A DNA stretch of 32,000 nucleotides from Candidatus Nanosynbacter sp. BB002 (GCF_037013405.1 NZ_CP146064.1:660001-692000); one strand, 5' to 3'; counted from the stretch's first letter, positions 1 to 32,000 are shown. Numbers and translations: made by a program. Notes: a model not told the origin generated them from the sequence alone.

Positions 1-900
1 AATCGTCCGGCCATAATACCAGGCTGCCAAACTCAGGCCCGCCACCAGCCCAGCCCGCGACATGCTCGGGCTCAAGCCCGTCACCGCCATGAAACCAAGG
101 ATCATCGTTGCCGCACTGAGCATTGCCAAATATTTTGACCGTTTGGCAAATAACCGCCGTGCCAGTCGCACTAAAATCGTCAAATTATAACCGCTAGCCA
201 CCACGATGTGCGTCAGTCCAGCAATCTTCAAATTATCGCTCAGTTCCGTCGGCATGGCTCGCCGTAGCCCCAACAAAAATCCCAAACCCAACGCCGACTC
301 AGACTCTGGAATATGCTTGCGCACTCGCTCGGCAAACCAGTCGCGCACTCCGACCGCCACGTCGCCAGGAACTGGACGCTCAACGCTGCCAATTTTCGCC
401 CGATACATACTCGCCGAAAAAGCCCCAAATCCCGCCGTCAATTTTCCCTGTATCTGGACGATGTCACTGCGTTTAATGGAACGCTTGTCAGCCGTCACCA
501 CCCATAGTTGTCCTGCCAATCTCTCGCCATTGATCCGTAAATCACTCAGTCGCAATACCGTTTTCCCTTTCTTGTCGATGTCAGGATCTTCCAAAACACG
601 GCCCTGAATAACGGCGGTTTTGCCAATCAGCGAATCGTACGCCTCCAAGCCGGTTCGACCCAGCTCACCGCGCCACAAGCCCACCAAGCCACCAGCGATA
701 AGTGCCACAATCATCAACGCCCGCCATCGCCAGACCATCACCACAGCCATTAATCCTAACCCGAGCACCAAAGTCCGCCAGTCAAACACCGTTGACCGCG
801 GAACATGATGAATAGCAATGACGCCAACCGTCAACCCCAAACACCACGCCGCCACCAACCAAGAAATATGCAGTTCCCTGGTTAGATTGCGTATCGTCAT
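1..900 (-). CDS. comEC: ComEC/Rec2-family DNA-uptake channel protein, N-terminal 300 aa; the gene continues past the left edge
   Basis: This ORF is absent from the supplied track because it has no stop inside the window. My own reverse translation from the ATG at 898-900 stays open to position 1. It reads MTIRNLTRELHISWLVAAWCLGLTVGVIAIHH..., then VIQGRVLEDPDIDKKGKTVLRLSDLRINGERL..IVQIQGKL (OB-like segment), then ..AGLTHIVVASGYNLTILV..TGLSPSMSRAGLVAG. N-terminal TM helices, the OB-like segment and the competence-domain motifs fit ComEC. Confidence 0.75.
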   Translation of the reverse strand, partial: MTIRNLTRELHISWLVAAWCLGLTVGVIAIHHVPRSTVFDWRTLVLGLGLMAVVMVWRWRALMIVALIAGGLVGLWRGELGRTGLEAYDSLIGKTAVIQGRVLEDPDIDKKGKTVLRLSDLRINGERLAGQLWVVTADKRSIKRSDIVQIQGKLTAGFGAFSASMYRAKIGSVERPVPGDVAVGVRDWFAERVRKHIPESESALGLGFLLGLRRAMPTELSDNLKIAGLTHIVVASGYNLTILVRLARRLFAKRSKYLAMLSAATMILGFMAVTGLSPSMSRAGLVAGLSLAAWYYGRTI

Positions 901-938
901 ATGTCTTTAGTATGACACATATTCTTGAAACGCATATG

Positions 939-2426
939 TTAAAAAGAAGATGTTCTAACGTCAGGATATTCTCGGGAACATATTCTTTGGAATGTTTCAC
1001 ATAACTCATTCAGTCTATCGGCTGAAGGTAGTTGATCTCTCCCGATCCCCGGAACTATTTTAGGCAAGTCCAAGATAAATCGCACGGACTGAGACGCCGA
1101 CTCATCATATGGATCAATATCGTTTCTGGCTAAAATTTCACTCAATTCTCCCCAGAAGATTTTTTGCAGCCTACTCTCTCCTCCATATGTTTTAGTGAGT
1201 TCAGACTGGTTAATCCTCTTTCGTGAATCAATAACAATTTCCCGCAGTCTTTTAATACACTTACGAAAGTCCTCTTCATATTTACGGTCAAGGCTCCTGA
1301 TCTGCTGAGTAACTGTCTTCCGGGAGTCACTCCTTGATCGCGCATCGGGAGCCCCTTCTTGTAGCCCATTGCTCTCATGACCAATTACCTTTGACAGCAA
1401 TGCCTGGGCAGATGTCACTAGAGCTTTCTTTTTATCTAGTAGCGAATGTTTAGAGGGCTTGCTATCATACTGCTGCAGTAGCCTTTGTGACTCAGCTTCA
1501 TCCTGTAGGCATTTCATATCTTCAATTGCAGTATCACGCCAATACGTAAAAGATTTTATACTATCACCAGCACTTCTTTTTTCGTCATAACTAAAGTCAC
1601 CATTACCATCAAAATCATCCAATATTCGTTCAATTAGCGCCGGCAAGCCGGCAGACTGATAGTCCTGCCATTCTGTAAATCCATATTCTTCTAAAATTTG
1701 ATCAGCCCGGTGCCAAAAACGATCAGCTCGCTGCTGTTGATCGACCGGCATATCACCAATAAAGTAGATATTACCCGCTCCCTGACTATCCGCCAAACCA
1801 GTCTGCATATCACCACTAACATACGAGTCCGGTGCTAACAAATTAGGCCTAACGGCTCTCCTTCCCATACTCGAGAAACATTCACTCAGTCCTTTAATCT
1901 GTGCTCCAAACTCTTTTTTACGACGCTGGCGGTTATATGCAAAGCTCAAGCCACCGGTTGCTATTCCTGCCGCCACTCCAGATAAGCTAACCGTTGGAGC
2001 AAAGTTAAACCATTCTAGCGCCCCGCCAGCAGCACCCGCCAGTGTCGCTCCTCTAACTCCAGCTAAGCCCATATCAATGGATAATTTTCTCCTATATTCT
2101 TGCCCCAGGAGGTCATCAATCTTTGTTAGCACACTCCCGACACCCACTCGGTAACGAGACATGCCACTCCATATCGTCACCGGGTTTTGTCCCAGCTGGA
2201 TATATTGAGCATAGCCAACTGGCTCTTTGGTAGTTGGGTTGGTTACTTCTTGAGCGCCAGAAAAAATTGGGACACCACATCGCATCCCAACAAAATTCTT
2301 CAAATCATCACTGTGTTTTTCTACTATTTTGGTATATCGGGGCGGTACGTTTAAGTCGTCTAGATACTTCGTCATGTCCAAAGTTTTCTGCCGCACCCGA
2401 ATAATATCAACAAATATGTTCGTCAT
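939..2426 (-). CDS. Hypothetical 495-aa protein with a central glycine-zipper membrane hairpin and a long charged helical C-terminus
   Basis: A long ORF with no competing frame. Residues 119-164 (GLAGVRGATLAGAAGGALEW..SGVAAGIATGGLSFAY) form GxxxG-type glycine zippers followed by RQRRKK. The C-terminal half is rich in K/R/E/D/Q. I recognise no family. Sampled GC is clearly lower (about 37-47%) than the adjacent comEC (about 60%). Confidence 0.7.
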   Translation of the reverse strand: MTNIFVDIIRVRQKTLDMTKYLDDLNVPPRYTKIVEKHSDDLKNFVGMRCGVPIFSGAQEVTNPTTKEPVGYAQYIQLGQNPVTIWSGMSRYRVGVGSVLTKIDDLLGQEYRRKLSIDMGLAGVRGATLAGAAGGALEWFNFAPTVSLSGVAAGIATGGLSFAYNRQRRKKEFGAQIKGLSECFSSMGRRAVRPNLLAPDSYVSGDMQTGLADSQGAGNIYFIGDMPVDQQQRADRFWHRADQILEEYGFTEWQDYQSAGLPALIERILDDFDGNGDFSYDEKRSAGDSIKSFTYWRDTAIEDMKCLQDEAESQRLLQQYDSKPSKHSLLDKKKALVTSAQALLSKVIGHESNGLQEGAPDARSRSDSRKTVTQQIRSLDRKYEEDFRKCIKRLREIVIDSRKRINQSELTKTYGGESRLQKIFWGELSEILARNDIDPYDESASQSVRFILDLPKIVPGIGRDQLPSADRLNELCETFQRICSREYPDVRTSSF

Positions 2427-2427
2427 C

Positions 2428-2504
2428 TGGAGGGCCCACCGGGGCTTGAACCCGGGACACCCTGCTTAAAAGGCAGGTGCTCTAACCAACTGAGCTATGG
2501 GCCC
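2428..2504 (-). tRNA. tRNA-Lys (anticodon TTT), CCA encoded
   Basis: The reverse complement is GGGCCCATAGCTCAGTTGGTTAGAGCACCTGCCTTTTAAGCAGGGTGTCCCGGGTTCAAGCCCCGGTGGGCCCTCCA. It has a 7-bp acceptor stem, an anticodon stem CCTGC/GCAGG, the loop CTTTTAA (anticodon TTT) and a GGTTCAAGCC T-arm. Confidence 0.92.
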
Positions 2505-2548
2505 ATCAAGAATGAACTTTTTCATTCTAGCACATACCGCATGATATA

Positions 2549-3040
2549 TCAATGCTTCTTTGGACCAGGTTTGGACTTTGTTTTGACAGTGTGCAGTAAA
2601 AATAAATCCGCCAAACCCACCCCCAAGCCAGCGGTAATAATATATTGGCGCCAGGAAGTCAGCTGCCGCACTACTGTCTGTGCCGCACCATCAACCGCAA
2701 GATATTTCGCCAAGACACCGACCAATAGCGCCGCCACCAACAAAGTCACGACAGCTGCCGCCACCAGCTTTTCATGTTTCTTGTGGTATTTTGGGCCGCC
2801 AACCATCAACATTCCCATGGGTACGAGCAGCAATATTAGCGCCGCTACCACACCATCAGGCAGCCACGGTAGATTAATACCCACGCCACCCAAAATGACG
2901 CGCACAGCTTCCATCCACAATTCCACAAAAATATACCCAGCAGCCGCCGCCAGGGCCAGTGGACCGATGCGCCTACCTGTCACCAACACCGCCACAAAAA
3001 TGACTACTAGAACCGCTACGAGCAACACTGCTACATTCAT
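2549..3040 (-). CDS. Hypothetical integral membrane protein (163 aa, about 4 TM helices)
   Basis: The sequence is hydrophobic throughout (MNVAVLLVAVLVVIFVAVLV..., ..VVAALILLLVPMGMLMVGG.., ..AAAVVTLLVAALLVGVLA..). It overlaps the upstream gene by 4 nt, which suggests operon coupling. Confidence 0.7.
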   Translation of the reverse strand: MNVAVLLVAVLVVIFVAVLVTGRRIGPLALAAAAGYIFVELWMEAVRVILGGVGINLPWLPDGVVAALILLLVPMGMLMVGGPKYHKKHEKLVAAAVVTLLVAALLVGVLAKYLAVDGAAQTVVRQLTSWRQYIITAGLGVGLADLFLLHTVKTKSKPGPKKH

Positions 3041-3531
3041 TGCGTCGCCTCGGTCGTAAATTCTACTTTGGCGCCTTTGACGATGCTCGATTTTTTAGCT
3101 ACACCAGCAGCCACTTCCAAAACGTAGCGTGCCGGCACTTTGGGTTTGTATATTTCATACGGCTCAGCATCAGGCTGCACCTCATGCTCAATGTGTACTA
3201 CTTTTTTGTCTTTATCTAACCAGATGATATCGAGCGGAAAACTCATATTGCGCATCACCATTTCCCACTTGTCATCACCCTCAAATTTAAACAGCATCGC
3301 TTGGTTATCCGTCAAGCTCGTCCGATCACTCAGACCCTTATACCGCTGCTCAGCCGTTTCCGCAATTTCAGCCTGCAATGTCGCCTGACCAGCCCTGACC
3401 ACGACTGGGCGAGGTTTATTGACATCGCACAGCAGAGTATAGGCACCGTAAGCGATCATCACAATGATCATAATCATGATACATCGAGAAATGAAATGAT
3501 GCCCCTTACGAGCTGTCTGCATAAGCTCCAT
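3037..3531 (-). CDS. DUF192 (COG1430)-like protein with an N-terminal membrane anchor
   Basis: The motifs ..RYKGLSDRTSLTDNQAMLFKFEGDDKWEMVMRNMSFPLDIIWLDKDKKVVHIE...PARYVLEVAAG match the DUF192 pattern (GL..R..L....GMLF.F......FWMKNT.FPLDI.F.D....V......P....YVLE...G). Confidence 0.7.
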   Translation of the reverse strand: MELMQTARKGHHFISRCIMIMIIVMIAYGAYTLLCDVNKPRPVVVRAGQATLQAEIAETAEQRYKGLSDRTSLTDNQAMLFKFEGDDKWEMVMRNMSFPLDIIWLDKDKKVVHIEHEVQPDAEPYEIYKPKVPARYVLEVAAGVAKKSSIVKGAKVEFTTEATQ

Positions 3532-3576
3532 AGCTCAATTATAACACTTATGTTTTATATATAAACCACGGGCTAA

Positions 3577-4680
3577 TCAGGAAAACAAACCGCGCTTTTT
3601 GGAGGTGTTAAATTGTTCCAAAAGTTCACGTTGTTTTTTGCTCAATTTGGTTGGCGTGTCAACGATGATACCAACGATGTGCGGGCCACGAGCATCATTC
3701 CTCAGGTGTGGCACGCCATGCCCTGATAGCTTAAAATCAGTACCGCTTTGGGTGCCAGCCGGAACTTTCATGCGCACTACACCGTCCACCGTTTCAACAT
3801 CAATTTCCGTACCCAGCGCCGCATCAACCATAGAAACATGCTCTTCCGAAAGAATGATATCGCCTTCACGAGTAAACTTTTTGTGAGCTTTGACTCTGAT
3901 TTGAACGTACAAGTCTCCTCGCTCGCCATCTTGAATCGCTTCACCATGTCCACGCAAACGAATAGCCGCGCCATCATCAATACCTGCTGGAATTTTGACC
4001 GTAATCTCGCGGTTCTTACGCGTCGTTCCCTTGCCGTGGCAAACTGAACATTTCTTTTCAGGGATTTTACCTCGACCATTACAGGTTGGGCAGGTGATAG
4101 CTTGTTGAATTTGCCCAAAGATGGAATTCATCACCCGCATCTGCTGGCCAGACCCTTTACAATCATCACACGTCTTCAAACTATACCCAGGCTCAACACC
4201 CTCACCTTTACAGTGTTCACATTCATCATCCATCGTCAGGCTGATTTTTTTCTCAACGCCAAATACAGCTTCTTCAAAGGTCAAAGCAACCGTTGTTTCT
4301 ATGTCGCGACCGCGCCGTGGACCACCTTGCCGCCCAGCGCCACCACCAAAGAACTGACTAAAGATGTCGCCAAAGCCACCGCCAAAATCAAAGTTGACAC
4401 CTTCTGCACCAAAACCGCCAAAGCCTTCAAATGGATTGCCGCCAAAGCCACCGCCCGAAGCTCCGCCGACACCGGCATGGCCAAATTGGTCATATCGCTG
4501 TCGCTTTTGTTTGTCTTTCAGGACTTCATAGGCTTCATTGACCTCTTTGAACTTCTCTTCATCACCGCCTTCTTTGTCAGGATGATATTTCACTGCAGCT
4601 TTACGAAAAGCCTTCTTGATTTCATCTTCAGAAGCGGTTTTAGACACGCCTAACACTTCATAATAATCACGTTTGGTCAT
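3577..4680 (-). CDS. dnaJ: Molecular chaperone DnaJ (Hsp40)
   Basis: There is a J-domain with HPD ([12 protein letters not shown]...KYHPDKEGG), a G/F-rich linker and four CxxCxGxG zinc-finger repeats ([32 protein letters not shown]). I place the start at the 10th codon of the track ORF (ATG 4678-4680), because the extension runs into the CIRCE/promoter. Confidence 0.96.
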
Positions 4681-4687
4681 ATATTCT

Positions 4688-4727
4688 ATTGTACGGTTCG
4701 TTAGCACTCATGTCAATAGAGTGCTAG
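4688..4727 (-). promoter_or_regulatory. CIRCE operator overlapping a sigma70-like promoter of dnaJ
   Basis: CIRCE is TTAGCACTC-N9-GAGTGCTAG at 4701-4727. On the minus strand, TTGACA (4711-4716, inside the CIRCE spacer), a 17-nt spacer and TACAAT (4688-4693) are followed by 7 nt and then the dnaJ ATG. Confidence 0.8.
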
Positions 4728-4832
4728 TTAGATAGCCAATTTACATAATCTTTTGACTTTTTTTATATTCTGTGATATACAGAGAAGCATAGGCTTTGTA
4801 AAAACATAAATACAAGTCGAAGCGAGGATACT

Positions 4833-5630
4833 ATGGTACAAACAACAGCAGTCTTAGAACGGCAAAATACCAACCTTAGCACAGCTCCATCGAGCTTTGA
4901 AGAGCTGGAGAAAAGGTTTTACTCGCTTGAAGAAGAAAAACAAATCGAAAGCCTGATGCCACTGGCTAAAAAACTGGCCGAAGATCCAGAGCTAGCTGAA
5001 CAGTTTGGTGTGTTCAAATGGCTAACTATAGGTGATTATGACCGTGAACAACGAAATGCCGGTAGACACCCTTGGCCAGAGCTAGAAATTAACGGTGAAA
5101 AACGCATCTTTTCGGTACCAGTCGTTGCTGGTATTGTCCGCTGGGAAGACCGTAATGGAGAGCCTCAGTATAGTGCCCTTTCGGTCATGAAAGACAACTG
5201 GCGCGGCGACCCTGATGCCTGGCTGGTCACAAAATTTGGCTTTAAAAAAGGACAAACCGAACGGCTTGAAACGCTCGGCACCACGGTTGATGCCGCCAAT
5301 CAAGGCACCATTGTCCTTAAACCGCGGAATTATCACAACATGCCGCCATTAAGCCGTCCATCAATTGACAAAACGCCAATGTATCAGCTGGAAAGAATTG
5401 CCGTTAAACTTGATCCGACCTACCATTCAGTGCACGCAGAATACCATGAGCCATATCAAGACCGGCGGGAAGTTATGGATATTGAACTGCTCTGGGAGGC
5501 GATGTCGCGTGAGATTGGTGAACGAGTTGATGACCTATTCCCAGAGTCTGATGATATGGAGACCGCTCCATCAACGGGCGCTCCCAAAAAACTTGCTGCC
5601 TACACACTCCAGCAGGTTATGAAAAAATAA
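4833..5630 (+). CDS. Hypothetical protein (265 aa)
   Basis: A long ORF with a GAGGA Shine-Dalgarno-like element about 6 nt upstream and a possible TTGACT-17-TATACA promoter at 4753-4781. I recognise no family. It is acidic and soluble-looking. Confidence 0.6.
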   Translation: MVQTTAVLERQNTNLSTAPSSFEELEKRFYSLEEEKQIESLMPLAKKLAEDPELAEQFGVFKWLTIGDYDREQRNAGRHPWPELEINGEKRIFSVPVVAGIVRWEDRNGEPQYSALSVMKDNWRGDPDAWLVTKFGFKKGQTERLETLGTTVDAANQGTIVLKPRNYHNMPPLSRPSIDKTPMYQLERIAVKLDPTYHSVHAEYHEPYQDRREVMDIELLWEAMSREIGERVDDLFPESDDMETAPSTGAPKKLAAYTLQQVMKK

Positions 5631-5645
5631 TTCAGCAGAATTTCA

Positions 5646-6386
5646 TCAAATTCGTGATTTGGCTGCGCACAGTGCCGCGTGCAATTCACGAGCATCACTA
5701 TACCGGCCCTCCCACGGTCCAGTAGCGATTGTCATTATTTCTTGTATATCTTTTTGCTGAGACAGCGCAGGTTTGATACGGTATTCTGGGAAATCACTAC
5801 CTGATTCCCAAATCAAATCATGTGTTAGCTCATGAAACACCATACCGATGGCATACACATCAAATCGGTAATCAATGAACAAGCCTGACTTGGCAATCTC
5901 TGGTGCATGTTCCCTGTTCCAGCTTGAATGCGGTCTAGTCTGTATATACGGAGATCTAACCTGGTTATAATCAAATAGCGTCAGTATTGGCCGGCTCTCA
6001 GTCTCATCGTAGAAGATGTTCGTTGGTCGGATATCATGGTGCACCAATCCTCGTTCGTGGAGGTATCCGGCAGCTTCTGTCACCTGTACCATCATATTGA
6101 GCACTGTCCTGGCGACAATCTCACCATCATTAATCTTTTGTTGTACAATATGTTTCTGCTTATCTAACGTAGCGCCCATGAGCGGGTATACTTCGTGGAG
6201 CGGCTCTCCCTGTGCTGCCCGAATAGCCAGCGGTGCCAGGAGATGATTTGGCTGGTCGTTCATCAATTGTTGCATCAGTTCGACCTGGGGGCTAGCTGCG
6301 CATGCCAGTATATGTCTGCCTACCTTATGAACTCTCCCTTGCTCATCAACTGTAAAACACGAAGAATATGTATCAAACTGGCTCAT
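5646..6386 (-). CDS. Atypical or degenerate Hanks-type Ser/Thr protein kinase-like protein (246 aa)
   Basis: It has a catalytic-loop-like LVHHDIRPTNIFY (HRDxKxxN to HHDxRxxN), an APE motif (REHAPEIAKSG) and a subdomain IX-like DVYAIGMVFHELT. DFG is replaced by DYN (LFDYNQV), and no GxGxxG glycine loop is present in the short N-lobe. Confidence 0.65.
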   Translation of the reverse strand: MSQFDTYSSCFTVDEQGRVHKVGRHILACAASPQVELMQQLMNDQPNHLLAPLAIRAAQGEPLHEVYPLMGATLDKQKHIVQQKINDGEIVARTVLNMMVQVTEAAGYLHERGLVHHDIRPTNIFYDETESRPILTLFDYNQVRSPYIQTRPHSSWNREHAPEIAKSGLFIDYRFDVYAIGMVFHELTHDLIWESGSDFPEYRIKPALSQQKDIQEIMTIATGPWEGRYSDARELHAALCAAKSRI

Positions 6387-6444
6387 AATTACTTATATAA
6401 CAATTCGCTGGCAGCGGCGCAAGCATAAGCCTGGTCCAGACAAT

Positions 6445-6470
6445 ACAAAACTACCCCTTGAGAGGGGTAG
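6445..6470 (-). terminator. Rho-independent terminator downstream of dnaK
   Basis: A perfect 8-bp hairpin CTACCCCT-tgag-AGGGGTAG lies at 6451-6470. It is followed on the minus strand by TTTTG and sits 26 nt after the dnaK stop. Confidence 0.75.
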
Positions 6471-6495
6471 TTTATGTCACGAGTCGATGCCGAGA

Positions 6496-8388
6496 TTATT
6501 TCTCGTCGACCACCTCGCCTTCGACTGGCTCGTCTTTGTCGGATTTTTTATCACCCGTAGATTCATCAGCCTTGTTATCCTCAGCAGCTTGCTGGTACAT
6601 TTTGGCACCGATTGGCATGATGGCGTCCTGCAGTGCTTTAGCTGCCGCTTCCAGCTCATCTTTATCATCAGCGTCTTTATGCTTTTCCGCTTCCTTAACC
6701 GCTTCGTCAATTGCCTTCTTGTCGTCCTCAGAAATCTTATCTTTGAACTCATCCGGCATTTTCTTTGCCTGGTAGATGGCGTTTTCTAGCTGGTTTTTAG
6801 CGTCAACGGTTTCGCGCTTTTTCTTGTCCTCATCAGCGTGCAGTTCGGCTTCCTTCTGGGCTTTTTCGATATCTTCCTTACTCATGTTGCCAGAGTTTTG
6901 GATGGTAATTGATTGCTCCTTGCCGGTACCTTTGTCTTTAGCAGTAACATTGAGGATACCGTTGGCGTCGATATTGAAGGTCACTTCAATCTGCGGCACA
7001 CCGCGTGGTGCTGGCGCAATACCATCGAGCTCAAAATGCCCCAGGCTCTTGTTATCTTTAGCAAATTCGCGCTCACCCTGCAAGACATGGATTTCTACTT
7101 TTGGCTGATTGTCAGCGGCCGTCGAGAATACTTCACTCTTGCTGGTCGGCACGGTGGTATTACGCTCGATCAGCTTGGTCGACACACCGCCCATCGTCTC
7201 GATACCAAGGCTGAGCGGCGTCACGTCCAGCAGCAACACATCCTTGACATCGCCAGCCAGCACACCACCCTGAATGGCTGCACCAACTGCCACCACTTCG
7301 TCTGGGTTAACGCCTTGCATTGGATCTTTGCCGAATAGCTTCTTCACTCGCTCAACCACCGCTGGCATACGGGTCATACCACCAACCATAACGATTTCAT
7401 TGACGTCAGATTTTGATAATTTAGCGTCTTTGAGTGCTTTTTCAACTGGCACGTCAAGGCGATCCAACAAATCTTTCACCAAATCTTCCAACTTGGCCCG
7501 TGTCAGACTCAGTTCAAAGTGCTTTGGTCCATCAGCATCAGCGGTGATGAACGGAATATTGACTTCGTATTCAGTAACTGTCGACAGCTCCTTTTTGGCC
7601 TTTTCGGCTTCGTCCTTTAGACGCTGCATGGCCGCATTGTCTTTGCGTAGGTCGATGCCTTCTTTAGACTTGAAGTCATCCAAGAAGTAGTTAACGATGA
7701 CGTTATCGAAGTCCTCACCACCGAGGTGGGTGTCACCATTAGTGGCTTTCACCTCAAACACGCCGTCGCCGAGTTCCAGAATGGAAACGTCAAACGTACC
7801 ACCACCAAGGTCGAACACCACGATGGTTTCGTCATTTTTACCTTTTTCCAGGCCGTACGCCAAAGCTGCCGCCGTTGGCTCATTGATGATGCGCTTGACT
7901 TCCAGACCGGCAATTTTACCAGCATCTTTGGTAGCTTGGCGCTGCGAATCATCAAAGTAAGCTGGCACGGTGATAACCGCTTCAGTAACTTTTTCACCCA
8001 AGAATGCCTCAGCATCAGCCTTGATCTTGCTAAGGATCATAGCTGAAACTTCTTCTGGTGTGTATTCTTTGTCGCCCATCTCTACTGCTACACCGGTACC
8101 TTTTTTAACAATCTGGTATGGCATGATATCGAGGTCTTTTTGGACTTCCTTGTCAGTAAACTTACGGCCGATCAAACGCTTGACACCGTAAATAGTGTTC
8201 TTTGGATTGGTTACACGCTGACGCTGAGCCACTTGTCCAACCAAGCGCTCACCCTTTTTATTAATTGCCACCACTGATGGCGTGGTACGGTTACCTTCAG
8301 CATTAGCGATAACTTCTGGCTTGCCTGCCAGCATGTACGCAAAGGCACTGTTAGTTGTACCGAGGTCAATTCCGATAATTTTACCCAT
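6496..8388 (-). CDS. dnaK: Molecular chaperone DnaK (Hsp70)
   Basis: Hsp70 signatures are present: [35 protein letters not shown] place the start at the MGKIIG codon (ATG 8386-8388), which is preceded by AAGGGGA. The 9 upstream codons in the track ORF are probably not translated. Confidence 0.98.
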
Positions 8389-8438
8389 ATGATTCCCCTT
8401 TCTTATTATGATCACATCTGGTTTTTCTTATATTCATT

Positions 8439-8465
8439 TTAGCACTCTTTTATGTCGAGTGCCAA
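8439..8465 (-). promoter_or_regulatory. CIRCE operator, proximal copy, in the dnaK leader
   Basis: TTAGCACTC-ttttatgtc-GAGTGCCAA. One half-site is perfect and the other has 1 mismatch, with a 9-nt spacer. It lies between the predicted -10 element and the dnaK start. Confidence 0.8.
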
Positions 8466-8472
8466 CTATTTC

Positions 8473-8510
8473 AGTATAAATAATTAGCACTCGCGTGTCA
8501 AGAGTGCTAA
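8473..8510 (-). promoter_or_regulatory. CIRCE operator, distal perfect copy, overlapping the dnaK sigma70-like promoter
   Basis: A perfect TTAGCACTC-N9-GAGTGCTAA lies at 8484-8510. On the minus strand the spacer contains TTGACA (8496-8501), followed by 17 nt and then TATACT (8473-8478). Confidence 0.82.
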
Positions 8511-8530
8511 TTATTTATTTAGTGTCTTTA

Positions 8531-11500
8531 TTACATCTTTTTGCGGATGAACCAAACTCCGGCACCACCAGCTGCTACCGCTACTACTGTTACAGCGATG
8601 ACACTAGCACCGGTATCTGCCAAGTAGCCACCCTTGTTGGTCGCCTGAGTATTCTTGCCAGTGCCGTTGGTTGTTGCACCGCCAGGGTTCGTAGGCCCGG
8701 TAGGATTACCAGTACCACCACCAACGCCAGGGTTAGTTTGCTGTTGACGCTCGTAGACACCGACTGGGTCTACGATAGTACCATTTGCAGCCTTATCCTC
8801 GTCACCAAAGCCGCCGTCAGTCAAATCATAGGTTACTGTCGTATGCTTACCATCAGCGGTCGTGCCAAATGTCACGCGATTAGTGATATCTTCTTTGACA
8901 GCACCGCCACTTATCTTGACCACGGCTAATTGACTATGATCAGCGTAATGTTTACTCAGAGTCAGTGTCACGCGCGTTGTGTAGCCGACCTTGGCAGTCT
9001 GGCCGGTACAGTTGATGGTAAAGCCAACGATGTCACGCAAGACACGGCCGTCATAATCATTCGGAGCAGCTGCCACTGCGGCTGAAGCAATGTTGTAGCA
9101 CTGGGTGCCAGCTGTAGCAACAGTCACCGTACCACCACCTGGCTGCGCAACAGTCGCTGAAGTGGTTGGCGTGGTTGGCGTTGGCGCTGGATTGACAACA
9201 ACAGCGTTCAATTTTGCTTGCAGCGCTGTTTTTTTAGCAGGATCTTGCACCTTATTCACTAAGACCTTAGCGGCATCAACGGCACTTTGTGTTTTATCAG
9301 CTTCTGCCTTGGCAACTGCAGCCTGAGCAGCGTCTTGAGCGTCTTGCTCTTTTTGCTTGGCGCTAGCCACTGCACTGTTGAGGTTAGCGATCGCTGATTG
9401 AAGGTCTGACGCAGATGGATTTGCCTGGTTCAAGATGGCCTTAGCAGCGGCAAGAGTTGAAGCAACTGTCGGATCCGATTTGATGTATGATGGTGTCGCT
9501 TCTGCAGCAGTGATGGCTGCTTGCAAGCTTGCTTTATCAATTTTCAGTGCATCGAGCTTGCCCTGTAAGGCTGTGCGTGCATTGTCCAGCTCAGACACTG
9601 AGACATTCGCGTTATTTATAACTGCTTCAGCTGCCGTGACCTGCGCTTGAAGAGCGGCGATAGTGCTACTGCTCATGCCGGCAACCGTGGCTGGATCTTT
9701 AGCTTTAGCGATCAATGCAGTGAGGGTTGAGCGAGCACCAGAAATAGCGTTGGTTACCGCATCGAGCCTTGCCTGGAAGGCGGCCTTCTTGCCTGCGTCA
9801 CCTACTGCATCAACTTTGGTTTTAGCGGCAGCAACGTCAGATGGACGCTTGGTTGATTCAGCATTGGCTACTGCTGCTTCAGCCGCGGTAACTTTCTGCT
9901 CCTCTTCACTTGGACCAACCGGTGCATTGTTAGTAGTCGTGTAGATGGCGCCACCGTATGCTGCTGCAGCGATTTTCGAGCCGTCGGCAGAGCTGGCAAT
10001 TGCTGCCCAGTTTGGCACACCAGCAGACGTCTGAGCCACCCAGGTTGCGCCACCGTCATTTGAGCTGTAAATGTATCCACCGCCACCAGCAGTTGCTGAA
10101 AGTTTTTGACCATCGTCAGAAATAGTAACCGCAGTCCAGTTATGAAGTCCATCAGCCGCTCGCTCAGTCCAGGTTGCACCAGCATTGGCGGAAGTGTAAA
10201 TCCTGCCACCAGTTGCTGTTGCTACTAATTTATTGCCATCGGCGGAGCTGGCAACTGCTGACCATTTACGAGAGCCTGAGTTTGCCTGTGCAGTCCAAGT
10301 TACGCCAGCGTCGGATGAGGTAAAGACTGTGCCATCCTCAACCGTTGCCACCAACTTGTTGCCATCGGCGGAACTAGCAACTGCTGACCATTTACGAGAG
10401 CCAGAACTTGCCCGTTCGGTCCAGTTCGCGCCAGCGTCGGATGAGGTAAAGACTGTGCTACCTTTGGCTACAGCTACTAGCCTGTTGCCATCGGCGGAAC
10501 TAGCGATTGCCGTCCAGTTGTGAGACCCAGGGACACCACGTGCGGTCCAGTTTGCGCCAGCGTCGGATGAGGTAAAGATATAACCACCCCAGTCGTATAG
10601 TGCAGCCAGTTTATTACCGTCAGCAGAGCTGGCAACTGCTAGCCAGTTGCGGTCGCCCGCCCCAGGGTGCTCAGTCCAGTTCGCGCCAGCATCGGATGAG
10701 GTGTGAATCTTACCGCCCCATGCTGCTGCAACCAATTTACTGCCGTCAGTAGACCCGGCGATTGAGGACCAATTTCGAGAACCTGCCACATCACGCTTTG
10801 ACCATGTAGCACCCGTCTTTGGTACAGGTGTCTCAGCCGGCTGTGTGCCCGCACCCTTTTGGAATACACGAACGTAGTCGATCAACATGGTTTGCTTCGG
10901 GAAACTATCTGAAGGAGAGATTGGTTTCTGATCCGCATCTGCCTCCACGTAGTCGTTTATGATAAAGCGCCATCCCTCATCAAACGTCTTTTTAATCAAT
11001 GATGCATCAGCTAATTTTGTCAGAGGAGCAGCTGGTGTACGTTCAATTTCCTTGCTGTCAGTGGGGCTGGCGTGATAATGATATGCGGTGATTGGCTTGT
11101 CATCCACAAAATACTTAACCGTCTCACCATCATACTCGACCGCCCATGTGTGCCATTCATAGGCCAATGTACCTGGCTTGGAGCCTGCTCGGTGTTCATC
11201 GCTGTGGATAATCCTCCTGGTTCGCCAACCATTTTTCCAATTGCCAGAAACGCCATGATGGTAACAGGTAGCATGGGTACTTGACCAGGTATATGCTGGT
11301 GTGTAGGAGTACCATTCAATGATGTCTAGCTCGCCGTATGGGTCATTAGCATTAGGATTATCATTACAATTCTTTAATGAGACACCATTAACCATCCACA
11401 GTGATGGTCGTGTACCATTTTTTCCATTCCAGTTAAATTTGGCGCGAATCTCGGCGCGGAAAGGTTTTGTACCATCCACCACCTTAGTCTTATTCGTCAC

Positions 11501-11848
11501 TCGACCGCTAAGGTATCGTGTCATCTTACCATTTGGACATGGCGTTTCGCTAGCATTAGAGTCATTCAATGGTTCATCAAGATTTGCAACACAGTGGCGC
11601 TGCGTTTTGATCTCTAGATAATCATTGTTGACAACCCTGACGTTGCTCGGATTGTAGGCTAGGTGATTATTGCCATAATTATCTTTATTTTGTTTGAATA
11701 CGTCCCAGCTATCAGGCACTGAGGTACCTTTAAACTCCTCGCTCCACACAACGCCCCATTGACTTGCATTGGTGCTACCGTTGTACAGTAAAGCTAACAA
11801 TAAGATACCACCAGCTGATACTAGTGCTACGAATAATCGTTTCGCCAT
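8531..11848 (-). CDS. Cell-surface multidomain protein (1105 aa): signal peptide, GH16-like glycoside hydrolase, 7-blade Asp-box (BNR-like) beta-propeller, Ala-rich helical stalk, beta-rich C-terminal domain, LADTG sorting signal
   Basis: The N-terminal signal is MAKRLFVALVSAGGILLLALL. The GH16 ExDxxE catalytic motif is GELDIIEW (11315-11332), within a jelly-roll-like region at aa 30-330. Six clear S-x-D-x-G-x-x-W Asp boxes (TSSDAGANWT x3, TSSDAGVTWT, TSANAGATWT, SSNDGGATWV) recur every 42-43 aa across aa 345-640. The C-terminus is YLADTG, a hydrophobic helix and RKKM. Confidence 0.88.
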   Translation of the reverse strand: MAKRLFVALVSAGGILLLALLYNGSTNASQWGVVWSEEFKGTSVPDSWDVFKQNKDNYGNNHLAYNPSNVRVVNNDYLEIKTQRHCVANLDEPLNDSNASETPCPNGKMTRYLSGRVTNKTKVVDGTKPFRAEIRAKFNWNGKNGTRPSLWMVNGVSLKNCNDNPNANDPYGELDIIEWYSYTPAYTWSSTHATCYHHGVSGNWKNGWRTRRIIHSDEHRAGSKPGTLAYEWHTWAVEYDGETVKYFVDDKPITAYHYHASPTDSKEIERTPAAPLTKLADASLIKKTFDEGWRFIINDYVEADADQKPISPSDSFPKQTMLIDYVRVFQKGAGTQPAETPVPKTGATWSKRDVAGSRNWSSIAGSTDGSKLVAAAWGGKIHTSSDAGANWTEHPGAGDRNWLAVASSADGNKLAALYDWGGYIFTSSDAGANWTARGVPGSHNWTAIASSADGNRLVAVAKGSTVFTSSDAGANWTERASSGSRKWSAVASSADGNKLVATVEDGTVFTSSDAGVTWTAQANSGSRKWSAVASSADGNKLVATATGGRIYTSANAGATWTERAADGLHNWTAVTISDDGQKLSATAGGGGYIYSSNDGGATWVAQTSAGVPNWAAIASSADGSKIAAAAYGGAIYTTTNNAPVGPSEEEQKVTAAEAAVANAESTKRPSDVAAAKTKVDAVGDAGKKAAFQARLDAVTNAISGARSTLTALIAKAKDPATVAGMSSSTIAALQAQVTAAEAVINNANVSVSELDNARTALQGKLDALKIDKASLQAAITAAEATPSYIKSDPTVASTLAAAKAILNQANPSASDLQSAIANLNSAVASAKQKEQDAQDAAQAAVAKAEADKTQSAVDAAKVLVNKVQDPAKKTALQAKLNAVVVNPAPTPTTPTTSATVAQPGGGTVTVATAGTQCYNIASAAVAAAPNDYDGRVLRDIVGFTINCTGQTAKVGYTTRVTLTLSKHYADHSQLAVVKISGGAVKEDITNRVTFGTTADGKHTTVTYDLTDGGFGDEDKAANGTIVDPVGVYERQQQTNPGVGGGTGNPTGPTNPGGATTNGTGKNTQATNKGGYLADTGASVIAVTVVAVAAGGAGVWFIRKKM
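9929..10816 (-). repeat. Intragenic tandem repeats of 126-129 nt encoding the propeller blades
   Basis: GCCAGCGTCGGATGAGGTAAAGA recurs at 10304, 10430 and 10556 (126-nt period), with a diverged copy at 10685. The segment TTGCCATCGGCGGA.CT.GCAACTGCTGACCATTTACGAGAGCC occurs at 10243 and 10369 with 2 mismatches in 44 nt. Confidence 0.85.
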
Positions 11849-11891
11849 CCCCTTTTTCTCCCTGTGTTTATGTTAAAAACTCTTGCCAAAA

Positions 11892-11920
11892 ATTATAGCG
11901 CTAATACATTCTGATTGCAA
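11892..11920 (-). promoter_or_regulatory. Sigma70-like promoter of the 1105-aa surface-protein gene
   Basis: On the minus strand, TTGCAA (11915-11920), 17 nt and TATAAT (11892-11897) are followed by a leader of about 40 nt ending in GGGAGAAAAAGGGG before the ATG. No CIRCE is present here. Confidence 0.6.
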
Positions 11921-11968
11921 GCATTGTTGTAAATAAAACTATTGATGTCTGGGGTGAAATACGGTAAA

Positions 11969-12433
11969 TTATCGCCGCGTGACTTTGACCATTGCGTCGC
12001 GAATCACCGTGCCGTCAAGGGTATAACCAGCACGTAGCTCCTCGGCGACAACTTCTTTATCGCCGTCTGCTTCTTCGTCAAACTGCACCGCCTGATGCAG
12101 CTCAGGATTAAACAACGTCCCTGGCTTGGCATCAATTTTTTCTAAGCCAATTTCTTTGAGCTGCTTGTCGAGCTGTTTGCCCAAACCAGCCATGCCTTTA
12201 GCCCAAGCGTTATCTGCTAGTTTCTCCGGCACATTAGCAATCGCTCGCTCAATCGTATCAATCACTGGTAACAATTTCATCACTGACTTGGCCTGACCCA
12301 TGCTGTGGGCTGACTGCTTTTCGGCCTCGACACGCTTACGATAATTCTCAAAATCGGCCCGTGTCCGCTGTAAGTCCAGGGTCAACTCATCAATAGTATG
12401 TTGCAAATCATCAATCTTCTTGTGTTTCGTCAT
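11969..12433 (-). CDS. grpE: Nucleotide exchange factor GrpE
   Basis: It has an N-terminal coiled coil (DLQRTRADFENYRKRVEAEK) and a C-terminal beta domain (..FNPELHQAV...GYTLDGTVIRDAMVKV). It sits 16 nt downstream of hrcA. Confidence 0.92.
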   Translation of the reverse strand: MTKHKKIDDLQHTIDELTLDLQRTRADFENYRKRVEAEKQSAHSMGQAKSVMKLLPVIDTIERAIANVPEKLADNAWAKGMAGLGKQLDKQLKEIGLEKIDAKPGTLFNPELHQAVQFDEEADGDKEVVAEELRAGYTLDGTVIRDAMVKVTRR

Positions 12434-12448
12434 ATTCCTCCTCTATCC

Positions 12449-13156
12449 TTACACTTCCTCTAACATCGCACCCGTTCGCCTCACCAGCTCCATCGTTCGA
12501 CGGTAATTCTGCCGAGTTGGACCGATCACACCGATGTAACTGCGATCACTAAACGATGAACGAAACTTACTGATGATCAGGGTCGCGCCACTTGCTTTAC
12601 CGATTGGGTTCTCGCTACCGATAAACACGTTGAGCGGTTCATTGGGCGCAGCTTCAACTAGCCAGGGCTCAATATTGTCAATCAGTCTGGCGATGGCCTG
12701 AACGTGATTGCCTTCAATAAACTCTGGCTGAGAAAACAGCTGTGTCATGCCATTCATGTACAGGTGATCACCAAACGAGGCAAAGCCGAAATTGCCCGTC
12801 AGCTCAACCAGACTATCAACCGCGCTGCGGATGGCTCTGTCAGATTTATCAACGTGCGAATTAACATGCGCTTCGATCGCCCTCGCACTGCGATCGATAC
12901 CACTTGGCAGTTCAGTCATTTGCGCAGCGGTGATGCCATTAACATAAAACCGATAGCCTTTGTCAGTCGGAATGCGACCAGCACTGGTGTGCGGTGCCTC
13001 GATAAATCCCATCTCCTCGAGCTTGGCCATTTCGCTGCGGATAGTGGCGCTGGACACACCAAACAATTTGGCAAGCGTCACACTACCAACTGGCGCCGCA
13101 ATTTCAGCGTACTGTTCGATGATGGCGGCCAAGATAGCCTGCTGGCGTTCAGTCAT
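12449..13156 (-). CDS. hrcA: Heat-inducible transcription repressor HrcA (short form, about 235 aa)
   Basis: The N-terminal winged-helix reads [73 protein letters not shown] place the start at the 10th codon of the track ORF (ATG 13154-13156), because the first ATG lies inside the CIRCE operator. The protein is shorter than typical HrcA (about 340 aa). Confidence 0.88.
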
Positions 13157-13162
13157 GGATAC

Positions 13163-13203
13163 ATTATAGCGTACATCTGGCACTCATACAAGTAGAGTGC
13201 TAA
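13163..13203 (-). promoter_or_regulatory. CIRCE operator overlapping the hrcA-grpE promoter
   Basis: On the minus strand the sequence is TTAGCACTC-tacttgtat-GAGTGCCAG (13177-13203). TTGTAT (13186-13191, in the CIRCE spacer), 17 nt and TATAAT (13163-13168) are followed by 6 nt and then the hrcA ATG. The stop codon of the upstream gene (13200-13202) lies inside the operator. Confidence 0.8.
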
Positions 13204-14636
13204 GTTGTCTTCTGCTTGGCACGGCGTGCAGTCGTGCGAGTGTGAGTGAACTGCCTGGCCGCGTCAGACGATAGCATCAGGATAATCGTGATATTAATAC
13301 CGATGAACGCCAGGGTGCCAACGCTTGTCCAGGTGATTTTACCGATGGTCAAGGTGAATGACGTTGCCAACACTGACAGGCTCGACAATATCATCAAGAG
13401 TAATCGGTCTTTGTTCGAGCCGCGGAACGTACCTCGTGACAGCACAGCTGTTACTAAGATCCAACCCGCGCTCAAACTCAGCACTCCTCGAATCGTCCAC
13501 TCCGCTCCTGTGGCGGCCACAGAAGTGTCCAAGCCCTCAACGATAAAGTCCTGGGTTGTCTGATGCAACAATTCGTCAAACAACAGAAAATCAAACAAGG
13601 CGCCCATCAGGACAATCGCTATAGCCAAAACGGTAAACAAAATAGCAAACGATATTTGCGGCGGTCGGCGATTCCATAATTGTTGCAGCACCGTATCGTG
13701 TTCTTCCGCGGAGATGGCATATTCATGCGCGGTTGCATCCAAAATAAGCCCTGCTCTTTCGGCAATTGTCTGCTGATTTGCTACAACTGCCGCCAGTTCC
13801 AAGACCGGCAAGTCACCATCCGTCTGAATACTGTCGCCCCCACCATTGCGCGAGTGATAACCCGTCGAAAAGTCTTTCAAATTTGTCACTGCCACCTGCG
13901 GTGTGTGCTCAGTGACGGTCTTCACGATATAGTCACGCTCGATGTCAGTATTTTCATCAATTTTATGAGTAACTTGCAGAGTAAACAATGACAATCCAAC
14001 ACTTTTGTCGTATGTCCCTGCTGCCAGCCAATCGACCTGATGGCCACCAGGCAGCAACCAGCCCTGAGGGCAGCGCCAAAACCGCACGTGATGACGTTTG
14101 CCAGGGCTACCGTCTACTTCTTGCTGATAGGCAAAATCTTGACGACGACCAAACAAGAATAGTGATGACACAGGAGCTGAAGCATAGCTCCTGCCAGTCA
14201 GCGTAGAAAAAATTATCTTCCAAGCTGACCGAACGGTGATTTCATCAGCAATCGTCCAACCAGCATCAATCATCACTTGATGTAGCTGGGCTTCTGAGCC
14301 TCTGAGCGCCACATTGACTGGGTCACCTAATAATCCGTCAGCAGTCCGCGTACGACCAATGAAATAGTTTGGCACATACAAACTACTTAAAATACGGTGT
14401 AGCCGAGGCAAAGCTAAGTATGCCATGATAACCCAAAACAGCGCAAAAAACGCCACCAGCCACCAACCGCCAGAATACCAGCCCTCACGCCAAACCAACC
14501 AACCGAACCAAAATGAAGCCAAACCGGCCAACAAGAAAAACGCCTGGTCGATCAGCGCAGACAATGACCATGGCGAACGACGCAGGGCCGAAGCTCGTTT
14601 TTGGATATGGTCAGAAACCTGGTGACGATAACTCAT
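13200..14636 (-). CDS. Membrane protein with an LssY-C-terminus-like domain (478 aa)
   Basis: N-terminal TM helices are followed by ..GDPVNVALRGSEAQLHQVMIDAGWTIADEITVRSAWKI...SAPVSSLFLFGRRQDFAYQQEVDGSPGKRHHVRFW..AAGTYDKSVGLSLFTLQVTHKIDENTDIERDY. This matches my memory of the LssY_C family pattern. Extra TM helices occur at the C-terminus. Confidence 0.6.
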   Translation of the reverse strand: MSYRHQVSDHIQKRASALRRSPWSLSALIDQAFFLLAGLASFWFGWLVWREGWYSGGWWLVAFFALFWVIMAYLALPRLHRILSSLYVPNYFIGRTRTADGLLGDPVNVALRGSEAQLHQVMIDAGWTIADEITVRSAWKIIFSTLTGRSYASAPVSSLFLFGRRQDFAYQQEVDGSPGKRHHVRFWRCPQGWLLPGGHQVDWLAAGTYDKSVGLSLFTLQVTHKIDENTDIERDYIVKTVTEHTPQVAVTNLKDFSTGYHSRNGGGDSIQTDGDLPVLELAAVVANQQTIAERAGLILDATAHEYAISAEEHDTVLQQLWNRRPPQISFAILFTVLAIAIVLMGALFDFLLFDELLHQTTQDFIVEGLDTSVAATGAEWTIRGVLSLSAGWILVTAVLSRGTFRGSNKDRLLLMILSSLSVLATSFTLTIGKITWTSVGTLAFIGINITIILMLSSDAARQFTHTRTTARRAKQKTT

Positions 14637-15355
14637 ACGATACTATTATACTGTCGAATATTTTCTAAAAGCCTCCTTGCGGCCAAACGGGCTTCATCGT
14701 CTTGCTGGTTAAACAAGTCACCCCGTTCAATGATGTCATGACAGACACGGACCGCTCTATCAAGGTCATCATTAATAATAACATGATAATACGGTACAGA
14801 AAGTGCTTGTGTCATTTCTTTGATAGAACTAGCCAGCCGTTTCGGCCATTCAGCGTGAAATGCTTCCTCGGTAGTATACCGACTTTTCAGACGAGTCAGC
14901 CAGGTTTCGTAGTCGGGAGGTATGATAAAAATTGAAATACTTTGCGGAGCTAAAATCTCATATTCAGCAGCGCCTTGCACATCAATATCAGCGATGACTG
15001 TTTTGTTTTGTTCATAGGCCGCCCGAATCTCAGCCGCTGAAGTGCCATAGACTGTGCCATGAACAAATTTAGCCTCAATAAATTCTTGATTTCTCAACAT
15101 TTGTGCAGCCATGGTCGAGTCGATGAAATGGTAATCGACACCGTCAACTTCTGGACGATTATTGTTAATACGCGGCGCACGAGTTGTGTGCGAAACGATG
15201 CTGCTAAAATCTGGAATCTGCAATAATCGCTTTTTGATGGTGTCTTTACCGGCGCCAGAGATGCCAGTCAATAGGGCAATCTTGGCTTTCTTGATCAGCT
15301 CGACGGTTGGCTCAGCTGGTTGATAATTAGCAATCAACCGCTCCAATTCGTCCAT
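14633..15355 (-). CDS. gmk: Guanylate kinase-like nucleoside monophosphate kinase (241 aa)
   Basis: It has a P-loop (LLTGISGAGKDT) and the guanylate-kinase signature SHTTRAPR...VDGVDYHFI...EFIE..FVHGTVYGTS. I place the start at MDELERL (ATG 15353-15355). The 93 upstream codons of the track ORF run out of frame through the neighbouring gene's Pro/Thr linker and are an artefact. Confidence 0.8.
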   Translation of the reverse strand: MDELERLIANYQPAEPTVELIKKAKIALLTGISGAGKDTIKKRLLQIPDFSSIVSHTTRAPRINNNRPEVDGVDYHFIDSTMAAQMLRNQEFIEAKFVHGTVYGTSAAEIRAAYEQNKTVIADIDVQGAAEYEILAPQSISIFIIPPDYETWLTRLKSRYTTEEAFHAEWPKRLASSIKEMTQALSVPYYHVIINDDLDRAVRVCHDIIERGDLFNQQDDEARLAARRLLENIRQYNSIV

Positions 15356-15359
15356 GCGT

Positions 15360-16610
15360 TTAGCTGTTCCTACGTTTGACGATCCAAAGGATACCTGCAC
15401 CAATACCAACAGCTGCGAGTGAAGCGAGTGGCCAGACATTGTCACCAGTGTCAGCCAAGTAACCTTTGCCAGTTGGCTTTGTTGGCTGGGCAACTGGCGC
15501 ACCGGGATTGGTTGGCTGAGCAGGAGTTGGTGTTGGGGTTGGCGTCGGGGTTGGTGTTGGTGGGGTTGGTGGGGTCGGTGGGGTCGGTGGAGTGACTGGC
15601 GCTTCCTTAACGGTCGCGGTACTGATGAAGCCATTGTTCATAGCCGCCGCAATGCGAGCACCGTCGCTAGACATCGCGATAGAGGACCAGGCGCCAGTTG
15701 CAGCCGTGGTTTGCTCTTCCCAGGTAGCACCTGAGTCACTTGAAACATATATTACGCCACCAGTGACGGTTGCAGCCAATTTAGTGCCGTCTGCAGAGCT
15801 GGTGATGGCAGTCCAAGCACGATTGCCGGAAGCGGCTTGTTCTTGCCAGGTCACACCTGCGTCATTTGAGGTGTAAACCGCGCCGCCATTGACAGTCGCG
15901 GCGAGTTTAGTACCATCGCTTGATCCAGTGATGGCAGTCCAGGCACGGTTGCCAGAACCGACTTGTTCTGTCCACGTTACACCTGAATCATTTGAAGTAA
16001 ATACTGCACCACCAGTAACGGTTGCAGCCAGTTTGGTGCCGTCAGCAGAGCTGGTGATTGAGGTCCAAGCACGGTTGCCGGAACCAGCCTGCGGTGTCCA
16101 CGTTGCGCCTGAGTTACTGGAAGTAAATACTGCGCCGTTTTTAGCTGTTGCAGCCAGTTTGGTGCCGTCAGCAGAGCTGGTGATTGAGGTCCAATCAAAA
16201 GAACCACCCGTTATACCATTGCTTCTCCAGGTTTGACCTCTATCCTCTGAGGTTAAAATGTAACCACCCCAGTGGTACACACCAGCCAATTTAGTACCGT
16301 CAGCAGAGCTGGTGATCGCAATCCAGGCGCGAGAGCCAGAGTCAACTCGCTCAGTCCAAGTCAAACCAGCATCATCTGATATATATACTGAACCGCCGCT
16401 CATAGTTGCAGCGAGCTTATTACCGTCAGCAGAGCTAGCAATTGAAGTCCAAGGGCGACTACCAGAACCAGCCTGTTCTGTCCATGTAACTATTTGTTTT
16501 GCATTAGCTGATTGGCTAAATACCGCAATCACCGCAGCAATTACCACCAAACACCCTGCCTTAGCAGCGCGGGCTATTGTTCTTTTTCTATTACCCCAGA
16601 GCGACCCCAT
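15360..16610 (-). CDS. Cell-surface Asp-box (BNR-like) 7-blade beta-propeller protein with a Pro/Thr linker and an LADTG sorting signal (416 aa)
   Basis: The signal/TM segment is AGCLVVIAAVIAVFSQSANA. Asp boxes recur about every 42 aa: ISDDAGLTWT, TSEDRGQTWR, TSSNSGATWT, TSNDSGVTWT, TSNDAGVTWQ, VSSDSGATWE. The linker is (PTP)n. The C-terminus is YLADTG (LADTG at 15444-15458), a hydrophobic helix and KRRNS. It is a paralogue of the propeller module in the 1105-aa protein. Confidence 0.88.
   Translation of the reverse strand: MGSLWGNRKRTIARAAKAGCLVVIAAVIAVFSQSANAKQIVTWTEQAGSGSRPWTSIASSADGNKLAATMSGGSVYISDDAGLTWTERVDSGSRAWIAITSSADGTKLAGVYHWGGYILTSEDRGQTWRSNGITGGSFDWTSITSSADGTKLAATAKNGAVFTSSNSGATWTPQAGSGNRAWTSITSSADGTKLAATVTGGAVFTSNDSGVTWTEQVGSGNRAWTAITGSSDGTKLAATVNGGAVYTSNDAGVTWQEQAASGNRAWTAITSSADGTKLAATVTGGVIYVSSDSGATWEEQTTAATGAWSSIAMSSDGARIAAAMNNGFISTATVKEAPVTPPTPPTPPTPPTPTPTPTPTPTPAQPTNPGAPVAQPTKPTGKGYLADTGDNVWPLASLAAVGIGAGILWIVKRRNS
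15522..15593 (-). repeat. Low-complexity Pro/Thr-coding microsatellite-like tract
   Basis: GGTGTTGGGGTTGGCGTCGGGGTTGGTGTTGGTGGGGTTGGTGGGGTCGGTGGGGTCGGTGG encodes TPPTPPTPPTPPTPTPTPTPTPTP. Confidence 0.8.
16021..16194 (-). repeat. Exact 48-nt direct repeat spaced one blade (126 nt) apart
   Basis: GTTGCAGCCAGTTTGGTGCCGTCAGCAGAGCTGGTGATTGAGGTCCAA occurs at 16021-16068 and again at 16147-16194. Confidence 0.9.
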
Positions 16611-16717
16611 TGAATAATCTCCTTTTTATTGTTTTATGGCAATATCTAATATAATCACTGCCAGTATATCATGATGTCGCTTATGTTAGCAAGCATATTT
16701 GCCAAGTATTGACGACT

Positions 16718-17176
16718 TTATAACAGTTCACGCAAAATGGCTTGCCAATCAGGAAATTCATCTGAACCAAACCGTATCAATCGCCCTGAAAAGTCACCCG
16801 CACCATTTGCCGTCCGATCATCGATCAAGATATCGCCTCGACTCAGATGCTTGACCGATGAAAAAACAACCTTGCGAAAGAAAATATTCTCCCGACCATC
16901 GCCGCCAAAATACTTCTTCACCCACGCCAGTTTATCACCCAGTGCCGTCGGATTCTCCCATGGCGATGACGACAGGATATATAAATCATACTTTTCCTTC
17001 AGCTTATCAACCGCCTCGAGGGCGCCCGGCATCGGATCCATCAGTGCAAAAACACCCGGAATATTATCATATTCACCCGCAAACTTCTCAAGCATCTCAG
17101 GCAGGACCTTCGTCAAAGCCGACGTAAAGTCGACCAGTACGCCGTCCATATCAATATAAATAATTGGTTTCTTCAT
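16718..17176 (-). CDS. 5'(3')-deoxyribonucleotidase-like HAD-family phosphatase (NT5C type)
   Basis: It has the HAD motif I IYIDMDGVLVDF, then ..YDLYILSS.. and ..ILIDDR. Size (about 152 aa) and motif spacing fit the NT5C family. Confidence 0.65.
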   Translation of the reverse strand: MKKPIIYIDMDGVLVDFTSALTKVLPEMLEKFAGEYDNIPGVFALMDPMPGALEAVDKLKEKYDLYILSSSPWENPTALGDKLAWVKKYFGGDGRENIFFRKVVFSSVKHLSRGDILIDDRTANGAGDFSGRLIRFGSDEFPDWQAILRELL

Positions 17177-17178
17177 AA

Positions 17179-18141
17179 TCAATCCCTCTTTAACATCACC
17201 GTAAACGCTTCTGACGGAATGTCAACCTTGCCGAAGCGTTTCATGCGCTTTTTACCACGAGCTTGCTTGGCGAGGAGTTTCTTTTTGCGACTGACGTCGC
17301 CACCATATAGGTAGCCAGTAACGTCTTTACGGTAAGCACCGATGTTCTCGCGGGCAATGAATCTACCGCCAATCGCCGCCTGCAACGCCACCTCAAAGCT
17401 CTGGCGCGGCACCACGTCTTTGAGTTTTTTGACGATTTCCCGGCCCAAGCCTGGCGCCTCAGAGCGGTGACACATCACACTTAGCGCATCAACCATCTCG
17501 CCCGCCACATAAAAATCCACCCGTACCAAATCTTCCGGCCGGTAGCCCACCAGCTCATAATTAAACGAACCATAGCCGCTGGTGGCCGACTTCAGTTGAT
17601 CATAAAAATCCGTCAGCAGATTTGCCAGCGGCGCCGTAAAGGAAATCAGTGCCCGCTCATCGATGTAGCTAAGGTTTTTTTGCCGGCCGCGCTTGGCGAC
17701 AATCAGCTGAATCACCGCACCAATATAATCTTGTGGCACTACAATTTCACCGTCAATCCACGGCTCGCGAACCTCGGTAATTTGTGCTGGGTCAGGTAGT
17801 TCGCTGGCCGACTTAATATCCAACTCCTCGCCATTGGTGAGGCTGACTTGATAATCAGTACTCGGATTGGTGACGATGAGATCCAAATTATACTCGCGCT
17901 CCAGCCGCTCACGAATGATATCCATATGGAGCAAACCAAGAAAGCCGATCCGCACACCATAGCCCAGCACCGGCGAATTTTCCGGCTCAAACTGCAGCGC
18001 CGAATCACTGAGACTCAACTTCTCAATCGCCTCCTTCAGGTCATTATAATCTTCGTTAGACACCGGGAAGAAGCCCGCATAGACGAAGGGCTTGACTTCT
18101 TTGTAGCCAGGGAGGGGCTGGACAGTAATTTTTTCAGTCAT
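17179..18141 (-). CDS. lepA: Elongation factor 4 (LepA), C-terminal fragment (domains III, V and the LepA C-terminal domain) of a split gene
   Basis: MTEKITVQPLPGYKEVKPFVYAGFFPV..YNDLKEAIEKLSLSDSALQFEPENSPVLGYGVRIGFLGLLHMDIIRERLEREYNLDLIVTNPS... is collinear with the region of E. coli and B. subtilis LepA that follows ..ALPGF/Y.KVKP.VYAGL.P. It ends with the basic LepA_C tail. Confidence 0.93.
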   Translation of the reverse strand: MTEKITVQPLPGYKEVKPFVYAGFFPVSNEDYNDLKEAIEKLSLSDSALQFEPENSPVLGYGVRIGFLGLLHMDIIRERLEREYNLDLIVTNPSTDYQVSLTNGEELDIKSASELPDPAQITEVREPWIDGEIVVPQDYIGAVIQLIVAKRGRQKNLSYIDERALISFTAPLANLLTDFYDQLKSATSGYGSFNYELVGYRPEDLVRVDFYVAGEMVDALSVMCHRSEAPGLGREIVKKLKDVVPRQSFEVALQAAIGGRFIARENIGAYRKDVTGYLYGGDVSRKKKLLAKQARGKKRMKRFGKVDIPSEAFTVMLKRD

Positions 18142-18149
18142 TGTGTCAT

Positions 18150-18158
18150 ATTATAGCA
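18150..18158 (-). promoter_or_regulatory. Extended -10 element (TGCTATAAT) 8 nt upstream of the lepA C-fragment ATG
   Basis: The minus strand reads TGCTATAAT-atgacaca-ATG, with no Shine-Dalgarno sequence between them. This suggests an independent, leaderless or near-leaderless transcript. Confidence 0.5.
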
Positions 18159-18201
18159 TTTTACAGAGATACCGTCGAATCACCGTGTTAGTTTATATTC
18201 C

Positions 18202-18753
18202 TCACGGAGTATACGACGTGTGCATATCAACTCGCCTCGAAGGTGAGGCTAATGGATACATATAGGGCAGTTCTCTGTTTGGCACAATATCATAATATCG
18301 ACGATACCGGTCGTCATTAAATTCAGACTCATTACCCTTAACGAAATGTAGCGCTGGATGGTTCCTCGAAGTAGTACCACGCTTCACCAATAATCCAACA
18401 TGCGACCACGTTTCCGACGTGACGTCTGGCTCCAGCCCGTACTTAGCAAGCAACAAGGCAATGATAGGTTTGCGGATGACCGAGGTAGTTCCTGGTTCAA
18501 GACCAAGCGCAGGAGTTACCTCCTCAAAGAAATATTCCAACATGGACGTGCCAGCCCGATATTCAGACGGAGCATCACGAAACAGCATGCCAGCGAAGCA
18601 CGCCTTTTCGCCAAGCCTCACATAGCTAAGCCGCGCCATGGGCTTCTCCGCATTTTCCCCAAACATAATTCTTTCTACTCCAGACGGCGCAGTTCGCGCA
18701 TGAGCTGGAACGCGGTCTCCATTGGCAAACGTAATTGGCGGTAAATCATTCAT
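18202..18753 (-). CDS. Hypothetical protein (183 aa) encoded inside the lepA interruption
   Basis: It is the only long ORF in this interval and is co-oriented with lepA. I recognise no family. It is preceded by a 154-nt structured non-coding region. Confidence 0.6.
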   Translation of the reverse strand: MNDLPPITFANGDRVPAHARTAPSGVERIMFGENAEKPMARLSYVRLGEKACFAGMLFRDAPSEYRAGTSMLEYFFEEVTPALGLEPGTTSVIRKPIIALLLAKYGLEPDVTSETWSHVGLLVKRGTTSRNHPALHFVKGNESEFNDDRYRRYYDIVPNRELPYMYPLASPSRRVDMHTSYTP

Positions 18754-18907
18754 AGCTAATCATAATATTTTCTTACTGTCACCGTATCGCTCGTCCCTTT
18801 GAGGACAGCGATAGTGCCGTCAAGCAATGACTCGGCAGCTATCTGTGACAGATTATCAGATTATACTATACCATCTTAAGTTAATTATGTCTATGAAATA
18901 AACGATT

Positions 18908-19597
18908 CTACTGATTAGCATACCGCTCGATACGCTTAGCCCGCAGTGTTAGCATGTCAGTCAAGTCCTGCAGATATACTGTGTACTGCTCAACGGTCTG
19001 AGGCAACGGTGACGATTGGAAATTATCAAAATCTGTTAGTATGTTAACTTGGTATTCGTCATCAACAAAATCTTGCAACAAGAAAAAATCGACATAGCCC
19101 CGAAAATCACCAAACCACTCAAAAAAGTCACCATAACGATCAAAAACATCAGCCAGCGGACTGTCTTCACCCCGATACCAGCGGGCAATACATTCTAACG
19201 TTAGGTCAAATCGATCACCAATTTTGCGATGCCAGCCTCTCGCACGATTGATGGTTTGCGTACCGCCGCGTAATTCGCTGGGGAAGATAATTTCTGAACC
19301 AATACGCCAATCAATATTATCTATTGCCGCTAGAACATCTCGTGGGGTCTGTTCAACAATCAACTTATTACGCTTCCAAGCTTCAAAGGTAGCTACTATA
19401 TTATCACTTGAAACAGGAATCTGACACTGGCCGTCACTGGCTATCAAGTACGACCCCTCATCTAGCATAGTCAGTTGACGACCATTAGGCAGTGGTTTAG
19501 TCCATAGCTCAGCGTGATAGCGTTTTAACGTCAGGCTGTGCTGATCTGGGTCTTTATTATTAGCGTCTTGCCGACAGTCAAACCAAGGATCAATCAT
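18908..19597 (-). CDS. Hypothetical protein (229 aa) encoded inside the lepA interruption
   Basis: The ATG lies 2 nt after the stop of the lepA N-fragment. The sequence is motif-rich and looks globular (..NNKDPDQHSLTLKRYHAELWTKPLPNG.., ..GGTQTINRARGWHRKIGDRFDLTLECIARWYRGEDSPL.., ..FGDFRGYVDFFLLQDFV..). I cannot assign a function. Confidence 0.65.
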   Translation of the reverse strand: MIDPWFDCRQDANNKDPDQHSLTLKRYHAELWTKPLPNGRQLTMLDEGSYLIASDGQCQIPVSSDNIVATFEAWKRNKLIVEQTPRDVLAAIDNIDWRIGSEIIFPSELRGGTQTINRARGWHRKIGDRFDLTLECIARWYRGEDSPLADVFDRYGDFFEWFGDFRGYVDFFLLQDFVDDEYQVNILTDFDNFQSSPLPQTVEQYTVYLQDLTDMLTLRAKRIERYANQ

Positions 19598-19599
19598 CG

Positions 19600-20559
19600 C
19601 TAGCCTATATACTTCTTCAACGTCACCGTATCACCCACCCGCGCTTCACGCGTGGTTTTGAGGTTGGTGACAATGTAACCAATTTCACCAGTGTCCAGCG
19701 ATGGGTCGGGGATCATGCCAGGACTAAGATGACCAACTTCCAGCGCCAAGCCGTTCGCGCCAGTTGCCATCATGTGAATTGCGTCGCCTTTCTTAATTTG
19801 CCCATCAACCACCCTGACATACAAAATCACCCCACGGTAATCATCATAATAACTGTCAAAAATCAGCGCCCGTGTCGGCATATCAGCCAACACAACATCA
19901 GGATGCTCGACCGCCAGTGGCGAAGTCGGCGCCGGAATTCGCTCAACAATCGCCTCCAAAACTTGATCAACATTCTGTCCCGTTTTAGCGGAAATATGAA
20001 TAATCTCACTCTCGTCACAGCCTAGCAGATTGATCACCTGCTTGGATACTCGCGGCACATCAGCGGCCGGCAAATCAACCTTGTTGAGCACCGGAATAAT
20101 TGTGAGGTCCTGCTCCATCGCCAAGTACACATTCGCCAGCGTCTGCGCCTGGATACCCTGGCTGGCGTCGACCACCAACACCGCCCCCTCGCACGCCTGC
20201 AAGCTGCGCGACACTTCATAACTAAAATCAACGTGACCGGGCGTGTCGATGAGGTTGAGATCATACGACCCAGCCAGTGGCAATCCTTCCGATGAATCGA
20301 TAACCCTGTCGCTGGCGTCGCCTGCGACATTCGATTCAGAGGAAGCGGTTGCCGCTGGCTGGCGGTAATGATACTTCATCCGCACCGGCGCAAGCTTAAT
20401 GGTAATGCCCTTCTCGCGCTCGAGATCCATACTATCCAGCAGCTGCGATTTCATCTCGCGCTTCTCCACCGTCCCCGTCATCTCCATCATTCGGTCAGCC
20501 AGCGTCGATTTGCCGTGATCGATGTGAGCGATGATGCAAAAATTGCGGATAGCTTTCAT
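19600..20559 (-). CDS. lepA: Elongation factor 4 (LepA), N-terminal fragment (GTPase domain plus domain II) of a split gene
   Basis: It has G1 ([20 protein letters not shown]), G3 ([10 protein letters not shown]) and G4 (LNKVDL), then a beta-barrel domain II ending ..[16 protein letters not shown]. The break falls exactly at the domain II/III linker of full-length LepA. Confidence 0.93.
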
Positions 20560-22214
20560 CAGCGTCGTTTCCCGTCCAGACGTACAAACAAGAACTTATT
20601 CACTTGCCTGATGATCGGTTCAACTTCTGGCAATTTGAGCATCCGCGATATCAGACCATAAGCCAAGAAACTCACACCAGCGATAATCATAAACTTCGGA
20701 AAGGCTGAGAAGAAGCTACTGTCGCTCTCACGGAATGGCAACACCTGTAACATCAAATAACAAACGATTCCTGCTACCGTTGATGCCACGATCATACGCA
20801 ACACCGCCGCCACGAACGAAGCGTCAAACAAGTGCGGAATTCGTTTTTCTAACACAACAAATAAGATCACTACCTCAATGACAGCCACTGTCGACTGTGC
20901 CCACGCCAGCCCATAGGCGCCCATTTTCAGCACCATCGATAAGACGATTGCCAGTACCACATTCAAGCCAATAGCTGCGAAAGAGATGTTTAGCGGTGTT
21001 TTTGTGTCCTGTTGTGCGTAAAATGCCCGAGCCGCCATGTGATAGATGGTACGAAACAAAATCGCCACGACCAAACACCCCAAAATACCCGCCATCATCG
21101 GATCTCCGGTGTTGCGGATAAAGTGAACAACATACCCTCGGGTGAAGAACGTTATAACGGAAACCGGCATAGCCATCCAAATAATTACCCGCAGCAATTG
21201 GCGCAAATCTTTCTGAAACAGATCTTGACGATTATTGCCCAAATGCTCGGTCAACTGAGGAAAAGCTGCGTTAGAAACCGCCACACCGATGAGGTTGATC
21301 GGCATCATGTGTAGCGTTAAAGCCTGCTGATAAGCACGAATAACACCATCACCCAGTCGGGAAGCCAAGTTCACTTCCACCAAGCTAACAGCGTAGTCCA
21401 TACCCTGGTCAACCGAACGCGCTGGTAGTAAACTCAATACTTTGCGAAAACCGCGGTTACGCCAGTGCAGTTTAAACTCATAGTCAAATCCCAAACCGAC
21501 CAACCCGACAGCACTAACGATGAGCTGCATTACCGAACCAAGCACCACACCCAGCGCCACGCCCATGATGCCGCCCTCAAAGATCTGCCAACCAAAGATA
21601 TTGATACCATTCGTAAACCAAACGGTACCGATGATGATACCAATATTATAAATCATTGGCGCGAGAGCATAAAAGGTGAAACGCCCCACCGCTTGCTGGA
21701 TGCTAGCGATGACAGCAGCAATCGCAAAGATAAATGGGTTGACAGCGATCACCCGCATCATACTGACCGCCAACGCATGACCCGACTCACTCATTCCCGG
21801 CGCAATGAAATAGCGCATTAATGGATCAGCAAAGATGATGATGAGCACACTAGCAGCCAGGGTGGTCAGTGCCATGAAATTGATCATGCTGGAGCTAATC
21901 TGCCAAGCTGACTGTTTATTTCCCTTGGTCCATCGCTCATTAAACACCGGGATGAAGGTCACACTCAGCGCACCTGACACCAAAATAGCAAACATAAAGT
22001 CCGGCACCATGAACGCTGCAGTGTACGCGTCAAGACCAACAACATAACCCGCCAGCCCTGCTTCTTTGTTGGGCATATAGGCAGCGTTCAGCAAACGGTC
22101 ACGCCAAAATCCCAGCAGACTACTCAGTAGCATAGATCCTGCCAATAGACTGGCTGCCAATTTCACGGTCAGCCGCTGATTCACTTTGGTGACTGCTTGC
22201 CGAACTCGCCCCAT
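20559..22214 (-). CDS. murJ: Lipid II flippase MurJ (MviN family)
   Basis: A 551-aa polytopic membrane protein (about 14 TM helices) of the MOP/MviN type. Its N-terminus is ..[18 protein letters not shown].. and the sequence continues ..[30 protein letters not shown]. Confidence 0.85.
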
Positions 22215-22220
22215 AATCGA

Positions 22221-24089
22221 TTATGCGTGAAGTTTTGCTTCCTTTGGCAACTTAGTACCCTTGAGTATCTCTGCCACCGCTTCTTCCTCCAAGGTTTCGT
22301 CCTTGAGCAGTGCCGCAGCCAATTTGTCCAGATGTGAACGATTGGCTTTCAGAACCGTCATGGCTCGCGTCTTCGCTTCATTGATCAGCGCTGCCACTTC
22401 TTGGTCTATCTGCTTCGCTGTTTCATCTGAGTACGGTCGCTCACGGGTCATCTTGTCAAACATCAATCCACCATTATCTTCGTGAAAGACTTGGTCACGC
22501 AGAGCCTTACCCATGCCTTGCTCAATCACCATATCACGAGCAATCTGGGTCGCGTTACGCAAGTCAGATCCTGCCCCGGTAGTGATACCATCATCGCCGT
22601 ACAAAATCTGCTCAGCCACGCGTCCACCCATAGCCCGGGCCAAGATGTCTTTAAATTCATAGACGTTGGTGTAGCTCTTGTCCTCTGGCGGCAAGAACCA
22701 CGTCACACCACCAGTGCCACCACGCGGAATGATAGTAACTTTGTGAACTGGGTCAGAATCTGGCAAAACGTGACCGACGATAGCATGGCCAGCCTCGTGA
22801 TACGCCGTCAATTCCTTTTCCTTGTCGCTCATGACCTTCGCTTTGCGCTCTGGACCGATCGCTACTCGTTCAAACGCTTCGGTCAACTCTTCGTTGGTAA
22901 TCTTTTTCTTGTTGCGCCGTGCAGCGATGATGGCAGACTCGTTGGCGATGTTTGCCAAATCAGCACCGCTTGAACCAGCCGTCTTTGCTGCCAACGCATC
23001 CAAATTAACCGTATCGTCAGTTGGCTTATTCTTAAAGTGAACCTTCAAAATAGCTTCGCGGTCTTTGCGCTCTGGCAGCATAATATTAACTCGCCGGTCA
23101 AATCGACCCGGGCGCAGCAACGCTGGATCCAACACATCTGCTCGGTTGGTAGCCGCCAGGACGATCACATTCGTGTCGCCGTCAAAGCCATCCATTTCCA
23201 CCAAAATCTGGTTCAAGGTCTGTTCGCGCTCATCGTGTCCGCCGCCCATACCAGAACCACGTTTACGACCAACCGCGTCAATCTCATCGATAAAGATGAT
23301 ACATGGTGCATTTTTCTTGGCCTTAGTGAACAAGTCACGGACTCGTGACGCACCAACACCAACAAACATCTCCACAAACTCTGAACCGGAGATAGAGAAA
23401 AATGGCACGCCTGCTTCGCCAGCTACAGCTCGCGCCAGCATGGTTTTACCAGTACCCGGGTGGCCGACCAACAACACGCCTCGCGGGATCTTGGCACCGA
23501 GCTCGCGGTATTTCTTTGGGTTTTTCAGGAAATCAACTACTTCTTGCAAGTCTTGCTTGGCGTTATCATTACCAGCGATATCTTCAAAGTTAACCTTTTC
23601 TTTGTCTTCACCATACAATCGAGCTTTTGATTTACCAAAGCCCATGGCTTGGTTATTCTGCCCCTGACTCTGTCGCATCATAAACACAAAGAAACCGATG
23701 ATCAAAATAACCGGCACAAAAGTGATGGCAACATTCCATACCACTTCACCAGTGCGTGACTGTGGCACAACCTTGACCTCAACCGGCGCGTCTTTCTTGA
23801 GGCCTTGCTCATAAATACTGCTGTTTTCTTTGATGGATTTTTCTGTTGGCTTATCTTGGTCTTTAACCGTCACCGTCAGGTCGTTGCCCTGGACTTGGAT
23901 GAGTTTAATGTCACCCTTGTTCGCTCGGCTGACCACATCGCTCAAAGCCACTTCCTTCAAATTAGCGTGCTGCGCAGTTGACGCATACACTGCCAAACCA
24001 ATCAATACAACAATTGCCCAAAAAAGGCCCAGTCGCATAAACTGACTGATTTTATTCTTGCCATTCTTGTTCGGCATCTTTACTGCCAT
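22221..24089 (-). CDS. ftsH: ATP-dependent zinc metalloprotease FtsH
   Basis: It has two N-terminal TM helices, AAA+ Walker A ([18 protein letters not shown]), Walker B ([11 protein letters not shown]), the SRH ([20 protein letters not shown]) and the zinc site HEAGHAIV. Confidence 0.98.
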
Positions 24090-24954
24090 AATCTGAAAAA
24101 TCCTTTCTACCTAAATCAATCTTTTTGATTATAGCAGTTTTTAATGATAATTTCATCTCTAACCCTTCACCGATCTGCCAGACCGTACCGGGCTTACCCG
24201 TCTTGAGCGCCACCACCGCTCGCTCGAGCTGCGACGTCAGCAGGGAAGTAGCAAATTTTTTTCGAAGATACTCTGCTAGTAATTCCACCGCTTCAGCCAT
24301 ATCGATACTGATGAAAAAGTACCGATTGAGCGGCTCCATCAAAAGCTGTGCTGACTCGTCAGTAATCGCCTCGGCTAGCTCCAACTGCTCTTGCCACAAA
24401 TCGTATAGCTGCTGTTTGGCATCATCCGGCAGGTTCATCAACTTACGCCGCAAACGATTACGCGTATAGATATCACTCGCGTTGGTCTCATCCTCAACCC
24501 ATTCCAGCCGGCGCCTCACTGCATAGGTTGTGAGCTGCTGCTTGGTCCAGTGTGTCAGGGGCCGCATGATCCGCGAATCACCAAGCACTGCCAGCCCTCT
24601 CCAGCGCGTCCCGCGTGCCACATTAAGCGCAATCGTTTCAACCACGTCGTCCAAATGATGCGCGGTCACCAACTGTGCGTTATGCTTCTCGGCCGCCGCT
24701 AACAAAAACGCGTAGCGCCGTTGCCGAGCAATCGCTTCGTTAGCTCCCAGCAGTTCTTCTCTTTTGCCTGCAAACAAAAACCCATACCGACGAGCCAGCG
24801 CTTCAACAAACTGCGCATCAGCCCTCGAATCAGCACGCATACCATGATCAAAGTGCAAAACCACACATTGATGCCCTTTATGTGCAATAAGATCCAGCAA
24901 CACAACGCTGTCAATCCCACCACTGACTGCTACTGCATATTTCATCTTTTCCAT
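24052..24954 (-). CDS. tilS: tRNA(Ile)-lysidine synthase TilS
   Basis: It has the PP-loop motif AVAVSGGIDSVVLL, then ..VLHFDHGMRADS.. and ..VTAHHLDDVVET... Its 3' end overlaps the ftsH start by 38 nt. Confidence 0.88.
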   Translation of the reverse strand: MEKMKYAVAVSGGIDSVVLLDLIAHKGHQCVVLHFDHGMRADSRADAQFVEALARRYGFLFAGKREELLGANEAIARQRRYAFLLAAAEKHNAQLVTAHHLDDVVETIALNVARGTRWRGLAVLGDSRIMRPLTHWTKQQLTTYAVRRRLEWVEDETNASDIYTRNRLRRKLMNLPDDAKQQLYDLWQEQLELAEAITDESAQLLMEPLNRYFFISIDMAEAVELLAEYLRKKFATSLLTSQLERAVVALKTGKPGTVWQIGEGLEMKLSLKTAIIKKIDLGRKDFSDYGSKDAEQEWQE

Positions 24955-25044
24955 TATAGCAAAGCATGAGCGGTTTTGATATTCATAAAATCAATTCAGC
25001 TCTTGGTGAAACAGCAATAGCATGCTATAATCACCCTCAGACGT

Positions 25045-25121
25045 GGCACCGTAGCTCAGCTGGTTAGAGCGCAGGACTCATAAGCCTGAGGTCGGTGGTT
25101 CGGGTCCACCCGGTGCTACCA
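25045..25121 (+). tRNA. tRNA with CAT anticodon (elongator Met or Ile2/lysidine type, not the initiator)
   Basis: GGCACCGTAGCTCAGCTGGTTAGAGCGCAGGACTCATAAGCCTGAGGTCGGTGGTTCGGGTCCACCCGGTGCTACCA. It folds as a cloverleaf with a G1:U72 pair, the anticodon loop CTCATAA and an encoded CCA. Confidence 0.88.
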
Positions 25122-25134
25122 ATATTGCAAGCTA

Positions 25135-25163
25135 AACCTCCATGATTCATGGAGGTTTTTCTT
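25135..25163 (+). terminator. Rho-independent terminator after the tRNA
   Basis: The hairpin is AACCTCCATG-att-CATGGAGGTT, followed by TTTCTTT. Confidence 0.75.
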
Positions 25164-25172
25164 TAGGCGACC

Positions 25173-25322
25173 TTATTTATCATCAAGCGCTCGGAGCTTT
25201 CTCAACACAAATTCACTCATCTCTTGTGAAGTCCGCTGGTGCTTCCACGTTTCAAGTTGTTGTTTTTCGATACCTTCTAAAAACGCAGTTAGCTCACGCT
25301 CTGCAATTGCTTGCTCTGTCAT
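25173..25322 (-). CDS. Possible small protein (49 aa), helical and charged
   Basis: My own translation gives MTEQAIAERELTAFLEGIEKQQLETWKHQRTSQEMSEFVLRKLRALDDK. It falls below the ORF-track size cutoff. It has only a weak, distant AAGGA element and no recognisable family. It competes with a 60-aa plus-strand ORF that looks less protein-like. Confidence 0.3.
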   Translation of the reverse strand: MTEQAIAERELTAFLEGIEKQQLETWKHQRTSQEMSEFVLRKLRALDDK

Positions 25323-25481
25323 GATGTATTTGTTCCTTGTTTTTGTTTAATAATGAAACCTAACTCTACATTAGCACATTTTTGACAAAAAAGCAATAGC
25401 AATATCACAAAATACTCATGATTATTTTCCCTTTTTAAACCGGCTATGCTACACTGATATTAAAGGAATATTCATATAAAC

Positions 25482-26222
25482 ATGACGTACGCCATACTCT
25501 CATCACTTGCTATCCTCCTTCTGGCAGCTGGCATTCATGCTAGTCTGCAGTTGAGTGTCAGTATGTTGACGCTGATGAGCGGCCATGCGTTAGGCAAAAA
25601 GACCCGCCATATGCTACTGCTCCGACGGATGAATAGCTTCGTGCTCGGTGTTTTTTTGATGACATTGCTACTGGCGACGTTTACGGTTCATATCTTAACC
25701 ATCGTCATTAACCAAACCGTGATCATCGAACGACTCGTCGCTTCCGTTACCACCGGCATCGCAGTCGGGTTAGGCTTAGCGACCTGGGCATTTTACTATC
25801 GCCGCAAGCAAAAAACCGGCATCGTCCTATGGCTACCTCGTGGCATGGCACGCTTTTTATCAAAGCGTAGTAAAGCAACCAAAAGCAGTGCTGAAGCATT
25901 TTCACTCGGCATGACGAGCGTCATCGCTGAACTCATCTTCATCATTGGTCCACTACTAGCAGCCAGTCTGGCCATCATCAGCCTGCCTTCTGGTCTGTTC
26001 CAGCTGTCAGCCATCATGCTCTATGTCGTCGGTTCACTTTTACCATTACTTGGCATTCTGATTCTTGTTGGTAGCGGCTACAATATTGCCCAAATTCAGC
26101 AGTGGCGTGAACAGTACAAATCATTCCTGCAATTTGTCGGCGGTAGCTGCCTGTTCATTTTGGCGTTTTATCTGTTCATTGACCGCGTCATGGGGATAAC
26201 AAGCATGGGGGTTGGATGGTAA
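25482..26222 (+). CDS. Hypothetical polytopic membrane protein (246 aa, about 6 TM helices)
   Basis: Hydrophobic segments run throughout the sequence, with a basic loop (YYRRKQKTG..LSKRSKATKS) in the middle. Its stop overlaps the start of the next gene (TAATG). Confidence 0.7.
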   Translation: MTYAILSSLAILLLAAGIHASLQLSVSMLTLMSGHALGKKTRHMLLLRRMNSFVLGVFLMTLLLATFTVHILTIVINQTVIIERLVASVTTGIAVGLGLATWAFYYRRKQKTGIVLWLPRGMARFLSKRSKATKSSAEAFSLGMTSVIAELIFIIGPLLAASLAIISLPSGLFQLSAIMLYVVGSLLPLLGILILVGSGYNIAQIQQWREQYKSFLQFVGGSCLFILAFYLFIDRVMGITSMGVGW

Positions 26223-26500
26223 TGCAGATAACAATTATCAAGAAAAACAATCACCGAGGCACCGAACCATTCGATCCAGAAAAGCTGCACCGCTCAATTG
26301 TTAAAACCTGCTGCAGTGTTCGCGTGCCAGACGGACAAGCAGAAGACATCGCAGCACAAGTAACCTTTCAAGTGATTGACTGGTGCAAAGAAAAGCCAGA
26401 AATAACCGCAAACGACATACGGCGGACCGCAACAACTTTCCTTGAACCTCTGCACTCTGACGCCGCGTACATGTATAAAAATGACAAACTTATGATATAA
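26222..26500 (+). CDS. Stand-alone ATP-cone domain protein (about 92 aa)
   Basis: MQITIIKKNNHRGTEPFDPEKLHRSIVKTC....AEDIAAQVTFQVIDW...EITANDIRRTATTFLEPLHSDAAYMY matches the ATP-cone pattern (V.KRdG..E.Fd..Ki..si..a....a..ia..V......eI....I.d.v...L.....A..Y). The start could instead be at 26216. Confidence 0.6.
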   Translation: MQITIIKKNNHRGTEPFDPEKLHRSIVKTCCSVRVPDGQAEDIAAQVTFQVIDWCKEKPEITANDIRRTATTFLEPLHSDAAYMYKNDKLMI

Positions 26501-26514
26501 ACTAGGGGGCAACC

Positions 26515-27888
26515 ATGGCACAAAAACCAACATTTGATTATGATATTATCGTCATCGGCAGCGGGGCGGCGGGAGCTCCGGCGGCCAGTATCTTAGCCCG
26601 TGCTGGCAAAAAAGTTGCCGTCGTCGAACGGGGAACCTTTGGTGGAGAATCTCCCAACTGGGGTGATATGCCGCTGGGTGCCATGCTGTATGCCGCCGAA
26701 GTATTTTACAACGCCAAACGCGCTGCCAAATTTGGCCTACGAACCAACGCGCTCAACTACAATCACCCGTCTCTCCTGTCCTGGCGAGACACCGTCATCA
26801 AACGCACTGGCGCAGGCGGTAATCGTTATTATTATGAAAAACAAGGCATTAGCGTCTTCTCTGGCAACGCTCATTTTCTCAGCCCTAATGAAATCACTGT
26901 CAATCGTCGCCATTTGTCAGCCCGCAAATTCTTGATCGCCACGGGAGCAACCTGGGAGAAGTCAACCATTCCTGGTAGCGACAAAATCCCTTACTTAACA
27001 CCAGAAAACATCTTGTCATTGACCCGCCCACCGAAAACCTTGTTCATTGTTGGCGGCAACGCCACTGCCATGGAAATTGCCTACTTGTACGCCTCATTTG
27101 GTACCAAAGTCTACGTTGCGGAAAAAGCCAATCGAATTTTGCCAGAGTTTGATATTGAAGTTGGACCAATCGTCGCAGAAGACGCAAAAGTTAGCCGTAA
27201 TATGACCATTTTGACACGATCTCGCGTGGTTGCCCTACAAAAAGAGGGACTGCAAAAGCGCGTCACTTACATTCAGGGGCGACAACAAAAATCAGTTCGC
27301 GTTGATGAAATCTTGGTGGCAGAGCAACGCGTCCCGCAGACTGACATGGGACTGGAAAACGCTGGCGTCGCCTACACCCACCAGGGCATCACCGTCAATG
27401 CTCGCATGCAAACCTCAGCACGGCATATTTTTGCTGCCGGCAATATCACCGATCCAACCATCCAAACCCACGCAGTTCTGACACAAAGTCGAACTGCTGC
27501 TCATAACCTGACCCACCGTACCGCCATCGAAGCCGACCTAACGCCAAACTTACTGGTGGCGTTCACGTTCCCTGAAGTTGCTCAGGTTGGATTGAATGAA
27601 CAGGAATGCATCAAACGCGACCTACGCTACAAAACAGCTGTCGCTCCGCTGACTTTGACGGCTCGCAGCAATATCACCGACTGCCGCAATGGCTTTGTTA
27701 AATTGATCGTTGACACCAAAGGCGTGCTCATCGGCGCAGCCATCGTTGCGCCGCACGCCAGCGACCTCATCAGTGAACTCAGCATCGCCGTCCACCATCG
27801 CCTGACCGCCAAACAGCTCATCAGCACACCAAGCTGCTTCACTTCCTGGTCAGAAGCGACGCGAATTGCCGCTGGTAAATTACTATAA
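26515..27888 (+). CDS. Dihydrolipoamide dehydrogenase-like FAD/NAD(P) pyridine-nucleotide-disulfide oxidoreductase homologue lacking the redox-active cysteines
   Basis: The FAD motif is YDIIVIGSGAAGAPAA...VAVVERGTFGG. The canonical GGTCLNVGCIPSK is replaced by GGESPNWGDMPLG (C to S and C to D). The second dinucleotide motif is degenerate (IVGGNATAME). The C-terminal dimerisation domain is present, but the HPxxSE His-Glu dyad region reads PSCFTSWSEA. Confidence 0.8.
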   Translation: MAQKPTFDYDIIVIGSGAAGAPAASILARAGKKVAVVERGTFGGESPNWGDMPLGAMLYAAEVFYNAKRAAKFGLRTNALNYNHPSLLSWRDTVIKRTGAGGNRYYYEKQGISVFSGNAHFLSPNEITVNRRHLSARKFLIATGATWEKSTIPGSDKIPYLTPENILSLTRPPKTLFIVGGNATAMEIAYLYASFGTKVYVAEKANRILPEFDIEVGPIVAEDAKVSRNMTILTRSRVVALQKEGLQKRVTYIQGRQQKSVRVDEILVAEQRVPQTDMGLENAGVAYTHQGITVNARMQTSARHIFAAGNITDPTIQTHAVLTQSRTAAHNLTHRTAIEADLTPNLLVAFTFPEVAQVGLNEQECIKRDLRYKTAVAPLTLTARSNITDCRNGFVKLIVDTKGVLIGAAIVAPHASDLISELSIAVHHRLTAKQLISTPSCFTSWSEATRIAAGKLL

Positions 27889-27922
27889 TTTATCCCCGAA
27901 GCTATGATATACTGAACTGAGC

Positions 27923-27998
27923 GGGGGCGTAGCTCAGGGGTTAGAGCAGTCGGCTCATAACCGATTGGTCGCTGGTTCGATCCCAGCCGCCCCCACCA
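27923..27998 (+). tRNA. tRNA with CAT anticodon (elongator Met or Ile2/lysidine type)
   Basis: GGGGGCGTAGCTCAGGGGTTAGAGCAGTCGGCTCATAACCGATTGGTCGCTGGTTCGATCCCAGCCGCCCCCACCA. It has a fully paired acceptor stem, the anticodon loop CTCATAA and an encoded CCA. Confidence 0.88.
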
Positions 27999-28004
27999 AA
28001 CATC

Positions 28005-28445
28005 ATGATGATAAAAAAACTCGACAAACACGAACTAAGACGACTTATCTATCACATCCGCCACGATTATTTGACGCTCAACAACGTCATCATCGCTGGA
28101 GCGGTTTTGATAGCACTCAGCTGGGCCTGGGGTTCGGTTGAGGCTATGCAGAGAAATTATCATTTACAGCAGCTGCTGGACAATAAAAAGCAGCAAGTCG
28201 AGTTAGAAACCTTAAAGGTCTCTTTGGCTGAGTATGAAGCCAAGTACTACCAGACTGTTGAGTACCAAGACTTAGCAGTTCGCCAGCGGTTGGGTCATGG
28301 ATCACCAGGTGAAAAACAGCTGATCGTGCCATCAACTGATGTTGAAACTGAGAAAGCTGCCACAGTTTCCAAACAACAATTAACCGAAAGCAACCTCCAA
28401 CAATGGACTAATTTCCTGTTTGGAGCCAACCGCAAAAGCCCATAG
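28005..28445 (+). CDS. FtsB/DivIC-like septum formation initiator (146 aa)
   Basis: It has a single TM helix (VIIAGAVLIALSWAWG), a coiled coil (LQQLLDNKKQQVELETLKVSLAEYEAKYY) and the typical ..EYQDLAVRQRLGHGSPGEKQLIV motif. Confidence 0.55.
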   Translation: MMIKKLDKHELRRLIYHIRHDYLTLNNVIIAGAVLIALSWAWGSVEAMQRNYHLQQLLDNKKQQVELETLKVSLAEYEAKYYQTVEYQDLAVRQRLGHGSPGEKQLIVPSTDVETEKAATVSKQQLTESNLQQWTNFLFGANRKSP

Positions 28446-28497
28446 GGCTGACTATATTTGCCAATCATCCTTGTCTATGCTACAATCATCTATGTGC

Positions 28498-28574
28498 CGC
28501 GGGGTAGAGCAGCCTGGTAGCTCGTTTGGCTCATAACCAAAAGGTCGTAGGTTCAAATCCTACCCCCGCAACCA
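28498..28574 (+). tRNA. Initiator tRNA-fMet (CAT)
   Basis: CGCGGGGTAGAGCAGCCTGGTAGCTCGTTTGGCTCATAACCAAAAGGTCGTAGGTTCAAATCCTACCCCCGCAACCA. It shows the C1xA72 mismatch and an overall close resemblance to bacterial tRNA-fMet. The anticodon stem has only two G:C pairs next to the loop. Confidence 0.88.
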
Positions 28575-28581
28575 AGAAAAG

Positions 28582-28609
28582 ATCCTCTCATTACTGAGGG
28601 GATTTTTTT
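28582..28609. terminator. Bidirectional rho-independent terminator (after tRNA-fMet and the convergent 179-aa gene)
   Basis: The hairpin ATCCTCTCA-ttac-TGAGGGGAT has 9 bp including one G:U pair. It is followed by TTTTTTT on the plus strand and by CTTTTCTT on the minus strand. Confidence 0.75.
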
Positions 28610-28615
28610 CTTGCC

Positions 28616-29155
28616 TTATTGCTTCGGCAGCCTACCTGGTCGTAGATTATCGTCACAATAATGCTTATTGCCTGGCTTTTCAACTCTGCGTGAAAACCGT
28701 TGTCTCGTGCTATTACCCGGCTTGCCCGTCTTTGACAGTGCATCAACCAATGCCACCGGGCCCATCACACAAAAATCTTTTAGTGGGCAAGCCCGGCAGG
28801 CTATCCTAGCAAGCTCCAGCGCTTTCTGCCGTTCAGCGATGCTTCTTTCAGCAGCCTCAGCCGCACCCCTGATCTTATCAGCCCTGCCCATATCGTGCAT
28901 CTTTCCCGCACCCCGAGACCGGTTGGCAGCACCAGCCAGCTGCGCAGTCTTTGCTAATAGCTTATTTCTTCCAGTAAAATTACCAGAGTGCGCTCGTTGT
29001 AGGTGTTCGTCATAACGCTGCTCAGCCGCACGATCAGCCTCTTCCTGGTCTAGCCTTGCCTGCAGCTCATCTGGATCAACATCAAGGTCTCCCCCGGGGT
29101 ATACGACATCCCCTTCATCAGTTATAGCAACATGAGATGTCATAATTTCGCTCAT
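28616..29155 (-). CDS. Hypothetical protein (179 aa) with a C-x2-C-x5-C cysteine cluster
   Basis: It has an acidic N-terminus, an Ala/Arg-rich helical middle and IACRACPLKDFCVMGP (28769-28798), plus a fourth Cys in HYCDDN. TGATATAAT lies 6 nt upstream of the ATG. Confidence 0.6.
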   Translation of the reverse strand: MSEIMTSHVAITDEGDVVYPGGDLDVDPDELQARLDQEEADRAAEQRYDEHLQRAHSGNFTGRNKLLAKTAQLAGAANRSRGAGKMHDMGRADKIRGAAEAAERSIAERQKALELARIACRACPLKDFCVMGPVALVDALSKTGKPGNSTRQRFSRRVEKPGNKHYCDDNLRPGRLPKQ

Positions 29156-29180
29156 GATTTTATTATATCATAATATATCT

Positions 29181-29214
29181 AAAAAATCAAATAGCTCCCC
29201 TTTTGGAGAGCTAT
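29181..29214 (-). terminator. Rho-independent terminator after the 68-aa gene
   Basis: The minus strand reads ATAGCTCTCC-aaaa-GGGGAGCTAT (10 bp, one G:U pair), followed by TTTGATTTTTT. Confidence 0.75.
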
Positions 29215-29238
29215 TGTATTGATTGCGAGTATTGCTAA

Positions 29239-29445
29239 TTATTTCTTTTTAGAAATGGTCAAGAAACCGTTGCGTGGATTTTCTTTAACAACACGGTCCT
29301 CTGGAAGATCGCATGGTGTGCCCTTGTCGTTCTTCTCTACCTTTGCAAAGAAGTAGATGGTCTGAGTCTTGCCGCCGCGCAGAGTTACTTCAGTCTTGTG
29401 CAAGTAGTACGTAACGCCCTTTGAGTTAGTGTGCTTGTAAGCCAT
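29239..29445 (-). CDS. Small conserved-looking hypothetical protein (68 aa)
   Basis: A perfect AGGAGG lies 8 nt upstream of the ATG, and the gene has its own terminator. The beta-rich sequence is MAYKHTNSKGVTYYLHKTEVTLRGGKTQTIYFFAKVEK... Confidence 0.65.
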   Translation of the reverse strand: MAYKHTNSKGVTYYLHKTEVTLRGGKTQTIYFFAKVEKNDKGTPCDLPEDRVVKENPRNGFLTISKKK

Positions 29446-29510
29446 GTGGTAATACCTCCTATTAGTACTTTACCTTATAAGATTACTACCCCTGTTGGCC
29501 CCTGTCAAGC

Positions 29511-30158
29511 CTAAAAACGCTTTCGGCGGCGTAAAATAAAGCGAAGAATAGCCAAGACCACGAGTCGACCTATGATGATAAGACCGATTATTACCGTGAC
29601 AATCAACGACCAACCAGCAAAATCTGGTGACCAGAGGGGCGAGGTAAAGGTGTGGTAATACGGCTCAACCGGTAACGGCTTAAACTCACTCATCACCGCT
29701 TGTCCGCCAGGAATTTTTTCTAATTCTTGGTTGATGCAATTTGTATAGCGCATATCCGGCCAACGCCAGCCATTGGACCGCGCGATCGGCCCACAAACAG
29801 CCTCAGCCTTTTGAAATACATCACCATTGGCAGTGCTATTGGTACTTTCTTGATAGGCTTTTTTATGCCGCTCATTGTCTCGTTCATACGTCTTAACCAA
29901 TGCAACTCTGCCAGGATCGGCATTCATGTGAGTGCTTACAAACCTCTGTAGATCATACAATCGGCTCGCCAGCCCAACCGAATCGTCCGTCTTGTCTGCA
30001 GCGTACACCGCTTCACGACGTTCCACCATGCCAACATTATTGAGCCGCAGGAATGTTGCTGTGATGAAAGCAAACATGACAAACAAAATCAACAGCTGCC
30101 ATGTTTTGATCTGCTCGAGTCGACGAATTTTGAATCGGACGTTGCGTTTATCTGTCAT
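29511..30158 (-). CDS. Hypothetical bitopic membrane protein (215 aa) with N- and C-terminal TM helices
   Basis: I place the start at MTDKRNV (ATG 30156-30158), which is preceded by AAGGGGTGGA. The TM helices are WQLLILFVMFAFITATFL and WSLIVTVIIGLIIIGRLVVLAIL. I recognise no family. Confidence 0.65.
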   Translation of the reverse strand: MTDKRNVRFKIRRLEQIKTWQLLILFVMFAFITATFLRLNNVGMVERREAVYAADKTDDSVGLASRLYDLQRFVSTHMNADPGRVALVKTYERDNERHKKAYQESTNSTANGDVFQKAEAVCGPIARSNGWRWPDMRYTNCINQELEKIPGGQAVMSEFKPLPVEPYYHTFTSPLWSPDFAGWSLIVTVIIGLIIIGRLVVLAILRFILRRRKRF

Positions 30159-30230
30159 TCCACCCCTTCTTGATCTAGTTTTAGTATAGCACACATGCCG
30201 AGCGGCGGGCGAGAGTGGTATAATAAAGCC

Positions 30231-31493
30231 ATGCGAATTTATTTTTCAGGAATCGGTGGCGTCGGTATAGGACCATTGGCTGAGATTGCTCATGACGCAG
30301 GGTATGACGTCTGTGGCTCAGACCGATCAGCCAGTCCACTGACCGCGGCTTTGATGGAACGCGGCATTCACGTTGCCCTTGATCAATCAGGGACTTTTTT
30401 GCAGGAAGAGCATGACAAACAGCCGTTTGATTGGTTTGTCTATACCGCAGCGCTGCCAGCAGATCACCCTGAGTTAGTACTTGCTCACCAGCTCGGCATC
30501 AAAACCGGCAAACGCGATGAATTATTGGCACACATCATATCTGATAAAAACCTAAAGCTCGTGGCTGTCGCTGGTACCCACGGCAAAACCACTACCACTA
30601 GTATGATTGTGTGGACACTGCAACAGTTAGGGATTCCAGTCAGTTATTCGATCGGCTCAACCTTGAGCTTTGGACCAAGTGGCAAGTTTGACCCAACTAG
30701 TCAATTTTTTATTTACGAGTGTGACGAATTTGACCGGAACTTCTTGAATTTCAAACCATGGCTGAGCCTCATCACTTCAGTTGACTATGACCACCCTGAC
30801 ACCTACCCAACGGAAGCTGATTATCTGGCAGCTTTCCGCACCTTTGGTAGGCAGTCTGAAAGTGTCGTCACCTGGCAGGAAGCTGCTGCGTTTTTTGATG
30901 ATGGCAATGTACAAGTGCTGACCGAATATCACCCAGATATCCACTTGACTGGTGAGCACAATCGGCGCAACGGTATGCTGGCCTTAGAAGCAGTCAAGCA
31001 CATGACAGAAATTGATGAAGTAACCATCATCACCAGCATCAACCAATTCCCTGGCGCTGGTCGCAGATTTGAGAAATTGGCCGAGGGGCTGTATTCAGAT
31101 TATGGTCACCACCCAGTGGAAATCAAAGCTACCCTGCAACTGGCGCAAGAACTATCGGACCACGTGGTACTAGTGTATCAACCGCATCAAAATGTTCGTC
31201 AGCACGAAATCATGACGCAATATACGGCAGATGTCTTTGAGGCCGCTGAGACGATCTATTGGCTACCAACCTATTTGACCCGCGAAAATCCAGACTTGCC
31301 AGTTTTAACACCGCAAGAATTAACACGCCACATCGTTGCTTCGCGCCCTGACGTTGTAACGTTTGCCGAGCTGGATGATGCGCTGTGGGATCACATCACT
31401 GCTTCGCTCGATACTGGAAAATTAGTCTTATGTATGGGCGCCGGAACTATTGATCATTGGGTGCGACAACGCGCCACCACGCTGGACGCTTAG
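30231..31493 (+). CDS. murC: Mur ligase family protein, most like UDP-N-acetylmuramate--L-alanine ligase (MurC); Mpl not excluded
   Basis: MRIYFSGIGGVGIGPLAEIAHDAGYDVCGSD forms the N-terminal Rossmann fold. The ATP site is AVAGTHGKTTTTSMIVW. Further motifs are ..YECDEFDRNF.., ..GEHNRRNG.. and a C-terminal domain. I place the start at 30231, preceded by TGGTATAAT plus 6 nt. Confidence 0.75.
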   Translation: MRIYFSGIGGVGIGPLAEIAHDAGYDVCGSDRSASPLTAALMERGIHVALDQSGTFLQEEHDKQPFDWFVYTAALPADHPELVLAHQLGIKTGKRDELLAHIISDKNLKLVAVAGTHGKTTTTSMIVWTLQQLGIPVSYSIGSTLSFGPSGKFDPTSQFFIYECDEFDRNFLNFKPWLSLITSVDYDHPDTYPTEADYLAAFRTFGRQSESVVTWQEAAAFFDDGNVQVLTEYHPDIHLTGEHNRRNGMLALEAVKHMTEIDEVTIITSINQFPGAGRRFEKLAEGLYSDYGHHPVEIKATLQLAQELSDHVVLVYQPHQNVRQHEIMTQYTADVFEAAETIYWLPTYLTRENPDLPVLTPQELTRHIVASRPDVVTFAELDDALWDHITASLDTGKLVLCMGAGTIDHWVRQRATTLDA

Positions 31494-31834
31494 CGATTAT
31501 CACCGCTGCCGTGTAGCTGATGACGCTGCTTGCGGCTCAACAGTTTCTCGTTGTTCATCCGCGCTACGTCTTCCAGACTCGAGCCCAACAAATGCGCTAC
31601 CGCATTGACATACCACAAGATATCCCCCAACTCTTTGAGGATATCTACCTTGTCTGACTCCTCAAGGCTTCCCTGCTTGTCACGCAGTAACTTTTTGATT
31701 TTTTCAACTACCTCACCAGATTCACCAGCTAGCCCCAATACCTGACCCATTAATTGCGGGCTGATGTCACCGTATGCGTAGTTATCTGATAATGTGGTGA
31801 TGGCCTGATCTGCATAGTCTTGTATATTCATCAT
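31490..31834 (-). CDS. MazG-like nucleoside triphosphate pyrophosphohydrolase (about 114 aa)
   Basis: GLAGESGEVVEKIKKLLRD...LKELGDILWYVNAVAHLLGSSLEDVARMNNEKL matches the all-alpha MazG/NTP-PPase pattern (E.GE..e..KK......e..lEeLGDvLwyl). I place the start at MMNIQ, which is preceded by AGGAGG. Confidence 0.72.
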   Translation of the reverse strand: MMNIQDYADQAITTLSDNYAYGDISPQLMGQVLGLAGESGEVVEKIKKLLRDKQGSLEESDKVDILKELGDILWYVNAVAHLLGSSLEDVARMNNEKLLSRKQRHQLHGSGDNR

Positions 31835-31845
31835 CTCTCCTCCTA

Positions 31846-32000
31846 TCATTTGCCTGCCGAAAACTCACTCGCAGGTACTAATTCCCATTCGTCTAAAAAC
31901 CTGTCAAACAATGACAAATAGCTCGCTCGTGTATTATCCCAGATTTGTTCAGACGGTAGCGCCGCTATGTCGTCTCGTGTCAGCCACCGCACATCCGTCG
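31846..32000 (-). CDS. C-terminal 50 aa of an unidentified protein; the gene continues past the right edge
   Basis: My own translation of the minus strand gives ..TDVRWLTRDDIAALPSEQIWDNTRASYLSLFDRFLDEWELVPASEFSAGK*. The stop TGA overlaps the first in-frame ATG of the downstream ORF (ATGA). Confidence 0.45.
   Translation of the reverse strand, partial: TDVRWLTRDDIAALPSEQIWDNTRASYLSLFDRFLDEWELVPASEFSAGK

Follow-up and report, generated by a model that had tools for sequence, protein, structure and literature searches.

The window analysed here is a 32,000-nucleotide stretch of the Candidatus Nanosynbacter sp. BB002 genome (NZ_CP146064.1:660001-692000), and in it lepA, the gene for the translational GTPase EF4, lies in two pieces. 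Four ORFs run in the same direction on the minus strand: lepA-N (19600..20559, 319 aa), ORF229 (18908..19597), ORF183 (18202..18753) and lepA-C (17179..18141, 320 aa). The first encodes the EF4 G domain plus domain II and ends in a TAG stop; the last, whose N-terminus reads MTEKITVQPLPGYK, encodes domains III and V plus the LepA-specific C-terminal domain (CTD). A sequence-only reading had described a gene cleanly cut in the domain II/III linker, with each half given its own stop or start and with two same-strand ORFs of 229 and 183 aa in between, and our ORF call recovered all four at the same positions. In Pfam, lepA-N matched GTP_EFTU (6.8e-55) and GTP_EFTU_D2, both above cut-offs, and lepA-C matched LepA_C (1.5e-42) and EFG_C (2.6e-20) above cut-offs and EFG_III below its gathering score. 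The NCBIfam lepA equivalog model TIGR01393 is covered completely and colinearly, by lepA-N for positions 1-277 and by lepA-C for positions 278-594, so that the G domain and domains II, III, V and CTD are all present. Alignment to solved EF4 structures, to which both halves are 50-60% identical, places the break between E. coli EF4 residues 277 (reached by lepA-N) and 283 (where lepA-C begins) with 0 residues lost, which bears out the claim that nothing is missing. EF4 is thus not encoded as a single chain here: the two ORFs lie 1.46 kb apart in the window, and about 30 species likewise have two ORFs.

Taken singly, the halves score 400.9 and 434.7 bits, each below the TIGR01393 cutoff of 533.9, and reduced CPR genomes lose many genes; both points could be cited for a misassembly chimera or for two pseudogene remnants of a dying lepA. 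Existing data effectively refute that reading. The same gene order is found on at least 22 metagenome contigs from independent assemblies (22 contigs were read among the 68 blocks indexed for this order) and the finished genome of TM7x, a cultured strain (CP007496), has the split as well, so misassembly, an objection raised at the outset, does not explain it. The halves jointly score 835 bits over the full model, and neither contains an internal stop in any of the roughly 30 split species. Among split alleles dN/dS is 0.03-0.11 for lepA-N and 0.017-0.04 for lepA-C (0.02-0.11 over both halves), at dS values from 0.3 to saturation. Both half-genes are under strong purifying selection, in agreement with the proposal that they are functional rather than decaying.

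The promoter-like element noticed earlier ahead of lepA-C is also supported. The site TCGACG-17-(TGC)TATAAT (18150..18178, minus strand) places TGCTATAAT 8 nt upstream of the lepA-C ATG, so that the mRNA would have no leader or a very short one. A TATAAT-like box (mostly TGnTATAAT) lies about 7-15 nt before the lepA-C ATG in the majority of Nanosynbacter-type split loci and is kept although the upstream cassettes differ. The suggestion that the insert is low in GC stood only in part: against 48.8% for the window, 53% for lepA-N and 52% for lepA-C, ORF229 (44.5%) and the 154-nt spacer that follows it (38%) are low, but ORF183 is not (50%).

The gap and its cargo

ORF229 begins 2 nt past the lepA-N stop (junction TAGCGATG) and matches the Pfam family DUF6994 (PF22507) over its full length (1.4e-75). 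The Pfam authors describe for this family a beta-beta-alpha-metal-like core that resembles type IV restriction and HNH enzymes, with the catalytic His missing (PMC11701544). The best PDB fold match of its AlphaFold model (pLDDT 94.5) was BrxU/GmrSD, but this was not significant (E = 0.75, TM 0.25), and nothing matched in PADLOC or PHROGs; the earlier idea of a homing-like selfish cassette is weakened to that extent. The gene is under selection (dN/dS 0.09-0.27), and its dS (0.07-0.63) is decoupled from host divergence and far below that of its hosts: between loci L001 and L037, dS is 0.48 for DUF6994, 1.25 for lepA-N, 2.27 for lepA-C and 2.98 for MurJ. Such values imply recent lateral movement, and these comparisons indicate that DUF6994 is mobile among lepA gaps. 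It always adjoins one lepA half: in the window and in L011, L018 and L019 it follows lepA-N by 2 nt, and in L014 (where it is frameshifted), L020, L022, L027 and L037 it precedes lepA-C by about 80 nt. Most split loci lack it. Its distant homologues stand alone, in neighbourhoods that are variable or defence-like, and do not lie within split genes.

ORF183 is lineage-restricted, with only 12 clusters of homologues; its more distant homologue sits outside lepA, and it matched nothing in Pfam, NCBIfam, PADLOC or PHROGs. Its N-terminus is conserved from Met1, so we take the protein to be 183 aa long rather than the 145 aa of the gene finders; dN/dS is 0.07-0.23. The predicted structure is of low confidence (pLDDT 55), and since the top Foldseek matches are mostly GNAT acetyltransferases (E = 0.26-1.4) the fold is possibly GNAT-like; R-x-x-G-x-[GAS]- and A-x-x-L-Y-x-K-x-G-[FL]-like motifs were noted by visual inspection alone. 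The spacer between the two ORFs contains a promoter-like site, TAGACA-17-(TG)TATAGT (18865..18893, minus strand; 10/12 match, extended -10), conserved in all loci with ORF183 after DUF6994. Directly ahead of ORF183 lies a decayed in-frame copy of the last ~30 lepA-N codons (18756..18851, minus strand), ending ...ESLLDGTIAVLKGTSDTVTVRKYYD*, and a 44-nt direct repeat in the window joins 18745-18788 with 19589-19632 at 70% identity. The copy is also present in L005, L011 and L018 and is predicted to form a stable fold (z = -3.7), but it is cleanly deleted in L017 and L019 and hence dispensable; we read it as a recombination scar.

Across split loci the gap ranges from 403 nt to more than 8 kb and holds 1 to about 11 ORFs, drawn from some 40 families and about 90% co-oriented with lepA. 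The annotated families are ordinary accessory enzymes, and the cargo includes NUDIX, MazG, Ham1, GrpB, SDR, nitroreductase, DUF218, Fic and SemiSWEET members. Single-gene inserts come from six unrelated families (F18, F47, DUF218, AlkD-like, SemiSWEET and F4). The sequence-only reading had envisaged a discrete two-gene selfish cassette as the cutter, and this is not supported, because the same break elsewhere contains wholly different gene sets: the DUF6994 and ORF183 pair is one variant, the current cargo of this species. Of that interpretation, the idea of lepA as a safe harbour lies nearest the data. As it had also stated, there is no transposase or integrase Pfam domain in the window's gap, and no other recombinase domain was found there or in the scanned cargo families, although the large families F3, F5 and F7 are without annotation and may hide a recombinase or nuclease.

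These searches bear on several kinds of element that interrupt genes or collect cassettes. An integron array likewise consists of co-oriented, small, unrelated and promoter-poor accessory genes and grows at one end, but the lepA island has no IntI integrase, and neither attC-like repeats nor a recurrent boundary repeat was seen in the four islands compared, so we rejected an integron. No intron or other Rfam RNA was found in the island search. In the "fractured genes" of Dassa et al. 2009 (PMC2677866), which carry split inteins around a homing endonuclease gene, foreign ORFs likewise separate two same-strand pieces of a conserved gene. The lepA halves, however, have no intein halves: Pfam and NCBIfam scans of both gave translation-factor/GTPase families only, and the broken ends are variable tails of 1-15 aa (lepA-N ends 3-15 aa past domain II), so protein trans-splicing is not possible. 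A further alternative is an intervening element that site-specific recombination removes under some condition, restoring a continuous lepA, as for skin in sigK or the nifD element. The lossless junction and the direct repeats of the lepA-N end inside some islands fit that picture, yet we consider it very improbable: no recombinase domain was found in the window's gap or the scanned cargo families, the repeats, at 70% identity, are decayed and do not flank the island on both sides, purifying selection acts on each half, with a start, stop and promoter-like element of its own, across species with saturated synonymous sites, and joining the halves would require exact removal of the variable tails.

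Split and intact lepA across Saccharibacteria

Among 80 Saccharibacteria species genomes, about 30 are broken at this point and lepA is intact in 46 or more. In split alleles lepA-N ends in GDTVT[LM]xxY plus the variable tail, and the start of lepA-C lies 2-6 aa ahead of QPLPGYK; intact alleles have the linker TVxR...PLPGYK. All split alleles share one identical break point and have intact sister lineages, a presence/absence polymorphism at one precise site; the intact alleles define the empty site that a search among relatives had been expected to reveal. These comparisons indicate that split lepA is maintained in a Saccharimonadaceae clade, oral Nanosynbacter among its members. In neighbour-joining trees with bootstrap, built from only 2-4 markers, the intact L046 groups with the split L050 at 100%, and the intact L047 with the split L051 at 97%. 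Such interleaving of intact and split alleles among close relatives requires several gains or losses, and vertical descent with recombinational turnover alone therefore does not explain the history.

A second, independent lepA fission, at the domain I/II boundary and insert-free, is present in L055, L058-L060 and L076; there a TAA overlaps the ATG, with AAGGAG upstream. It shows that fission of lepA by a mutation-type event occurs and is tolerated, and it makes conceivable a history in which small linker mutations created a stop and a new start, unrelated to any insert, and cargo colonised the gap later. That the F18, F10 and F6 cargo genes have diverged about as much as flanking genes, so that the island is old, also fits. 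However, none of the ~30 species split at II/III has an empty gap, even the smallest gaps (403-427 nt) being filled by a 129-135-aa ORF, and the intact alleles nested among split ones keep an ancestral-type linker, so the split must have arisen or been passed on more than once, each time along with an insert. We give this history a minor but real chance; because no empty II/III split is seen, insertion seems to us more likely than point-mutation fission to have made the first break.

A related situation is known from phages, in which free-standing homing endonuclease genes generate "genes in pieces": in Aeromonas phage Aeh1, nrdA is split by mobE (PMC3045599). As there, lepA is a conserved gene cut between domains without loss, both pieces are retained with their own stop or start, their non-covalent assembly is presumed, and relatives have intact alleles. 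By analogy, a free-standing nuclease gene, either DUF6994 or the T5orf172 (GIY-YIG-like) gene found directly after lepA-N in L022 and L024 only, could cleave lepA alleles free of the insert or of the nuclease at the II/III linker, with repair copying the nuclease and its cargo in and so creating and spreading the pieces. The identical break point next to intact sisters, the constant adjacency of DUF6994 to a lepA half, its low dS, its nuclease-like core and BrxU as its best fold match all argue for such a process, as does the placement of T5orf172. Against it, most split loci have neither gene, including single-gene inserts of six unrelated families; the BrxU match is not significant and the catalytic His is reported missing; DUF6994 has no PHROGs or PADLOC match, is frameshifted in L014 and has distant homologues that are solitary genes; and clear co-conversion tracts are not seen. 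In a weak test for co-converted flanks, only the first 30 nt of the L050 lepA-C match the Nanosynbacter type, other windows being without clear excess. We therefore consider a homing-type origin unlikely. The lepA case also departs from nrdA/mobE in being a translational GTPase in a cellular genome, in terminal tails that vary and are unlikely to be acquired interaction domains, in the inconsistent presence of a recognised homing-endonuclease family and in an insert that is a hypervariable array of up to about 10 unrelated accessory genes; with ~40 ORF families at the site, we rejected the notion of essentially one endonuclease gene common to the hosts.

Turnover of the island and a probable two-chain EF4

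The only recurring boundary sequence in the islands is decayed lepA. In L033, F14 is followed by a duplicate of the locus's own lepA-N end; L027 has the lepA-N end of a different allele type plus a 92-nt lepA-C copy (92% identity); L024, L027 and L037 have copies of lepA-C aa 5-46; in L077 a copied lepA-N end reads in frame into lepA-C; and L017 retains a DUF6994 3' remnant. Between L001 and L010, dS is 0 for lepA-N and DUF6994, 0.45 for ORF183 and 0.09 for lepA-C, jumps that imply recombination breakpoints inside the island. Together, the decayed copies of the lepA-N 3' and lepA-C 5' ends and the dS jumps indicate turnover through recombination that uses the lepA flanks as anchors, and the inward displacement of the older lepA-N-end copies suggests that cargo is added next to lepA-N. 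A fixed site, variable cargo, mosaic dS, duplication and deletion scars and no dedicated integrase are the marks of flexible (additive or replacement) genomic islands, whose cargo is likewise strain- and species-specific and which likewise show recombination breakpoints within and near them. Such islands lie between conserved core genes and are exchanged through homologous recombination in their flanks; here, by contrast, the flanks are halves of one gene, the boundaries match the gene break to the codon, and the cargo is nearly all co-oriented and partly translation-coupled to the upstream half.

With lepA kept as two half-genes, we think it probable that the gap between them is a fast-changing dock for accessory genes, turned over by lepA-flank recombination. 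EF4 would be made as two polypeptides, domains I-II and domains III-V-CTD, and for EF4 to work these would have to come together non-covalently, either in solution or on the ribosome. Cargo would enter the space between the half-genes co-directionally and be translated by coupling to lepA-N, as at TAGCGATG, or from small internal promoters. For lepA-C, the re-start would come in oral lineages from an extended -10 promoter of its own and in environmental ones from a Shine-Dalgarno site. Turnover would use the highly conserved lepA flanks as anchors for recombination, either homologous or homology-facilitated illegitimate, probably following DNA uptake from relatives and with no dedicated recombinase, repeatedly leaving short duplicates of the lepA-N 3' end or lepA-C 5' end in the island. 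A bolder version strikes us as doubtful: that EF4 is a true two-subunit GTPase, that the break is an actively propagated dock and that DUF6994 represents a novel His-less beta-beta-alpha-metal nuclease family, directed at the lepA II/III linker or flanks, which spreads the split allele with its cargo across Saccharibacteria species. If true, it would explain the interleaving of intact and split alleles among sister lineages.

The sequence-only reading knew of no such case for lepA, and our full-text literature search for a split lepA likewise returned nothing; as far as we found, EF4/LepA is described only as a single chain. That dozens of species keep EF4 as two selected polypeptides cut at II/III, and another clade cuts it at I/II, provides a natural experiment on whether a translocase-like GTPase requires covalent linkage of its I-II and III-V blocks. 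The locus also illustrates that, in ultra-small, integrase-poor CPR genomes, a conserved gene can house a hypervariable site for accessory genes, and here the conserved coding sequence itself appears to act as the recombination anchor. In practice, the lepA gap is a candidate neutral insertion locus for Saccharibacteria genetics and a candidate strain-typing marker for oral TM7.

Compared with intact EF4/LepA (E. coli 3CB4, T. thermophilus 5IMQ/4W2E, A. aeolicus 2YWE), the split protein has all domains and the LepA-specific CTD but differs in the absent covalent II-III link and in an extra, lineage-specific G-domain insertion of ~31 aa. The insertion (20272..20364, minus strand; residues ~66-96 of lepA-N) falls between the switch I strand and DTPGH, where the alignment to solved EF4 is broken at query residues 65 to 97. 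Its length differs by strain, and every one of the best 120 database homologues of lepA-N is 286-363 aa long.

The break in lepA

An ORF scan confirmed the four genes of the sequence-only reading, co-oriented on the minus strand: lepA-N, encoding the G domain and domain II of EF4 (20559..19600, 319 aa); a DUF6994 gene (19597..18908, 229 aa); ORF183 (18753..18202, 183 aa); and lepA-C, encoding domains III and V and the LepA C-terminal domain (18141..17179, 320 aa). The clean break proposed there is borne out by three kinds of alignment: lepA-N covers positions 1-277 of the NCBIfam lepA equivalog and lepA-C positions 278-594; Pfam places GTP_EFTU and D2 in lepA-N, and EFG_C, LepA_C and (at a sub-threshold score) EFG_III in lepA-C; and against solved EF4 structures the lepA-N alignment ends at E. 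coli residue 277 and that of lepA-C begins at residue 283. The cut lies in the II/III linker, with no residues lost. The lepA-N stop and the following start codon read TAGCGATG, and the promoter-like element noted before lepA-C is indeed present, as a TGCTATAAT box ending 8 nt upstream of its ATG. The expectation of a low-GC insert held for the 229-aa gene (44.5%) and the spacer (38%) but not for the 183-aa gene, which at 50% is near lepA-N (53%) and lepA-C (52%).

Misassembly can be excluded, since the same gene arrangement occurs on 22 contigs from independent metagenome assemblies and in the finished genome of cultured Nanosynbacter lyticus TM7x (CP007496, lepA-N in the 598889-617818 region), and since every one of the best 120 lepA-N homologues is 286-363 aa long. 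The closest homologues with a name point to an oral Nanosynbacter (Saccharibacteria/TM7) as the source of the DNA. (Among database protein representatives, the lepA-N matches are full-length proteins mixed with metagenomic fragments.) The EF4 G domain also carries a lineage-specific insertion of ~31 aa between the switch I strand and DTPGH (window 20272-20364, minus strand); its length differs by strain, lepA-N running from 286 aa (L004) to as many as 363 aa (P0120) (L numbers denote lepA loci of Saccharibacteria species genomes, L001-L019 being those of the window's species cluster).

Both halves had been thought functional rather than decaying, in agreement with dN/dS values among split alleles of 0.03-0.11 for lepA-N and 0.017-0.04 for lepA-C, over dS from 0.3 to saturation. 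Some 7-15 nt before the lepA-C ATG, most loci of the Nanosynbacter type have a TATAAT-like box (mostly TGnTATAAT), irrespective of the preceding cassette; in most environmental split loci a GGAGG-type Shine-Dalgarno takes its place. We infer that in the oral lineages lepA-C may be expressed independently, in a leaderless-type manner. Group I and II introns were ruled out for the gap between the halves, where an Rfam scan found neither these nor any other known RNA, and the broken lepA ends leave no room for intein fragments; for these reasons the two halves presumably act as separate polypeptides.

Split and intact alleles among Saccharibacteria

A scan for lepA-C in one genome per species gave 80 Saccharibacteria loci with 10-kb flanks, which we compared by tblastn and ORF analysis. 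The search of relatives for an empty site did turn up intact alleles: lepA is a single ORF in at least 46 of the 80 loci and split in ~30, and the synteny TilS-FtsH-MurJ-lepA-(Gmk)-HrcA-GrpE is kept throughout. The break point is identical in every split allele: lepA-N ends in ...GDTVT[LM][KRGA][KR]Y followed by a variable 1-15-aa tail, and lepA-C starts 2-6 aa upstream of (V/I)(Q/E)PLPGYK. The linker of the intact alleles is GDTVTV.R, ~5 aa and PLPGYK.

In bootstrap trees built by neighbour joining (FtsH+MurJ, LepA, and the two combined), one larger clade holds all split taxa except L052. Intact and split taxa are interleaved: intact L046 groups with split L050 (100% bootstrap), intact L047 with split L051 (97%), and split L037 with intact L038 (81-83%). 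This mixing in the FtsH+MurJ and LepA trees makes a single origin of the split doubtful. The intact alleles within the clade retain the outgroup-type linker and are therefore not simple re-fusions; given this linker and the good support for the interleaving, the distribution requires either that the split allele was acquired laterally more than once or that intact alleles replaced it more than once. In L050, the first 30 lepA-C nucleotides are identical to those of the Nanosynbacter type, and its sister L046 differs there at 6 sites; in sliding-window and codon-level comparisons, L050 alone gave a hint of co-conversion at the junction.

A second, insert-free fission, at the boundary between the G domain and domain II, was found at L055:9640-9790, L058:8073-8223, L059/L060:9640-9790 and L076:~610-640. 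Its carriers, oral 'Saccharimonas sp.' and a relative, belong to a separate Saccharibacteria clade, and the event is independent of the first. The TAA stop following ...IPSPKEI overlaps an ATG (AAGGAGATTTAATG) that is preceded by a Shine-Dalgarno; in L076, GTG comes after an in-frame stop. Fission of lepA is thus recurrent and tolerated in this phylum.

Cargo of the gap

Although the observation behind the sequence-only reading was confirmed, its interpretation holds only in part, and not as regards a discrete two-gene cassette that cut lepA. Gap length runs from 403 nt to >8 kb and gene content is hypervariable: the same break holds ~40 ORF families (39 with ≥120 aa or ≥3 members), roughly 90% of the gap ORFs being co-oriented with lepA, and single-gene gaps hold six unrelated families. 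The DUF6994-ORF183 pair is therefore one cargo variant and does not itself define the split. In L017, where FtsH and MurJ are 100% and 99% identical to the window type, the cargo is nevertheless DUF218, family F27 and ORF183. Other annotated gap families are three NUDIX families, MazG/dUTPase-like, Ham1/ITPase, GrpB, SDR, nitroreductase, peptidase S51, AlkD-like DNA alkylation repair, SemiSWEET, HTH-Fic, EEP, GT4, NTP-transferase, T5orf172 and a 950-aa CCA/polyA-polymerase-Schlafen fusion. The last, a CCA-adding/polyA-polymerase head with a C-terminal Schlafen AlbA_2 domain, is the only cargo in one species (L026:7107-9959).

Integrase and transposase domains, already reported missing from the window, were not found among the gap families scanned. 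The island is old, because several cargo families (F18, F10 and F6) have diverged as much as the flanking genes. No cargo family was found within 10 kb of an intact lepA, and relocation of cargo from beside the gene was accordingly rejected. The label 'defence island' is not supported for the ten gap proteins run through PADLOC and PHROGs (the window's two and eight unannotated cargo families), for which the results were essentially empty. Nor is the island tRNA-targeted, as none of the four tRNA genes in the window (Rfam RF00005; 2431-2504, minus strand; 25045-25118, 27923-27995 and 28498-28571, plus strand) adjoins the lepA locus.

Remote-homology searches placed one of the two window proteins in a family. 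The 229-aa protein is a full-length DUF6994 (PF22507, 1.4e-75), a strongly conserved family with invariant D7, D11, D16, D18, H28, N117, a D128-R-x-D-L-T-L-E motif, Q175-D176, R219 and R222. The Pfam authors proposed that its core is of the beta-beta-alpha-metal type, similar to that of type IV restriction/HNH enzymes, and lacks the catalytic His (PMC11701544). Our AlphaFold model is confident (pLDDT 94.5), but its best PDB fold match, BrxU/GmrSD, is non-significant (E = 0.75, TM 0.25); PADLOC and PHROGs gave no match for this protein. The family is patchily distributed in Proteobacteria, Actinobacteria and one archaeon, at ~45% identity. In three distant genomes it is solitary, outside split genes, in variable defence-like neighbourhoods (SRA-ScoMcrA, HepT/MNT and Mrr/NYN/Phd, one genome each).

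At lepA, DUF6994 always adjoins one of the halves, either 2 nt after lepA-N (the window, L011, L018 and L019) or ~80 nt before lepA-C (L014, L020, L022, L027 and L037), and homology shared between the two positions is confined to the ORF itself. Its pairwise dS is 0.07-0.63 in all pairs, including those with saturated hosts: between L001 and L037, for example, dS is 0.48 for DUF6994, 1.25 for lepA-N, 2.27 for lepA-C and 2.98 for MurJ. DUF6994 must therefore have moved between lineages after their divergence. This recent movement, together with the position against a lepA half, keeps alive the reading of DUF6994 as a putative homing nuclease at the gap; however, most split loci lack it, it is frameshifted in L014, and its status as a nuclease is unproven. 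Horizontal transfer of a defence-type gene accounts for these data as well. The L014 frameshift (L014:5001-5697, one strain) leaves pieces of 178 and 69 aa, and the protein database holds several truncated clusters of 136-185 aa, which suggests that DUF6994 undergoes occasional decay.

ORF183 has no family match, and its homologues form only 12 clusters, with an N-terminus conserved starting at Met1. One homologue (47% identity) lies away from lepA, flanked in another genome by rplA and eno. The ORF183 model is of low confidence (pLDDT 55) and its structure matches, mostly GNAT acetyltransferases, have non-significant E-values; its alignment profile found no matches among PDB sequences. Both DUF6994 and ORF183 are under purifying selection (dN/dS 0.07-0.27).

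Scars, recombination and related arrangements

Directly upstream of ORF183, the window carries a decayed in-frame copy of the final ~30 lepA-N codons (...DTVTVRKYYD and a stop, then TAGCTATG), recovered independently as a 44-nt direct repeat of 70% identity; the ORF183-linked scar is also present in L005, L011 and L018. A possible third copy, nTVIRRY... before the window lepA-C, is too weak to call. The spacer 5′ of ORF183 (18756-18866, minus strand), made from the decayed copy, is predicted to adopt a stable three-way fold (-36.9 kcal/mol, z = -3.7); the outer stem of this fold, CUGUCAC/GUGACAG, goes back to an inverted repeat (GTCACC...GGTGAC) already in lepA. The whole element is cleanly deleted in L017 and L019, between short AGT repeats, so it is dispensable despite its stable fold, and we treat it as a scar rather than a functional structured RNA.

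Such recombination scars are frequent elsewhere too. In L033, the locus's own lepA-N end (..TVTLGRYFN and a stop) recurs between F14 and ORF183; L027 has the lepA-N end of another allele type (TLKKYFE and a stop) before F14, as well as 92 nt copied from the 5′ end of lepA-C (92% identity). Copies of lepA-C aa 5-46 lie upstream of a nitroreductase gene in L024, L027 and L037. In L077, a lepA-N-end copy reads in frame into lepA-C, and in L017 the last DUF6994 codons are joined to another ORF. An attC-like cassette-boundary repeat was rejected: in a search of all gaps, TVTLKKY-type copies were found only before ORF183-type modules, before F14 (L027 and L033) and before the L077 lepA-C, and thus not at all boundaries.

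Between L001 and L010, dS is 0 for lepA-N and DUF6994, 0.45 for ORF183, 0.09 for lepA-C and 0.57 for the nucleotidase gene NT5C, a mosaic within the window's species cluster that places recombination breakpoints inside the island. The scars and this mosaic would fit turnover anchored in the conserved lepA flanks, by recombination that is homologous or illegitimate but homology-facilitated, or by Campbell-type integration; successive events would push older lepA ends inward. Across L001-L019, dS jumps from gene to gene (0.00 to ~1.0) along TilS-GrpE between strains with FtsH proteins 99-100% identical, a sign of pervasive homologous recombination in the oral Nanosynbacter population. Between more distant species, dS for the lepA halves, HrcA and GrpE is much below that for FtsH, MurJ and TilS.

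We found no paper describing a split lepA. Two known arrangements come closest. The first, already raised in the homing-type comparison of the sequence-only reading, is the 'genes-in-pieces' of phages (nrdA/mobE, with free-standing homing endonuclease genes); the likeness stands, but the lepA island has no consistent endonuclease, and its cargo is multi-gene and hypervariable. The second is the flexible genomic island swapped via conserved flanks, although here a single gene supplies both flanks, as its two halves. The island lacks the defining features of split-intein 'fractured genes', integrons and skin-like excisable elements.

Gene content immediately downstream of lepA-C varies too (L002:10419-11027; L014:6727-7335; window 16718-17182): NT5C is present or absent, and some strains have extra small genes (Parb-CE-like, 59-202 aa) between it and lepA-C. 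Farther along in the window, 15360-16610 (minus strand) encodes a 416-aa protein with ~7 tandem BNR/sortilin-like repeats (SSADGTKLAA...GG.V..S.D.G.TW), a Pro-Thr-rich linker and a C-terminal tail resembling a sorting signal (LADTG, a hydrophobic stretch and KRRNS). Its gene overlaps the downstream ORF at 14633-15634, a guanylate kinase whose 333-aa reading probably starts too far upstream, gene callers making it 240 aa.
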